A stretch of DNA of 64,000 nucleotides from positions 15,021-79,020 of the forward strand of contig CANEGO010000005.1 of the NCBI GenBank assembly GCA_947427095.1, read 5' to 3'. Numbering within the stretch: position 1 is the first letter of the stretch; each line of letters begins with the position of its first letter. A model generated the notes under the pieces. The model worked only from the letters and a program-made list of their open reading frames with translations, was not told where the DNA came from and did not search any database. Below are positions 1 to 64,000 of this stretch, piece by piece. This DNA is from an uncultured Clostridium sp. (GTDB lineage Bacteria > Bacillota_I > Bacilli_A > RF39 > UBA660). The position numbers were made by a program, and so were the translations under genes.

Positions 1-350
1 TTAAAACCTCATCTATTGTTCTACTTCCTGCTAAATCGGTCATAAATAATGCTTTAAATATATTTGGCTCTTTATATGCAAATAATGCATACGCATAACT
101 AATAGTAAATAAATAGTCTTTTTTATCCACAAACTTATAAATAAACGCATCATAGTAGTCATGAAGATATTTTTTTAATTTTCCTTTTAGCCCATCCATA
201 CTTCCAAAATTTTTAAATAATGGTTGTGTTGAACATCCAATGTATTTGCATAGTTCCCTAGCATTAAGTAATTGAATACCTTTATTTTTTATAAAGTCTG
301 CTGATTTTTCTAAAATTACTTTTTCATCAAAAACAGTCCTTCTTGCCATA
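1..350 (-). CDS. TetR/AcrR family transcriptional regulator (partial; N-terminal ~116 aa in window, C-terminus beyond window edge)
   Basis: Minus-strand ATG at 350 gives MARRTVFDEKVILEKSADFIKNKGIQLLNARELCKYIGCSTQPLFKNFGS..., a typical TetR N-terminal HTH. The frame stays open to position 1. Confidence 0.6.
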
Positions 351-371
351 AAATCATCCTTTCCAAATATT

Positions 372-389
372 AAATAACAGTTGTTATTT
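372..389. promoter_or_regulatory. Near-perfect palindrome AAATAACAG/TTGTTATTT 22 nt upstream of the TetR start; candidate TetR operator
   Basis: 8-bp perfect inverted arms read directly in the sequence. TetR operators are typically palindromes overlapping the regulator's own promoter. Confidence 0.4.
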
Positions 390-901
390 AATTATAAGTG
401 TTTATATAAGAAATGTCAATACAAAAAAGAAAACTATGTCGAAACATGGTTTTCTTATACATTTGTTGGTAGTAATCATTTATTATTCGCTCCACCCGTA
501 AGCGAATATATCTGTTTTTCTATCAATAATATACATTAGTTTTAAATGGAAATCAGGAGTTTAAAGAAAACATTGAAAATGTAAAAAAGAAAAGTCTGTC
601 TAATTTTCATTATTTATTACAATCATAGCAACACATTGCTCAGTAAATACCCTAATTGAATACCTTCTTTCTCCGTGAGAACTTGAGGTCGAGATTTTCG
701 ACTTCAAAATTTCTAAATCGTAATTATCTAATAACCGACTAAATCTTTTAGGAAATTTTTCTGAATTATTCTTTACGGCCTCATTAATTTTTTACTAAAC
801 CTCTTTCAGCTACCAAATGATACTTTCGCACAAAAAGTTGATTATTTAGCATAAGCTTATATGGTTTAAATTATTCAATGATTTTCTATTTTTTAATAAG
901 T

Positions 902-1267
902 TTATTTTTTTCTTCTTGTTTGAATAGCAAAATATGTTTGAGCAAGAGCAATAACCGACTTTCTACTATCCCCATTTTGAGCAATTAAGTAGCAAGCATA
1001 TCTAGATAGCTTATAATCTTTCTGTTTTCTATATGCTCGCGAACCAATTGCTACCATTTTACTAGCATCAATAAAATGGTAGGTAGCATTAAAATCACTA
1101 TTTTCACAGGCTGTAATTGACTTATTAATTATTTTTTCAAAATTTTGCCAATTTGAATATTGTAATATAGGCATTAACTCTCTTGCTAACCAATACTCAT
1201 TACCATACTCATCAATATGTTTAATACTATGAAATACCATATCATTATGTAATTCTAACTTACTCAT
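902..1267 (-). CDS. DinD-like (DNA-damage-inducible protein D / Bro-N-like) protein; track ORF extends to 1351
   Basis: C-terminal motif LSRYACYLIAQNGDSRKSVIALAQTYFAIQTRRKK and YWLARELMPILQY resemble the E. coli DinD N-terminal region as recalled from memory. Start placed at the internal ATG (1267) because GGAGA lies 8 nt upstream; the 1351 start has no usable SD. Confidence 0.5.
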   Translation of the reverse strand: MSKLELHNDMVFHSIKHIDEYGNEYWLARELMPILQYSNWQNFEKIINKSITACENSDFNATYHFIDASKMVAIGSRAYRKQKDYKLSRYACYLIAQNGDSRKSVIALAQTYFAIQTRRKK

Positions 1268-1573
1268 TTTTAATATCTCCATCCTTATTAGTTTTATATT
1301 AAATTCATAAATTGTGTTTTTTGTTTCATTTGACAACAAATATCTCGGCATCTAACATAATTTGTTTCTCCATTATTTAACATATTAAATTTTCTTTTTT
1401 TCTTCTATTTCATACATAGTATCACTTATTTGATAAAGATTATTGTTTTGTTATAAATATTTATTAAATGAAAAAACCTAATTTACATAAAGTAAAATTA
1501 GGTTTTGAATGACCTAGAGCTTCTAAAGTTTTCTAAGCACCACTCATTTATATTATACTTTTAATTTGTTATT

Positions 1574-2455
1574 TTATACATTAGGATAACCCATTATTCT
1601 TAATATATCATTTATATTTATAGATTCTAATTTACTACTCAGCTTTTTTATTTCATTATTTATAGAATTAATTAATTCATTATACATCTCATAATTTAAA
1701 ATTAATTTTAGTGTTCTTAATATCATATATAGATTTGTTGAATTACCACTTACTAAATAATTTTTATCAATCACTTTAAAACCTAGTGTATATTTATCCC
1801 TAAAACAGAAAAGCCTATCTGAATGAGCTGCTATATTGCGAATACTTGTTAAATTTTTTAATATCTGTTTCAGTAATTTATCAGATATTTTAAAATATTT
1901 AGCAATCATTTGTCTATCATTTTGTTTTAATAATCCATAATAACTACTTGCAACACCAAAAGTTAAAATTTTCATTAATACAAATGGTGGTACATATCCA
2001 TATTTATCTTTATAGTGCGTTATTGCTGAATGAACTTTATAATTATGATCTATTTCATCATTGATTCTATTAATTAAATTTTCTTTTATTTTTATATTAA
2101 CCTTACTATCCAAATTATTTATATTTAAATAATCTTGTAAACCATATACTTTAGAAATTTGGTTAGCCATTAAAGACTTAATTATTGTTTCTATTTCTAA
2201 AGCATATTTTAAAATTATATATTTTAAATTTTTATCAAAATCATATAAAGCATATATTTCATCAAAAGTAACATTAGGTAGATAATTACCATTTCTATCT
2301 TTAAAATTATATTTATAGCTATTTACTATGGAATAATAAGTATATTTTTCAATTTTGTTAATTGCATCTTGTTTATCTTTAACAATTACATTTTTAGATA
2401 CCAAATATTCAATTAATTGTTCATTACTCTTATATTCTTTCATTAAATCCCCCAA
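1574..2455 (-). CDS. Abi_2 family (AbiD/AbiF-like) abortive-infection protein
   Basis: 293-aa ORF with Abi_2-like features (FG..L hydrophobic core, RNIAAHSDRLF motif). GGGGGA SD lies 4 nt before the ATG. Family call rests on remembered motif patterns. Confidence 0.55.
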   Translation of the reverse strand: MGDLMKEYKSNEQLIEYLVSKNVIVKDKQDAINKIEKYTYYSIVNSYKYNFKDRNGNYLPNVTFDEIYALYDFDKNLKYIILKYALEIETIIKSLMANQISKVYGLQDYLNINNLDSKVNIKIKENLINRINDEIDHNYKVHSAITHYKDKYGYVPPFVLMKILTFGVASSYYGLLKQNDRQMIAKYFKISDKLLKQILKNLTSIRNIAAHSDRLFCFRDKYTLGFKVIDKNYLVSGNSTNLYMILRTLKLILNYEMYNELINSINNEIKKLSSKLESININDILRIMGYPNV

Positions 2456-2464
2456 TAGATAAAA

Positions 2465-2503
2465 AATGACCAGGGGCTTCTAAAGTTTCCCTGGCACTAC
2501 TCA
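2465..2503 (-). terminator. Hairpin GCCAGGG-loop-CCCUGG followed by U7 on the minus strand; terminator of the gatCAB operon and/or attenuator in the abi leader
   Basis: Minus strand reads GCCAGGGAAACUUUAGAAGCCCCUGGUCAUUUUUU. It lies downstream of the gatB stop and downstream of a TTGACA-17-TATATT promoter (2510-2538). Confidence 0.6.
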
Positions 2504-2567
2504 ATATGTAATATATCAATTTTTTATATTACTGTCAATAATTTATAATCTAAAATTTCAAAATCTG

Positions 2568-3992
2568 CTATTTATTATAATTAGCAAGTTCTTCTCTTAG
2601 CATTTCCATCGTTTTAGCTGGATTTGCTTTACCACGAGTCTTTTTCATAACCTGTCCAACAAAGAAATCTATCATTCTTGTTTTTTCAGGATTATATTCT
2701 CTTGCTTGTTCATCATTTTCTTTTAATACTTCCATAACAACATCATGAATAGCAGCGTCATCAGTTATTTGCATCATACCTTTTTCCTTAACGATAACGT
2801 TAGGTTCTTTACCTGATTCTATCATATCTTCAAATACTTCTTTAGCTTGTTTTGAGGATATTGTTTTGCTATCAACTAAATCAATTAACGCTTTTATCAT
2901 AGCTGGCTTAACAGGTACATCTTCTATTTTCATTTCATTAGTGTTTAAGTATCCCATAAGCATACCAGTAACCCAGTTACAAGCTTTTTTAGGATCAGCA
3001 CCTAACTCAACACATTCGTTAAAGAAGTCTGAGTTTTCTTTAACTTTAACTAATACTTCTGCATCATACTTAGAAAGTTCATATTCATCCATGTACTTTC
3101 TTACTCTATCTAATTGAAGCATAGGAATTGTTTTTCTAATTTCTTCTAACATTTCGTCAGTTACATCAGTTGGTGCAATGTTTGGTTCGATAAAGTATTT
3201 ATAATCAACTGCATCAGCTTTATCTCTCATCTTGAAAGTCTCTCCAGTTTCATCATCAAAACGTCTTGTTTCTTGTTCTACTTTACCACCATTTTGAAGA
3301 ATTTCAGTTTGTCTTTCAATTTCATAATCAATTGCACGACCAACGTTATAAAATGAGTTAATGTTTTTCATTTCAACTTTAGTACCTAACTTCTCAGAGT
3401 CTGAAATTGATACGTTAACGTCACATCTCATTTGACCTCTATCACTTCTAGCTTCTGATACACCACAGTAAACGATTAATGAACGATATGTCTCTAAGAA
3501 AGTTAAAGCTTCTTCTTTAGAATGTAAACAAGGCTCTGTTACTGTTTCTAAAAGTGGAACACATGCTCTGTTATAATCTATTAAAGAATATGTATCATAG
3601 TGATCAAGGGACGCTGTATCTTCTTCTAAGTGAGTATCATGAATATCTACTCTTTTAATCTCACCATCCACATCAATATCTACATAACCATTTATACCAA
3701 CTGGTTTAGTCATTTGTGTTATTTGGTATCCCTTTGGTAAATCTGGATAGTAATAGTTTTTTCTATCAAAGATTATTTCATCAGGAGTTGTACAATTCAT
3801 TGCCATAGATACCTTTAAAGCTCTTTTAACAGCTTCTTCATTTGCTACTGGTAAGATACCTGGAAAACCTAAATCTTGGTATGCTACGTGTGAGTTTGGC
3901 GCTTCTGTATATCCATTTATAGCAGGAGAAAATACTTTTGAGTTTGATTCTAATTCACAGTGAACTTCTAGTCCAATTGTTACTTTATACAT
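2568..3992 (-). CDS. gatB: Asp-tRNA(Asn)/Glu-tRNA(Gln) amidotransferase subunit B
   Basis: 474-aa ORF beginning MYKVTIGLEVHCEL, with a GatB-like C-terminal domain. Confidence 0.95.
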   Translation of the reverse strand: MYKVTIGLEVHCELESNSKVFSPAINGYTEAPNSHVAYQDLGFPGILPVANEEAVKRALKVSMAMNCTTPDEIIFDRKNYYYPDLPKGYQITQMTKPVGINGYVDIDVDGEIKRVDIHDTHLEEDTASLDHYDTYSLIDYNRACVPLLETVTEPCLHSKEEALTFLETYRSLIVYCGVSEARSDRGQMRCDVNVSISDSEKLGTKVEMKNINSFYNVGRAIDYEIERQTEILQNGGKVEQETRRFDDETGETFKMRDKADAVDYKYFIEPNIAPTDVTDEMLEEIRKTIPMLQLDRVRKYMDEYELSKYDAEVLVKVKENSDFFNECVELGADPKKACNWVTGMLMGYLNTNEMKIEDVPVKPAMIKALIDLVDSKTISSKQAKEVFEDMIESGKEPNVIVKEKGMMQITDDAAIHDVVMEVLKENDEQAREYNPEKTRMIDFFVGQVMKKTRGKANPAKTMEMLREELANYNK

Positions 3993-3993
3993 A

Positions 3994-5433
3994 TTACTTT
4001 TCCTCCCTTACGTTAAGTGGTACAAAACCAATTTTTTCTTCTAATGCTGCAGCCATGTTAATAACTGTGCTATCGGTTTTTATTGGACCGGATATGTTAA
4101 TTGCAACTGGCATACCTTCTACCATTCCAGATGGAATTGAAATTGAAGGAAAACCACCAAAGTTAGAAATTACCATGTTTTCTGCAAATAGCAAATAGTT
4201 ATCTGACATAACGTCACTAGTTTCTCCAAAATGTGGAGCGATAGTGTTAGTATTTGGCATAATGCATCCATCGTATTTTTCAAATAACTCATTCATTTTA
4301 TCAACGATTAATCTTCTAATTCTCCCGGCGTTCTTAAATAGCTTTTCTTGGTTTTCTTTTTGAAGAATAAATGACCCTAAAACAAATCTTCTTCTAATCA
4401 ATTCTGAGAAACCTTCGGTTCTAGTATTAATCATAACCTCAGCCGGAGTAGACCCACCTTTTCTATTTCCAAAAGGAATACCAGTAAGGTTCGAGTTATT
4501 ACTAGTTGCTTCAGCACAAGAAATTGCCATATAAGAAGGATATAAACTTCTTAAAATATTTTCATCTATACTTTCTTCTACAACTTCCATACCACATTCT
4601 TTAGCATATTCTATAATTTTCATAAAGTTATCATAAAACTCTGGAGTATTTTTTAACTCATCGTTTAACTCTTTAATGTAGAATAATTTCTTTCCTTTAA
4701 CGTCAGTAGTATAACTATCTACTAAGTTAATGTTAGATGAATCTATTGATGTCATATCTCTTTCATCTATTCCTTTAATTGCATCAATTACGTATGCAAC
4801 ATCTTTTACTTTTCTTGTAAAACATCCTACGTGGTCCATACTAGATGCAAAGGCAAATAATCCCCATCTAGATACTAAACCGTACGTTGGTTTATATCCT
4901 ACAACACCACAGTATCCAGCAGGTTTACGAATAGAGTCCCCTGTATCAGTACCTAGTGCGTAAGGTACGATTCCTTTTGCTACTGCTGCGGCAGATCCAG
5001 CAGAAGATCCAGCTGTTTGTCTTGTAATATCCCATGGGTTTCTTACAACACCAGTATGACCAGTAGTTCCTGTTCCACCCATTCCAAGTTCATCCATAAC
5101 GGTTTTACCCATCATAACAGCACCAGATTCTTTTAACTTTTCAATACAAGTTGCATCAAATACTGGAACATAATCAGCTAAAATGTTTGATGATGCGGTA
5201 GTTAAAACTCCCTTAGTTGATAAGTTATCTTTAATAGCACATGGAATACCAGATAATACGTTATCAGTTATTTCTTCTTCCTTAGCATCATCTAAGATAG
5301 TTACGAAGCTATTTAGCTCTTCTTGCGAAGCGTGAGCTCTTTCTAACGCTTCTTTAGTCAATTCTCTACTAGTTACCTTACCTTCTTTTAAGGCTGCATG
5401 TATTTCTTCTAAACTTTTATCTAAATAACTCAT
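3994..5433 (-). CDS. gatA: Asp-tRNA(Asn)/Glu-tRNA(Gln) amidotransferase subunit A (amidase family)
   Basis: 479-aa amidase-signature protein (GGSSGGSAAAVA, Ser-cisSer-Lys context) immediately between gatC and gatB. Confidence 0.95.
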   Translation of the reverse strand: MSYLDKSLEEIHAALKEGKVTSRELTKEALERAHASQEELNSFVTILDDAKEEEITDNVLSGIPCAIKDNLSTKGVLTTASSNILADYVPVFDATCIEKLKESGAVMMGKTVMDELGMGGTGTTGHTGVVRNPWDITRQTAGSSAGSAAAVAKGIVPYALGTDTGDSIRKPAGYCGVVGYKPTYGLVSRWGLFAFASSMDHVGCFTRKVKDVAYVIDAIKGIDERDMTSIDSSNINLVDSYTTDVKGKKLFYIKELNDELKNTPEFYDNFMKIIEYAKECGMEVVEESIDENILRSLYPSYMAISCAEATSNNSNLTGIPFGNRKGGSTPAEVMINTRTEGFSELIRRRFVLGSFILQKENQEKLFKNAGRIRRLIVDKMNELFEKYDGCIMPNTNTIAPHFGETSDVMSDNYLLFAENMVISNFGGFPSISIPSGMVEGMPVAINISGPIKTDSTVINMAAALEEKIGFVPLNVREEK

Positions 5434-5738
5434 TATTCTTCACCTCCAACTACTTTTGGAACTTTAACTTCATCATAGATTGTTTCATGTGCGTTTTTAA
5501 CTGCATCTTCAGTAGTTAAAGTACTTGTGGCTTCATCTTTTCTTAATTTAGCATCCTTATTTCTAAATGGAAAAGTCATAGGTTCTACCTTTTCTATTCC
5601 TTCTATTTTTCCAATTAAGTCCATTTGTTTTATTATTGTTTCAAACTCTTTTTCAAAAGTATCAAACTCTTCATCTTTCATCTTAAACATTAATTTTAAT
5701 GCATAATCTTGAATGTTTTCTCTTGTTATTTTTTGCAT
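5433..5738 (-). CDS. gatC: Asp-tRNA(Asn)/Glu-tRNA(Gln) amidotransferase subunit C
   Basis: 101-aa ORF overlapping the gatA start by 1 nt, in the canonical gatCAB order. Confidence 0.85.
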   Translation of the reverse strand: MQKITRENIQDYALKLMFKMKDEEFDTFEKEFETIIKQMDLIGKIEGIEKVEPMTFPFRNKDAKLRKDEATSTLTTEDAVKNAHETIYDEVKVPKVVGGEE

Positions 5739-5753
5739 CCTTTATCCTCCTTT

Positions 5754-6449
5754 TTAATTACTTTGATTTCTTTCTATAATTATATCACTAACCGTTAAAT
5801 TTATATTATTAAATACGTTACTAATAATAACTTCTGCAACATCATCTGGATTCATAAACGTATGTTGCTTTTCTAATGAAACATAATCCCTACTATTTTT
5901 ATAGAAGTTAGTATTTATTCCACCTGGATATACGCCTATTACTTTTACGCTGGTTCCTTTATAGGCTACTTTTAAGCTTTCTGTATAACCTTTTTCTCCC
6001 CATTTAGTTGCACAATAAACACTTTCACCTTTATTTCCTCTTAAGGCAGCAGAACTCATTACATTAGCTATTCTTATATTTTCTTCTTTTATTTTAAGTA
6101 AATTACCAGTAAGCATAATCATTCCATATAGACCTTTAAAACAAGTATCTATATCTTTTTTTACATAGTCCTTAGGTAATTTAAATGATGGTTCTCCGGC
6201 ATTATTAATAAGGCCAATTATATTCCCTTTTTTATTTATATCATTTACAGTATTAATAATAAATTCTTCATCTGATATATCACCATTATAAACATAAACT
6301 TTATCTATATAAGTATTTTTTAATTCATTCGAGGCCTCTTTATCTTGATCAATTACACATACATAATAACCTTGATTAATTAGCTTCTTAGTTAATGATA
6401 AACCTAATCCGTTAGCTCCACCACTAACTATTACTATATCTTTGTTCAT
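5754..6449 (-). CDS. SDR family NAD(P)-dependent oxidoreductase
   Basis: N-terminal VSGGANGLG glycine motif and catalytic Y-x3-K (YCATK). Confidence 0.8.
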   Translation of the reverse strand: MNKDIVIVSGGANGLGLSLTKKLINQGYYVCVIDQDKEASNELKNTYIDKVYVYNGDISDEEFIINTVNDINKKGNIIGLINNAGEPSFKLPKDYVKKDIDTCFKGLYGMIMLTGNLLKIKEENIRIANVMSSAALRGNKGESVYCATKWGEKGYTESLKVAYKGTSVKVIGVYPGGINTNFYKNSRDYVSLEKQHTFMNPDDVAEVIISNVFNNINLTVSDIIIERNQSN

Positions 6450-6451
6450 AG

Positions 6452-7285
6452 CTATACCTCTATTTCTTCCATGTCATCTGGAACAATTACGTTTCCATTA
6501 AAATATTTTTTCCCTTCAGCCTCATATAATTTTTTTCTATCATTACCATGATTTTCCTGCGTATGAAATAGAATTAAATTTTTTACGTTTAAATTATTCA
6601 TAATATCACAAGCATGTTTTACTGTTGAATGCTGTTTTTCATAAGCATGAAATATGTTTTCTTCTGATTCTAAGCACATTGCCTCATGCATAACATAATC
6701 AGAATCTTTTACAATATTATTTAATTCTGGATTCAAAGTAACATCTCCTAAAAAAGTTAACGTTTTATTATTTATTACACACTTAAACCCATACAATTTT
6801 ACCGATTTATTCCTAACATCAAAAAAAGTATATTTAATTCCATTTATTTCAACAACTTCATTGTTTTCTAAAATGTGAAAATTAACATTATCATGTATTA
6901 AATTTACTAATTTTTTCGGTAATACTTGATTTGATACCTCATTTATTGCAGTGTATACAACATCATTACAATATACATTAATATCTTTTTTTATTTCATC
7001 GTGCATTGCCATTACACCAATTTTTTTAAACATCCATATAAGACCTAAAATATGATCAGTATGAGCATGAGAAATAAATATATGATTTATATCACTTAGT
7101 GATATATTAAGGTTATTCAACCTTTTTCTTATTTCAATACTACCACCGGTATCAACTAAAAAATTACCACTATCATTTTTTATAAGAAAGCATGTATTAT
7201 ATAAGTCCATAGTACCACCAGCACCAGTACCCAACATAATAATTTTATTCATAATTTTCTCCTGTAGTTTCCTATTATTCACCAA
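6452..7285 (-). CDS. MBL-fold metallo-hydrolase
   Basis: HAHTDH metallo-beta-lactamase motif; tightly linked to its neighbours. Confidence 0.75.
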   Translation of the reverse strand: MVNNRKLQEKIMNKIIMLGTGAGGTMDLYNTCFLIKNDSGNFLVDTGGSIEIRKRLNNLNISLSDINHIFISHAHTDHILGLIWMFKKIGVMAMHDEIKKDINVYCNDVVYTAINEVSNQVLPKKLVNLIHDNVNFHILENNEVVEINGIKYTFFDVRNKSVKLYGFKCVINNKTLTFLGDVTLNPELNNIVKDSDYVMHEAMCLESEENIFHAYEKQHSTVKHACDIMNNLNVKNLILFHTQENHGNDRKKLYEAEGKKYFNGNVIVPDDMEEIEV

Positions 7286-7850
7286 TATATCCTAAAATTT
7301 CGTCAAACTGCTTTGAATATTCTTCATAATATTTTTCTAAATCCTCTTTGGCCTTTGGTAAAGATAATATATTATATTTTTCGTTTAATTTATATTTTAA
7401 TTGTGTTACTTGCTCTTTAAAGTCACTAGTTCTTTTAGCTAAAACACCAGCATATGTAAATACACCAACTGGATGAATAAATCTATAACAATCAGCATTA
7501 GCACATACTTCTGCTTCCGTACATGTAAAAGGTATTTTACCATGGTGGGCTTCTATACAATTTATTAACTTATCTTTCTCTTCTTTAGTTAAATCATATT
7601 CTTCAAGGAATTCTTTAGCAAAATCTGAAGCCATTTTAACGTGTTCTGAAGCTTTATTTAACTTGTGAGCTTCTCCTAGTTTTATATCCATCAAACAAAC
7701 TCCTATTGTTACAAAATCTTCATCAACATTATACTCTTTTGCTAACATCCTTCCTTTTACTAACGAAATATCAAGATGATTCTTTACTGGTGGCGTATTT
7801 TCACTTGCCATTTTTAATACATCTTCTAATAATTGTTCTTTATTTTTCAT
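7275..7850 (-). CDS. HD-domain phosphohydrolase-like protein
   Basis: H...HD-type motifs (EAHHGK). AGGAGG SD upstream of the start. Confidence 0.65.
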   Translation of the reverse strand: MKNKEQLLEDVLKMASENTPPVKNHLDISLVKGRMLAKEYNVDEDFVTIGVCLMDIKLGEAHKLNKASEHVKMASDFAKEFLEEYDLTKEEKDKLINCIEAHHGKIPFTCTEAEVCANADCYRFIHPVGVFTYAGVLAKRTSDFKEQVTQLKYKLNEKYNILSLPKAKEDLEKYYEEYSKQFDEILGYIGE

Positions 7851-7890
7851 ATAGTCCTCCTATTTATAAAAAACATAATTTACAATATCA

Positions 7891-8307
7891 CTATATTTTT
7901 TCTACTCTTATTGGTTGTGATCCTTCAGAACATAGTTTAGCAGCTTCAATAGCAAATTCTGATAAGCCTTCTGTTATCATTCCTATTGCAGCACCGTTTT
8001 GAAAACCAGTTGGACCAAAACACCATCCTCTATCGTACCATAAGTCAAAACCTACATCATTTCCTCCTAAAGGCATAATAATTATTTCACCAATTGATGG
8101 TAAGCAAGTTTCATTTTCATGTTCGTATTTAGGAAAATTTGAAAGTTTTGTCCATATTTCGCTTCCGGCCCATTTTGCATGCAATGCATCTTGTTCAAAT
8201 GGTAATACCTTAAGTAAGCTATCAATTACAGTTGGACATTTATCATCACGTAATTCAGCAACAACGCTTACTCCACTCTTAACTAATGTTATTTTTATTT
8301 TTGTCAT
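7891..8307 (-). CDS. Hypothetical protein, possibly DUF3830/cyclophilin-like (start moved to the internal ATG with a GAAGGAGA SD)
   Basis: The track ORF 7891..8367 has a better start at MTKIKITL: GAAGGAGA lies 8 nt upstream. Family assignment is from memory only. Confidence 0.45.
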   Translation of the reverse strand: MTKIKITLVKSGVSVVAELRDDKCPTVIDSLLKVLPFEQDALHAKWAGSEIWTKLSNFPKYEHENETCLPSIGEIIIMPLGGNDVGFDLWYDRGWCFGPTGFQNGAAIGMITEGLSEFAIEAAKLCSEGSQPIRVEKI

Positions 8308-8338
8308 AAAAATATCTCCTTCAATTTTATTTTTATAT

Positions 8339-9385
8339 CTAAAAAGGTAATTTACCTTGATATACATATATCCAAGAATAATTATTACTTATATTAGTAA
8401 GCTTATTATTTAATTTAACTTTAACTAATTTATCTTTTATTTGATTGCATTGTTTTCTTGAAATAATTTTTTCAATTATTCTATCTTCTCTTATTTCTAA
8501 AATTCCCATACCAGCCCAGAAATCTACCATCGAAGATTTATTAGATGCTAAGTGAAGCCATGCCTCTCCTCCAGCTCCTAATCCAAATGAACCAAGTAAA
8601 GGTATTAAGTTTTCTTTTTCAAAATATTCTTTACCTCGTAATTCATAATCCATATCTAAAAATGCTTCATTCAGAATCCTCGAGTTATAAATAAACTTAT
8701 TTTTTTCTTCTTCACTAATATTAGTTAAATCTTCTTTGCCATTCCACATTATATTAGTTTCAGCTCTTTTTAATCTAATTTTCTTTTCTTCTTCGTCAAG
8801 TAACGAAAATCTTTTTTCTACTTCTTTTTTATAATCTTTCATTTTAGATAATAGTTCTTCTTTATCATAAAAGTCTCTTGCTAATACAAGACTTAAATTA
8901 ATTGGATAATTATTATTTTCATTAATATATGAAATTATTTTTTTAAATGTATTATTATATTTATCCATCCCATCTTGAGGTGTATTATTCATGTAAGTTA
9001 ATGCTACTTCTTCAGATTCAAACTCAATGTTAACCCCATTATTATAAGTCATGGCTATTGGTAAAACGTATTCTATTAAATACTTTATTGTAAATATTTC
9101 TGCCCAATCAGGTTCAGGATACGTAGGGCTCCAAAAATGCTTATATCCACCAAAGCAGTAACAGAATAAGAAGGCTAAGTTATTATTTAAAATATTATCA
9201 ACTTTTTCTTCTGTATACTTTTTAGCTTCTTCAAATTGTGCTTTACGAGACCATTTTCTAGAAAATAATCTATTTAAAACCTTTTGCTTATAATTATTTC
9301 CTATTAACTCTCCTAATTTAATATTATTAAAATCTAAAAGTTCATTATTTACATAATCATTTACCATTTTTTCTAAGTCTTGCAT
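8339..9385 (-). CDS. Hypothetical protein (348 aa), no family recognised
   Basis: Long ORF with an AAGGTGA SD, inside the tightly packed minus-strand gene run. Confidence 0.6.
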   Translation of the reverse strand: MQDLEKMVNDYVNNELLDFNNIKLGELIGNNYKQKVLNRLFSRKWSRKAQFEEAKKYTEEKVDNILNNNLAFLFCYCFGGYKHFWSPTYPEPDWAEIFTIKYLIEYVLPIAMTYNNGVNIEFESEEVALTYMNNTPQDGMDKYNNTFKKIISYINENNNYPINLSLVLARDFYDKEELLSKMKDYKKEVEKRFSLLDEEEKKIRLKRAETNIMWNGKEDLTNISEEEKNKFIYNSRILNEAFLDMDYELRGKEYFEKENLIPLLGSFGLGAGGEAWLHLASNKSSMVDFWAGMGILEIREDRIIEKIISRKQCNQIKDKLVKVKLNNKLTNISNNYSWIYVYQGKLPF

Positions 9386-9394
9386 TTAATCACC

Positions 9395-9757
9395 TTATTT
9401 CATATCTTCTTCACTAATTAACTTGCATTGTTCTTTATACCAAGCTGGTGTACAAATCATAATTATTTTACAATTACCTTTCCAGTAGTAAACTTCTTCT
9501 TTATCAATTAATAGTAAGTCTCCTTGATTAAATTCAAGATACTCATCTTTTTTATTAAGAAGGCCACTACCTTCTAATATATAAGCTAATTCTTTACACT
9601 TAGTATTACTACAATAACCAGTTTCTGGGTATCTACCGTTTATAGTGTTTATAGCAAAGTCAATATCTTTATCATTTAATTCAACTGAGTATTCTAATAG
9701 TTTGCTAGTATCACTATTGGTAATGTTAACAGCTTTATCTTTTGTTACTATTTTAAT
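9395..9757 (-). CDS. Cupin-domain protein ORF with no canonical start (possible ATT start, or pseudogene); open frame runs 9395..9772
   Basis: 125 stop-free codons ending in TAA at 9395, encoding cupin-like motifs (GRYPETGY...LEGSG...YYWKG). There is no ATG/GTG/TTG in frame. An ATT lies 7 nt after AAGGA, and the frame opens inside the last codons of aspS. Confidence 0.3.
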   Translation of the reverse strand: MKIVTKDKAVNITNSDTSKLLEYSVELNDKDIDFAINTINGRYPETGYCSNTKCKELAYILEGSGLLNKKDEYLEFNQGDLLLIDKEEVYYWKGNCKIIMICTPAWYKEQCKLISEEDMK

Positions 9758-9768
9758 ACAGCTATCCT

Positions 9769-11511
9769 TTATCTTAACTTAATATGAGTTTCTCTTAGTT
9801 GTAATTCAGTAACTTCATTTGGAGTACCAGTAAGTACGTCTTCACCATTTTGGTTTAATGGGAATGCAACTGTTTCTCTTACGTTATCTTCTTCTAATAA
9901 CATCATAAGTGATCTATCAATACCAAGTGCCATTCCTACGTGTGGTGGACATCCATATTGGAATGCTGTGTATAAAGCACTGAATTTCTTCTTTATATCT
10001 TCTTCTGTGTATCCAGCAAGTTCAAAAGCTTTAACTAATACTTCTGGTCTGTTATTTCTAACAGCTCCTGATACAAGTTCTACACCATTACATACAACGT
10101 CAAATTGGTCTGCATATATTTCTAGTGGATCTTCGGTTTCTAATGCTTTTTCTCCACCTCTTGGCATACTAAATGGGTTATGCATAAAGTCTAATTTACC
10201 AGTTGTTTCACTTATTTCATACATTGGCATATCAGTTATGAAACAAAATTCAAATCTAGAGTTATCAATGATATCTAACTTTCTTCCTAATTCATCTCTT
10301 ATTAAACCGGCGTTTTTACATACAACTGCTTCTCTTTTATCAGCGATAAAGAATAATACGCTGCCTACTTTTAAGTCTGCTTTTTCAAATAATGCATTTC
10401 TATCTTCTTCTGTTAAGAACTTATCAATTGGTCCTTTTAAAGACTTATCTTCTTGAACAGTTATATAACCAATACCAGGCATGTCAATTGATTTAGCATA
10501 ATCAACTAATTCATTAAACCAGCTGTTTGGTTTAGATGCGATTGTCTCTACCTTTATTGCTCTTACGATTGAATCTCTAAATGGTCTAAATTCAGTTTCT
10601 TTAAATACTTCTGATACATCAATTATTTCAAGTGGATTTGTTAAGTCTGGTTTATCAGTACCATATTTAAGCATTGATTCCCTATAAGGTATTCTTCTAA
10701 AGTGTCCTTCAGTTACACTTCTTTTACCAAACTCTTTAAAGAATGCAGGAAATACTGTTTCAGCTACTTCCATAATATCTTCTTGGTCTGCGAAAGCCAT
10801 TTCCATATCTAATTGATAGAATTCTCCAACTAATCTATCTCTTCTTCCATCTTCATCTCTAAAACATGGCGCAAGTTGGAAATATTTATCAAATCCTGAA
10901 GCCATTAACAATTGTTTAAATTGTTGTGGTGCTTGTGGAAGTGCGTAAAACTTTCCTTTATGCTTTCTCGATGGAATTATAAAGTCTCTAGCACCTTCTG
11001 GTGATGATGATGTAAGAATTGGTGTTGTAACTTCTAAGAAGCCTAATTCTTGCATCTTATTTCTTAAGAAGTTAAATGCTTTTGATCTTAAGATTATGTT
11101 TTCATGTACCTTTGGATTTCTTAAGTCTAAGAATCTGTATTTTAATCTAACATCTTCTGCTACCTTTTTAGATTCATCTACTTCAAATGGTAATACTTTA
11201 GCCGTATCAGATAGTAATTCTAGTGAGTCTGCTACTACTTCTATTTCTCCTGTAGTAAGTTTTTTATTAACTGTTTCCTCATCTCTTTTAATTACTTTAC
11301 CAGTTATTTTAATAACTGTTTCTTTACTTACTCCTTTTAGCATAGCATCATCATGTACAACAACTTGTGTTACTCCATAATGATCTCTTAAGTCAACGAA
11401 CATAACTCCACCATGGTCTCTTACGCCCTGTACAAAACCTGATAAAGTAACGTCCTTATCTAAATCTTTTATTGTTAATTCTCCGCATGTATTTGTTCTA
11501 TATTTACTCAT
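9769..11511 (-). CDS. aspS: Aspartate--tRNA ligase (probably non-discriminating, given co-located gatCAB and an Asn T-box)
   Basis: 580-aa class II aaRS with an N-terminal OB fold and the FRDED, QLDMEM and GGLAMGIDR-type motifs. Confidence 0.95.
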   Translation of the reverse strand: MSKYRTNTCGELTIKDLDKDVTLSGFVQGVRDHGGVMFVDLRDHYGVTQVVVHDDAMLKGVSKETVIKITGKVIKRDEETVNKKLTTGEIEVVADSLELLSDTAKVLPFEVDESKKVAEDVRLKYRFLDLRNPKVHENIILRSKAFNFLRNKMQELGFLEVTTPILTSSSPEGARDFIIPSRKHKGKFYALPQAPQQFKQLLMASGFDKYFQLAPCFRDEDGRRDRLVGEFYQLDMEMAFADQEDIMEVAETVFPAFFKEFGKRSVTEGHFRRIPYRESMLKYGTDKPDLTNPLEIIDVSEVFKETEFRPFRDSIVRAIKVETIASKPNSWFNELVDYAKSIDMPGIGYITVQEDKSLKGPIDKFLTEEDRNALFEKADLKVGSVLFFIADKREAVVCKNAGLIRDELGRKLDIIDNSRFEFCFITDMPMYEISETTGKLDFMHNPFSMPRGGEKALETEDPLEIYADQFDVVCNGVELVSGAVRNNRPEVLVKAFELAGYTEEDIKKKFSALYTAFQYGCPPHVGMALGIDRSLMMLLEEDNVRETVAFPLNQNGEDVLTGTPNEVTELQLRETHIKLR

Positions 11512-11527
11512 TATTTATCATTCCTTT

Positions 11528-12406
11528 CTAATCATATTGGTTAGCTAATTGGTCGATTGTAGTTCCACCAGTCGCTTTCCAATCTATTTTTATATCATCA
11601 AATTCTTTACTTCTAAAATCATTTAATATTTTATAGTCTTCTTTTTCCATTTCAAAATTTAATGATTCCAAATTTTCCTTAATTCTATTTATATTTGTAC
11701 TTTTTACAAGTGGTATAATATGTTTTTCTTTAATTATCCAATTTAATATTATCTGATTTTGAGTTTTTTCATATTTTTTAGATAATTTTAATAAACAATT
11801 ATAATTTCTAAGTGCCGTTCTATTTCTTCTTAATGGTTGATAACATATAAATTGTATATTATTCTTTTTACAATAATCAATAATACCTATATCTTCATAT
11901 ATTTTACATTCTAAATTATATATACCTTCAAAAAAGTCTATTTTTGAAACTTTCTGTATATCCTTTAGTTGCTCCATACTAACATTACTTACACCTATAT
12001 ATCTTACTTTCTTATTTTCTACTAATTCATTTATTTTAGAATATACATCTTTCAATGGAATGTCTGAGAAAAATGGAGCATGGATTTGAATACTATCAAC
12101 ATAATCTATATTTAAAATACTTAAATATTCATTAAGTTGCTTTTCAACATCATCCTTAACTTTAATTGTAGGCTCCAAATTAACATTAATAAATAAATTG
12201 TTTCTTCCTACCTTATCAATAAACTCTTTCATTTTCCTAACAACATTGCCATCATTATATAACATATATAAAGATAAATAATTTTGTCCTTTTTCAAAAG
12301 AATATTTTAAAGTCTTTATTTCTTTAGAAAAATTTTCAAAATCAATGGTCCATGTTCCAATTCCTATTGGAAATATATCTTTTTTGTCTAACATTTTAGT
12401 TTTCAC
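11528..12406 (-). CDS. Aldo/keto reductase family protein
   Basis: 292-aa ORF with AKR-like features. Overlaps the upstream cupin gene by 11 nt. Confidence 0.65.
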   Translation of the reverse strand: MKTKMLDKKDIFPIGIGTWTIDFENFSKEIKTLKYSFEKGQNYLSLYMLYNDGNVVRKMKEFIDKVGRNNLFINVNLEPTIKVKDDVEKQLNEYLSILNIDYVDSIQIHAPFFSDIPLKDVYSKINELVENKKVRYIGVSNVSMEQLKDIQKVSKIDFFEGIYNLECKIYEDIGIIDYCKKNNIQFICYQPLRRNRTALRNYNCLLKLSKKYEKTQNQIILNWIIKEKHIIPLVKSTNINRIKENLESLNFEMEKEDYKILNDFRSKEFDDIKIDWKATGGTTIDQLANQYD

Positions 12407-12794
12407 TTTCTAACTTTTTTATTGGCAAGTCTCTTAAAGACTTTTGAATCTCACTTCCAGCTTGTGGTGCAAAAATATATAACTGCTCTAATTCTTCATC
12501 AGAATCATTTGCATGGGCATGCATTATTCCTTCTGGAATTAATACACAGTCTCCTTTTTTCAAAATATATTCTGTTCCATCTTCTAGTTTTAACTTTCCT
12601 TCTCCCCTTAGCATATAAATGACTTCTTCAAAGTCTCTTTTATGCATAGCAGTAGAATTCTTAGCTGGAATTGTAACAGTTCCTAAATCTAAGTTTTTAG
12701 CACCTGTCATTTTATCTAATAAGATACTAAGTGTTAGTCCATTTCCAAAATCTTTTATCTCTGTTTTTTCTTTTTCTATTAATTTAATATTCAT
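12396..12794 (-). CDS. Cupin-domain protein
   Basis: 132-aa ORF with a cupin_2-like His cluster (GIMHAHAND). Confidence 0.65.
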   Translation of the reverse strand: MNIKLIEKEKTEIKDFGNGLTLSILLDKMTGAKNLDLGTVTIPAKNSTAMHKRDFEEVIYMLRGEGKLKLEDGTEYILKKGDCVLIPEGIMHAHANDSDEELEQLYIFAPQAGSEIQKSLRDLPIKKLESEN

Positions 12795-12812
12795 CTTTAT
12801 TTTCCTTTCAAA

Positions 12813-13487
12813 TTAATAATTTTCTACGTCTTTAATTCCAAACTCTGGAATTATTACATCATCATCGCATTCTGTTATGAATTTTACTGCTTTAGCTACT
12901 TTTTCTGTTTCTAATCCAGTTGATGTATCATAATCATTTCCAGCTTTCTTAAATAAATCCGTTTGCATAAATCCTGGATAAAAACCAGTAACTTTTATAT
13001 TTTCTTTACTAAGTACTCTTTGTATCGAACGATTAAAGCCTCTCATAGCCCACTTAGAAGCATTGTATACTGCACTAAAATCATCATTATCAAAGCTTGA
13101 TTGTGAACATACATTTATAATCAATCCGCTCTTTTTATTTCTCATTATATGTAATACTGCCTTAGTCATATAAATAGGAGCTTTTGTATTGACATCAATA
13201 CAATCAGATATTTGTTCAAAAGTATTTTCTTCTAAATCTCCTGCTAACCATATACCAGCATTATTAATTAATATATCTACGTCGCCAATTTCTTTTACTA
13301 TACTTTCGATTCTATTATAATCCTTTAAATCGCAAACGTAATACTTACAATTTAATTCAGTAGCTAATGTTTTTAATTTTTCTTCATTCCTTGATATTAA
13401 TATTAAGTTCTCATCTTTTAATTCTCTTGCAATTGATTCTCCCAAACCATCACTTGCACCCGTTATAATTATGTTTTTCATATTCAT
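12813..13487 (-). CDS. SDR family oxidoreductase
   Basis: TGASDGLG and YNASK motifs. Confidence 0.8.
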   Translation of the reverse strand: MNMKNIIITGASDGLGESIARELKDENLILISRNEEKLKTLATELNCKYYVCDLKDYNRIESIVKEIGDVDILINNAGIWLAGDLEENTFEQISDCIDVNTKAPIYMTKAVLHIMRNKKSGLIINVCSQSSFDNDDFSAVYNASKWAMRGFNRSIQRVLSKENIKVTGFYPGFMQTDLFKKAGNDYDTSTGLETEKVAKAVKFITECDDDVIIPEFGIKDVENY

Positions 13488-14737
13488 TCCATCACTCTTT
13501 CTTTTATAAATTTCACTATTTCATCTTCAGCAAAATTACCATCTACAAATATTGGAACTTCATTACCGTAAATATCTATTCCTATTATGCTTAAATCACT
13601 TGTTCCAACCATGAAATCAACATGATTTTTACTTCTGTTTATTCCATTTTTCAATAACTCTCTATCACTCATAACATCACCATTAGGTATACATTTAGGA
13701 AATCCTCTACCTAGTGCCAAGTGACATGATGCATTTTCATCAATCAATATAGAGTTAAATATAATATTTGTTTTTGATATTGGAGAATTATAATCAACTA
13801 ATGCGCACTCTCCCAAAAAGTTCATACCTTCGAATTCTTCCATTAGCTCTAATAATTTATCTTCGTTATTACTAGCCCAAACTTTTTCTACTTTACCATT
13901 TTTAAAAGTTAGTTTAAACTTATCAATTATTTTGCCTTTAATAACTATTGGTCTGCTAGAACAAACTGTTCCATTCACTTTGTTTTTATCTGGTGTTGTA
14001 TAAACTTCTTCAGTTGGCATGTTAACGATTAAATCTTTTTTACCATCAAAACTTTTCTTAGCAGCTCCCCACCATATTACATCCTTTGGAAGACCTATTT
14101 CTAAATTAGTTCCTAACCCGTTTTTATATTTTAATTTAGAAAGTTTTAGTTCATTTAATAAATTTCTTCTTTCTGTGTTTGTTTTTATTTTCTCATTCCA
14201 AGCTTTAATCGGATCTTCTTTATCAATTAAGGTACACTTAAATATAATATTCCACAACTCATCTTCTGAATTAAGGTCTAATTTATCAGCCCACTCTTTT
14301 GTTGCAACTGCCGCTATACACCATGGATACTTATAAATACCTCTTGCTGCTACTGCATTTTCCTGCGTATCAACTTTAATTTTATTCATTAACGTCTTTT
14401 TTTCTAAAGGCACATTATCTAATGTTGATTTGCTATACGATGTTAAGGATAACAATGACCCGCCTTTATCATAAACCTCTTTTATTATAGTTCTATCAAA
14501 ATAAGGTTCTTTTTCTATTTCTTCTAAAGTAGAATTCATTAATATATCTCTTGTCTTTTCACCATCATATTCTACGTCGTATATTCCTGTTATTCCAAGT
14601 TTTTTTGCCTCTTCTTTTACGATATTAACAAATTCTTTTTGTTCTGTTAAATAAATAAGTAATAGTGGTTCCCCAACATTCATAGATAAACATCTGGTTA
14701 ATAAAAATCTAGCATACTTTCTTTTTTTATCATCCAT
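13484..14737 (-). CDS. M29-family aminopeptidase (PepS/AmpS-like); the track's N-terminal extension to 14815 is rejected
   Basis: Start placed at ATG 14737 (MDDKKRKYARFLL) with AAGGAGG 8 nt upstream. The extra upstream codons in the track ORF overlap the T-box terminator. Confidence 0.75.
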   Translation of the reverse strand: MDDKKRKYARFLLTRCLSMNVGEPLLLIYLTEQKEFVNIVKEEAKKLGITGIYDVEYDGEKTRDILMNSTLEEIEKEPYFDRTIIKEVYDKGGSLLSLTSYSKSTLDNVPLEKKTLMNKIKVDTQENAVAARGIYKYPWCIAAVATKEWADKLDLNSEDELWNIIFKCTLIDKEDPIKAWNEKIKTNTERRNLLNELKLSKLKYKNGLGTNLEIGLPKDVIWWGAAKKSFDGKKDLIVNMPTEEVYTTPDKNKVNGTVCSSRPIVIKGKIIDKFKLTFKNGKVEKVWASNNEDKLLELMEEFEGMNFLGECALVDYNSPISKTNIIFNSILIDENASCHLALGRGFPKCIPNGDVMSDRELLKNGINRSKNHVDFMVGTSDLSIIGIDIYGNEVPIFVDGNFAEDEIVKFIKERVME

Positions 14738-15008
14738 CACTAAAACCTCCTTATAAATTAAAAAACAGCAAATCATCCCCATAGGGACGAATGCTGTTTG
14801 TATCCGTGGTACCACCCAGTTTATTATTCTTAAAGAATAATCACTTTATGAAATAATAACGGTTTTTCTTCCGTCTTAGCCTACTTTATAAATTTCGGTA
14901 AGATACTCCGAGGTGTTCTTTCTTTAAATTATCTTACTGATATTCCACCACCATCAGCTCTCTTTTAAGAATCATTTAAATACTTTTCCTCATCAACGTC
15001 TTTAAATA
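14738..15008 (-). ncRNA. T-box riboswitch leader, specifier codon probably AAC (Asn), with intrinsic terminator at 14761-14801
   Basis: Read on the minus strand: a K-turn (UGAUGAGG...CCUCGGAGUA), a specifier loop GAAAGAACA closed by CCUC, a distal loop GGUGGUGGAAU, the T-box sequence ACUGGGUGGUACCACGG, and a terminator ACAAACAGCAUUCGUCCCUAUGGGGAUGAUUUGCUGUUUUU. Confidence 0.75.
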
Positions 15009-15015
15009 TACTTAA

Positions 15016-15043
15016 ATTATATCATATTTTTATTATTTTACAA
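15016..15043 (-). promoter_or_regulatory. Sigma-A promoter TTGTAA-16-TGaTATAAT driving the T-box leader
   Basis: Sequence read on the minus strand ~45 nt upstream of the Stem I K-turn. Confidence 0.55.
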
Positions 15044-15130
15044 CATTTTGTTGTTATTTATGCTTATTTTATAACGTTTTTAACAATATAGTTTATGCAA
15101 CATATAACGTTATTAAAACTAGTAAATTAC

Positions 15131-15160
15131 AAAAAGAAAAAAGTAGCTTAAAGCTACTTT
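15131..15160 (-). terminator. Rho-independent terminator after tRNA-Asn
   Basis: AAAGUAGCUUUAAGCUACUUUUUUCUUUUU read on the minus strand. Confidence 0.6.
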
Positions 15161-15170
15161 TAATTTCATA

Positions 15171-15246
15171 TGGCGCTTCAAGTAGGACTCGAACCTACGA
15201 CCTGCCGGTTAACAGCCGGATGCTCTACCGACTGAGCTATTGAAGC
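15171..15246 (-). tRNA. tRNA-Asn (anticodon GUU)
   Basis: 76-nt cloverleaf GCUUCAAUAGCUCAG...CUGUUAA...GGUUCGAGUCCUACUUGAAGCGCCA. A TTGACA-17-TATAAT promoter lies at 15281-15309. Confidence 0.9.
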
Positions 15247-15387
15247 ATTATGTCGGTTTCCTCTTTCAAGGTACAAACAAATTATATATTAATTAAAATA
15301 CTTTGTCAACAACTTTTTTCAAATATGTGTTTACATATTTCTATTATATGATAAAATACAAATCATATTAAAAAAGTTGGTGATATT

Positions 15388-16116
15388 TTGAAAACCATTA
15401 ATTTTGAAGATTTATATTTTACTGATAATGATATTTATTCTTCTGGAACATATGGAAATATTAAAAAATGCCTTTTCAATGGTAAAACATATGCTTGTAA
15501 AGAATTTAAAGATCCCTTTTATTTAGTTGGAAAAAGGCTTTTAATAGAAGAATTAAGTGATATTCAACATGAAAGTTTATATACTCCGGAATTTTGGGTA
15601 AAAAAAGATGGTGAAACAAATAGATACTTAACTGACTTTTGCACAGGTAAAGATATAGATTCATATAGTGATTATCCAATTAATGAAAAAATTAAAATAT
15701 TAAAACATACTAAAAACTTAATTTTATCAATGCATGAGGAAGGAATAATCCATGCAGATTTAATAGGCTCTAACATTATGGTGGAAAACGCTTCTCCTTG
15801 TATTATAGATTTCGATAACGCAAGCTATAAAAATCATAAAACTTGTATATATGATGTATGTGATTTATCCCAAGCATTTATTAAAGCATACGGAATAAAA
15901 AAGGAAATTGATACTTTTATTTTTAATATATTAACTTTTTCAATAATAAATGAATGTGAATTTTATTTATGCCGTAAAAATGTTTTTCTTAATAACCTTG
16001 GTTATTTTAATAATAGTGATTCAAAGAAAATATGTGATAGCTTCTTTTTGGATACAAAAGTACCTAACAAAGATTTCCTAATAGATACAATAGATGAAAC
16101 TAATTTTACTCCTTAG
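15388..16116 (+). CDS. Protein kinase-like family protein (atypical; HADLIGSNIMV catalytic loop, DFD motif)
   Basis: TTG start with GGTGA 6 nt upstream. A TTTACA-16-TGaTAAAAT promoter lies at 15330-15357. Confidence 0.55.
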   Translation: MKTINFEDLYFTDNDIYSSGTYGNIKKCLFNGKTYACKEFKDPFYLVGKRLLIEELSDIQHESLYTPEFWVKKDGETNRYLTDFCTGKDIDSYSDYPINEKIKILKHTKNLILSMHEEGIIHADLIGSNIMVENASPCIIDFDNASYKNHKTCIYDVCDLSQAFIKAYGIKKEIDTFIFNILTFSIINECEFYLCRKNVFLNNLGYFNNSDSKKICDSFFLDTKVPNKDFLIDTIDETNFTP

Positions 16117-17599
16117 TTTCATCTATTTTTATATTATACTGGCTAGGGCCTTTAATGGCATTGCCGTCAACATCAAATCTAGAACCATGACACGGACAAT
16201 CCCAAGTTTTATCTATTTCATTAAATGTTAAAAAACATCTTAAGTGTGGACAAATATTAGATACGATATGTTCCTTTCCTGCATCATCATAATAAATACC
16301 TACCCTTTTACCATCTTTCCTTGTAACCAATGCTTTATCTTTGTACCAAGAAGGGTTTTTTTTAATTAAATTCAATACGTAGGCCTTAGCATTAGAACTT
16401 AATGTGTTAACAGTAAAATTTTTTATTTTCTTTAAATTCATACTCCTTGATGGATTAAATATTTTTTCATACTTATTTTTTTTATGTTTTAATAAATCGG
16501 TTAATATTTTCGCAGCAATTGTACCATTTGTCATTCCCCACGTATTATATCCAGTTGCCACAAAAACCTCTTTTTCTTCCTCTGATATACGTCCAATTAA
16601 AGGTAAGAAGTCATTTGTCATAACATCCATGTTGGTCCATTTATAATTTGGTAATTTACCAGTTATTTTTTCAGAAACACTAATGGTATCATCATAATTA
16701 TCTTTATAATTTAATTTATCACATATCTTTGAAGAATTGGATAAATATATAAAAAATCTACTATCTTTTTCTTCATAAAACCTAAAAGATACTGTTGGAT
16801 AATTACTTGTAATTCCATTTATCTTTTTATTTTTGTCTATCTTTGTTGCGGTAATATACGATTTTTCCATATATGTTTTCAAAGGGGTAAAACCTGGAAT
16901 TATAAAAAATGGATAGTTACATGCTATGACAATTTTTCTTGTTTTTATTTCAAATCCATTTACTATCGAAACATAATAACCATCTTCTTTTCTTATTTTA
17001 GTTGCGATGCTATTTTCGTAAACTTTTATGTTATTTGATTTTTTTATACGTTTCATTAACCCCTTTAAATATTTAACAGGATTAAATACATAGGTATTTT
17101 TAACCGATATTAACCGGTTTACCCCATTATTTTTAAAAATGTCAGAAACATTTGAATAATTAGCTCCTACCTTTTTAAAAAACTCCTCTTCTTTAATAAA
17201 CTTATAAACTTCTTTTTCGTCAGTTGTAAAAGTAATAGACTCTGTTTTTTCTAAACTGCAATCAATTTCGTTTTCTTTTACAATCTTCTTTACTATCCTT
17301 ATCGCCTCTTTTTGCGACTCATAATATAATTTAGCGGTTTCAAAGTCATAAATATTACATATGTCTTGATATTTTAAGTCCTGAAGATAAGTAAGCTTAC
17401 CCGTACTTTTAGCAGTAACTTCATTAAAGCATTTTCCTCGATCTATCAAAATAACATTAAAATTACTATCAATTAAATTATAAGCCGTGGTAACTCCTGT
17501 TATCCCTGCTCCAATAATTAATACATCTGTTTTAATGTTTTCATTTATAGGTTCTAGTTCTTTTAAATTATTATCTTTTTGCCATAAACTTTTTTCCAT
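16106..17599 (-). CDS. FAD-dependent oxidoreductase fused to a C-terminal Rieske [2Fe-2S] domain (YhfW-like)
   Basis: N-terminal IIGAGITG dinucleotide motif. C-terminal CPHLRC...CPCHGS Rieske ligands. Confidence 0.8.
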   Translation of the reverse strand: MEKSLWQKDNNLKELEPINENIKTDVLIIGAGITGVTTAYNLIDSNFNVILIDRGKCFNEVTAKSTGKLTYLQDLKYQDICNIYDFETAKLYYESQKEAIRIVKKIVKENEIDCSLEKTESITFTTDEKEVYKFIKEEEFFKKVGANYSNVSDIFKNNGVNRLISVKNTYVFNPVKYLKGLMKRIKKSNNIKVYENSIATKIRKEDGYYVSIVNGFEIKTRKIVIACNYPFFIIPGFTPLKTYMEKSYITATKIDKNKKINGITSNYPTVSFRFYEEKDSRFFIYLSNSSKICDKLNYKDNYDDTISVSEKITGKLPNYKWTNMDVMTNDFLPLIGRISEEEKEVFVATGYNTWGMTNGTIAAKILTDLLKHKKNKYEKIFNPSRSMNLKKIKNFTVNTLSSNAKAYVLNLIKKNPSWYKDKALVTRKDGKRVGIYYDDAGKEHIVSNICPHLRCFLTFNEIDKTWDCPCHGSRFDVDGNAIKGPSQYNIKIDETKE

Positions 17600-17640
17600 A
17601 ATAAAATCACCAATAATATGATGGTGATTTTATTATAAGG

Positions 17641-18195
17641 TTATTCACCTTTACGAGTTAAAACGTTAACATACGGTAATTTTTCTGTTTTAGTGATCGT
17701 TTCATCGTCAGTATATTTAATGTTAACATCATCTTCCATGCCAAGTGAAAATTGAAGAAATAGTTTTTTTAAATCAACTAATCTATTTTTTTCCTTAAAA
17801 TTAAAACACGTCTTAGCCTCATTCCAAAGTTGTTTTTCCATCTCATCCCTGCAATTATAATTAAATAATTCTTCAATTGCATAACTTGCTTTTAATGGTT
17901 TTTCAAGAAGAATATTTCTAATTATGCTTGATAACCTCATTGCATTAATTTTTTTAACTGTGTATTTATAAGTCATCACTTCATTGCCAGTTGGTATTAT
18001 TTCTATTATTTCACATTCATAAAAAACATTATTTGAATTTTCAGGTATCGTGCCATAAAACTCTTCTATTTCAGTTTCCACACCATAATACTCATCTAAA
18101 TTTTTAAGGACTGATAATAAATAATTATAATAAACCAAAACATCTAATCTAACTATTTTTTGTTCTCTTTTTCCATATATTGTAATTTTTTTCAT
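17641..18195 (-). CDS. Hypothetical protein
   Basis: 184-aa ORF with TATAAT and AAAGGAG upstream. Confidence 0.5.
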   Translation of the reverse strand: MKKITIYGKREQKIVRLDVLVYYNYLLSVLKNLDEYYGVETEIEEFYGTIPENSNNVFYECEIIEIIPTGNEVMTYKYTVKKINAMRLSSIIRNILLEKPLKASYAIEELFNYNCRDEMEKQLWNEAKTCFNFKEKNRLVDLKKLFLQFSLGMEDDVNIKYTDDETITKTEKLPYVNVLTRKGE

Positions 18196-18287
18196 TTTAC
18201 TGCTCCTTTTTTCAATATATTATATACCAAAAATGGTAATTTTAAAACAAAAATAAAAACATAAGTTAAACTTATGTTTTAAATTCA

Positions 18288-18364
<77 letters not shown>

Positions 18365-18377
18365 ATAAATATATAAG

Positions 18378-18470
18378 TGGCGGAGGAAGAGGGATTCGAA
18401 CCCCCGCGCCGGTTGCCCGACCTCCCGGTTTTCAAGACCGGTCCCTTCAACCAGACTTGGGTATTCCTCC
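18378..18470 (-). tRNA. tRNA-Ser (anticodon UGA), type II
   Basis: 93-nt tRNA GGAGGAAUACCCAAGUCUGG...CUUGAAAACC... with a long variable arm and CCA end. Confidence 0.9.
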
Positions 18471-19171
18471 GAATACATTAACTATTATATGCAAAAACAA
18501 AATGTATATAACAATTAAACAGCACTAAAATTATAGCATTCCATGTTTTATTTGTCAACACATAATTTAAAAACCATAAAAACAGGCACCTATTTTCGTG
18601 CCTGTTTATTGTAATCTAATTTGTTGGTCACTTGGTATACAAAAAAACTTTAGCATCCTTTAAACCAACCACATGATTTTCACCACCTATTCGAAAATTA
18701 TATATTAATGTTTAAAATTATTGTAATCTTTACTAAAAATTGGTTATTAACATCTTAAAAACTTATTTTTTACCAACTAAATAAGCAACACCTCACTTTC
18801 TATTTTAATTGTACCTTTAAAATATTAAATTATTGTGTTATTTTTATTAAAGTTTATAAAAAAAGAAACTATCTTTAGTTTCCTTAGCTATTGTGGTTAA
18901 CATGTACCATACAATACTTTGTTGATGGTAGTACTTTTTCGTTATCATCATGTACGTTTTATGCTATATCATGAGTATTTGAAACACTCATATCCTTGTC
19001 AATTGATATTTCAACATCTATATAATATATATTACCAAGCATCCACAAGTAAAGCACCAAAATCTATCTTTTTGGCGGCGCTCCTTGTATACCAGTACAT
19101 CGCTAAGATGTATAAATCACATACTTTATCGTGCTTTAAAATATTAACGTAATACCTTATGCAAAGTCAAT

Positions 19172-19462
19172 TTACTTTTTAGCTTCTTTTATCTTTATAT
19201 AATCAATTTGAGGGTTATATAAATTATCTGCAAAATGTAATATTTTTGGAGCTGTTTCTTGTATTTTTGTTACACCACCATTTATTATCATCACAATTTC
19301 ATGGTCATCTATTTGTTTAGTAACAATTCCTCTGGCATTATCTGGAAATAGACTTTTATTTGGAGCAATTAAACCAATATTATTTGGTAACATTTTGCTA
19401 ATAAAATTTGGTAACATACCATTATGTATATGACCAGCTAAAATCAAATTTATTAATTTCAT
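19172..19462 (-). pseudogene. Truncated metallophosphoesterase: C-terminal third only (GHIHNG motif near its N-terminus)
   Basis: 96-aa ORF carrying only the last calcineurin-like motifs. An in-frame stop lies 14 codons upstream, and there is no room for the N-terminal 2/3 before tRNA-Leu. Confidence 0.4.
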
Positions 19463-19608
19463 ATCATTTACAGAATTTAATACTTTTTCATTTAAAATGT
19501 TCTAAAACTTTCATGCGTACCACCTTCAAAAACGTTTTTGTTTTATAGTATAATACATTTTAAAGAAAATAAATAAAAAACTAACCTTTAAGGTTAGTTA
19601 TTTTTAAG

Positions 19609-19697
19609 TGGTGCCCGAGGCCGGACTTGAACCGGCACGAGGTATGAATCTCGCAGGATTTTAAGTCCTGTGCGTCTACCAATTCCGCCACTCGGGC
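19609..19697 (-). tRNA. tRNA-Leu (anticodon UAA), type II
   Basis: GCCCGAGUGGCGGAAUUGGUAGACGC...CUUAAAA...CGGGCACCA. Terminator at 19571-19600. Confidence 0.9.
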
Positions 19698-19699
19698 AA

Positions 19700-19774
19700 T
19701 GGTGTCCTGTATGCGACTCGAACGCATGACCCTTTGATTAAAAGTCAAATGCTCTACCTACTGAGCTAACAGGA
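19700..19774 (-). tRNA. tRNA-Lys (anticodon UUU)
   Basis: GUCCUGUUAGCUCAGUAGGUAGAGC...CUUUUAA...ACAGGACACCA. Confidence 0.9.
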
Positions 19775-19791
19775 CGTACTACTAAATAAAT

Positions 19792-19866
19792 TTGGTTGCC
19801 TCGGCAAGATTCGAACTTGCGCATGTCAGAGTCAAAGTCTGATGCCTTACCACTTGGCGACGAGGC
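19792..19866 (-). tRNA. tRNA-Gln (anticodon UUG)
   Basis: UGCCUCGUCGCCAAGUGGUAAGGC...CUUUGAC...CGAGGCAACCA. Confidence 0.9.
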
Positions 19867-19874
19867 AATCTAAA

Positions 19875-19959
19875 GTGGTGGGGAGAGGTGGATTCGAACC
19901 ACCGAACCCGAAGGAACAGATTTACAGTCTGCCGCGTTTAGCCACTTCGCTATCTCCCC
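19875..19959 (-). tRNA. tRNA-Tyr (anticodon GUA), type II
   Basis: GGGGAGAUAGCGAAGUGGCUAAACGC...CUGUAAA...CUCUCCCCACCA. Confidence 0.9.
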
Positions 19960-19964
19960 GTTTA

Positions 19965-20040
<76 letters not shown>

Positions 20041-20048
20041 AATAATAA

Positions 20049-20125
20049 ATGGTGGACGCTATAGGACTCGAACCTATGACCCCCTGCTTGTAAGGCAGGT
20101 GCTCTAACCAACTGAGCTAAGCATC
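20049..20125 (-). tRNA. tRNA-Val (anticodon UAC)
   Basis: GGAUGCUUAGCUCAGUUGGUUAGAGC...CUUACAA...UAGCGUCCACCA. First gene of the six-tRNA cluster. Confidence 0.9.
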
Positions 20126-20128
20126 CAA

Positions 20129-20179
20129 ATATATACGTGAGAACGTATATAAATATATCAGTATTTTTGAGTATTGTCA
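20129..20179 (-). promoter_or_regulatory. tRNA-cluster promoter (TTGACA-17-TATATT) overlapped by a 9-bp perfect palindrome TATATACGT-N4-ACGTATATA at the TSS/leader
   Basis: Promoter hexamers and palindrome read directly. The palindrome ends 4 nt before the tRNA-Val 5' end. Confidence 0.45.
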
Positions 20180-20187
20180 AGTAAGTT

Positions 20188-20547
20188 TTACAATTTTTTG
20201 TTAATCTCTTCCATTTTCTCTTGGATCCAATTAGGCAATGCTGTTTTAAGTAAATAAAATCCAAATACTGTCTCTTTTATCTTTTTTCTCTTATTTTTTT
20301 GTAATTCATAGTTAACGTTCTTAGCAGATAATCTTAGTTGATTATGTAAATTCGGCACAGATAATATTTTAACGTTAATAACGTCCCCTATTTCAACGAA
20401 ATCAGCTATATCTCTAACGAACTTATCAGTTATTTCAGAAATATGAATAAGGCCACTATATTCATCGTCAATTGACGCAAACGCACCATATTTTTCAATC
20501 GCTGTTATTCTTGCTTTAACAACGTCTCCTTCCTTATATTTATTCAT
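20188..20547 (-). CDS. S1 RNA-binding domain protein (YugI/GSP13-like)
   Basis: S1-fold motifs. Start moved to MNKYKEGD with GGAAGGTG 7 nt upstream. Confidence 0.7.
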   Translation of the reverse strand: MNKYKEGDVVKARITAIEKYGAFASIDDEYSGLIHISEITDKFVRDIADFVEIGDVINVKILSVPNLHNQLRLSAKNVNYELQKNKRKKIKETVFGFYLLKTALPNWIQEKMEEINKKL

Positions 20548-20649
20548 AATTAGCACCTTCCAAAACACATTATATCACATATTCTATTGCTATTACAAAT
20601 TGCCTTTACTTTAATAAAGTCATGGGTTATAATTTATTTGGTGATAAAC

Positions 20650-20886
20650 ATGAAAGAAACAGAAAGAAAAATTGTAGAAATACTAGAAAAAATAAGACCA
20701 TATCTTAATAATGACGGTGGTGACGTAGAATTTATAAAGTTTAAAGATGGTATTTGTTATGTCAAACTTAAAGGTGCATGCGCAGGGTGTGCATTCGCAG
20801 ACATGACAATCCAAAACACAGTTGAAGAAATGCTTGTTTCAGAAATTCCAGAAGTAATAAAAGTGTTAAACGTAGAGGAAGCTTAA
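20650..20886 (+). CDS. NifU-like Fe-S cluster assembly protein (Nfu/YutI-like)
   Basis: CAGCAFADMT motif. Start at MKETERK with GGTGA 6 nt upstream; the track's longer start is rejected. Confidence 0.7.
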   Translation: MKETERKIVEILEKIRPYLNNDGGDVEFIKFKDGICYVKLKGACAGCAFADMTIQNTVEEMLVSEIPEVIKVLNVEEA

Positions 20887-21812
20887 ATAAAGCTTCCTTT
20901 TATTAACCAATCTACCGATGGAATATATTTGTTATATATTTTCGTCAAAAAGAAATATACATTCGTTAAAAAGGTTTCATACTCTTCTGATTTAATGGCT
21001 ATATTTTCAATTAAATCTTCGTTTAAATCCTTATTTACTATATCATCATATAAATCAAAAAAATAAGAAGGATAAAGAAGTCTTCCATAAAATAGCAACG
21101 CTTCTTTATAACTTATATAGTTATTTTTAAAATATTCAATAACTATTTCATACGCGTTCTCATTGTTAAAAAAGGCTGATTTTATGTATTCACATACATC
21201 TCTAATTCTAAAATCATAAATATATCTTAATGGATTGTATAATTCAAATAAATCATCGTTTACGTTTATTCTTTTATGGCAAACGCTAATTAACGTAGTA
21301 TCTTCCAACCCTCCTGCTTCTTTTACATATGATATTGCATTTTCTGCTAACCCTATATAATAATTTGCATAATTACATAAATTAGGATATTTTTTACTAA
21401 TTTCATTTATTTGAGCTTCAAAGTAATCATTTTTTGTTTCCCATAACGATACCCAATCATATCGGTTTAATATTTTTTCACATTCTATTCCTACCGAGTT
21501 ATTATTAATATAACACACATCGGATAAATTTATTCTGGCATCTTTATTAACATATATTTCCATTAAAACATATGGTGTATTATTAACATACGTTACTATT
21601 TTATTTTCATTATTAATTATTATTTCATGAACAAGAATTTGCTTTTCTATCATTTGTCTATTTATTTTATATAAGCAGTCCACATCAGAAATCGGCCTTT
21701 CAAATGGCTCAAAAACATACTTACAATCGAGGTAATCAAAAAAATATTTATTATCTTTATGAGAAATTTCATTAGGGTGCAAGCTGTAATAATAATTAAG
21801 TATGTTTTTCAT
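20883..21812 (-). CDS. CotS-family / YutH-like spore coat protein (kinase-like fold)
   Basis: Similar in size and pattern to B. subtilis YutH, which also sits next to the NifU-like yutI. Start at MKNILNYYY with AGGAGG upstream. Confidence 0.5.
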   Translation of the reverse strand: MKNILNYYYSLHPNEISHKDNKYFFDYLDCKYVFEPFERPISDVDCLYKINRQMIEKQILVHEIIINNENKIVTYVNNTPYVLMEIYVNKDARINLSDVCYINNNSVGIECEKILNRYDWVSLWETKNDYFEAQINEISKKYPNLCNYANYYIGLAENAISYVKEAGGLEDTTLISVCHKRINVNDDLFELYNPLRYIYDFRIRDVCEYIKSAFFNNENAYEIVIEYFKNNYISYKEALLFYGRLLYPSYFFDLYDDIVNKDLNEDLIENIAIKSEEYETFLTNVYFFLTKIYNKYIPSVDWLIKGSFI

Positions 21813-21842
21813 GAATATACCTCCTGTTAAATAATATGAAAA

Positions 21843-21868
21843 AAAGAGCATTTAAATGCTCTTTTTAG
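21843..21868. terminator. Bidirectional terminator AAAAAGAGCAUUUAAAUGCUCUUUUU
   Basis: Perfect palindrome flanked by A/T runs on both strands. Confidence 0.6.
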
Positions 21869-22057
21869 CTCAAGTATTTTTTGAATACCTTCTTAGTTAT
21901 TAGATTTTTAAAAAAATAGTTTTTCATCTATCATGTATCAATTATATTTTTCGTTTAAATGAAGTTTATTAACAAACCTGAGTTTCAAAGCAGCCTCCAC
22001 TGATACTTTTTTATAATACAGCATTCACTCAAAATCTAGATTAGTAAAAAAGAAGCC

Positions 22058-23611
22058 TTACTTAGCTTCTTCTGTTGCTCTTGTCTCTCTTATTACCGTT
22101 ACCTTAACTGTTCCTGGATATTGCATTTCTTTTTCAATTCTATCTTTAATATCACGAGCTGTTTTATAGCTTCCTACATCATCTACTTTTTCTGGCTCAA
22201 CAATTACTCTTAATTCCCTACCGGCTTGCATTGCGTAAGCTTTTTCAACGCCATCAAAATCTTTTGCAATAGATTCTAATTGTTCAAGTCTTTTTACGTA
22301 ATTTTCTAAAGAATCATTTCTAGCTCCAGGTCTTGCAGCTGATAAACTATCTGCTATAGCAACTAACACGGATATAATATTATTTGGATTTTTGTCACCG
22401 TGATGTGACTCTATAGCATTTAAAACAATATCATCTTCATCATACTTCTTAGCTAAATCCGCACCTATTTCGACATGACTTCCTTCTACTTCAAAGTCAA
22501 TTGCCTTTCCAATATCGTGAAGCAATCCGGCACGTTTTGCTAACGCTACGTTTTCACCCAATTCTGCCGCCATAATACCAGCTAAATGGGCTACTTCCTT
22601 AGAATGCTGCAAAGCATTTTGACCATAACTTGTTCTGAAATTTAACTTTCCTAAGATGGTTACTAACTCAGGGTCAAGCTTAGTAATACCAAGTTCAAAC
22701 ATGGCTTCTTCACCATATTCCCTTATTTTTACATTTAATTCTTTACAAGTTTTATCATATAATTCTTCAATTCTAGAAGGATGAATCCTTCCATCTTTTA
22801 TTAAGGATTCTATAGTCTGTTTAGCAATTTCTCTTCTTAAAGGATCAAAACTTGATAAAACTATAGCTTCAGGAGTATCATCGATAATAAGATCTACACC
22901 AGTTACAGCCTCAATCGTTCTTATATTTCTTCCTTCTCTACCTATAATTCTACCTTTCATATCATCATTAGGTAACGTAACAACACTAACAGTTTGTTCA
23001 TTAGTTACGTCTGATGCATATTTTTGCATTGATTCAACAAGTAAATTTTTTGCTTTTTTATCAACTTCTAATTTAGCCTCTGCTTCTTTTTCCTTAATAT
23101 AAGTGGAAATTTCCGCACTCATAGAAATTTCTACCTGTTTCATTATTTCTTCTTTTGCTTGTTTTTTAGAGAAACTAGATATTTTCTCTAATTTTTCTAT
23201 TTGTTCTTTAATTATATTTTCTGCCTTTTCTTCTAATTTTTGAATATCTTTTTGCTTTTTTACAATTCCATTTTCTTTTTCATCTAACATTTGTTCACGA
23301 TTTTGAAGTAAACCATCACGTCTATCAATACTATTTTCACGTTGTAACAAACGCTCTTCGTTTTCTTTCATTTCTTGTTTTTTTTCTTTTATTTCTTTAT
23401 CAGTTTCTAACTTTAATTTATAAGCCTCTTCTTTTGCTTCTAAAAGAGCATCTCTTTTTGCTTTTTCCGCTTCTTTTTTTGCCTTTTCAATTATATTAGA
23501 GGCTTTGTGTTCCTCATTTTTCTTCTTTATTGTCATTATGACAAATGCGATAATCGCGCCAACAAATAATCCAACTATTAGAAGTAAAACAGGAATCAAT
23601 ATATTTCCCAT
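22058..23611 (-). CDS. rny: Ribonuclease Y
   Basis: N-terminal TM helix, coiled-coil, KH and HD domains (HDIGK). Terminator hairpin overlaps the stop at 22041-22066. Confidence 0.95.
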
Positions 23612-23784
23612 TTTAATTCCTCCTTATTATGTATAATCAATATACAACTCTATTGTAAAATTTATCTGGTTTAATGTCAAGGAAAGAGATAAATAAAAAA
23701 AATAATTAACGTAAATTAATTATCTTTTTATCAGTATTATTTGTTTCTTATTAAATCATACATAAAACATCGTAATAGCTTAAT

Positions 23785-24846
23785 TTAAAAAAGCTTATCA
23801 ATTATTTTTGAAAACCATCCCTTTTTATTATCATCATGTTTTTCTTTTACAGTAATATATAGTTTTTCTTTATGAATAATCTTGTTACCGAGTTTTATAA
23901 TAGCTTCTCCTACCTGTTCGTTATTTTTATACTTATCTTTATCCTTTAACTTATAATCAATGTTTATAAGTTCCTTTTCTGACGAAGTGATAGGATAATA
24001 ATAATCGTCTAAGGCATATATATTTTTGTTAGGAAGATTCATTTTATCCTTGTCAAAAACTTTAAACATACTATAGTTTTTAAAACCATACTCATATAAT
24101 TCCTTATGGTTCTGGAAATCATTTCCATCATTTAAAGTCACAACAATTAAATTCATATCATTTTTACTAGCGGAGGTAACAAGTGTTCGATGTGCTTTTT
24201 CGGTATACCCCGTTTTACCACCGGTAGTATATTTATAACTATATAAAAGTTTATTCTTATTTGACCAAACATAAGTTTTTTCTTCAGTTTTAACCGTATG
24301 TTTTTTAGTTCCAACTATCTTTTTAAACTCTGGCAAACTATTTGCATAACGCATTAAAATAGCCATATCATACGCGGTTGAATAATTCTGTGTCTTTTCA
24401 TCTAATCCATGTGGATTAGCAAATGTAGTATTTTTCATTCCAATTTGCTTTGCTTTTTTATTCATCTTATCAACAAACTTCTCTTCTCCACCTAAATAAT
24501 CTGCAATCATTAATGCTGCGTCATTCCCACTTTGCATCATAAGACCATATACCATGTCCTCTAATTTCATCTTTTCTCCAATACTTAAATAAATAGCTGA
24601 CCCATATGATTCTAAAACTTTATCATTAACTTTTACCATCTTATTCATCTTTCTAGATTCAATCGCTATTACGGCAGTCATTATCTTGGTGGTTGACGCA
24701 ATTAATTTTTTCTTAGTCATATTTTTAGATATTAAAACCCTTTTTGTATCCTCTTCCATGAGTACTGCAGCTTCTCCTAAACTATAAGCATTTATCTTTA
24801 TTGGAATAATTAAAAGTAAAAATAACACTACAAAAAGTTTTTTCAT
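23785..24846 (-). CDS. D-alanyl-D-alanine carboxypeptidase (PBP5/DacB/DacF-like)
   Basis: Signal peptide plus STTK (SxxK), SGN and KTG motifs. Confidence 0.85.
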   Translation of the reverse strand: MKKLFVVLFLLLIIPIKINAYSLGEAAVLMEEDTKRVLISKNMTKKKLIASTTKIMTAVIAIESRKMNKMVKVNDKVLESYGSAIYLSIGEKMKLEDMVYGLMMQSGNDAALMIADYLGGEEKFVDKMNKKAKQIGMKNTTFANPHGLDEKTQNYSTAYDMAILMRYANSLPEFKKIVGTKKHTVKTEEKTYVWSNKNKLLYSYKYTTGGKTGYTEKAHRTLVTSASKNDMNLIVVTLNDGNDFQNHKELYEYGFKNYSMFKVFDKDKMNLPNKNIYALDDYYYPITSSEKELINIDYKLKDKDKYKNNEQVGEAIIKLGNKIIHKEKLYITVKEKHDDNKKGWFSKIIDKLF

Positions 24847-24898
24847 ATCGTATCACCTAAAACATTGTATGAAAAAAAGACTTCAAATATTAAAGCCT

Positions 24899-25369
24899 TT
24901 ATTCCATAAATGAACTAGGATGATAAACTGTTATTCCCATTTCTTCCGCTTTTCTTAAGACATCTAATCTATCATCAATAAAAACAGCATCTTTTAAATT
25001 AAAATAATATTTTTTAGAATATTCTACTATCACTTCTGGTTTAAGCATTGTAGAGGAAATAAATACCATATTTTCTTTTTTAAACCAAGGATAATTTTTT
25101 TCAAGCCAAACTAGTTTCTGATTAATTTCATTATTGCATACTACTGTCCCTAAAATAAATATTTTATCAGCATTAAGCTTTGAAGTAATATTTTGCATAG
25201 TTTTAAGTGGTCTAGAATTTATAAATAAATTACCAAATAATAAATCTTCAAGAGTTTGGCATCCCAGGTTAGGGTTTTTGCTAACATAAACTTTGTTATG
25301 ATATCTATATTCATTTAAAGTACCATCAACATCAAAAAATACATACTTATCTTTTAATTTTTCTATCAA
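24899..25369 (-). CDS. HAD-superfamily hydrolase (5'(3')-deoxyribonucleotidase-like)
   Basis: FFDVDGTL motif I. Start reassigned to a TTG with GAGGTGA 6 nt upstream, because the track start lies inside the htpG terminator. Confidence 0.55.
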   Translation of the reverse strand: MIEKLKDKYVFFDVDGTLNEYRYHNKVYVSKNPNLGCQTLEDLLFGNLFINSRPLKTMQNITSKLNADKIFILGTVVCNNEINQKLVWLEKNYPWFKKENMVFISSTMLKPEVIVEYSKKYYFNLKDAVFIDDRLDVLRKAEEMGITVYHPSSFME

Positions 25370-25418
25370 TTGAATCACCTCGTTACTAATTATAACAAAA
25401 GAAGACTTAATTGTCTTC

Positions 25419-27278
25419 TCATTTAGATAACATCTCACATACCAAATTACTTAATTCAGTTGGATTGGAAACAGGAAGTCCCTCTATTAATCTTGCTTCG
25501 TTATATAAAATCTTTGTATACTTCTTTAACGTTTCTTTATCGTTTTCATATAAGTCTTTTATCTTATCTGCTATATCATGTGATTCATTTATTTCAAGAA
25601 CTAACTTAGCGTTAATATGTTCATCAGTTGGCATAGCATTTATTACCTTTTGCATTTCTACGGTTACTTCCCCATCACTAGTTAAACATATTGGATGGTT
25701 CTTTAACTTATTGGTATATCTTATTTGTGATACCTCGTTATCTAAGCATTCTTTCATGAAATCAAACATCTCTTTTTCTTCTTCATTCTTTTTATTTAAC
25801 GCTTCTTTTTCTTCTTTGCTTGATAAATCAAAATCATTAGATGATACGTTAACGAACTTTTTATCTTCGTATTTATCTAACATTTTAAGAACAAATTCAT
25901 CTACGTAGTCAATTAAGTATAATACTTCTTTATCATTATCTTTTAAACTTTCAACTTGAGGCATCATATCTATTTTATCTATTGTTTCACCACAAGCATA
26001 ATAAATGGTATCTTCATTTTCATTCATCCTTGATACGTATTCTTTTAAAGTAACATTCTTCTTTTCCTTAGATGAATAAAATATTATTAAATCTTTTAAT
26101 TCATCTTTTTTAGCTCCATAATTATCATATACACCATATTTTATGTTTACTCCAAAAGTTTTAAAGAAAGCTTCATAGTTTTCTCTATCATTTTCAAGCA
26201 TACTTTGAAGTTCTTTTAATACTTTTTTCTCAATGTTTTTTGCAATTACTTTAAGTTGTCTGTTTTGCTGCAACATTTCCCTTGAGATATTAAGTGATAA
26301 ATCAGGTGAATCTACAACACCTTTTACGAAGTTTAGGTAATCTGGTAATAAATCTTCGCATTTTTCCATTATTAGAACTCCATTTGAGTATAGTTCTAAT
26401 CCCTTTTTATATTCTTTAGTATAAAAATCATAAGGAGGATTTGCAGGAATAAACATTAATGCATCATAGCTAACTAATCCTTCTGCGTTAGTGTGAATTA
26501 CCTTAAGAGGCTTAGCATAATCAAAGAATTTATCCTGATAAAAACTATTATATTCTTCCTCTTTTATTTTCTTTTTATTTTTCTTCCATAATGGAACCAT
26601 ACTATTTATTGCATCGGTTTCTGTTACTTTTTTTGTTTCTTCATCTACCATATCCATCTTTATAGGATATGTTACGTAATCAGAATATTTTTTTACTAAA
26701 CCTTGAATTTTAAATTCTTCTAAATATTCATCATAGTTTTCTTCGTTTTCATTTTCCTTAATGTGTAAAGTAATTGTTGTACCTGCCATTTCTTTATCAC
26801 AAGAGGTTATCTCATAACCATCTGCTCCAGTAGATACCCAACGATAAGCTTCATCTGACCCTGCTTTTTTACTTTCTACGGTAACTTTATCTGCCACCAT
26901 AAAGCTTGAATAAAAACCAACACCAAATTGACCTATTATGTTAGTTTTATCTTTTTTATCTAATGCTTCTTTAAATGCTAAAGAACCACTTTTAGCAATG
27001 GTACCTAAGTTTTCTGCAAGTTCTTCTTTATCCATTCCAATACCATTATCAGAAATAGTAAGTAGTCTTTTTTCCTTATCAATATTTATTTTAATACCTA
27101 ATTTCTTTTTATCTACTTTAAGCCTCTTATTAGTTAAGGACTCGTAAGATAATTTATCTAATGCATCATTAGCATTTGAAATGAGTTCTCTTAAGAATAT
27201 TTCTTTATTAGTATAAATTGAATTAATCATTAAATCTAATAATTTCTTAGATTCAGCTTTAAATTGTCTTTTAGACAT
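25419..27278 (-). CDS. htpG: Molecular chaperone HtpG (Hsp90)
   Basis: 619 aa with an N-terminal GHKL ATPase (NKEIFLRELISNANDALDK) and the IGQFGVGFYS motif. Confidence 0.95.
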   Translation of the reverse strand: MSKRQFKAESKKLLDLMINSIYTNKEIFLRELISNANDALDKLSYESLTNKRLKVDKKKLGIKINIDKEKRLLTISDNGIGMDKEELAENLGTIAKSGSLAFKEALDKKDKTNIIGQFGVGFYSSFMVADKVTVESKKAGSDEAYRWVSTGADGYEITSCDKEMAGTTITLHIKENENEENYDEYLEEFKIQGLVKKYSDYVTYPIKMDMVDEETKKVTETDAINSMVPLWKKNKKKIKEEEYNSFYQDKFFDYAKPLKVIHTNAEGLVSYDALMFIPANPPYDFYTKEYKKGLELYSNGVLIMEKCEDLLPDYLNFVKGVVDSPDLSLNISREMLQQNRQLKVIAKNIEKKVLKELQSMLENDRENYEAFFKTFGVNIKYGVYDNYGAKKDELKDLIIFYSSKEKKNVTLKEYVSRMNENEDTIYYACGETIDKIDMMPQVESLKDNDKEVLYLIDYVDEFVLKMLDKYEDKKFVNVSSNDFDLSSKEEKEALNKKNEEEKEMFDFMKECLDNEVSQIRYTNKLKNHPICLTSDGEVTVEMQKVINAMPTDEHINAKLVLEINESHDIADKIKDLYENDKETLKKYTKILYNEARLIEGLPVSNPTELSNLVCEMLSK

Positions 27279-27312
27279 AAAATCATCTCCTCAAATATGT
27301 TTGCTTACTTCG

Positions 27313-27355
27313 ATTATAATACCATTTTTTAGCAAAGTCAATATCAGAGTGCTAA
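27313..27355 (-). promoter_or_regulatory. htpG promoter TTGACT-17-TATAAT overlapped by a CIRCE-like inverted repeat TTAGCACTC-N9-CTTTGCTAA
   Basis: One arm is a perfect CIRCE half-site (TTAGCACTC/GAGTGCTAA); the other matches 6/9. The 9-nt spacer is conserved. Confidence 0.5.
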
Positions 27356-27393
27356 CTAATTATTAAAAAAAATTAAGAGAAAAACCCTTAATT

Positions 27394-27930
27394 TTAATAT
27401 AATCCATGAAGCTTAGATATGTCATCACTAGATAATTGATTTACTTTCCACATACCGTTTTCTTTGGTTAGGGATAGCTCAATAGTATGAGTAGTAGTAT
27501 CAGTTACTTCTTGCATTTTTTCTATTTTATAATCCATGTATTTTTCCTCAGAAAAATTTCCTTCTTCATTATTAAATTTATCAGGATTAGATTTTAATTC
27601 TTCTTCGGCCTTTAATACTGCACTTCTATAATTAAGCACCGTTAATTCTACCGTTGCCACAGCTTCATCTTTTTCTTCTTTTATATCTTTTATAACATAT
27701 GCAAAACTATCATATTGCTTTTCCATAAGATCTTGATATTTTTCTTTAGATTCATCATTTAAATCTTCGTTTTTGATAGTATCTATTAGCTGTGTTATTA
27801 TATCATCATCTTTAGCACGATACTTTTCAAAGAAAGTTTCTACAGCTTCCTCTGGCTTATTATCGTTCATACTGCAACTACATCCAGTAAAAAGTAAAAC
27901 CGCACACAAAACAACCAAAATTTTTTTCAT
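27394..27930 (-). CDS. Lipoprotein, function unknown
   Basis: Signal peptide with an LLFTGCS lipobox. Confidence 0.5.
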   Translation of the reverse strand: MKKILVVLCAVLLFTGCSCSMNDNKPEEAVETFFEKYRAKDDDIITQLIDTIKNEDLNDESKEKYQDLMEKQYDSFAYVIKDIKEEKDEAVATVELTVLNYRSAVLKAEEELKSNPDKFNNEEGNFSEEKYMDYKIEKMQEVTDTTTHTIELSLTKENGMWKVNQLSSDDISKLHGLY

Positions 27931-27977
27931 TTTTATCCTCCTTCAGTAATAATTTGGCAGGAAATTCTTTTTTTATA

Positions 27978-28616
27978 CTATTTTTTTACAACTTTAATAA
28001 GACCACTTAATTTTTCTATAACGTTAAAATTAGCTGTTTCAACTTGTTTTACTAGCTCGTTATAAGCTTTTTCTTCATCCTTAGTTTCCTTATCAAAGCA
28101 TTCTAAATACATATACATAATTTCAAGGTCACCTTTATTTTCATAAATAGACTTTAAGTATTCCAATAATGATTCAATAGTTTTATACTCTTTTCTAGTA
28201 TAATTTCCTCTAACGTTGCAAACCGATATAATATTATAATCTATTATCGTTTCTTCTAGATTAAAACAAGACGTTATAATATCGTCTGACTCATCAAATA
28301 AAAGGTTACTTTTTCCAATTAAATTTCCATTAGAATCAAATGTAAATGCTAAGGCTTTACAGTCAGAAAATAAAACACATGCATATTTTTCTACCTTAAC
28401 TATACCTTTACAAAATACTTCGGTTTTATCTTCTATTTTTTTTAAAAAATCCGTACTCACTAACAACTCATTATTATAAAAGTCAAGTAAACAAGCGCTA
28501 GAAACCCTAAAAGTTGGAATTGTTTTGATATGTTTTATGTCATCATTTTTATTCCATTCATAAAATTCATACGCTCTTTTTTTAAAATTCACCAGAATAT
28601 CATATGTGTTTTTCAT
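27978..28616 (-). CDS. Hypothetical protein
   Basis: 212-aa ORF. Confidence 0.45.
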   Translation of the reverse strand: MKNTYDILVNFKKRAYEFYEWNKNDDIKHIKTIPTFRVSSACLLDFYNNELLVSTDFLKKIEDKTEVFCKGIVKVEKYACVLFSDCKALAFTFDSNGNLIGKSNLLFDESDDIITSCFNLEETIIDYNIISVCNVRGNYTRKEYKTIESLLEYLKSIYENKGDLEIMYMYLECFDKETKDEEKAYNELVKQVETANFNVIEKLSGLIKVVKK

Positions 28617-28830
28617 TTTTATCTCCTTTTAGTAAAATCGAAACATTAAGTAATACAAATCCTATTATTAAATAATAAAATTCGGGTAATTTTATTATAT
28701 AACAGATGTATTCTTTAAAATTATACCCAAAGCCAAATAAATTTATGTATAAAATTAAGGTTGAAAGTCCAAGTACCATTAGAGCAAATCCCAATAAAAA
28801 TAAAAAAATTTTTAAAGCCATCTTAATCAC
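28600..28830 (-). CDS. Small membrane protein (2 TM helices), hypothetical
   Basis: 76-aa hydrophobic ORF overlapping the downstream gene's start. Confidence 0.35.
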   Translation of the reverse strand: MIKMALKIFLFLLGFALMVLGLSTLILYINLFGFGYNFKEYICYIIKLPEFYYLIIGFVLLNVSILLKGDKNEKHI

Positions 28831-28897
28831 CTAATAAATATTATTTATTTTAAACTTATTTTAGTATATAATGTAATAGAAAGTAAGGAGAGATATA

Positions 28898-29710
28898 ATG
28901 AACATAATAAAAGTTATTCAGTATGTTTTTTTAGGAATAATTCAAGGTTTTACTGAGCCAATACCAATTTCTTCAAGTGGGCATCTTTTAATTTTTAAAA
29001 AGTTATTTAACTTTGATATGTTAAATGACATTAATTTTGAAATCGTAGTTAACTTTGGATCTTTTCTAGCAATTTTATTTTTATATAGAAAAGAAATTAT
29101 AAAAATAATATCTGATTTTTTTGGATTTGTTAAAACAAAAAAAGATACCTATAAAGAGAATTATAAGTATGCATGGTTAATTGTTATAGGAACCATACCT
29201 GCGGGAATATTTGGAATAATCCTAAAAGATAAAATAGATGCTATATCAAATAACGTAAAGCTAGTTGGGCTTGCTCTTTTAATAACTTCGCTAGCACTTT
29301 TCTTAATAAAGGATATGAAGGGGAAAAAAGAAAAAAAAGAAATAACCTACCTCGATGCATTAACAGTTGGATTATTTCAAGTTATTGCTTTATTTCCAGG
29401 TATATCAAGAAGTGGATCTACGGTAGTAGGTGCTATGACAAGAGATTTTAAAAGACAAACCGCAGTAAACTATTCTTTTATGTTATATTTACCTATTAGC
29501 GTAGCAACCATGATACTAGGAATAAAAGATTTAATAAATACCCCTAACATTTCTAATTTATTTTTACCATACATGCTTGGAATGATAACAAGTATGATAG
29601 TTACCTACTTTAGTGCAAAATGGTTTATAAATATAATGAAAAAAGGAAAATTAGGTTATTTTTCAATATACTGTTTGGTAGTTGGAATACTCGTAATATT
29701 ATTTTTATAA
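28898..29710 (+). CDS. uppP: Undecaprenyl-diphosphatase
   Basis: BacA family PGISRSG motif. Bidirectional terminator at 29713-29742. Confidence 0.9.
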   Translation: MNIIKVIQYVFLGIIQGFTEPIPISSSGHLLIFKKLFNFDMLNDINFEIVVNFGSFLAILFLYRKEIIKIISDFFGFVKTKKDTYKENYKYAWLIVIGTIPAGIFGIILKDKIDAISNNVKLVGLALLITSLALFLIKDMKGKKEKKEITYLDALTVGLFQVIALFPGISRSGSTVVGAMTRDFKRQTAVNYSFMLYLPISVATMILGIKDLINTPNISNLFLPYMLGMITSMIVTYFSAKWFINIMKKGKLGYFSIYCLVVGILVILFL

Positions 29711-29735
29711 AAAGAGATTCATTTTAGAATCTCTT

Positions 29736-29838
29736 TTTATATCAATAAACCTATTATCATTACAATTAGCAAAAGAACTACGCAAATAACCATTTTTACG
29801 ATAATGCTCTTTTTCTCTTGTTCATTTAAATTGTTCAT
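29736..29838 (-). CDS. 33-aa membrane peptide (MNNLNEQEKKSIIVKMVICVVLLLIVMIIGLLI) downstream of holA
   Basis: GGAGG SD 4 nt before the ATG. Its stop overlaps the terminator. Below the 60-aa cutoff of the ORF track. Confidence 0.35.
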
Positions 29839-29890
29839 AAGGCCTCCATATTATGTTTTCATTCTAACATAGTTTAGTTAAAACTTCAAC

Positions 29891-30835
29891 TTAAATATGC
29901 AAAAGGAAATTTTCTAAGCCAAACGTTTTATCTATGTTTCCGCTTTTTATACCAAAGTCTAGATCATGTAATTTTTTTAAAATATCACTTAGTTCTGATA
30001 TTAAATAGTCCGTCTCCAAGGCGAGTTTAACACGATAAGGATGAACCTTTAAAACTTCTGCGATTTCTTTACTAGTCTTTCCGTTAGAACTTAGTAGTTT
30101 AACCTGATACGTTAATAAAAATTGATTAGCTAAAAGAGCAATAATCTTTATTGGTTCTTCCCCTACCGTTATTAAATCTTTATAGCATTCAAATATTTTT
30201 TTATAGTCTTTTTTCATTATTCCATCAGTTAAGTCAAAGATATTGTCTTTAAACCCCTTACACGATATTTCATTAATATCGTGTAATAAAATATTTTTAT
30301 CATCTGCTTTATAAATAATCATTTTTCTTATTTCACTAATTAATATGTCAACGTTTTTACCTACGTAATTAACAAAATAATTAGCGGTTTTGTAATCGAT
30401 ATCATAACCTTTAGCTTTAAATTCGGATAAAACAAAACTAGATAAATCTTTTTCATCTATTACTTCTTTTTTTATAACAGTAACGTTTTTCTTTAAGGTC
30501 TTAACTATTTTTTTTCTTTCATCTAGCTTATCGCTTTCAACCGTTAAAATAACAACGTTATCATGATTTTCATCTTCTAAATAACTTGATAAATAATCCA
30601 AATTATGATTCACATTATTTGTAGTAGCAGTTAAAAATAAAGCATTTTCGCCTATTAATACCTTTTTATCACCAAATAACGATATACAAGAAGCATCATC
30701 TAATAACTCATCTATTTTATCTACTGACAAATCATATTTAACAACATCTGTTATACCAGATGCTATATTATCTATTTCTCTTTTTATTAAACTGTAATCA
30801 GTTCCATATATTAAATAAGTATTCATGTATATCAC
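29891..30835 (-). CDS. holA: DNA polymerase III subunit delta
   Basis: 314-aa HolA/YqeN-like ORF. Confidence 0.75.
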   Translation of the reverse strand: MIYMNTYLIYGTDYSLIKREIDNIASGITDVVKYDLSVDKIDELLDDASCISLFGDKKVLIGENALFLTATTNNVNHNLDYLSSYLEDENHDNVVILTVESDKLDERKKIVKTLKKNVTVIKKEVIDEKDLSSFVLSEFKAKGYDIDYKTANYFVNYVGKNVDILISEIRKMIIYKADDKNILLHDINEISCKGFKDNIFDLTDGIMKKDYKKIFECYKDLITVGEEPIKIIALLANQFLLTYQVKLLSSNGKTSKEIAEVLKVHPYRVKLALETDYLISELSDILKKLHDLDFGIKSGNIDKTFGLENFLLHI

Positions 30836-31899
30836 CTATTTTCTTTTTTTAAAGTTATATCTTTTATATTTGGCACATAAGAATACATACTATCTTTATA
30901 TACCATATAATTATTTATTTTATTTTTGCATAAATCCGATATATCTTCTAATCTATAATTAATACCTTCATAATTACAAAGCGGCATAACATATCTTCTT
31001 TTAGCTTTTAAACTAACGCAATAATTTAACGGTCTTTCGTCGGTTCTTTCTAAATGAGAAGCATTTTCAAATTCAAAGAATGAATTAATGTTATGTTCAA
31101 GTAATTTTACTACATATTCTTCTGATTTAGTATATAAATCCTCGAGTTTGATAACATTTTCATCTATTAAAACTTTTAAGGCATCTGCAATATATTGCAT
31201 TGTATATTTATCTTCATTACCTTGTAAAACAATACTATATTTATACGATGCATCAAAGAACTTTTCGCAGGCTTTTTTATCATCAAATCCTATCTCATCT
31301 TGACCTTCTTCATTTTTTAAAATAGTAATATGTTCATATACTTTTTTTATATCATCTAGATTCCAAAATCCTTGCCAAATAAAAGCCGTATGTAAAACTC
31401 CATCCAACCTGTCAGAACATAACTTTGGTTTTTCATTTTCAACTACACCATATTGATAAGCCGCTTTTAAATCTTCTAAACTAATATTATCTTCTTTTAA
31501 TAAATTAGTTAGTTCACTTGAAGACTCAATTATTTTAAAGATATTTCTTTCCGATGAATTTTGTCTTTCAGTATCACCTAATAAATAGTCAATCACATGA
31601 CTGAAAACAGGGGTTCCTAAATCATGAAATAGTGCCATTAAAGTTTTAGATCTATCATTAGTAAGATGCCAAACCATTAGCGCACATGAAATACTATGAT
31701 CCAACCTTGAATAAAAAAATTTAACGTTATGTAATTTAGTATAATCACACCCACAAAATTGCCCTACTTTTGAAATCCTTTTAAGTTCCTTTGTATCTAA
31801 ATACTTTTCTATAAATAAAGGATAATCATTACCACATAAAATTAAAAAATATTTTTTTAGTTCATCATTAACGTTCTCATAATAAAGCATAAAAACCAC
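30832..31899 (-). CDS. HD-domain-containing hypothetical protein
   Basis: H...HD motif (WH...ALFHDLGTP). Confidence 0.5.
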   Translation of the reverse strand: MVFMLYYENVNDELKKYFLILCGNDYPLFIEKYLDTKELKRISKVGQFCGCDYTKLHNVKFFYSRLDHSISCALMVWHLTNDRSKTLMALFHDLGTPVFSHVIDYLLGDTERQNSSERNIFKIIESSSELTNLLKEDNISLEDLKAAYQYGVVENEKPKLCSDRLDGVLHTAFIWQGFWNLDDIKKVYEHITILKNEEGQDEIGFDDKKACEKFFDASYKYSIVLQGNEDKYTMQYIADALKVLIDENVIKLEDLYTKSEEYVVKLLEHNINSFFEFENASHLERTDERPLNYCVSLKAKRRYVMPLCNYEGINYRLEDISDLCKNKINNYMVYKDSMYSYVPNIKDITLKKENR

Positions 31900-31974
31900 C
31901 CTTAAAATAATAAATATCTTATATTGAAATTATAACATGTAAACAGAAAAAAAACGAGTATAACAATACTCATT

Positions 31975-33741
31975 TTATATCAAATTATCTTGACTTGAAA
32001 ATAATTTATAGTATTCTTTCCTTTTATTCATAAGTTCTTTATGACTCCCAATTTCATAAATCCGTTTATCTTTTATAAGCATTATAACATCAGAATTAAC
32101 AATGGTAGATAGTCTATGTGCGATGGTAATCGTTGTTTTATCTTTTAATAAAGTATTAATCTTCTTTTGAATTATACTTTCAGTTTTAACGTCAATCTTA
32201 CTAGTTGCCTCATCTAAGACTAATATCTTAGGATCATTTATTAAAATTCTTATGTAACTAATTAGCTGTCTTTGACCATCTGATAAAGTATTACCATGGT
32301 TTTCTAATACGGTATAATATCCTTTTTCAAATTCATTTATCCAATTATCTAAATCAAGTTTTTTACATATTTTTATAACTTCTTCATCGCTCATTTTAGA
32401 ATTACCATATTTTAAATTATTCATTATCGTATCAGTAAATAAATAATTATCCTGCTGCATTATGGATATTTGTCTTCTAAGAGTATTTAAATCATAGTTC
32501 CTAATATCTATATCATCGATTAGTATTTCTCCATCATTTATATCATAGAACCTTGCCATAAGGTTTGCAATAGTGGTTTTACCACTTCCAGTTTCTCCTA
32601 CTATCGCTATTTTTTGTCCAGGTTTTACTTCAAAAGATACCTTATCTAAAATTACTTTATCCTCATTATATGAAAATACAACATCTTTAAATTTAATATC
32701 ACCTATTATTTCTTTTTTTACTGGATTTTCTATATTCGTTATCGTAATTGGCTCATCTATCGTTTCTAATATTCTTTCTAGATAAGTAATCGATTCAATA
32801 AAATCATCCATTGCTACAAAAAGGTTTCTTATCGGATTCCAAAACCTGCTAGAATAACTTCCCATTGCAACTATCGTTCCAAGAGAAATACCTGGTACAA
32901 GATAAAATACACCTATCGTATAAATTAGAACTTGAACAACGTTTGAGATGATGTTAGTACTACTCCAAGTTATGTTTCCATACACTATATAATCACACCA
33001 AGATTCAAAATATTCATCTGTTAATCCATCGTGAATTGCACCATTTTCTTTTTGTCTATTAAACACCTTGGTTGTATCTGTTCCTTTTAATGATTCATAT
33101 AAATAAGCATTCATATTTGACCGTTTATTATTTATCTTAAGTTTCTTTTTTCTTTTTATCTTGGTAGTAAAATTAAATATTAAGCTTAATATTATTACTC
33201 CAATAAACGTTATAAACGTTAGTTTAACACTCGTTATAAGCATAAATATTATCGTTAAAACAAGACTTATTAACTGCAAAATCGTATCGATTAATCTATT
33301 TGTAATAAGTGATGATACACTTTCAGCGTACTCGGTTAATCGAACTAAAATCTTACCATGTGGCCTTGTATCATAATACTTAGAAGATAAATATTGTAAA
33401 TGTGAAAATAAATCGTTTTTTAAATCTTCTACGATGTTTTGGTTTACCTTTACTAATATATCATTTTTTATCTTAATTGTTAATATAACTCCTATTTGAA
33501 TAGAAATACCTATCAAGCATAGTTTTACTAGACCATTAAAGTTCCAACCATTTGTAATGTTATCAATCCCATATTGAATTAACTTAGCATAAATAAGAGT
33601 TAATAAGGTTGATGCTAAACTTACGATTAATGCTATAAATAACTTTTTCTTATAGTCTTTTAGATACTTAAGAGCACGCTTAAGGTTTTTAAAACTAAAA
33701 CTTGTATTACGCTCGTCCACGTCGTATTTGTTAACTCTCAT
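31975..33741 (-). CDS. ABC transporter permease/ATP-binding protein (type I exporter half-transporter)
   Basis: Six-TM domain plus Walker A GETGSGKTT and LSDGQRQ signature. Terminator at 31946-31975. Confidence 0.9.
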   Translation of the reverse strand: MRVNKYDVDERNTSFSFKNLKRALKYLKDYKKKLFIALIVSLASTLLTLIYAKLIQYGIDNITNGWNFNGLVKLCLIGISIQIGVILTIKIKNDILVKVNQNIVEDLKNDLFSHLQYLSSKYYDTRPHGKILVRLTEYAESVSSLITNRLIDTILQLISLVLTIIFMLITSVKLTFITFIGVIILSLIFNFTTKIKRKKKLKINNKRSNMNAYLYESLKGTDTTKVFNRQKENGAIHDGLTDEYFESWCDYIVYGNITWSSTNIISNVVQVLIYTIGVFYLVPGISLGTIVAMGSYSSRFWNPIRNLFVAMDDFIESITYLERILETIDEPITITNIENPVKKEIIGDIKFKDVVFSYNEDKVILDKVSFEVKPGQKIAIVGETGSGKTTIANLMARFYDINDGEILIDDIDIRNYDLNTLRRQISIMQQDNYLFTDTIMNNLKYGNSKMSDEEVIKICKKLDLDNWINEFEKGYYTVLENHGNTLSDGQRQLISYIRILINDPKILVLDEATSKIDVKTESIIQKKINTLLKDKTTITIAHRLSTIVNSDVIMLIKDKRIYEIGSHKELMNKRKEYYKLFSSQDNLI

Positions 33742-35444
33742 AGCTTAATCCCCCTTTTTTGAATATCATAAATTTCTTTATAAATACCATTTTTCTTAAG
33801 TAAGGATTTATGAGTACCACACTCTTTAACAATGCCTTTTTCCAAAACAAATATTTCATCTGCGTCTTTAACCGAAAGGATCTTTTGTGCAATAATAAGC
33901 TTAGTAGTATCTAGGTTTAAATCATTTATGTTTTTAGTTACTTCTAGCTCAGTTTCAAAATCAAGTGCTGAGGTAATATCATCTAGTATTAAAAGATTAG
34001 GATTAACAGCAAGCGTTCTTGCAAGTGATAACCTTTGTTTTTCACCACCTGATAAATCAACACCACCCTCACCGATTACTTCATCAATTCCGTTTTTTAA
34101 GTTAAAAACATAATCTGCTTTTGCAAGTTTAATATATTTAATTACTTCTTTATCCGTTAACTTAGAGTTTCCAAAACGAACGTTATTTCTTATAGTATCA
34201 GAAAACAAGAACGGAGTTTGACTAACATATCCAAAATTCTTTCTTAAAGAACTCATTTTGTACTCTTTAATATTTATCCCATCAATTAGTATTTCACCAC
34301 GACTTACATCTTCTAATCTAAGTAATAATCTTGCAATAGTCGATTTTCCACTACCTATTAAGCCTATTAAAGCATAAGTCTTCCCTGGCATAATATGCAT
34401 ATTAAAATCTTTTAAAACAAAAGTTTCATCATATTTTAACCACACGTTTTTAAATTCTATTTCATGTTTTTTACCTTTTAATTCTAAAGTGCCGTCTAAA
34501 ATTTTTGACTTCCTAGACAAAATCCATTTCATTTTATTTAAAGCGACACCAAAGTTTTGCCAGTTATCTAAAAGTGTACTAGCATTTTCAAACGGAGTTT
34601 TTAAACACCACAAAAGAGAGTCAAAAACAAGCCACTGTCCTATTGTTATTTCACCATTCATAACAAATAAAAATCCAAAAAATATAAGCAAAGCACAAAT
34701 AAGTTCGTTAAGTGCGGTAGTTGTTACATTGTAATTTATAAACTTATACCTGATTTTTAAATTCTTATTTTTAAGTGTTCTATTTTTAATTTTAAATTTT
34801 TTTATTTCTTCTTTTTCTGTTCCATAGTTTTTAACTAGTCTATTAGAATCAATGTTTTCTTGTATAAAGTTATTAAAAGTAGATAAATACTCTCTTTTAT
34901 CTTGATAGTTTTTCTTTGATGTTTTTATGTACCTATTTGAAAAGTAAAATAAAATTGGAAGTGGAATCATTATTATAAGCGTTAATTTAGGGCTTATTAT
35001 AAAACAGTAAGCAAGTGCTCCAAAAAATCTAAGTACTGCTGCTAAAACGGTTTTAACTGTAAAACACATATTCATTCTTATTTGGTATGCATCAGAAAAA
35101 ATAGTTGTTACTTCTCCTAGAGGGTTTTCATTGTAAAAACTAGAATCTAAACTATTTAATTTCTCGTACATTTTAATTCTTAATTTCTTACATAATCTAA
35201 ATCCCCAGGAGTCAATTAAAATAACTCCAAAATATGCTAAAACAGTGCCAAAAACAACTATTACTATGGTTGTTATAGCAAGTGGTAATATAATACTTTT
35301 ATTTCCACCAATAAGACCATCATCAACCATTTTTCCCATTAATATTGCAGGAAAAATCATTAGTACGTCTCCAAATACTATCATAAAATTATATAGAAAG
35401 TATTTTAGTTTATTTTCTTTATCAAAATTAAGTACCCATTTCAT
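33738..35444 (-). CDS. ABC transporter permease/ATP-binding protein (heterodimer partner)
   Basis: GLIGSGKST Walker A and LSGGEKQRLSLAR signature. 4-nt overlap with the partner gene. Confidence 0.9.
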   Translation of the reverse strand: MKWVLNFDKENKLKYFLYNFMIVFGDVLMIFPAILMGKMVDDGLIGGNKSIILPLAITTIVIVVFGTVLAYFGVILIDSWGFRLCKKLRIKMYEKLNSLDSSFYNENPLGEVTTIFSDAYQIRMNMCFTVKTVLAAVLRFFGALAYCFIISPKLTLIIMIPLPILFYFSNRYIKTSKKNYQDKREYLSTFNNFIQENIDSNRLVKNYGTEKEEIKKFKIKNRTLKNKNLKIRYKFINYNVTTTALNELICALLIFFGFLFVMNGEITIGQWLVFDSLLWCLKTPFENASTLLDNWQNFGVALNKMKWILSRKSKILDGTLELKGKKHEIEFKNVWLKYDETFVLKDFNMHIMPGKTYALIGLIGSGKSTIARLLLRLEDVSRGEILIDGINIKEYKMSSLRKNFGYVSQTPFLFSDTIRNNVRFGNSKLTDKEVIKYIKLAKADYVFNLKNGIDEVIGEGGVDLSGGEKQRLSLARTLAVNPNLLILDDITSALDFETELEVTKNINDLNLDTTKLIIAQKILSVKDADEIFVLEKGIVKECGTHKSLLKKNGIYKEIYDIQKRGIKL

Positions 35445-35490
35445 AAAACTTACTCCTTAAAACATTTTAATTATACAATAAAAAAAGAAA

Positions 35491-36069
35491 CTATGCTAGT
35501 TTCTCTAATAATTCAGCCTTTTTCATTGAAGTATATCCTTCAATTCCTTTTTCCTTAGCCATTTTCTTAAGTTCAGCTACAGTTAATTTTGATATGTCTT
35601 CAGTTTCTTCCTTCTTTGGGGCTTCTGTTTTAGCTGAAGCTTTTTTAGTTTCTTCTTTTACTTCTTTTTTAGCAGCTGGTTTACTTTCAGCTTTTGCTTC
35701 TTTTGGCATTTTACCATCTAAAGCATCTTTTGCAATTACTACTAAATCAGCAAAGGCTTTTGGTGAATCAATTGCTATTTCAGCAAGCATCTTACGGTTA
35801 ACGGTAACGCCAGCCTTTGAAAGACCATTAATAAATCTTGAATAACTAATTTCATTTTCACGACATGCAGCGTTAATTCTAACAATCCATAACTTTCTAA
35901 AATTACGTTTAGTTTGTCTTCTATCTCTATATGCATACATATAAGAATGCATTACTTGTTCTTTTGCAGTTTTAAATAAACGATGTTTACTTCCAAAATA
36001 TCCCTTAGCTTCTTTTAATACTTTTTTACGACGTGCTTTTGTCACAGCACCATTCTTTACTCTTGCCAT
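35491..36069 (-). CDS. rplT: 50S ribosomal protein L20 with an unusual ~75-aa C-terminal extension ending in a Rho_N/SAP-like motif
   Basis: Residues 1-117 align with L20. They are followed by a K/A/E-rich linker and [31 protein letters not shown]. Confidence 0.9.
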
Positions 36070-36095
36070 TATTTGTTTCCTCCTTAATTCTTATC

Positions 36096-36299
36096 TTATA
36101 AAGTATCGATTATTCTCTTTAATCTGTTTTGATCTGCCTTGCTTAAATTTGACTTAGATCTTTTATTTCTGTTAAAAGCAGCATTTTTTGAACCAGTATT
36201 ATGTCTTGAACCAGGATGTCCAATAGTAATAGTTCCACTTTGTCTTACGTTTAATACCTTTTTAGTACCTTTATGAGTCTTTTGTGTTTTCTTTGCCAT
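36096..36299 (-). CDS. rpmI: 50S ribosomal protein L35
   Basis: 67-aa basic protein, MAKKTQKTHKGTKK.... Confidence 0.85.
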   Translation of the reverse strand: MAKKTQKTHKGTKKVLNVRQSGTITIGHPGSRHNTGSKNAAFNRNKRSKSNLSKADQNRLKRIIDTL

Positions 36300-36321
36300 A
36301 TTATTTTCCTCCTACTTTAAT

Positions 36322-36864
36322 TTACTTATTTTTTACTGGGCTAATCATAGCCATCATGTTTCTGCCATCAAGCATAGGAGCACTTTCTAACGCTCCAACG
36401 TCGCTTAAGCTTTCCGCAAATTTTAGCAAAACATCTCTACCTTTATCAGTAAATTGCATTTCGCGTCCTCTAAAACGAATAGTAAGCTTGATTTTATGAC
36501 CCTTTTCTAAATATTTTTTAGCATTATTTAGTTTCGTATTAAAGTCATGTACGTCAATGTTTGGTGATAAACGATATTCTTTAGTTTCAGCATTATTTTC
36601 TTTTTGTCTCTTTTGAGATTCTTTTAGTTTCTTTTTCTTTTCGTATTTGAACTTGTTATAGTCCATTAACTTACATACTGGATTTTCACCCTTATCATTA
36701 ATTAAAACTAAATCAAACCCAGCATAAGACGCAAGTGTTAACGCCTCTTCCTTAGATTTAATACCAAGCTGTTCACCATTAGGTCCAATTACAAGCATTT
36801 GTCTTACTCTTATTTGCTCATTAACTGGCATGTCTTTTTCTTTTGCTATGTCAAGCACCTCCAT
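36322..36864 (-). CDS. infC: Translation initiation factor IF-3
   Basis: NEQIRVRQMLVIGPNGEQLGI...PVCKLMDYNKFKYE. Confidence 0.9.
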   Translation of the reverse strand: MEVLDIAKEKDMPVNEQIRVRQMLVIGPNGEQLGIKSKEEALTLASYAGFDLVLINDKGENPVCKLMDYNKFKYEKKKKLKESQKRQKENNAETKEYRLSPNIDVHDFNTKLNNAKKYLEKGHKIKLTIRFRGREMQFTDKGRDVLLKFAESLSDVGALESAPMLDGRNMMAMISPVKNK

Positions 36865-37010
36865 AATAAAAAGTGAATACGAGATTAGTATTCACCTTAT
36901 AAAAACGCTTAAAAAATATGTTAATCACAAGCTGGCGTTTGACCCATTACTAGTTGTAATCGGGTGAGATGAATACTCGTCTTCTTTCCTTCATATCAAA
37001 ATTACTTTTT
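36865..37010 (-). promoter_or_regulatory. infC-rpmI-rplT leader with a hairpin + U-tract directly upstream of the infC ATG (L20-type autoregulatory attenuator leader)
   Basis: Minus strand reads GUGAAUACUAAUCUCGUAUUCACUUUUUAUUAUGGAGGUGCUUGAC-AUG. Firmicutes regulate this operon through an L20-binding leader. Confidence 0.45.
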
Positions 37011-37068
37011 TAGTATACAACATATTTTATGTTATGTAAAGCAATTTTATTATTTTACTATTAAAATC

Positions 37069-38055
37069 TTATAATTTTTTAGATAACGTTTTAATTTTTG
37101 GCTCTTCTTTTGGTACTAAAACCTCATCTCTATATATATTACCTTTTATTGTTATACCATAATTAATTATATCATCTACGGTTATTTTATTACCAAAGTA
37201 AGCATCACCATCAATAACTAGCTCCTTATTCAAACCATTCAAGCTTTCTAAACTATCAAAAAATGCTGTTCCGCCAATATATTTTAAACTCCCTAAACCT
37301 GATGCGCTTTTTAAACTACTAAAGTCCGCTAAATCGGCTATTGATTCTAACCCATTTAAGCCTGTTGCATCCGTCAAATTATTAAATCGTGCGAGTCCTC
37401 CAATACTTTTTAAATTATATAACCCTACCGCATCTTTTAAGCTACTAAATATGGCTTTTCCACCAATTATTTTTAAATTATATAATCCTGATGCACTTAT
37501 TAAACTTTCAAAATGTGCTTCGGCACCAATTATTTTTAAATTCCCTAACCCCGATGAATTTTCTAAACTATAAAAATTTGCCCTTACACCTATAACTGTC
37601 AAATTAATTAGTTTTGATGCATCTTTTAGTTTTTCAAAATTTGCTGTATAACCAATTATTTTTAAATTACTTAAATTAACCGATTCTTTCTTGCTAAATA
37701 TATCACCTAAAACACATATCAAATTTCTAATCTTATTATTATCTATTACATCTATATTAAGGTTACTACAAACATATAAATCATTATTTTTAAAATCAAT
37801 TTCATTTATCGCAATATTTTCCTCTTGACATTCAAAGAGAATTGATAAATTATGTTTTTCACTTAGTAAACTCTTTATTTGCTTTAGCCTTGGATTCCCT
37901 ACTAATCCAAACTGATTTATTTCTTTTTCTATATCAAATAGAAAAGTTAATTCTTCTTTATTTCCTACTTTTTTTTCTATGATATTTAACTTTTCTCTAA
38001 ACATTTCTTTATATAGTTCATTTAAGAAGTCTATTCTTTCTTTCCAAGTTTCCAT
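37069..38055 (-). CDS. Leucine-rich repeat protein (BspA-like LRR, ~23-aa repeats), cytoplasmic
   Basis: Tandem repeats NLKIIG..A.F..L..A.GL visible in the translation; no signal peptide. Confidence 0.6.
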   Translation of the reverse strand: METWKERIDFLNELYKEMFREKLNIIEKKVGNKEELTFLFDIEKEINQFGLVGNPRLKQIKSLLSEKHNLSILFECQEENIAINEIDFKNNDLYVCSNLNIDVIDNNKIRNLICVLGDIFSKKESVNLSNLKIIGYTANFEKLKDASKLINLTVIGVRANFYSLENSSGLGNLKIIGAEAHFESLISASGLYNLKIIGGKAIFSSLKDAVGLYNLKSIGGLARFNNLTDATGLNGLESIADLADFSSLKSASGLGSLKYIGGTAFFDSLESLNGLNKELVIDGDAYFGNKITVDDIINYGITIKGNIYRDEVLVPKEEPKIKTLSKKL

Positions 38056-38200
38056 AATTATTTTTCACCACTTTCAATTTTAACTTAAATTTATTATAAC
38101 CATCTAAATTAGTTACACAAAAATTAAAATAGCCATATTCTATAAATTAATCATCCGAAGGATTGTTTTAAATTCCATTATCATTGTAAAACTTATTTTA

Positions 38201-38848
38201 TTATTTCTTTCCTTTGAAATATCTTTTTAAATGAAAACTCACGTTTTCTATATTATTATTAAGTTTCTCTAAATCGGAATTATTTTCAATAATAAAATCA
38301 AAATACGTTGGTTCTAACATTTCGGGTTTTCCCTTTTTAATTTGGTAATACATATCTTGATCATATGACGTGGAATAATTAACATTATCTCCAATTACAT
38401 TTGCATCTTTATAATTATAGTTCATTATCCTATTTTCAATTCGTCTTATGTTTTCTTCATCATTTTTTGAATCTATTTTTATTTTTATAACACTATATTT
38501 AAATAAACTAGCTATTTTTTCAATTTTTGAAATTGATTCTAAAGTATTTAAATTAGCATCGATTATAAGTGAACGTCTATTAATTAAAAGCTTAATTAAT
38601 CTTTCTTTATTAATACGAGCTACAATTCTAGGTATTTTTAATTGCTTTTCTTGATCATCTTCAAACTTAACAAAATAATAATTTCTAATGTAATCATTGC
38701 TTAACACAAATAGCCCAAAACGTTTAGATAATTCTTTTGCAACCGTGGTTTTTCCACTACCTGGTAATCCACTTAGAGTTATTATTGCAGGATTTTTATA
38801 TTTAGTTGCACATTTAATATTCATTTCTTTAATAAAATTTTTTACCAT
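38201..38848 (-). CDS. P-loop NTPase / AAA_33-like kinase
   Basis: Walker A GLPGSGKTT. Confidence 0.55.
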   Translation of the reverse strand: MVKNFIKEMNIKCATKYKNPAIITLSGLPGSGKTTVAKELSKRFGLFVLSNDYIRNYYFVKFEDDQEKQLKIPRIVARINKERLIKLLINRRSLIIDANLNTLESISKIEKIASLFKYSVIKIKIDSKNDEENIRRIENRIMNYNYKDANVIGDNVNYSTSYDQDMYYQIKKGKPEMLEPTYFDFIIENNSDLEKLNNNIENVSFHLKRYFKGKK

Positions 38849-38880
38849 TAAAACACATTCCTTTTAATGGTGTTTATAAT

Positions 38881-38914
38881 AACAAAAAAGGTATAATTCT
38901 GTCAATCATACCTT
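38881..38914 (-). terminator. Terminator of the rlmN-prpC-prkC-rsgA-rpe operon
   Basis: AAAGGUAUGAUUGACAGAAUUAUACCUUUUUUGUU read on the minus strand. Confidence 0.6.
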
Positions 38915-38935
38915 TTTGTTTTACAAATGTAATTT

Positions 38936-39556
38936 TTATCTTAACTCTTTTATCTTATCATCATAATTATTACTATTAGTTACGTAAGAACCGGAAACAA
39001 CCATATCACAAACTGCATATTTACATAGTTCTATCGTTTTATTGTTAACCCCACCATCAATACTGATAATTAAATCTTTAGGTGCTATTTCTTTTAATCT
39101 TTTTATTTTATCTATAACCTCTTCTTTAAACATTTGACCACCTAGTCCTGGGTTTACACTCATAAATAAAACTAAATCTATATCATCTATGTAAGGTGTT
39201 AGTTTATCTATGGTAGTTTCCGGATTAATAGCAAGCCCTACCTTTATACCAAGAGATTTAACATGGTCAATTAATTCATAATCTTTAATTACTTCAACAT
39301 GAAATGTTAAATAATCGGGTTTTAATAAAGCATATCTTTTTATTAAATCTTCCTCATCAACCATTAAATGAACATCTAATGGCTTTTTACTAATACTAAT
39401 TATATCTTTTACTACTTCTATTGGGAATTTCTTATCCGGAACAAACCTTCCATCCATTACATCAATGTGTAAAAAATCAGCGCTTGATTCATTTACTTTT
39501 TTAACAGCGTTTATAAGCCTATCATAAACGCTTAATACTGATACTGAAACTTTCAT
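38936..39556 (-). CDS. rpe: Ribulose-phosphate 3-epimerase
   Basis: HIDVMDGRFVP and DVHLMV motifs. Confidence 0.9.
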   Translation of the reverse strand: MKVSVSVLSVYDRLINAVKKVNESSADFLHIDVMDGRFVPDKKFPIEVVKDIISISKKPLDVHLMVDEEDLIKRYALLKPDYLTFHVEVIKDYELIDHVKSLGIKVGLAINPETTIDKLTPYIDDIDLVLFMSVNPGLGGQMFKEEVIDKIKRLKEIAPKDLIISIDGGVNNKTIELCKYAVCDMVVSGSYVTNSNNYDDKIKELR

Positions 39557-39559
39557 ACA

Positions 39560-40402
39560 TTACCTCTTATTAATATTTATTTGATCAATAAATTTTAAGT
39601 AGTTTTCATACCTAGATTTTAATATTTTCCCCTCTTTAACTAGTTCTTTTATATAACATCCATCTTCTTTTGCATGAATGCAATCTTGATATTTACATCT
39701 ATCTTCATTATTATAAAATTCAATAAAATTATCTTTTATATCTTTTTTGTTCATACCGATAAAATCAAGTGACGAAAAACCAGGGGTATCTGCAACTAGT
39801 CCATCTTCTATTTTAAGTAATTCAACATGCCTAGTGGTATGTCTTCCTCTACCTAAAGCTTTTGATATTTCTCCGGTTGGAAGATTTAATTCGTTTTTTA
39901 ACTTGTTTAATAAGGAAGATTTACCTACCCCGGTTTGTCCCGTAAGAACGCTAAGATGTCCTTTTAATATTTTTTTTATGTTTAATAATTCGTTATTTAT
40001 ATATACACAATATCCTATTTTTTTATAGTAGTTAATTATGGAGTCAATTTCACTAGTATCTTTTAATAAATCGTACTTAGTAAAACAAATGATTGGTTTA
40101 ACATTATTATACTCTATTATAACTAGCATTTTATCAAGTAAATTACTAGAAAAATTAGGTTCTTTACAACTTACTAATATTATCCCTTGATCAACATTTG
40201 CAATTGGAGGTCTTATAAGTTCATTTTTTCTTGGCATTATTTTAGTTATAACCTTATTATTAACATCAACTTCTACCATATCTCCAACTAAGGGAGATAT
40301 TTTTAAATATTTAAATTTACCAATAGAAGAACATTCATACTGTTTATTTTCTATTTCTACCGTCCATTTATTACTTATTGATTTTATTACTCTACCAACC
40401 AT
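39560..40402 (-). CDS. rsgA: Ribosome small-subunit-dependent GTPase A
   Basis: GQTGVGKSSLLN G1 motif and a C-terminal Cys/His zinc finger. Confidence 0.9.
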   Translation of the reverse strand: MVGRVIKSISNKWTVEIENKQYECSSIGKFKYLKISPLVGDMVEVDVNNKVITKIMPRKNELIRPPIANVDQGIILVSCKEPNFSSNLLDKMLVIIEYNNVKPIICFTKYDLLKDTSEIDSIINYYKKIGYCVYINNELLNIKKILKGHLSVLTGQTGVGKSSLLNKLKNELNLPTGEISKALGRGRHTTRHVELLKIEDGLVADTPGFSSLDFIGMNKKDIKDNFIEFYNNEDRCKYQDCIHAKEDGCYIKELVKEGKILKSRYENYLKFIDQININKR

Positions 40403-42168
40403 TATTCACCTTGATTTTCGTTTTCATTCACAGTTGTGGTAGTTACCTTAGTTGTTGTAGTTGTAGTTGTAGTTGGTTGTGCTTTTGAAACCACAACCTT
40501 AAATATATCATTTTCGAATATTTCCTCACCGGCTTTAGGAGATTGAGCAAGTACTATATTTTCTGCCACTTCATTTGTTTCCTTATAAGTAACTTTAATG
40601 GTAAGCCCATATTTTTCACAAAACTCGGTTGCTCTTTCGATTGTCCAAGCGTCAGTTACCATATCTGGATACATAGACAATATTTTAGGAATGTATAATA
40701 TTATTTTTTGACCTGATGCAATTTTTTCTCCTTTTTTAACATTTTGTTCAATTATTAGTTGTTCTTTTCCTTCATACTTAACAGAATCTTCAACCTCTTT
40801 TTCCTCTATTTCCACGTTAATTCCATCTAATTCAAGTCTTGCCTTCACTTCATAGACATTTAAACCAGTATAATCTTCAACCGTTATTTTTTTAGAGCCT
40901 GAAGAATAATAAATCGTTATCGTACTTCCTTTTTTAATGTACCTGTTTTTACTAGGTTCAGTTTCTATTACTAGGTTTTGATCAATTTCATCACTAGGTT
41001 TTTCCTTAGAACTAATTTTAAAACCAGACTTTTTAATCATATCTTCAGCTTTTGATATTTCCATACCATATACATCAGGAACTTTTATCTCCTTAGATTC
41101 AGTTGCCTTAGGTAAAACTATTATAATAAATACCATTAGACAAACAAAAACAGCAATTATAGAACCAATAATAATCATTTTCTTTTTGTTTGATTTTTCT
41201 ATTTTATCTTCCTCAGTTATTTGTTTTGCTACTGGTTTTTCATCCTTATTTTCCTTTTTTTCTTCTTTAAGAACGTTAACCGTTTTAGTATCAGAAAAAT
41301 CAGTCTCAGGATATTTAAAAACTATTTTTTGCTCATCTTTTCTTTCTTCATCTAGGGAAGTTTTTATATCTTCAGCCATTTGCCTTACGTCACGATATCT
41401 GTTTTTAGGGTTCTTAGCAGATGCTTTTAATATTATATTCTCAACGGATTGTGGTACAACAGGGTTAAGATCTCTTACGCTAGGAAGGGGTTCTTTCATA
41501 TGTTTTAATGCAATTTCAACGGCACTATCACCTTTAAATGGCATTTTACCTGTTAACATTTCAAACATAAGTATTCCAAGGGAATATATATCACTTCTTA
41601 TTGTAGATCCTTTACCACTAGCTTGTTCTGGCGGTAAATAATGAACACTTCCCATTACTGAATTTGTTTGTGTTAGTTGTGCATTATTAAGTGCCATCGC
41701 TATACCAAAATCAGTAATTTTCACTAAGCCACTTTCTTTAATCATTATGTTTTGAGGCTTAATATCCCTATGTATTATATAAGAATCATGAGCACTAGCT
41801 AAAGCATCTAAAAGTTGAAGCATAATATCCATGGTCTCAGGAAGAGATAATACGCCACGTTTTTTTATTAATTGCTTTAAAGTTTTGCCTTCAATAAATT
41901 CCATTACGATGTAAAAATTCCCATCATCTTCACCAACGTCATATATTTCAACAATATTAGGATGAGATAAAGAAGACGCAGAAAGTGCTTCTCTTTGAAA
42001 TCTTCTAACAAATTTTTCATCGCCCGCTAAATCTCCTCTTAGTACTTTAACCGCTACTTTTCTATCTAATATGGTGTCCAATGCTAAGTAAACATTAGCC
42101 ATTCCCCCTTCACCAATTAATTTCTCTATTTCATAGCGATCATTTATTTTCTGCCCCTTTGCAATCAC
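40402..42168 (-). CDS. prkC: Ser/Thr protein kinase with PASTA repeats (PrkC-like); poly-Thr C-terminus
   Basis: Hanks kinase domain (HRDIKPQNIM, DFG), TM helix, PASTA-like repeats. Confidence 0.9.
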   Translation of the reverse strand: MIAKGQKINDRYEIEKLIGEGGMANVYLALDTILDRKVAVKVLRGDLAGDEKFVRRFQREALSASSLSHPNIVEIYDVGEDDGNFYIVMEFIEGKTLKQLIKKRGVLSLPETMDIMLQLLDALASAHDSYIIHRDIKPQNIMIKESGLVKITDFGIAMALNNAQLTQTNSVMGSVHYLPPEQASGKGSTIRSDIYSLGILMFEMLTGKMPFKGDSAVEIALKHMKEPLPSVRDLNPVVPQSVENIILKASAKNPKNRYRDVRQMAEDIKTSLDEERKDEQKIVFKYPETDFSDTKTVNVLKEEKKENKDEKPVAKQITEEDKIEKSNKKKMIIIGSIIAVFVCLMVFIIIVLPKATESKEIKVPDVYGMEISKAEDMIKKSGFKISSKEKPSDEIDQNLVIETEPSKNRYIKKGSTITIYYSSGSKKITVEDYTGLNVYEVKARLELDGINVEIEEKEVEDSVKYEGKEQLIIEQNVKKGEKIASGQKIILYIPKILSMYPDMVTDAWTIERATEFCEKYGLTIKVTYKETNEVAENIVLAQSPKAGEEIFENDIFKVVVSKAQPTTTTTTTTKVTTTTVNENENQGE

Positions 42169-42911
42169 TTAACTTCACCACTTTCTTTTTCCAAATACGC
42201 GATGGATACATTATCAGTACCACCCCTTAAATTACTCTTTCTTATTAATTTAACTATTTTTTCTTCAGCTCCTAAATCACTATTTAAAACCTTTTCGATT
42301 TGATCATTTGTAAGCATATTAGTAAGACCATCACTACACAAAAGAACTGCATCACAACCAGTATCAACGTCAAAGATATCAACATCTATCGGATTATTAG
42401 CACCAAGTGCTCTCATTAGAACATTCTTTCTAGGATGGTTTTCTGCTTCTTCAGGAGTAAGTTCTCCAGTTTCAACAAGCAAATTAACAAGGGTATGATC
42501 CTTAGTAACCTTATACAAAACATTCTTTTTCATTACAAAGCCAGAAGAATCACCGACGTTTCCAAATAATATATAATCCTTTGTTATTACCGCAAGAACA
42601 AGCGTTGTTCCCATTCCTTTGCTTTCAGGAAACTCATCCGTATACTTAAAAATAGAATCATTAAGGTCGCCTGCATTCTTTCTTATCCAGTTTACTGCTT
42701 CTTGCTTTTCACCAATAGATTCTAAAGCCTTAAATTTATCAGTAAGACCATTTACAACGATCGATGATGCAATTTCTCCAGCCTTATGTCCACCCATACC
42801 ATCGGCTACTACCATTAAATATTCACCAGTCAAATTTTTTACAATCATCACGGAATCTTCGTTATGAGTTCTAACCTTTCCCGTATCAGTTATATAATAT
42901 GATTTCATCAT
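42165..42911 (-). CDS. prpC: PP2C-family Ser/Thr phosphatase (PrpC/Stp)
   Basis: DGMGGH metal-binding motif. Translationally coupled to prkC. Confidence 0.9.
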   Translation of the reverse strand: MMKSYYITDTGKVRTHNEDSVMIVKNLTGEYLMVVADGMGGHKAGEIASSIVVNGLTDKFKALESIGEKQEAVNWIRKNAGDLNDSIFKYTDEFPESKGMGTTLVLAVITKDYILFGNVGDSSGFVMKKNVLYKVTKDHTLVNLLVETGELTPEEAENHPRKNVLMRALGANNPIDVDIFDVDTGCDAVLLCSDGLTNMLTNDQIEKVLNSDLGAEEKIVKLIRKSNLRGGTDNVSIAYLEKESGEVK

Positions 42912-42917
42912 TTTCGC

Positions 42918-43967
42918 TCACTTTCCAATAGTTTGTTCGCTTCTTAACTGTCCACATGCAGCTGATACTTTGGAACCGAACTCACGTCTTATTGTTACGT
43001 TTATATTATTCTTTTTTAATATATCATAAAATTTATCAATTGTCACTTTTTTACTAGTCTTATACTTTATATGACTAGTTTCATTATAAGGAATTAAATT
43101 AACATAACAATTTATTCCCTTTAAAAGTTTTGCTAATTCTTTGGCATCTTCTTCACTATCATTAACATCATTTAATAAAATATATTCAAAAGTAACCCTT
43201 CTATTTGTAACTTTTATATAATCCTTAACAGTCGAAATTATAGATTCTATATTATAAACCTTATTAATGGGCATTATTTTACTTCTTAATTCATCGTTTG
43301 GTGCATGTAAACTTATCGCTAAATTTACGCCAGTTTTCTCGCTGGTAAATTTTTTTATTTTAGGAACCAAACCACAAGTGGATATGGTAATATGTCTTAT
43401 ACCAATATTTATTCCTTTAGGATCATTTATTATTTTAATAAATTTAATTACGTTATCATAATTATCAAATGGTTCTCCAATTCCCATTAAAACAACATGA
43501 CTTATACGTGCCTTTATATCTTTTTCAACTGCTAAAATTTGTTCAACTAACTCAAATGCATTTAAGTTTCTTACTTTTTTTAGTCTTCCGCTCTCGCAAA
43601 ATGAACATCCCATATTACAACCAACTTGGCTAGAAACACATATGCTATTACCATAATCATGCTTCATTAATACTGCTTCTATTTTATTGCCATCGAAAAG
43701 CTCAAATAAATATTTTTTTACATCAACATCCTCTTCTTTTTTCACCAATTTTAATTCATCCATTTTAAAATTATCATTTAAAAAAGTTATTAACGATTTT
43801 TTTAAATTGGACATCCCTTCAAATGATTTAACTCTTTTAACATAAAGCCAATCAAAAACTTGACTAGCTCTATATTTAGTTTCTCCAATATCTTCAAAAT
43901 AGTTTATCAAATCTTCTAGAGGATAATCGTAAATACTATTCATATAAATCTCCTTAACTAATAACAA
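42918..43967 (-). CDS. rlmN: 23S rRNA (adenine2503-C2)-methyltransferase (radical SAM)
   Basis: CNMGCSFCESG radical SAM motif. Confidence 0.9.
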   Translation of the reverse strand: MLLVKEIYMNSIYDYPLEDLINYFEDIGETKYRASQVFDWLYVKRVKSFEGMSNLKKSLITFLNDNFKMDELKLVKKEEDVDVKKYLFELFDGNKIEAVLMKHDYGNSICVSSQVGCNMGCSFCESGRLKKVRNLNAFELVEQILAVEKDIKARISHVVLMGIGEPFDNYDNVIKFIKIINDPKGINIGIRHITISTCGLVPKIKKFTSEKTGVNLAISLHAPNDELRSKIMPINKVYNIESIISTVKDYIKVTNRRVTFEYILLNDVNDSEEDAKELAKLLKGINCYVNLIPYNETSHIKYKTSKKVTIDKFYDILKKNNINVTIRREFGSKVSAACGQLRSEQTIGK

Positions 43968-44112
43968 TTATACCAAATATATAAATAAAGGTTAATAATA
44001 TTTAGGTAAATATAATCCAGTAACAATCATATTTATAAATAATCTTTACATAATTTGATATAAAAAGAATAGTTTAATAAAAATTAGAAATAATATTAGC
44101 GGAGGTAAAAAA

Positions 44113-44280
44113 ATGGATGATAACAATAAATCTATAAAGTGTGATGTTTTATCTTGTAAATATAATGATAACAACAATAAATACTGCACTTTAAACGAAA
44201 TTAAAGTAAGTTGTAATTGCAAACCTGATAACGCACAAAAAAAAGAAACTATTTGTGATAGTTTTAAAGAAGGAAAATAA
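44113..44280 (+). CDS. DUF1540-like small cysteine-rich protein (55 aa)
   Basis: GGAGGT SD 7 nt upstream. Translates to MDDNNKSIKCDVLSCKYNDNNNKYCTLNEIKVSCNCKPDNAQKKETICDSFKEGK. Missed by the ≥60-aa ORF track. Confidence 0.55.
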   Translation: MDDNNKSIKCDVLSCKYNDNNNKYCTLNEIKVSCNCKPDNAQKKETICDSFKEGK

Positions 44281-44328
44281 CACTTAATTTCTATATCAAA
44301 AAAATCCCATAGGGGATTTTTTTTACAT

Positions 44329-44976
44329 TTACATATGTTTTTTAGTATCGTCTGTCTTTGAAACATTTATCTGAGCCAACTTCATATTTTCTTGTTTTTT
44401 ATCCTCTAATATTTTTTTATTTTCAGGTGATATTTCACCGTAAGCAGTTGCTTCCCAAAATTCAGGCCCTCTACTTGAAAAACTAAATAAAATATTTCTT
44501 ACCAATGATGCCGACATACCAGAATGTCCTTGATTGTCTAGAATTTTCGACGCCTCTTCCATTGAAGCACCATTTTCCAATGCCTGCATTATTTCTAACG
44601 CCGAATCCAATTCTAATCCATGATATAAATCATTTGCTCTTGCTTGAACACATTTTTCCCATTCTTCATATCTTTCAGGAAAAATTAATTCTTGACCTTT
44701 TTTAATCCAACTTGGAATGTTTTCTTTTGCTCTTTGTTTTGCTATTTCCTCTTGTTTTTTGTAATTTTCTTGCCACTCATTCATTTTATGATCATGCTCT
44801 GCTTTAGTATATCCGCAAACTTCCATATATGCTGAATCCATAGAAACAGAATCAGAATGCAATTTATGTCCGTTAAAAATACAATAAACATGTTCACCCC
44901 TTGATTTAGCAGCTAATAATGTATAAACAACACTTTCAAGAGTGCTACCTCCTAAAACCTCAATTTCTCTTTCCAT
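44329..44976 (-). CDS. Hypothetical protein occupying the position where rsmB normally sits between fmt and rlmN
   Basis: 215-aa ORF. Its promoter region contains the poly-C/G tract. Bidirectional terminator at 44296-44328. Confidence 0.5.
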   Translation of the reverse strand: MEREIEVLGGSTLESVVYTLLAAKSRGEHVYCIFNGHKLHSDSVSMDSAYMEVCGYTKAEHDHKMNEWQENYKKQEEIAKQRAKENIPSWIKKGQELIFPERYEEWEKCVQARANDLYHGLELDSALEIMQALENGASMEEASKILDNQGHSGMSASLVRNILFSFSSRGPEFWEATAYGEISPENKKILEDKKQENMKLAQINVSKTDDTKKHM

Positions 44977-45021
44977 TTTTATCTACTTCACTTCCTTTCT
45001 TATGTTGATAATATCATATAA

Positions 45022-45030
45022 CCCCCCCCC
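45022..45030. repeat. Homopolymeric C9 (G9 on minus) tract inside the promoter spacer of the 44329..44976 gene
   Basis: CCCCCCCCC in a 28 % GC genome. Minus strand reads TTGAC-G9-TTATATGATATTATC. Confidence 0.8.
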
Positions 45031-45260
45031 GTCAAGTTTTTATAAAAGTTGTGTAAAAAAGTGTAGTGTAAATTAAAAGTAGACAATCTTTCAATACTTT
45101 AAACAATGTTAAAAGGGCTGTTTTTAAGTTCGTAGAAAACTCTTATAACAGTAAAATAATTCATTCTACTTTAGAGCTTTTATTTCCTATTCACGTTTTA
45201 ATAAAATCTACCTAATTCTTTTGTCTAATATCTTGAATTAACTTCCTTAAAATAAAAAAA

Positions 45261-46217
45261 CTATTTAAGTACTTTACTTAAATAGTCTTCTTTTTTATTT
45301 CCATTTATAAAATCTTTTATGTTCATTTTCTTTTTACCTGACAATTGTAATTCAGTAATTAAAATACTTCCGTCTTTTGTTACTACTTCCATACCATTTT
45401 TATCTATGCTTACAATTGTACCTGGTTTTTCATTATACTTCTTATCACTTATTTTAGATAACCATAATTTAATATTCTTATCATTCAATATAGCATAGGC
45501 CCCAGGCCATGAATTAAGTCCTCTTATCTGATTAAAAATTTCTCTTGAAGTTTTATTAAAATCAATGTGTTCATCTTCCCTTGATACATTGTAAGCGTAA
45601 GTAGCTTCTTCGTTATTTTGCTTTTCCCTTTTATTAGTGCCATCTATAATAGTTGGTAAAGTCTCAAGTAAAAGTGGTACCGCTGCTTTTTGTAATTTAT
45701 CATGCAAGCTTTCTGCGGTATCATTATCTTCTATTTTTACCTCTACTTTTGATATCATGTCTCCCGTATCCATACCCTTATCCATATACATAATGGTTAT
45801 TCCTGTTTTGGCATACCCATTTATAATCGCTTTATGAATAGGAGCTCCCCCTCTTAATTTCGGTAAGAGCGATGCATGAACGTTTATACATCCGTATTTC
45901 GGATAATTTAAAACTATTTCTGGTACTATTTGCCCATAAGCACAAGTAATTATTATATCTGGTTTTAAATTTATTATATCCTCATATTCATCTCTTATTT
46001 TAATCGGCTGCAAAACTCTTATATTATGTTCTAAGGCTCTCTTTTTAATGGGAGAATATACTATTTCTTTTTTTCTACCAACTTCTTTATCAGGCTGAGT
46101 TACTATCGCTAGTACGTTATACTCTTTAATCAAACTTTCTAATATAGGAACACAAAATTCTGGTGTACCCATAAATATTACCTTTAAATTTTTCATTTTT
46201 TTCACCCTCTTTAACAA
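45261..46217 (-). CDS. fmt: Methionyl-tRNA formyltransferase
   Basis: MKNLKVIFMGTPEF N-terminus; formyltransferase fold motifs. Confidence 0.9.
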   Translation of the reverse strand: MLKRVKKMKNLKVIFMGTPEFCVPILESLIKEYNVLAIVTQPDKEVGRKKEIVYSPIKKRALEHNIRVLQPIKIRDEYEDIINLKPDIIITCAYGQIVPEIVLNYPKYGCINVHASLLPKLRGGAPIHKAIINGYAKTGITIMYMDKGMDTGDMISKVEVKIEDNDTAESLHDKLQKAAVPLLLETLPTIIDGTNKREKQNNEEATYAYNVSREDEHIDFNKTSREIFNQIRGLNSWPGAYAILNDKNIKLWLSKISDKKYNEKPGTIVSIDKNGMEVVTKDGSILITELQLSGKKKMNIKDFINGNKKEDYLSKVLK

Positions 46218-46229
46218 AAGAGACTTTTA

Positions 46230-47270
46230 TTAGAAAAGTCTTAATACATCCTTTATTGTTATATATATCATAAGAGCAAATAGCAAATATAAACCAATAC
46301 TATTTATAACTGCGTCGACTTTCGCATTAACCTTTTTACCAGTTATTTTTTCAATTAATATAACCACTGCACGATAACCATCAAAAGCTGGAAATGGAAT
46401 TAAATTAATAAAACCAACGTTTATTGATAAGTACGCGAGTAAATAAAGCAACCCAGAGGCTCCAGCCTTACTTTGAGAACCAACGATTGAATATATTCCA
46501 ACCGGTCCCGATAATGAATTTAATCCTACTTTACCAGTTATAAGGGATTTTATTGTGACAATCATAGAATTAAAAATAGAACCAAATTTACTTGTGGCAT
46601 ATTTAAATGCATTACCTATACCATGATACTTAGTATCATCAAGGGCTATACCATAAGAATAAGAAACATTACCTTCCTTGTCGGTTACTTTAGTAGGTTT
46701 AACTTTTAGTTCCTTTTCACCATCTGATGTTTCTACAGTAAAAACTTGAGTCTTTTCATTATTGGCTAAAGTAAGCTTTAAGGTCACATCATCCCATGTT
46801 TTTGTTCTTTCTCCATTTATTTTTAAAATCTTATCTCCTTTTCTAAGACCAGATTCATAACTTGCCGAATCTTTTACTACGGTACCAAGAATTGGTTTAG
46901 TGGTGTAAGAGCCATAAATAAGAGCAATAATAAATAAAACAATAAATCCCAAAATAAAGTTGTTCATTACACCAGCCAAAACGATTATTAACTTTTTATA
47001 CCAAGGTTTATTATACATTTTTTTACTCTTAGGAACAGACTTATCATCGTCTACTTCCTCTCCTGCCATTGCAACATATCCACCAATTGGTATAAGTCTT
47101 AAACAATATAAAGTTTCGTCATTCTTTCTTTTAAAAGAAAAAAGTTTTGGCCCAAAACCAAGCGAAAACTCATAGCAGTATACACCTGATTTTTTTGCCC
47201 AGAAAAAATGGCCAAGTTCATGTATAAAAACAATTATTCCAAGCATTAAAACAAAATATATTAGTGTCAT
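46230..47270 (-). CDS. rseP: RIP metalloprotease RseP (site-2 protease) with PDZ domain
   Basis: HELGHF zinc motif in TM1. Confidence 0.9.
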   Translation of the reverse strand: MTLIYFVLMLGIIVFIHELGHFFWAKKSGVYCYEFSLGFGPKLFSFKRKNDETLYCLRLIPIGGYVAMAGEEVDDDKSVPKSKKMYNKPWYKKLIIVLAGVMNNFILGFIVLFIIALIYGSYTTKPILGTVVKDSASYESGLRKGDKILKINGERTKTWDDVTLKLTLANNEKTQVFTVETSDGEKELKVKPTKVTDKEGNVSYSYGIALDDTKYHGIGNAFKYATSKFGSIFNSMIVTIKSLITGKVGLNSLSGPVGIYSIVGSQSKAGASGLLYLLAYLSINVGFINLIPFPAFDGYRAVVILIEKITGKKVNAKVDAVINSIGLYLLFALMIYITIKDVLRLF

Positions 47271-47280
47271 TTTAATCCTC

Positions 47281-48054
47281 CTAGATTATTCCTGATAATA
47301 AAATATATCCAATAACAACAAAAATAATACTATCTAATCTATCTAACACGCCTCCATGCCCTGGCATTATATTAGAAAAATCTTTAATACTATGATTTCT
47401 TTTTACAGCGCTAAAGAACAAATCACCTAATTGTCCTAAAGAAGATAAGAATAGCGTTATAATCAAAAGCCCTAGAATATTGACTGTACCATCAACAAAA
47501 ATAAAGTAAAAAGTTGCTGCACAAAGGGTACCAAATATACCGCCGATTATGCTACCTTCCCAAGTTTTATTTGGTGAAATCTTAGGAGCTAATTTATGTT
47601 TTCCAATTAAAGTACCGCCTAAATGCGCATAAGTATCAGTAAGGGTAGTAATTAAAAATAAATAAATAAACTTCATTAATCCCTCATTTCTTATTAACGT
47701 AAATTGATGAAATATAGTTCCAACAAGAATCGTCATACCAATTAATTTAAAAGCATTATCGGCATTATACTTTTTATTGTCATTACAATATATAACCGCA
47801 AGCATTGGAAGTAATATCGTTAAGAAATAATAAGTTATACGATTTTTATCAATAAAAACAAGTAATATAACCAAAGCATATAAAATCATATCTACATACC
47901 TAGGTCTTCTTTCTTCTCCTGGTAAACTCAAAAACTCTTTCATACCTAATACTGCCAAAATAGTAGCAGCAACTTTAAACCACATACCACCTAGAATAAT
48001 AAGTGGAATAAATATAGCTAGAGCAACAATCGCACTAATTACTCTTTTCTTCAT
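47281..48054 (-). CDS. cdsA: Phosphatidate cytidylyltransferase
   Basis: 257-aa multi-TM protein with a CDS-family C-terminal signature. Confidence 0.85.
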   Translation of the reverse strand: MKKRVISAIVALAIFIPLIILGGMWFKVAATILAVLGMKEFLSLPGEERRPRYVDMILYALVILLVFIDKNRITYYFLTILLPMLAVIYCNDNKKYNADNAFKLIGMTILVGTIFHQFTLIRNEGLMKFIYLFLITTLTDTYAHLGGTLIGKHKLAPKISPNKTWEGSIIGGIFGTLCAATFYFIFVDGTVNILGLLIITLFLSSLGQLGDLFFSAVKRNHSIKDFSNIMPGHGGVLDRLDSIIFVVIGYILLSGII

Positions 48055-48165
48055 ATAATCACATCCTTATGTTCTTATTATAATACAATTAACATTTTTT
48101 AACAATTAAATTATTATTTGAGTTGATATGTTTACATAAATTAATTAATAATGTATAATTTAATT

Positions 48166-48252
48166 AGTGAGAGCACCTAACTTAAGGTTAGTAGCTTTCC
48201 TTAATATTACTTAAGGAAAAAGCGTACACCCCCTGGGTAAGTACGCTTTTTC
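48166..48252 (+). ncRNA. Candidate small RNA (~87 nt) with its own TTTACA-17-TGTATAAT promoter (48131-48159), two internal hairpins and a terminator; possible antitoxin of a type I TA pair
   Basis: Promoter hexamers read directly. Hairpins CUAACuuaagGUUAG and UUCCUUAAuauuacUUAAGGAA, then GCGUACaccccugggUAGUACGCUUUUUCUUUU. Confidence 0.3.
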
Positions 48253-48254
48253 TT

Positions 48255-48335
48255 TTACATTTTAAAAATTAGTATGGCTAATAATAAAATTAAAAGGATA
48301 ATTATTACTTTAAGAAACTTAGTTTCTTTTTTCAT
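48255..48335 (-). CDS. 26-aa hydrophobic peptide MKKETKFLKVIIILLILLLAILIFKM; candidate type I toxin
   Basis: GGTGGTGA SD 5 nt before the ATG. A single TM helix with a charged N-terminus. Its 3' end shares the bidirectional terminator with the convergent sRNA. Confidence 0.3.
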   Translation of the reverse strand: MKKETKFLKVIIILLILLLAILIFKM

Positions 48336-48466
48336 AAATATCACCACCCTTCTATTATTCATAAAAAGATGGAAAGCTACTACCCATTATTAGGTTCTCT
48401 CATCTTTATTGTTAGACAAAACTTTTTAAAACCCTCAAAAAATATAAAAAGAAGCCTTTAAGCTTC

Positions 48467-48715
48467 TTAATATGAGTCAATATTAATATTCACCCTTTTG
48501 TTATCATTTATGTATGAACTTGCTTGAACTATTGTTCTAAGTGCTTTTGCCATCTTTCCTTCTTTACCAATTACTCTTCCCATTTCACTTTCGGGAACCA
48601 TAACTTGGATAATAATTTCATCTTCGTTCTCGCTTGGAAACTCTTTTACCGTAATAGATTCTGGATCGCTTACAAGTTCTTTTACGATTAACGTTGTTAA
48701 TTCTACTAACTTCAT
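48467..48715 (-). CDS. KH-domain RNA-binding protein (YlqC-like)
   Basis: 82 aa with a GRVIGKEGKMAKALR KH motif. Confidence 0.8.
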   Translation of the reverse strand: MKLVELTTLIVKELVSDPESITVKEFPSENEDEIIIQVMVPESEMGRVIGKEGKMAKALRTIVQASSYINDNKRVNINIDSY

Positions 48716-48717
48716 AA

Positions 48718-48990
48718 TTACTTACCTTGTTTTTCGTTAGCGAACTTAGTCATTATTCCAGCTTTAGAAAAAATATTTTTTACAGTATCAGTAGGAGTTG
48801 CTCCATTTCTTAACCATTTCATTGCTGTTTCTTCATCTATCTTAGTTTCAGCTGGGGTAACTAATGGATTATAAGTTCCTATAGTTTCAATAAAACGACC
48901 ATCTCTTGGACTTCTTGAGTCTGCCGCAACAATACGATAAAATGGCCTTTTTTTAGCTCCCATTCTTTTTAACCTTAATTTAACTGCCAT
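48718..48990 (-). CDS. rpsP: 30S ribosomal protein S16
   Basis: [35 protein letters not shown]. Confidence 0.95.
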
Positions 48991-49089
48991 GTTTTATTCC
49001 TCCTTCATTACATATTAATTTTAACATACTAATATATACGTGTCAACTATTTTTGTTAACAAGGTATTTTTTAACATTTAAAAAGGATT

Positions 49090-49608
49090 CTAAATAAAAT
49101 CCTCTTTAACTTCTTCTTCAATTGCTTTTTCTACCGTTTCTTCATCATCGTCTATTGTATCCCATGGTTCCTCTTCTTCTAGGGTTGCTATTTTTACCTT
49201 TTCATCGTTAACAACTTCTATACCCAATTCTTTTTCAATATCAAACTCTATTACATCATCTTTTACATTGACATTACTACAGCTTGGCTGTTTAAGTGCC
49301 CTGACAATTATATCGCTTCCAGAAAGTGAAGTTCCCGCCTTTGTTTTAACATTAACGCTTTCACTATATGATATACGTTTGCTAGCAACAGCGGTTTTTT
49401 TGTCATCATCGTATGAATACCATATGTTAATATCGAAATTTCCATCAATAATTACTTTATCACCACTTACGGTACCTTTAAACTCATGATTAATTACCCA
49501 ACAACCTAATATTGTATTAGCATTATTTTCTGCTAAAAGATTATAACTATTTTTAAAATACTTTTTACCTTTTCCTATAACCGCTTTGGTAACTATTTCT
49601 TTAAACAT
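49090..49608 (-). CDS. cotE: Outer spore coat morphogenetic protein CotE-like
   Basis: EIVTKAVIGKGKK, ILGCWVINH, DINIWYSY and LKQPSC motifs track B. subtilis CotE (from memory). Acidic C-terminus. A CATAgatTA sigma-K-like -10 lies upstream. Confidence 0.7.
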   Translation of the reverse strand: MFKEIVTKAVIGKGKKYFKNSYNLLAENNANTILGCWVINHEFKGTVSGDKVIIDGNFDINIWYSYDDDKKTAVASKRISYSESVNVKTKAGTSLSGSDIIVRALKQPSCSNVNVKDDVIEFDIEKELGIEVVNDEKVKIATLEEEEPWDTIDDDEETVEKAIEEEVKEDFI

Positions 49609-49670
49609 TAGAATCCCCTCCTCGTTTTAATCTATGCTAATTAACTAAAAAAAGTGCTAATTTTAGCACT

Positions 49671-50087
49671 TTATTTTTCAGATTCTAATTTTTCTAATAC
49701 CTTCTTTGTTGCATCTATTGCCTTTTGTTTTAAAATTTCAGCTGCATCTTGAGCTACTGGAGTAGCTTTTTCCTTCGTGTAAGCAACTAATTCTTCAGCG
49801 TTTTTTTTCAAATCAGAAGCTTTTTTCTTAGCGATTTTTAATACTTTTTCTTTATCTAAATCCTTAAGTTCTTCCATTATGTTATTAACTTTTTTCTCAA
49901 TGGTATCCCTTACTTCTTTTACGTCAATTTCTTTTACCTTTTCAATCAAATCATTTGCTTTTTCTTTAAGTTCTTTTCTAGTTTCTTTACCCGATTTAGG
50001 TGCAAATAAAAGGCCAATTACAGCTCCTATAGCGGCTCCTAAAACGAACTTCCCAGTATTTTTTTTCTTCATATTTTTTTTACTCAT
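49671..50087 (-). CDS. YtxH-like protein
   Basis: N-terminal GAAIGAVIGLLFAPKSGKETR motif. Confidence 0.7.
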   Translation of the reverse strand: MSKKNMKKKNTGKFVLGAAIGAVIGLLFAPKSGKETRKELKEKANDLIEKVKEIDVKEVRDTIEKKVNNIMEELKDLDKEKVLKIAKKKASDLKKNAEELVAYTKEKATPVAQDAAEILKQKAIDATKKVLEKLESEK

Positions 50088-50391
50088 ATTCCTCTTCCTC
50101 CTGTTCTTCCTTTTCGATTTTCTTTTTTCTTTTTTTAAAAATACCTCTTATAAATAGTATTATTGAATCTGATATCACTTCGGTTAATGCCGATAATTTA
50201 TCAGTCACAGAATCGACGATGTTAAAAATTCCATTAAGTGATTTCACCTTGTCATCTACATCATCAACGATTCCTTCAACCCTATTCATGGTTTTAATTA
50301 CTTTAACACATATTACAATAAGTAAAATAATCAAAATACATAATAGTATATAAATCAAAATCGGTAAATATTCATTTAAAAAGCCTTGCAC
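50080..50391 (-). CDS. DUF948 (YtxG-like) membrane protein
   Basis: N-terminal TM helix followed by a coiled-coil. Pairs with the ytxH-like gene as in B. subtilis ytxGH. Confidence 0.6.
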   Translation of the reverse strand: MQGFLNEYLPILIYILLCILIILLIVICVKVIKTMNRVEGIVDDVDDKVKSLNGIFNIVDSVTDKLSALTEVISDSIILFIRGIFKKRKKKIEKEEQEEEEYE

Positions 50392-51302
50392 TATTCTTCA
50401 CTTCCCTCTTTTTGATACATTGAATCAATTAAATTAAATAAATCTTGCTCTTTGGTGTCATCATCGTCATCATCATCTAAATCTTTAGAAACTTCTTTTT
50501 CTTTTAATAAATCATTTTTCAAATCCTTTGTACGTTCTTTATCAACGTCTATTTCCTTGAAGTTTACGTTTGGTAAAATCATGTCATCATCGTCATCTTT
50601 CTCTTCCTCGCGAATAACAACCGGTTTTTGAGTATTAACTTTTTTTGCTTTATCTTTTGTTCTAGAAAGTTCCTTTTCTTCTTGCTCCATGTCTTTTTCT
50701 GCTTCTTCTATTGTCTTTTTACTTAAGCGTTTCATTGTATCTTCTAATTCCTTATCCAACGAACCATACGCTTTTTTTCTAACAATATCAAGTGACATTT
50801 CATCATCATATTTATTCTTCTCATTTTTTTTCGAATCATTCTTGATTTTATTGCCTTCTTTGTCTAACAAACCATATATAGGCGATATTATAGGACTAGG
50901 TTTAAATTTTTTAGTTTCTTCCTTACGTTTACTGCCTTGATATAATATTGGTTTTACTTCCTCATTAGTAGGTTTAATAATAGGTTCTGGTTTTGATCTA
51001 GTAACCATGAAATCGTCATCATCAAACTCTGGAAATTTAAATTCTTTTTCGCTTTTAAGCGTTCTTGACTTGATTTCGCTAGCTTCAGTAACCTTAGGTT
51101 CCGAAACATCTTCAAAGTATAATTCCTCTATTTCTTGAGTTTTTGACAAATCATCATCATTTTCAATTTCAACTTCCTTTTTATTTTCCTTTTTGAAAGA
51201 AAGTTTAGGAGTTTTTTTAACTTCTTTTTCTTCATCTTCCTCATCAAATAAGAAACTCTTCATTTTGTTTAACTTACTTTTTAATCCCATAAGAACATTC
51301 AC
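50391..51302 (-). CDS. Acidic low-complexity (D/E/K-rich) hypothetical protein
   Basis: 303-aa ORF with DDDDDD runs. Confidence 0.5.
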   Translation of the reverse strand: MNVLMGLKSKLNKMKSFLFDEEDEEKEVKKTPKLSFKKENKKEVEIENDDDLSKTQEIEELYFEDVSEPKVTEASEIKSRTLKSEKEFKFPEFDDDDFMVTRSKPEPIIKPTNEEVKPILYQGSKRKEETKKFKPSPIISPIYGLLDKEGNKIKNDSKKNEKNKYDDEMSLDIVRKKAYGSLDKELEDTMKRLSKKTIEEAEKDMEQEEKELSRTKDKAKKVNTQKPVVIREEEKDDDDDMILPNVNFKEIDVDKERTKDLKNDLLKEKEVSKDLDDDDDDDTKEQDLFNLIDSMYQKEGSEE

Positions 51303-51314
51303 ACCTTTCTCTTA

Positions 51315-52052
51315 CTAAGCTTCTGAAGTTTTATCATTTTTAGTACTATCAGTTGTTTTAACATTCGTGCTGCTAGTTGTTGTTTCTTCTTTTTTTTCTT
51401 CTATGATAATTTCTTCTTCTTTGGTTTCATCGGTACCGCCATCATATTTATCAAATTCCTTAATGTACTCAAGGAAATTTCCTTCTTTTTCCTTATTATC
51501 AAAAAGCTTATATACTTCTTCTTTAGAATCAAAATTTCCAGACTCATACATCTTTTTTAACAAAGAATCATTAAAATTAGTACTAGATAAAATATAACTA
51601 ATATCCATAATAGCTAGATTTAAATCGGATTCTTTTACATACGTTTCTATTTTAGCATAATTATACTTCATTTGAACATATAATTTATCTTTCTTTTTTT
51701 CGATTGTTATATATCCTTCTTTTCCATTATTACTAATTTTACGAAAAAAATAGGAATTATTATTAACTTCATAATCAATTTTAGACTTATAATAATAACT
51801 TACAACATCAACGTATAAATAATATTTATTATCGCCTCTTTTTAAGACATCATTATAATCTTCAGAATCTATTCTAACTACCCCGCGTGGCGCATAATAC
51901 TTATAACCTTTTCCAACTTTATTGTAAGTATTTATGTCCAGAGATAGTATTTTATCCATTATTTTTTCATAATTGTAATTATCAACTCGGGTTATGGTGC
52001 AACCTGATAATAAAATTAAAACTGAAAGTATCAATAAAAATTTTTTCAACAA
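51315..52052 (-). CDS. Lipoprotein, function unknown
   Basis: Signal peptide with an LLSGC lipobox. Confidence 0.6.
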   Translation of the reverse strand: MLKKFLLILSVLILLSGCTITRVDNYNYEKIMDKILSLDINTYNKVGKGYKYYAPRGVVRIDSEDYNDVLKRGDNKYYLYVDVVSYYYKSKIDYEVNNNSYFFRKISNNGKEGYITIEKKKDKLYVQMKYNYAKIETYVKESDLNLAIMDISYILSSTNFNDSLLKKMYESGNFDSKEEVYKLFDNKEKEGNFLEYIKEFDKYDGGTDETKEEEIIIEEKKEETTTSSTNVKTTDSTKNDKTSEA

Positions 52053-52115
52053 TCCTTCACCTACTTTAAAAATATTATAACAAAAAAAGGTAAAAAATAA
52101 AACCTTTTGATGGTA

Positions 52116-53303
52116 TTAGCGATATAAAACGTTTATGTCAACGAATGTATCAATACCATCTATCTTACCATTTTGGCATAATTGCCACATTAAAAAAGGC
52201 TTATCATAATCAGTATTTTTAGTGTAATGAGCTAACCAGACATCATAATTATTATATTTCCACACACTATTTAAATAATTTTTACTACCATATAACATAA
52301 CGTCATATCCTTCTTTTTTAATGATTTTTAAAAATTCATTTGATATTTCGTTTAAACCAAACAAGCTAATTTCCATTTGATTAAAATAAGAATAACACTC
52401 CCAGTCTAGTGCAACTGGTAAGGTAATATTATAAGGTTTTATATTTTGAACAACCCATTTAGCTTGTTTTTTTGCTTCTTTTAAACTATTAGCATATGAG
52501 TAAAAATAAACTCCTACCTTTAATCCACTATCCGTAGCAGATTTAATATTCTCCTTAAAATAAGGGTCAATAACATACTTTCCGTTAATACCGTCTTGCG
52601 TTCCTAACCTAATCATAACAAAATCAGATCCAGCAGCCTTGACCTTTTCAAAATCTATTTTACCTTGCCATTTGGAAACATCTATGCCAATTAAAGTATT
52701 ATCATTTTTATAGTTTTCTAAAAAATAATTAAAATCAGTAAAAGACTTTAAAGACGTATTTTCACTGCGTTCTTCATCATACACAACAAGAGTAAATTTA
52801 ACGTTTTTTTGATTATTACTACTATCTATAGCAACATAATCAAGATTATAATTTCCAGTCTTTGTAAGATCATACTCTCCTTTTATCTTACAATTAGGCC
52901 TATTATCATAATTATCAGCGCACATTATCTTTTCATCTAGATTATCGTCACTGTTAACTTTTATAAAGTATCTTTCATTTAACCATATAATTGGAGCCTC
53001 ATCATCAATAACTTTGATTTTAAAGGTGCCCCTTCTTTTTTTCCCTTTATAATTTAAATATATAAAAGAAATTTCTTTTGTACCTAAAATTTTAGTATCT
53101 ATTTTATCACTGTTTATTATTTTTAAATCTTTATCAACAATAAAATCATTTACCGTAACCTTATCAAAAACATTACAATACAAATCTTCTTTTAACGTAA
53201 AGCCACTATTATCATCTACTATTTTATTATCAAAATAAATGATTAATATAACTACTAACAAAGATATAAAAATCGCAGTAAAAAAAACTATTTTTTTATT
53301 CAT
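52116..53303 (-). CDS. GH25 family lysozyme/muramidase with N-terminal TM anchor and Ig-like domain
   Basis: GIDVSKWQGKIDFEKVKAAGSDFVMIRLG GH25 signature. Confidence 0.8.
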   Translation of the reverse strand: MNKKIVFFTAIFISLLVVILIIYFDNKIVDDNSGFTLKEDLYCNVFDKVTVNDFIVDKDLKIINSDKIDTKILGTKEISFIYLNYKGKKRRGTFKIKVIDDEAPIIWLNERYFIKVNSDDNLDEKIMCADNYDNRPNCKIKGEYDLTKTGNYNLDYVAIDSSNNQKNVKFTLVVYDEERSENTSLKSFTDFNYFLENYKNDNTLIGIDVSKWQGKIDFEKVKAAGSDFVMIRLGTQDGINGKYVIDPYFKENIKSATDSGLKVGVYFYSYANSLKEAKKQAKWVVQNIKPYNITLPVALDWECYSYFNQMEISLFGLNEISNEFLKIIKKEGYDVMLYGSKNYLNSVWKYNNYDVWLAHYTKNTDYDKPFLMWQLCQNGKIDGIDTFVDINVLYR

Positions 53304-53322
53304 AAAACACCTTTTAAATAAA

Positions 53323-53958
53323 TTATTTGTCCTTATAAGCTTCTAACCTGCAAATCTTAACACCTTTATCATTAAATTTCTTTTCATACTCGGTTGCAAC
53401 GTTACCTTCTATCATATTATCATATAAATCAAGCGTAACATTTTTCAAGGTATATCCATAAAGACTTAATGCTTCTATCGAGAAAGCAAATAGATTAATA
53501 TTATCAGTTTTTTGTATTATCACCTTTTTTTCCTTAAACACATCATCATATTTACATAAAAACTCATAACTGGTAAGTCTCCTTTTAGCGTGGCGTTTTT
53601 TTGGCCATGGATCAGAAAAGTTAAGGTATATGGTATCTATTTCTTTTTCAAATGCCTCATTAATATAATTAGCATCCATCCTAATTAATCTTAAATTAGG
53701 AATATATTTATCATCCAGCTTTTGAACAGCCCGTGCCATAACACTATCGAACATTTCTATTCCAATATAATTGATATCTGGATTTTGGATTGCCATACCT
53801 ATTATAAAATCACCTTTTCCCATGCCTATTTCAATTTTTATGGGATTGTTATTTTTAAATTCCTTATCCCATTTGCCTTTGTTATTTTTAAAATCTTTAA
53901 TAACGTATTTAGATTCATTTATAATATTTGAAGCATTTTTAACGTTTTTTAGTCTCAA
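53323..53958 (-). CDS. trmB: tRNA (guanine46-N7)-methyltransferase
   Basis: TrmB motifs (IEIGMGKG, DPWPKKRH). Start moved to a TTG with AGGTGA 5 nt upstream; the track's GTG start lies inside the SD. Confidence 0.85.
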   Translation of the reverse strand: MRLKNVKNASNIINESKYVIKDFKNNKGKWDKEFKNNNPIKIEIGMGKGDFIIGMAIQNPDINYIGIEMFDSVMARAVQKLDDKYIPNLRLIRMDANYINEAFEKEIDTIYLNFSDPWPKKRHAKRRLTSYEFLCKYDDVFKEKKVIIQKTDNINLFAFSIEALSLYGYTLKNVTLDLYDNMIEGNVATEYEKKFNDKGVKICRLEAYKDK

Positions 53959-54042
53959 AATAATCACCTAGCTATAATTATACACCAAAACGGGCAAGAA
54001 ACATATAATTAAATGAAAGCTAATTTACAGGAGGACATAAAT

Positions 54043-54357
54043 ATGAAAAGTGATAGAAACAACTTAGGCTCTCAAATGATGCCTTTTAACCCAATGATGG
54101 GCATGCCAACCAACATGATGATGTTCCCAAATTTTATGAATGATAACTACTCTAACTTAGATAGCAGAATAAACACATTAGAAAAAAAAGTAAAAGTTTT
54201 AGAAAATAGAATATCAAGACTAGAAAACCCATACCAAAATACAAATAACCAAAACTACCCACAATCTGGGGCAAACACGCAAAACCAAAATAGCGGTGTT
54301 CCATATCAAACAACCCAAAACAATACCGGATATAATGGTGAAATGTACATGATGTAA
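54043..54357 (+). CDS. Met-rich / Q-N-rich low-complexity protein with central coiled-coil (possible coat or matrix protein)
   Basis: AGGAGG SD. Translates to MMPFNPMMGMPTNMMMFPNFM...LEKKVKVLENRISRLE...NQNYPQSGANTQNQN. Confidence 0.5.
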   Translation: MKSDRNNLGSQMMPFNPMMGMPTNMMMFPNFMNDNYSNLDSRINTLEKKVKVLENRISRLENPYQNTNNQNYPQSGANTQNQNSGVPYQTTQNNTGYNGEMYMM

Positions 54358-54381
54358 AAAAGTCTACACAAGTAGACTTTT

Positions 54382-55200
54382 TTATTTTGAATAATTACCA
54401 TCGTTTAAGGATGTACTTACTTTTTTATATTCATCTATTAAGTTTTGAGGAATATACCTTTCAAGTGCATCAACGTTACCATTTTGAAATTCATTTATCA
54501 AATAAGTTTTTTGTCTATCATTAAGATTTGCTCTATTAATTTCATCAACAATCATATCCGTGATACTATTTAACCCATTTTCTTCATAATTTTTCATATT
54601 ATTTTTTATCCAGTCATTAGCAACCTTGTTTGCATAAACACTGATTACTGCTCCAGGAACGCTTGATATCATCTTTAATTCTTTTGACATCTCGTCTAAT
54701 ATCTGTTCTAGACTTCTTTTAGTAACATAAGTTCTTGTACCATTTTTCGAACTAAAAATATAAACATGTTTATTATCAAAATAATCGGATAAGATTATTT
54801 TAGCAAACTTAACAACTTCACTTTTATCTTTAGGATTAAATTTTGCTTGATAATAAGAAAGCGTTTTTTGCATTACCTCATTAAATGAATTAATTTCATT
54901 TTTTGATTTCAAATAATCATCAATTAAAACATCAGATATTTTATCAAGTAAAACTTCATAACTTAAATATTGCTTTCCTTTATAAATTCTGCTACTTGCT
55001 ATTTCCATAATTTCTTCATTAATTTTACTAATCCCTTTTTCTTTAACATATCTGCTAGTAATTGAATTATCCTCTTTTCCAACATAAGCTTGCCCAAGAA
55101 AATATCTTAGCATACCTCTAAGTTCTTGTTTTTCATTAAAGCCACAAGAATCTAAGTCCAGTTTTAAAGCTTCATATAAATTATTTGGCATATAAATCAC
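54382..55200 (-). CDS. Hypothetical protein
   Basis: 272-aa ORF. Confidence 0.5.
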   Translation of the reverse strand: MIYMPNNLYEALKLDLDSCGFNEKQELRGMLRYFLGQAYVGKEDNSITSRYVKEKGISKINEEIMEIASSRIYKGKQYLSYEVLLDKISDVLIDDYLKSKNEINSFNEVMQKTLSYYQAKFNPKDKSEVVKFAKIILSDYFDNKHVYIFSSKNGTRTYVTKRSLEQILDEMSKELKMISSVPGAVISVYANKVANDWIKNNMKNYEENGLNSITDMIVDEINRANLNDRQKTYLINEFQNGNVDALERYIPQNLIDEYKKVSTSLNDGNYSK

Positions 55201-55283
55201 TCCTTATAACTAATATAACATGTAAAACTTAATTTTTTTGTTATTTTAAAGTTTATAAACAAAAAAGCAAAGTATTTTAACAC

Positions 55284-56918
55284 CTACTTTACTTTTTTTG
55301 ACTTTCTAAATAAATTATCACCAAAAATATTACTGAAAGCACCATTTTTAATGGTAATACCAAAATATATAATAGCACCAACAATAGTATATAGCAAAAT
55401 AGTTATAATAGACGTAAGTCTATTAGTTAAATTAAATGGTAAAAATACTTTCATTACAATTAACACAATTATCATTATTAAAAGTGGATAAATAAATTTT
55501 ATCATCTTTTTTAAATATTCTTTTAAATCTAAACCAACCGTTTTATTAATTACTACTAAATTAGTTATAACAGACGTTGATAGACCTATTAAAGTAGCTA
55601 GTGTTGATCCCCAGAAAGGATATAAACCTAAAGCATTAAATAAATGCATCATTGGTATTTGAAGCACTAATTTAACTATAATACCTGCTATTATACTTAA
55701 AAATACGTTTTTGAACTTATTTAATGATTGTGCAATTGATATAGATGTTGTAAACATGCATCTAAATAGTGCTATAAAGATAGTAAAACAAAATACCTTT
55801 GGTCCCCATGTGCTTGCTCCGTAAAACGCGTTAAATACAGGGCCTGCTAAAATAGATAAACCTACTGCCATTGGCATAGTTACATAAAGTAACATTAAAA
55901 ACGATTGGTTAACTTTTTTCTTAACGTCTTTTTTATCTCCTTTAACAAAGCTTGCGGTAATATTTGGAACCAAACTTGTCATTAACCCAGTTGATATTGC
56001 AAGAACAACACTATTTAATTTATTTCCCGTTGTATTAATAACGCCTAATACACTTTCGGCGTCTTTAGTTTTAAATCCTAAATCAGTAAGAGTACCAATA
56101 ATGGTTGTCATATCAATGTAATCATATACTGATAAAGCAAGTCCAAATGATATAAAAGGGACTGAATAAATAAGTAATTTCTTTATTATAGCTTTGTTAC
56201 TTATTTTCTTTTCTTCTTTTTTTATTTCTTCATCTTTAGTTTCTTTTATAATATCTTTCTTATTTTTCTTTATCTTAATGAGCAAATAAGAAAGGGCAAC
56301 AATAGCTCCTACGGTAGCGCCAAAAACAGCAACCCCAATTGCGTTTGTAACGCCTACGTTAAATACTCTCATGCATAAGTAACTACCGATTAGAATAACT
56401 GCTATTCTAACTACTTGTTCTATTACCTGGCTAACAGACGATGGCGTCATAAACTTATGGCCTTGTAAGTATCCTTTTGTAACACTTAAAAGCGGAACAA
56501 CTAAAATTGCCGTTGATATAATTCTAATTACAAAAGTAATACTTTCTTTAGAGTTTCCACCAGTATTATTACCCATTATTTGATGTGCTATAAAAGGTGC
56601 CCCTACAAACATTACCATAAATAAAACTATACCTAGTACTACAAGTAACCTTTTGCCTAATTTATAAGCTCTTTCTTTTGTATCGTAATATCCAAGAGTA
56701 TTATACTCGCTAATTAACTTACTCATCGCAGGTGGAATACCTACCGTTGATAATGATAAAAATAAATTATAAATAGTATATGCATAACCATATAAAGCAA
56801 TATTAGCTTCTCCTATTATCGCATAAAATGGTATTACGTATATAATTCCTAAAAACTTAGTTGTAACAATACCTATGGTTGAAATTAAAGCTCCGTTTAT
56901 AAAACTATTTTTTTTCAT
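55284..56918 (-). CDS. MOP-superfamily flippase (MurJ/YtgP/SpoVB-like polysaccharide biosynthesis protein)
   Basis: 544 aa, ~14 TM helices, Wzx/MurJ-like. Confidence 0.8.
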   Translation of the reverse strand: MKKNSFINGALISTIGIVTTKFLGIIYVIPFYAIIGEANIALYGYAYTIYNLFLSLSTVGIPPAMSKLISEYNTLGYYDTKERAYKLGKRLLVVLGIVLFMVMFVGAPFIAHQIMGNNTGGNSKESITFVIRIISTAILVVPLLSVTKGYLQGHKFMTPSSVSQVIEQVVRIAVILIGSYLCMRVFNVGVTNAIGVAVFGATVGAIVALSYLLIKIKKNKKDIIKETKDEEIKKEEKKISNKAIIKKLLIYSVPFISFGLALSVYDYIDMTTIIGTLTDLGFKTKDAESVLGVINTTGNKLNSVVLAISTGLMTSLVPNITASFVKGDKKDVKKKVNQSFLMLLYVTMPMAVGLSILAGPVFNAFYGASTWGPKVFCFTIFIALFRCMFTTSISIAQSLNKFKNVFLSIIAGIIVKLVLQIPMMHLFNALGLYPFWGSTLATLIGLSTSVITNLVVINKTVGLDLKEYLKKMIKFIYPLLIMIIVLIVMKVFLPFNLTNRLTSIITILLYTIVGAIIYFGITIKNGAFSNIFGDNLFRKSKKVK

Positions 56919-56923
56919 TTATA

Positions 56924-57097
56924 TCATCCTTTATTTATATATATTATCATTGCCGAAAAACAATATAATTGTTCTTCCCCGCAAGTTGCTATTGATACTT
57001 GATATTTTATATCAACTATTTCTTTATCCGCAATAAAATCATTAACTGATTCCTCTAAATCCCTTTCATGATCACAATCAAAAACTTTAACTCTCAT
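56924..57097 (-). CDS. Cse60-like sporulation peptide
   Basis: MRVKVFDCDHERDLEESVNDFIADKEIVDIKYQVSIATCGEEQLYCFSAMIIYINKG matches the Cse60 pattern as recalled. GGGTGA SD present. Confidence 0.5.
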   Translation of the reverse strand: MRVKVFDCDHERDLEESVNDFIADKEIVDIKYQVSIATCGEEQLYCFSAMIIYINKG

Positions 57098-57345
57098 ATT
57101 ATCACCCATGTTAATAATACAAAAATAAAGGTAATTAAATTGTCTTCTTTTATTATTATATCAAATTATTTATATTTTTTAAATTTCAATATGTATTTAT
57201 TGTAAACAAAAAGATTGCCGAAAAAACAGCAACCTATTTTTTATAAGAACTTTCTTTATATAAACCATTCATATCAAATATATAATCTAAATAATAACCT
57301 TGAAAAAATACGTTCAAATAAATTATCGCTAAAATAATGAAAGTC

Positions 57346-58677
57346 TTACTTTTTAATATCTTTAATTTTTGATTTTCTTTTAACCAGAAGAATTATTATT
57401 AGCAATGTAATTATAATTGCAATTCCTACTAATGAACCTATAACATATGGGTTTAATTTATTACTATTATTTTTTTTCAATATATCTTTAGTTTCAGATA
57501 CCTTAAGCTCTGAGGCTGCTAAAACATATTCAGAACAATGATCTATATCAAAAGCTGCGTATCCATCATCATCAACTACTACATAATAATCTTTATCATC
57601 ACTAGATAAATTCATTTTATCTAATTTTTTCTTTTCTTTATTGTAATAGAATAAATTAAGTTTTTTCCCCTTTTTAAATTTATCTCCAACATAAATACTT
57701 ACTTTAGCAGTTCCACCTAATTTTCCTTCATGTTTAAAAGATATAAATTTCAATTTATCATTAAGATCTTTTTTCTTATATTCAAATAATTCTACTATTT
57801 CATCTTCATATGAAGAATTATCTAATTCTATTTTTGTATCATAATTTATATCTATCGCATCACCATTTTCATCAAATAGTGTCCAACTATATTTAAGATT
57901 GTTTTTTTGATCATACTCAGCATAAAAATTATTAATATTCTCACTAATCAAATTATTATCTTCATTATCTTTATTAGTAAAATTAGAATTAGCAGAAATT
58001 ACGTTATTATTTTCTCCTAAATCAATTTTTTCATCCTCAATAATAATAATAGACATCTTAGTTTTTTTTAAATCAATTACTGGATTTAGATTTTGTATAT
58101 CAGATACACAATATTCTCCCTTTTGTTCTAGTCCATTTAATGAATCGACAATGGCCATTCCACCTCCTACGGATGGTTCACCCTTAAGGGTTCCTGAAAG
58201 TGGTGCAGTAGAAGAAAAAACTTCTAAATAACCATAATTTCTAAAATAATAATCACTTTCATTACTAGTTAAAGTATATCCGCAATCAGTAGCTTCATGA
58301 TTTAGTTGCATGAAATATGCTCCTTCTTTAGATGGGGCATGATAATCTATATTAGCTTGTAACAATGAATAAACATTATCATATTTTTCCGTAAAAAGCT
58401 TATTTATGTCGCTTCTTTTTACTGATAAATAAAATACGTCACTAGCATCATCATACCTTGCTGATACATTTTTTATTATTTTTGCATCATTACTATACCC
58501 GCTTTGATTAATATTAAAATGTACTTCAACAGATGCATATAAAGTTTTTCCTTTATAATTAAACGGAGTTTTATTTTCTATTTTATTACTATCGTTAGAC
58601 CTAGACGCTGATATAACGGGTATAGATATAAAAAATATAAATAAAACCAAAACTAATTGTAATACTCTTTTTTTCAT
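57346..58677 (-). CDS. Secreted, C-terminally membrane-anchored surface protein, function unknown
   Basis: N-terminal signal peptide and a C-terminal TM helix followed by KRKSKIKDIKK. Confidence 0.6.
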   Translation of the reverse strand: MKKRVLQLVLVLFIFFISIPVISASRSNDSNKIENKTPFNYKGKTLYASVEVHFNINQSGYSNDAKIIKNVSARYDDASDVFYLSVKRSDINKLFTEKYDNVYSLLQANIDYHAPSKEGAYFMQLNHEATDCGYTLTSNESDYYFRNYGYLEVFSSTAPLSGTLKGEPSVGGGMAIVDSLNGLEQKGEYCVSDIQNLNPVIDLKKTKMSIIIIEDEKIDLGENNNVISANSNFTNKDNEDNNLISENINNFYAEYDQKNNLKYSWTLFDENGDAIDINYDTKIELDNSSYEDEIVELFEYKKKDLNDKLKFISFKHEGKLGGTAKVSIYVGDKFKKGKKLNLFYYNKEKKKLDKMNLSSDDKDYYVVVDDDGYAAFDIDHCSEYVLAASELKVSETKDILKKNNSNKLNPYVIGSLVGIAIIITLLIIILLVKRKSKIKDIKK

Positions 58678-59057
58678 TTTCTTACTCCTCCTACTTTAAT
58701 AATAACATATTTTATAAAATTTAAATAACAAAATTACATTTTAAACTTTTTACAATTGACATCTATTAATCTCCTTATAATTATTCTATCTTTTTCATCT
58801 ATTTTCTTTTAAAAACTATAAACAAAATTTTCATATTTAAAATCCACAATAAAGAAATCTTCTTTGTTTCTAATCCCTGTTAAGTATCATTAATCAAAGC
58901 AGCACAATGTTCTTTATTATCTTGAACAACAAGTATAGCGTCTGTATAAATATCCTTTAATATTAAGAAGTACTCATAACAATATTCATTAGTAAAACAC
59001 CCAAATATATCATCCTAAAAATAATTAGATAAACATTTATTTATGTTAATAATGGTT

Positions 59058-59100
59058 AAAAGAACCGACAAAAAAATCACCATAATATTTTATGATGATT
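59058..59100 (-). terminator. Terminator downstream of parC
   Basis: AUCAUCAUAAaauAUUAUGGUGAUUUUUUUG read on the minus strand. Confidence 0.5.
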
Positions 59101-59122
59101 TTTTATATGAAATTATTTTTAA

Positions 59123-61666
59123 TTAATCAAAGTTATCTAAAAAGTCATCGATGGTCATAAACTTATCATCAATTTCCTTTATTGATACTTCTTTTTTTTC
59201 TTTAGCTTCTTCTTTAGTAACCGGTTTAGATACTTCTTTTGGTGCTTCTATATTATCTCCAGTTAAGCTTGCTATGTCAGATACTAAATCTATTTTTGAT
59301 TTAGTAATGCTACTACCAGTAGAATATCTATCCATAATAGGAATCTCAGTTAACTTAAGCTCCTTATCTTTACCACTTACTTTTAATAATATATTGCGTT
59401 TAGCATCACCTACAAATACTTTTATGATTTCCTGTGGATTGCTTTTTACTTCTCTTAGTAATAATAAACCTCTTTTCGCGCGTGATGTTTTTTCAAACTC
59501 GGAAAGCTTAACACGCTTTGCAAGTCCCTTATGAGTTATAACAGTTACGTATTCTGCTTCCCCATCAAACACGCATCCACTTGCTACTTCATCGTCCTTT
59601 AGATTAATTGCTTTAACTCCCGCAGTTTTTAAACCTATTACAGGTATCTCTGATCTATCATACCAAAGCCCATAACCTTTTTTAGTTGCGATAAACACTT
59701 CGTTATAAGCTCCCATTGTAACATCTACTACTTCATCATTATCCTTTAGCTTAATAAAAGTAATTGGTTTTGAGTAACGTTGCACAACAAAGTCAGATAA
59801 AACAGACTTTTTAGTCATACCATTTTTAGTAAACGTAATTATTTCACGATCATCAAATTTAGATATTGGAAGTGCTTTTATTACCTTTTCATCTTGGGTT
59901 ATTGGTACTATGTTACTTACATGTTTACCAAGTTCTTTCCATTTAAGCTCTGGTAATTCATGTACTGGTATATATAAATAATTACCTTTGTTAGTAAATA
60001 AAAGTAGTGTATCAAGAGTATTTTGTTCAAATAATCCAATTACAAAGTCATCTTCCTTAACCAGTGTTGCTTCTCCATCTGATGCAGCATAAGATTTTTT
60101 AGACACACGTTTTACGTACCCTTCGTTTGAAATAGCAACAATAACATCCTCTTTTGGTATCATTGCGCTCATATCTATCTTAATTTCTGTTATCTCATCT
60201 TTAATAATGGTTTTTCTAGAAATAGCAAATTCTTTCTTAACCGCTCTTAATTCTTCTTTCATAACCTTTTTAAGTTCGTTTTCATCAGATAAGATAAGTT
60301 CATATTCTTTTACCAACTCTTCTAAAGCTTTCATCTCGTTTTCAACATCCGTTATATCAGTATTAGTTAAACGATATAATTGTAACATTACGATTGCGGT
60401 TGCTTGTCTTTCGGTAAATGAAAACTCTTTTATTAAGTTAGCGATTGCATCCGCTTTATTTTTAGAAGCTCTAATTACTTTTATTACTTCGTCTAAAATA
60501 CTTATTGCCTTAAGTAAACCTTCTAAAATATGTAATCTGTCTTTAGCGTGTGCTAAATCAAATTTAGTACGCCTTGTTACTACATCTTTTTTATGATTAA
60601 TAAACGCATCAAGAATACCAAGTACCCCTACTTGTCTTGGCCTACGATTAACTATTGCAATCATGTTAAAACTATATGATACTTGCATATCAGTATTTTT
60701 AAGTAAATAGTTAGTAACAAGATCTACGTTAGCATCTTTTTTTAGTTCTATTACTATTCGAAGCTCTCCACGTGAAGTCTCATCTCTTACCTCTTGTATA
60801 CCTTCTATTTTTTTATCAATTCTAATATCATTCATCTTTTTAACAAGCGCTGCTTTATTAACTTCGTATGGTATTTCGGTAATAACAATCATTTGTTTAC
60901 CTTTATCTTTAACTACTTCATATTTAGATTTAACGATTATTTTACCTTTACCAGTTTCGTATGCATTTTTAATTTCTTTAGATCCTTCTATTACACCACC
61001 AGTCGGAAAATCTGGACCAGGCATAACTTCTAATACCGAATCTAATCTGCAATTCGGAGAATCTATTCTTTTAATGGTTGCATCGATTACCTCTCCTAGA
61101 TTATGGGTTGGAATATTCGTTGCATAACCTGCTGATATACCTGTTGATCCATTTACTAAAAGATTAGGAAATCCCGCAGGAAGTACTACTGGTTCCATCA
61201 AGGTATCATCGTAGTTTGGAGCCATTTCAACGGTATCTTTGTTGATATCATTTAAAAGTACGTTACTTATTTTAGCTAGTCTTGCTTCGGTGTAACGCAT
61301 TGCTGCTGCTCCATCACCGTCCATTGAACCATTATTACCATGCATATCAATGTATGGAGTCATCATCTTCCAATCCTGACTCATTCTAACTAATGCATCA
61401 TAAATTGATGAGTCACCATGTGGATGGTAGTTACCCATTATTTCACCAACTGCTTTAGCACTTTTACGATACTTTTTATCATAGGTATTACCTGATTTAT
61501 ACATCGCGTATAAAATTCTTCTTTGAACAGGCTTTAAGCCATCTCTTACGTCAGGAAGTGCACGATCTAAAATGATGGTTTTAGCATATCTACCAAAACG
61601 TTCACCCATTATCTCTTCTAGTGAATATTCTTCTATTCTTTGTAATACTTCTTTCATTTTGTGCAC
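59123..61666 (-). CDS. parC: DNA topoisomerase IV subunit A
   Basis: ParC-type N-terminus (EEIMGERFGRYAK...MSQDWK..HGNNGS) and no GyrA box. Confidence 0.85.
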   Translation of the reverse strand: MHKMKEVLQRIEEYSLEEIMGERFGRYAKTIILDRALPDVRDGLKPVQRRILYAMYKSGNTYDKKYRKSAKAVGEIMGNYHPHGDSSIYDALVRMSQDWKMMTPYIDMHGNNGSMDGDGAAAMRYTEARLAKISNVLLNDINKDTVEMAPNYDDTLMEPVVLPAGFPNLLVNGSTGISAGYATNIPTHNLGEVIDATIKRIDSPNCRLDSVLEVMPGPDFPTGGVIEGSKEIKNAYETGKGKIIVKSKYEVVKDKGKQMIVITEIPYEVNKAALVKKMNDIRIDKKIEGIQEVRDETSRGELRIVIELKKDANVDLVTNYLLKNTDMQVSYSFNMIAIVNRRPRQVGVLGILDAFINHKKDVVTRRTKFDLAHAKDRLHILEGLLKAISILDEVIKVIRASKNKADAIANLIKEFSFTERQATAIVMLQLYRLTNTDITDVENEMKALEELVKEYELILSDENELKKVMKEELRAVKKEFAISRKTIIKDEITEIKIDMSAMIPKEDVIVAISNEGYVKRVSKKSYAASDGEATLVKEDDFVIGLFEQNTLDTLLLFTNKGNYLYIPVHELPELKWKELGKHVSNIVPITQDEKVIKALPISKFDDREIITFTKNGMTKKSVLSDFVVQRYSKPITFIKLKDNDEVVDVTMGAYNEVFIATKKGYGLWYDRSEIPVIGLKTAGVKAINLKDDEVASGCVFDGEAEYVTVITHKGLAKRVKLSEFEKTSRAKRGLLLLREVKSNPQEIIKVFVGDAKRNILLKVSGKDKELKLTEIPIMDRYSTGSSITKSKIDLVSDIASLTGDNIEAPKEVSKPVTKEEAKEKKEVSIKEIDDKFMTIDDFLDNFD

Positions 61667-61670
61667 CTCC

Positions 61671-63581
61671 TTACTTTAACATCTCGTAGTTATCTTCTAA
61701 TGTAAAGTCTACGTTTTCTTCTATCCATTCTTTTCTAGGTTCAACCTTATCACCCATAAGAACGGATACTCTTTTTTCTGCTAAGGCAACGTCAGTTATC
61801 TTAACCCTAAATAAGCTTCTCTTTTCCGGATCCATGGTTGTTTCCCAAAGTTGCGTTGCATCCATTTCACCAAGACCTTTGTATCTTTGTAAGTCTTCCA
61901 TCTTACGACCATTAGTTACTTCTTTTAACTCATCATCAGAGTAAACATATACTTCTTCTTTCTTAGAGAAAGATACTTTATATAAAGGTGGATTTGCAAT
62001 GTATACGCGTCCAGCTTCTATGAGTGGCCTCATGTAACGATAGAAGAATGTTACAAGTAAAACTTGTATATGACATCCATCATCATCAGCATCGGTCATT
62101 ATTATTATTTTATCGTAATTACAATCTTCAATGTGGAAATCTGGTCCAACACCCGCACCTATCGTGTATATTAAAGTGTTTATCTCAGCGTTTTTATAAG
62201 CTTCATCCATGGTACATCTTTCGGTATTTAAAACCTTACCACGAAGCGGTAATATTGCTTGGAAACTTCTTTCACGACCAGTTTTTGCACTACCGCCTGC
62301 TGAATCTCCTTCGACTATGAATAATTCGTTTTTCTTAGGATCTTTTTTAGTTGCTGGTGCTAACTTATCAGATAAATTCTTTTCTTTAGCGTTTTTATTT
62401 TTTCCCTTGCGAGCCTCTTCCCTTGCTTTTCTAGCTGCTTCTCTTGCAGCTTTTCCTTTTAAGGCTTTATTTATTATATCGGTTGCTATTCCTTTATTTT
62501 CTTCTAGAAAATACTGCATCTTTTCATAAACGATTTGATCAACAACCGTTTTAGCAAGTGGCGTTCCAAGTTTACCTTTAGTTTGTCCTTCAAATTGTAA
62601 TAAATCTTCAGGAATCTTTAAAGATAAAATAACGGTTAATCCTTCTCTTACGTCACTACCTTCAAAGTTTTTATCTTTAGCTTTCAAATACCCATTACTT
62701 CTAGCGTATTCATTAAACGCTTTAGTAAGAGCACTTTTTAAACCTACCTCATGGCTTCCACCATCGCTTGTCTTAACGTTGTTAACGAAAGATACAACGT
62801 TTTCGTTATATGAATCAGTGTATTGCAAAGCACACTCTACTTCTATCTTGTTTTTAGTTCCTTCAAAACCTACAACGTTATGAATCGTTTTTTTACCCTC
62901 GTTTAAATATGATACGAACTCTTCTAAACCTCTTTCGTAATGGAAATGTGCTTCTTTTTCGTCTTCTTCATCTATTACGTCAATCATAAGACCTTTTATT
63001 AAAAAAGCTGATTCTTGCATTCTTTCACAAATGGTTGTAAATGAAAAAGTAGTAGTTGAAAATATTTCATCATCAGGCATAAACCTAACGGTTGTTCCTG
63101 TTCTGTTAGTGGTACCAACCTTTTTTAAATCTTCATCTAAATGTCCACCGTCTTTAAATGATATTTCGTATTTACCACCATCACGATTTATGCTTACCTT
63201 CATCCATTTGGAAAGTGCATTAACAACTGATGCACCAACACCGTGCAGTCCGCCTGATACTTTATATCCACCTTCTTGGAATTTACCACCAGCATGAAGT
63301 ACAGTATAAATAACCTCTGGAGTTGATTTTCCAGATTCATGCTTTCCAACTGGTACACCACGACCTTCATCAGAAACTGATACGGAACCATCCTTATGAA
63401 TAGTAACTTTTAAATGATTACCATACCCGTTTATCGCTTCATCGATACCATTGTCAACTATTTCCCAGACAAGATGGTGTAAACCTCTTTTGTCAGTTGA
63501 TCCTATATACATACCAGGTCTTTTTCTTACTGCTTCAAGACCTTCTAATATTTTAATTGATGATTCATCATATTTTGCCAT
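61671..63581 (-). CDS. parE: DNA topoisomerase IV subunit B
   Basis: GHKL ATPase, TOPRIM (EGDSAGGS) and PLRGK motifs. Adjacent to parC. Confidence 0.85.
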   Translation of the reverse strand: MAKYDESSIKILEGLEAVRKRPGMYIGSTDKRGLHHLVWEIVDNGIDEAINGYGNHLKVTIHKDGSVSVSDEGRGVPVGKHESGKSTPEVIYTVLHAGGKFQEGGYKVSGGLHGVGASVVNALSKWMKVSINRDGGKYEISFKDGGHLDEDLKKVGTTNRTGTTVRFMPDDEIFSTTTFSFTTICERMQESAFLIKGLMIDVIDEEDEKEAHFHYERGLEEFVSYLNEGKKTIHNVVGFEGTKNKIEVECALQYTDSYNENVVSFVNNVKTSDGGSHEVGLKSALTKAFNEYARSNGYLKAKDKNFEGSDVREGLTVILSLKIPEDLLQFEGQTKGKLGTPLAKTVVDQIVYEKMQYFLEENKGIATDIINKALKGKAAREAARKAREEARKGKNKNAKEKNLSDKLAPATKKDPKKNELFIVEGDSAGGSAKTGRERSFQAILPLRGKVLNTERCTMDEAYKNAEINTLIYTIGAGVGPDFHIEDCNYDKIIIMTDADDDGCHIQVLLVTFFYRYMRPLIEAGRVYIANPPLYKVSFSKKEEVYVYSDDELKEVTNGRKMEDLQRYKGLGEMDATQLWETTMDPEKRSLFRVKITDVALAEKRVSVLMGDKVEPRKEWIEENVDFTLEDNYEMLK

Positions 63582-63680
63582 AAAAAACCATCTCCTTACC
63601 TTCTTAACCTACAAAAGCATTATATCATAAGAATTTAAAAAAGTGCAAAATTCTTGACACTTTTTGTCATATCTTTAAAT

Positions 63681-64000
63681 TTACTTAACTTTTTCTTTTA
63701 CTTTGTTTAACTTATAAGTAGTTAGAAAAATATCTAAATCACTTACGTATTCTAGTATTAACTTATTGTTCTTTCTTGATATTATTATACCCATTGTTTT
63801 ATTGTGATTAGGTTCTTTTAACGTTTTATCTATTACTTTCATATAATTTAAGGTTTGTCCAATATCTTTTGCAGTTACTTGCGTCTTTTTTAGTTCACAC
63901 GCTATAAACCTATTTAATTTATAGTTGAAAAATAGTAAATCTATAAAGTAATTTTTATCATTATACGTTACTTTATTTTCACTCCCTACAAAAGTAAATC
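63681..64000 (-). CDS. PDDEXK-nuclease-like protein of the DUF1016/YhcG family (partial; N-terminus beyond the window)
   Basis: C-terminal ...DLLFFNYKLNRFIACELK...GQTLNYMKVIDK...TMGIIISRKNN. Terminator at 63625-63660 overlaps the parE promoter TTGCAC-18-TGaTATAAT. Confidence 0.55.
   Translation of the reverse strand, partial: FTFVGSENKVTYNDKNYFIDLLFFNYKLNRFIACELKKTQVTAKDIGQTLNYMKVIDKTLKEPNHNKTMGIIISRKNNKLILEYVSDLDIFLTTYKLNKVKEKVK

Follow-up and report, generated by a model that had tools for sequence, protein, structure and literature searches.

A candidate type I toxin-antitoxin-like cassette, with a membrane-peptide gene facing a small RNA gene, recurs between core genes of uncultured Bacilli

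In the window, that is, the whole 64-kb stretch of DNA analyzed here, the gene for a KH/KhpA-like protein and the cdsA gene are separated by a gap of 412 nt (48055-48466). The gap contains a cassette of ~310 bp in which the gene for a 26-residue membrane peptide faces the gene for a small RNA (sRNA) across a common terminator. Read along the minus strand, the order is the KH terminator, a conserved segment (48446-48403), a 5' hairpin (SL1'), a hairpin that encloses the Shine-Dalgarno sequence (SD), the SD itself, the ORF and the terminator; read along the plus strand, a promoter is followed by an RNA of ~90 nt that ends in the same terminator as the minus-strand unit. The features are as follows.

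47281-48054, minus strand: cdsA
48131-48159, plus strand: sRNA promoter, TTTACA-17-TATAAT
about 48166-48256, plus strand: predicted ~90-nt antisense sRNA (putative antitoxin), assigned from its promoter, terminator and covariance model
48169-48199, plus strand: sRNA 5' hairpin SL1, GAGAGC-ACCUAACUUAAGGUUAG-UAGCUUUC
48199-48216, plus strand: sRNA hairpin SL2, CCUUAA-UAUUAC-UUAAGG, with compensatory changes in the stem and a variable loop
48217-48251, both strands: bidirectional intrinsic terminator, AAAAAGCGTAC-N13-GTACGCTTTTT
48255-48335, minus strand: 26-codon ORF MKKETKFLKVIIILLILLLAILIFKM, stop codon included (putative membrane toxin)
48340-48353, minus strand: Shine-Dalgarno sequence, AGAAGGGTGGTGAT / AGAAGGGUGGUGAU, 8 nt upstream of the AUG
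48344-48372, minus strand: SD-sequestering 12-bp hairpin, in which the anti-SD CCAUCUUUUUAU pairs with AUAGAAGGGUGG
48371-48402, minus strand: 5' hairpin SL1' of the toxin mRNA, UGAGAGAACCUAAUAAUGGGUAGUAGCUUUCC, same-sense homologue of SL1
48403-48446, minus strand: toxin-side upstream region, TTTTgAGGGtTTTAAAAAGTTtTGTCTAACAAT, kept in paralogs whose sites are unrelated to one another
48449-48468, minus strand: KH terminator stem
48467-48715, minus strand: KH/KhpA-like gene

A first-pass annotation had proposed a type I toxin-antitoxin (TA) module in this gap, and most of its anatomy stands. The hydrophobic 26-residue ORF with a strong SD is found on the minus strand where it had been placed (48335-48255, with the SD at 48353-48340); the near-consensus plus-strand promoter reported at 48131-48159 is borne out, with an 11/12 match that is the best in the region; and the bidirectional terminator said to end both units is followed by T-runs in either direction and occurs just once in the window (0 expected by chance). 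Two details needed revision: the stem of the KH terminator, given as 48430-48462, lies at 48449-48468, and the sRNA, described as having two hairpins, has three (SL1, SL2 and the terminator).

The peptide consists largely of an unbroken run of 15 aliphatic or aromatic residues (V10-F24), preceded by its charged residues (MKKETK), and the C-terminus reads ...LIFKM or ...LIFKI; the consensus of the copies described below is MKKE(T/N)KFL(K/R)VIIILLILL(L/I)A(I/L)LIFKI. ORF length is 25-26 codons in 13 of 15 copies. The exceptions are locus L017, where codon 4 is a stop, and L029, where the frame is shifted; the sRNA beside each is intact, which is the one indirect hint that the peptide would be toxic and the sRNA its antidote. 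Differences per codon position are.17/.11/.22, highest at the third and lowest at the second, and the pN/pS ratio of 0.54 is accompanied by conservative replacements (I/L/V/M, K/R). A C-terminal cluster of charged or bulky residues, which is frequent though not universal in type I toxins (PMC2887945), is absent from the peptide, and Trp, Pro, Gly and a charged tail are absent from every copy. Searches of Pfam and NCBIfam with the peptides returned noise only (TMEM9, MacP, E 0.1 or worse) and no toxin family at E<10; exact look-up of the 35-residue ORF gave no record, and the 26-residue sequence was not found in the literature searched. Two alternative ORFs were rejected: the 35-residue form that starts at an upstream in-frame ATG has no SD, begins inside a hairpin loop and is in a frame not kept in L020, L023 and L027, and an antisense ORF of 39 residues (48274-48393) has no SD and an ATG that is not kept in L016, L021 and L027 among the copies compared.

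When the common motif was searched for across 185,579 species genomes, the scan yielded 15 places in five metagenome-assembled genomes (MAGs), and every complete match proved to be a whole cassette (15 copies). Three of these MAGs are uncultured Bacilli (6, 3 and 2 copies) and one is a 'Clostridium sp.' (3 copies); the fifth, a Muribaculaceae MAG with 1 copy, is probably mis-binned. The parts that recur are the toxin-side upstream region (consensus TTTTAGGGGGATTTTAAAAGTTATGG...TATAAT), SL1', the SD hairpin, the ORF, the terminator, SL2 and SL1, together with an sRNA promoter of the form TTTACA-N15-TGTATAAT. An independent protein search, seeded with the 42-residue extended ORF of L024, recovered four called peptides (P0001-P0004), and all of their loci carry a convergent sRNA that is recognized by the covariance model R1 (87-106 bits) and ends at the stop codon. 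The first-pass annotation had made its reading depend on conservation of the peptide ORF in related strains and had proposed a search for paralogs; the ORF is kept, along with its SD, the convergent sRNA, the two promoters and the common terminator, in 15 complete paralogous or orthologous copies and in the 4 further loci (three distinct) recovered by way of the peptide, and paralogs number up to 6 per genome. No second copy of the cassette was found in the 64-kb window. The pattern CTAACTTAAGGTTAGTANCTT gave 0 matches in JGI metagenomes and 0 in IMG/VR, and blastn with the cassette found nothing among PLSDB plasmids and only AT-rich chance matches, in Enterococcus phage terminase genes, among GenBank phages. 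Logan contigs break inside the cassette, but these breaks were rejected as evidence of repeats; those toward cdsA fall at SNPs and homopolymer variants, and those toward the KH gene recur at 48358.

The cassettes lie in core regions and not on mobile elements, between core genes at at least 7 intergenic sites, several of which are common to different genomes. The sites that recur are the following.

KH-cdsA site: the window, L019, L020 and L024
gltX-like synthetase / UvrD-like helicase site: L030 and L031; L018 and L023 on the helicase side only
rpoC-tilS site: L026, L027 and L028
site adjoining a methyltransferase: L025 and L032-L034

In relatives whose KH protein is 83-84% identical, among them a cluster listed in one source as 'Clostridium sp. 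CAG:594', only 111 nt separate the KH gene from cdsA, whose promoter region is the same as in the window, and the cassette is absent; comparison with these relatives therefore sets the limits of the cassette in the window at roughly 48137-48446. At the same spot, two genes of ~252 residues are present in another relative, and IS fragments in one.

The region of the cassette has 11 promoter-like sites, as against 4.6 +/- 2.0 in shuffled sequences. In the sRNA promoter, the -35 hexamer and TGTATAAT are kept in nearly all copies while the spacer varies; a TG directly precedes TATAAT, an arrangement that differs from the canonical extended -10. Folding of the plus-strand RNA (48166-48255) gives an energy of -35.6 kcal/mol (z = -5.8). 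Model R1 scores the sRNA of the window at 109 bits (E 3e-19) and recognizes exactly one sRNA per cassette, with none elsewhere in the cassette loci or in the rest of the window. The SL2 stem shows double-sided compensatory changes in 4 of its 6 pairs, its arms reading CCUUAA/UUAAGG, CCUUAG/CUAAGG, CCUAUU/AAUAGG, CCUUAU/AUAAGG or CCAUU/AAUGG in different copies. Over the 15 copies 97.3% of sRNA cells are paired, and the covariation score of 0.129 compares with 0.055 +/- 0.008 in shuffles and with at most 0.035 when the pairing partners are slid, which supports the predicted structure of the sRNA. In a scan of the region with Rfam models at E up to 10, sub-threshold, terminator-driven matches only were obtained (ohsC 22.3 bits against a gathering threshold of 50, SR6 19.9 against 55, OrzO-P 19.5 against 60), and a whole-window scan at gathering thresholds returned nothing in the gap.

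On the toxin side, the upstream region at 48403-48446 contains a -10-like box with no good -35, and scanning gives 9/12 sites only; this region may be the weak promoter of the toxin unit. SL1' is conserved in the other copies, yet more variable than SL1. The 5' arm of the SD hairpin directly follows SL1', and in folds made copy by copy a hairpin encloses the SD in 14 of the 16; the SD itself is kept in 14 of 16, L021 having none. The burial of the SD had been overlooked in the first-pass annotation. The arms of this hairpin change together, from CCAUC/GGUGG to CCGUC/GGCGG in L027, to CCUCU/AGAGG in L019 and L028, to CCAAC/GUUGG in L030, and to CC(G/A)AUC/GGUUGG in L024 and L031. Duplexes between cognate anti-SD and SD average -10.4 kcal/mol as against -7.3 kcal/mol for non-cognate pairs, and none of 5000 permutations was as low, a significance that is inflated by the kinship of the copies. 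The probability that the SD is paired is 0.74, compared with 0.55 when the upstream sequence is shuffled, a modest difference from a weak control. Alignment of the 5' UTRs with MAFFT followed by RNAalifold recovered the outer SL1' stem only, from a poor alignment, and is superseded by the per-copy folding and the cognate/non-cognate comparison.

These features bear on the main rival to a TA function, according to which the product is a benign small membrane protein with a physiological role, for example the modulation of a membrane protein or of the envelope, and is kept at the appropriate level by the antisense sRNA and the SD hairpin. The missing charged C-terminal tail is in keeping with such a protein, as are the location of the cassettes at conserved core-genome sites across species and the pN/pS of 0.54, which indicates selection on the peptide sequence itself. 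The variant at L032-L034 points the same way: it encodes a 35-residue version with a canonical promoter and an AAGGAG SD and has no silencing 5' UTR, which suggests that substantial expression is tolerated and fits poorly with a product of strong toxicity. However, small genomes with six or more near-identical copies, each with its own antisense RNA, would be an odd provision for such a protein, as would double silencing, in which the SD is sequestered and a strong sRNA promoter faces a weak mRNA promoter. Some ORFs are moreover broken while the sRNA is intact, and the cassette is present or absent at an orthologous site. Copy number, double silencing, broken ORFs and presence/absence are typical of type I TA systems and unusual for housekeeping small proteins, and a benign role is accordingly considered unlikely, even as the strongest competitor. 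The word "toxin" is nonetheless tempered by the missing C-terminal charge cluster, the L032-L034 variant and the core-genome location.

The two predicted RNAs overlap at their 3' ends by ~43 nt (about 48214-48256), with the terminator as the core of the overlap, and this is the sole robust complementarity between sRNA and mRNA. When the RNAs are cofolded at full length, a duplex of 43 bp forms over the terminator, with a ΔΔG of -35.6 kcal/mol. By contrast with this figure, cofolding of the 5' parts of both RNAs brings no gain (ΔΔG -0.1), and a duplex search of the sRNA body against the 5' UTR and ORF does no better than shuffles (z about -0.4). Pairing in trans at the 5' end, of the kind seen in par or in SprA1AS, was rejected: the best duplex is a "hairpin swap" between SL1 and SL1' that is no better than shuffles and has no net energy gain. 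Since the 5' parts gain nothing and the duplex searches match shuffles, the cassette has neither par-like DRa/DRb repeats nor SprA1AS-like pairing with the ribosome-binding site. The sole direct repeat is 15 nt long (87%, 48205-48219 and 48303-48317), falls on the variable SL2 loop and is not kept in other copies. The overlap is short and is wholly a stable terminator hairpin, and such hairpins pair slowly without a site for loop-loop nucleation; no U-turn motif was found, and these points count against the TA reading. A hok-like fold-back between the 5' and 3' ends of a read-through mRNA (48402 to 48166) was also considered and rejected; it would have a closing helix of ~30 bp, an energy of -86 kcal/mol and a z of -10. 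It is probably not the selected feature, because SL1 is invariant while SL1' drifts (for example in L019, L021 and L028), so that complementarity is not maintained.

A motif of ~33 nt opens both units in the same sense, at 48168-48200 on the plus strand (TGAGAGCACCTAACTTAAGGTTAGTAGCTTTCC) and at 48402-48371 on the minus strand (TGAGAGAACCTAATAATGGGTAGTAGCTTTCC), with 79% identity. This common motif was unexpected and had been overlooked in the first-pass annotation. Each half-motif occurs only at those two places in the 64 kb, compared with about 0.3 occurrences expected (one mismatch allowed). Both RNAs begin UGAGAGNACCUAA...GCUUUCC and continue with a CC...GG hairpin and then the palindromic terminator. 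As both units run through 5' motif, CC...GG hairpin and terminator, the cassette is a near-palindrome with the terminator at its center, and the sRNA resembles the toxin mRNA without the ORF. A speculative account of this layout, to which only a low probability is attached, is a "mirror-image" type I module: the toxin gene would have been duplicated in inverted orientation about its terminator, and the duplicate would have lost the ORF to become the antitoxin sRNA; the 5' hairpin would be recognized in both RNAs by one factor, such as an RNase that processes them or an RNA-binding protein; and control would be exerted in part by competition or mimicry at the 5' end and not by antisense pairing alone.

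A related proposal, compatible with the TA reading, is that the sRNA acts mainly through the invariant SL1 and not through the 3' overlap, either as a seed for other targets or by offering a binding site, or a decoy, to some factor that also recognizes SL1' (an RNA-binding protein or an RNase). SL1 is nearly invariant across copies, L026 having a single compensatory change of C-G to U-A, and its inner stem-loop CUAACUUAAGGUUAG stays near-constant while SL2, the top of the terminator and the mRNA hairpin vary; the shared opening of the two RNAs fits the proposal as well. The invariance is in part inflated, the search pattern having required SL1 for 11 of the 15 copies, though the inner stem-loop is identical in nearly all copies, including 6 of the 7 retrieved by other search keys. 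Against a main role for SL1, no complementary target was found in the peptide mRNA, no orphan SL1 occurs outside cassettes among the 15 genome matches, and there is no known partner factor, and the proposal appears quite improbable.

The palindromic layout also raises the question of whether the cassette is simply a repetitive sequence between genes (a REP/MITE-type repeat, or a "terminator plus promoter" unit that is portable), whose hairpins act at the DNA level or as transcription insulators and whose ORF is incidental. It would have in its favor that the near-palindrome has inverted terminal motifs of ~33 nt that are themselves hairpins, and that units of about 310 bp occur between genes in multiple copies and are present or absent at one site. 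Copies of the same genome are in addition more alike than those at the same site in different genomes (84% identity between paralogs versus 81% between orthologs), a slight difference that suggests gene conversion or turnover. Against such an element, 13 of 15 copies retain the length and frame of the ORF as well as its hydrophobic pattern, most change falls at third codon positions, SD and anti-SD co-vary, and promoter hexamers are kept at the right distance from the motifs while the spacers drift. Comparison with the empty site reveals no target-site duplication at the boundaries of the cassette in the window, and no transposase lies next to the copies examined. This origin is regarded as very unlikely.

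The cassette is thus best described as a probable chromosomal, multi-copy, type I TA-like unit of a previously undescribed sequence family, and the original reading of the gap as a candidate type I TA module is considerably strengthened by the comparative sequence evidence. Carrying this description are the anatomy of the cassette, its conservation as a unit, the coding constraint on the peptide, the covariation of the RNAs, presence or absence at an orthologous site and the thermodynamics of pairing, all of which the sequence analysis shows; that both units are transcribed, that the peptide is toxic and that the sRNA neutralizes it we infer. In the proposed mechanism, a weak promoter would direct synthesis of an mRNA of ~190 nt for a 26-residue single-helix membrane peptide, and this mRNA would be born translationally silent, the anti-SD just 3' of its 5' terminal hairpin pairing with the SD. 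A strong convergent promoter would produce the ~90-nt, three-hairpin sRNA ending in the same bidirectional terminator; since the terminator is shared, about 43 nt at the 3' end of each RNA would match the other perfectly as antisense. In B. subtilis the toxin mRNAs of txpA/RatA, bsrG/SR4 and bsrE/SR5 undergo RNase III-dependent decay, and by analogy with these systems RNase III would cut the 3' duplex and the peptide mRNA would then be degraded in the 3'-to-5' direction, so that peptide synthesis would be off for as long as the sRNA is made. The invariant SL1 and the same-sense 5' motif stand without explanation in this model.

Few families of type I TA systems are known, and standard annotation misses these systems almost entirely; the taxa from which they are known form a narrow range (PMC5367252), and structural descriptors are available in T1TAdb for 16 type I families (PMC8594479). 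If correct, the present reading adds a family from an uncultured gut lineage of Bacilli, as a complete unit of RNA and peptide with defined boundaries, and the covariance model R1 and the peptide alignment are ready for use in annotating MAGs of this lineage. The same-sense 5' hairpin and palindromic layout raise the question of how antitoxin RNAs originate.

Comparison with known systems indicates that the family would work like a type I TA system with 3' overlap and would fall outside every named family. A small hydrophobic toxin and an SD-sequestering stem-loop are published features of type I systems (PMC2887945, PMC8594479), and both match the cassette. The first-pass annotation had equated its architecture with that of txpA/ratA, bsrG/SR4 and fst/RNAII. 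For the B. subtilis systems (txpA/RatA, bsrG/SR4, bsrE/SR5 and yonT/SR6) the likeness holds in architecture: the antisense RNA converges on the 3' side of the toxin mRNA, a 3' duplex is presumed to lead to RNase III-dependent decay, and a strong antitoxin promoter is combined with a weak toxin promoter. However, their overlaps extend further, into the ORF (PMC8594479), whereas the overlap in the cassette consists of the terminator and the stop codon only, the rest of the ORF lying outside it; their loci are on prophages or prophage remnants, in contrast to cassettes situated between core genes; and Rfam and Pfam reveal no similarity of the cassette to the TxpA/RatA, BsrE-G-H or YonT families. 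Ibs/Sib and ShoB/OhsC of E. coli resemble the cassette in having almost entirely aliphatic peptides of 19-26 residues, and Ibs/Sib also in being multi-copy. Unlike the cassette, they are Gram-negative systems in which Sib covers the whole of ibs, and OhsC is transcribed divergently with no overlap (PMC8594479), and the 22.3 bits (versus 50) that the ohsC model scores on the cassette come from the terminator only.

SprA1/SprA1AS (PepA1) of Staphylococcus aureus has in common with the cassette two convergent genes, a brief overlap at the 3' ends that leaves out the ORF, and a membrane peptide of small size as toxin (PMC8594479); SprA1AS acts by means of a 5' domain outside the overlap that pairs with the ribosome-binding site, a complementarity that the cassette sRNA does not have, and the two systems are not similar in sequence. 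With fst/RNAII the layout again stands, while the Fst/Ldr signature and the direct repeats are missing. That signature comprises a transmembrane helix, a conserved Trp, a highly charged C-terminus and a P/D/S/TXXXG motif (PMC7472228), and the cassette peptide has no conserved Trp, charged C-terminal tail or P/D/S/TXXXG. The par locus has direct repeats (DRa/DRb) complementary over the initiation region, whereas the repeats of the cassette are inverted in the DNA and hence same-sense in both RNAs. Nevertheless, par of the Enterococcus faecalis plasmid pAD1 (fst RNA I / RNA II) and other Fst/RNAII systems of Firmicutes share with the cassette convergent promoters across a bidirectional intrinsic terminator, an antisense overlap that excludes the ORF and a single-helix toxin of ~30 residues, as well as a 5' stem-loop that sequesters the SD and a helix that guards the 5' end of the toxin mRNA (PMC7472228, PMC8594479). 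Judged by an overlap that excludes the ORF, Fst/RNAII and SprA1/SprA1AS are the closest of the known systems (PMC8594479).

The junction at which the window carries the cassette, between the KH-protein gene and cdsA, differs among the relatives compared (L035-L042):

L038-L041:2750-2860, 'empty' KH-cdsA gap of 111 nt, in some relatives
L035-L037:2750-4620, two genes of ~252 residues each, in one lineage
L042:2800-4150, insertion sequence (rve/HTH_21) fragments, in one relative

A Pfam search with the two ~252-residue genes of the one lineage gave no match. At the empty site the KH terminator is also adjoined by the hexamer TTTACA, which is identical to the sRNA -35 box. In the window, rpsP and the KH gene have a CotE-family gene (49090-49608, minus strand) directly upstream; SpoIID is found near another cassette (L031), and the KH homologues of relatives carry the source labels 'Tenericutes bacterium' and 'Clostridium sp. 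CAG:594'. At gathering level, the only Rfam matches over the whole window are a T-box leader, which scores 148.6 bits, and nine tRNA genes that fall into three groups:

14780-15005 (minus), 15174-15246 and 18291-20126 (minus), T-box leader and tRNA genes, Rfam gathering-level matches

Two elements on the toxin side of the cassette, one upstream of the unit and one just past the start codon of the putative toxin, have counterparts in other copies:

48403-48446, minus strand, motif TTTTAGGGGGATTTTAAAAGTTATGGCGAAGTATAAT upstream of the toxin unit, conserved among paralogs (equivalent region of L016-L030)
48309-48325, minus strand, hairpin AAGAAAC-UAA-GUUUCUU within peptide codons 3-8

The upstream motif has a good -10 and no recognisable -35; it may represent a promoter for an alternative sigma factor, or a site bound by a regulator. 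As judged by eye, the equivalent of the early hairpin (GAAA...UUUC) can still pair in most other copies, despite intervening amino-acid changes; this hairpin may add to translational silencing.

Several cassettes are altered on the toxin side:

L017:808-900 and L029:2847-2960, disrupted peptide ORFs, two cassettes
L032:500-680, L034:215-395 and also L033, variant cassette with a canonical promoter and SD in place of the toxin 5' UTR

The L017 ORF has a stop at codon 4 and that of L029 a frameshift after ~10 codons, and both loci keep the sRNA at a high score (108 and 87 bits, respectively); in L021 it is the SD that is gone. In the variant, SL1' (the 5' hairpin of the toxin mRNA) and the SD hairpin are swapped for a promoter, TTTACT-17-TATAAT, and an AAGGAG SD, which drive an ORF of 35 residues that consists of MKFVIDYDI plus the peptide, and the convergent sRNA is still intact.

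Same-species Logan metagenome contigs (L001-L015) were compared with the window at 48212, 48232-48236, 48258 and 48357. Such contigs end within the cassette, and the break at 48358, which is recurrent, may be due to a paralog with a common 30-mer. The variants seen are T/C in the loop of the sRNA hairpin SL2, a terminator-loop C/G run that is 5 to 7 long, and a G to A change that gives Met26Ile in the peptide (FKM to FKI). Over all cassettes of L016-L030, mean similarity is higher between paralogs of the same genome (84%) than between same-site orthologs in other genomes (81%), which suggests concerted evolution of the cassettes by gene conversion.
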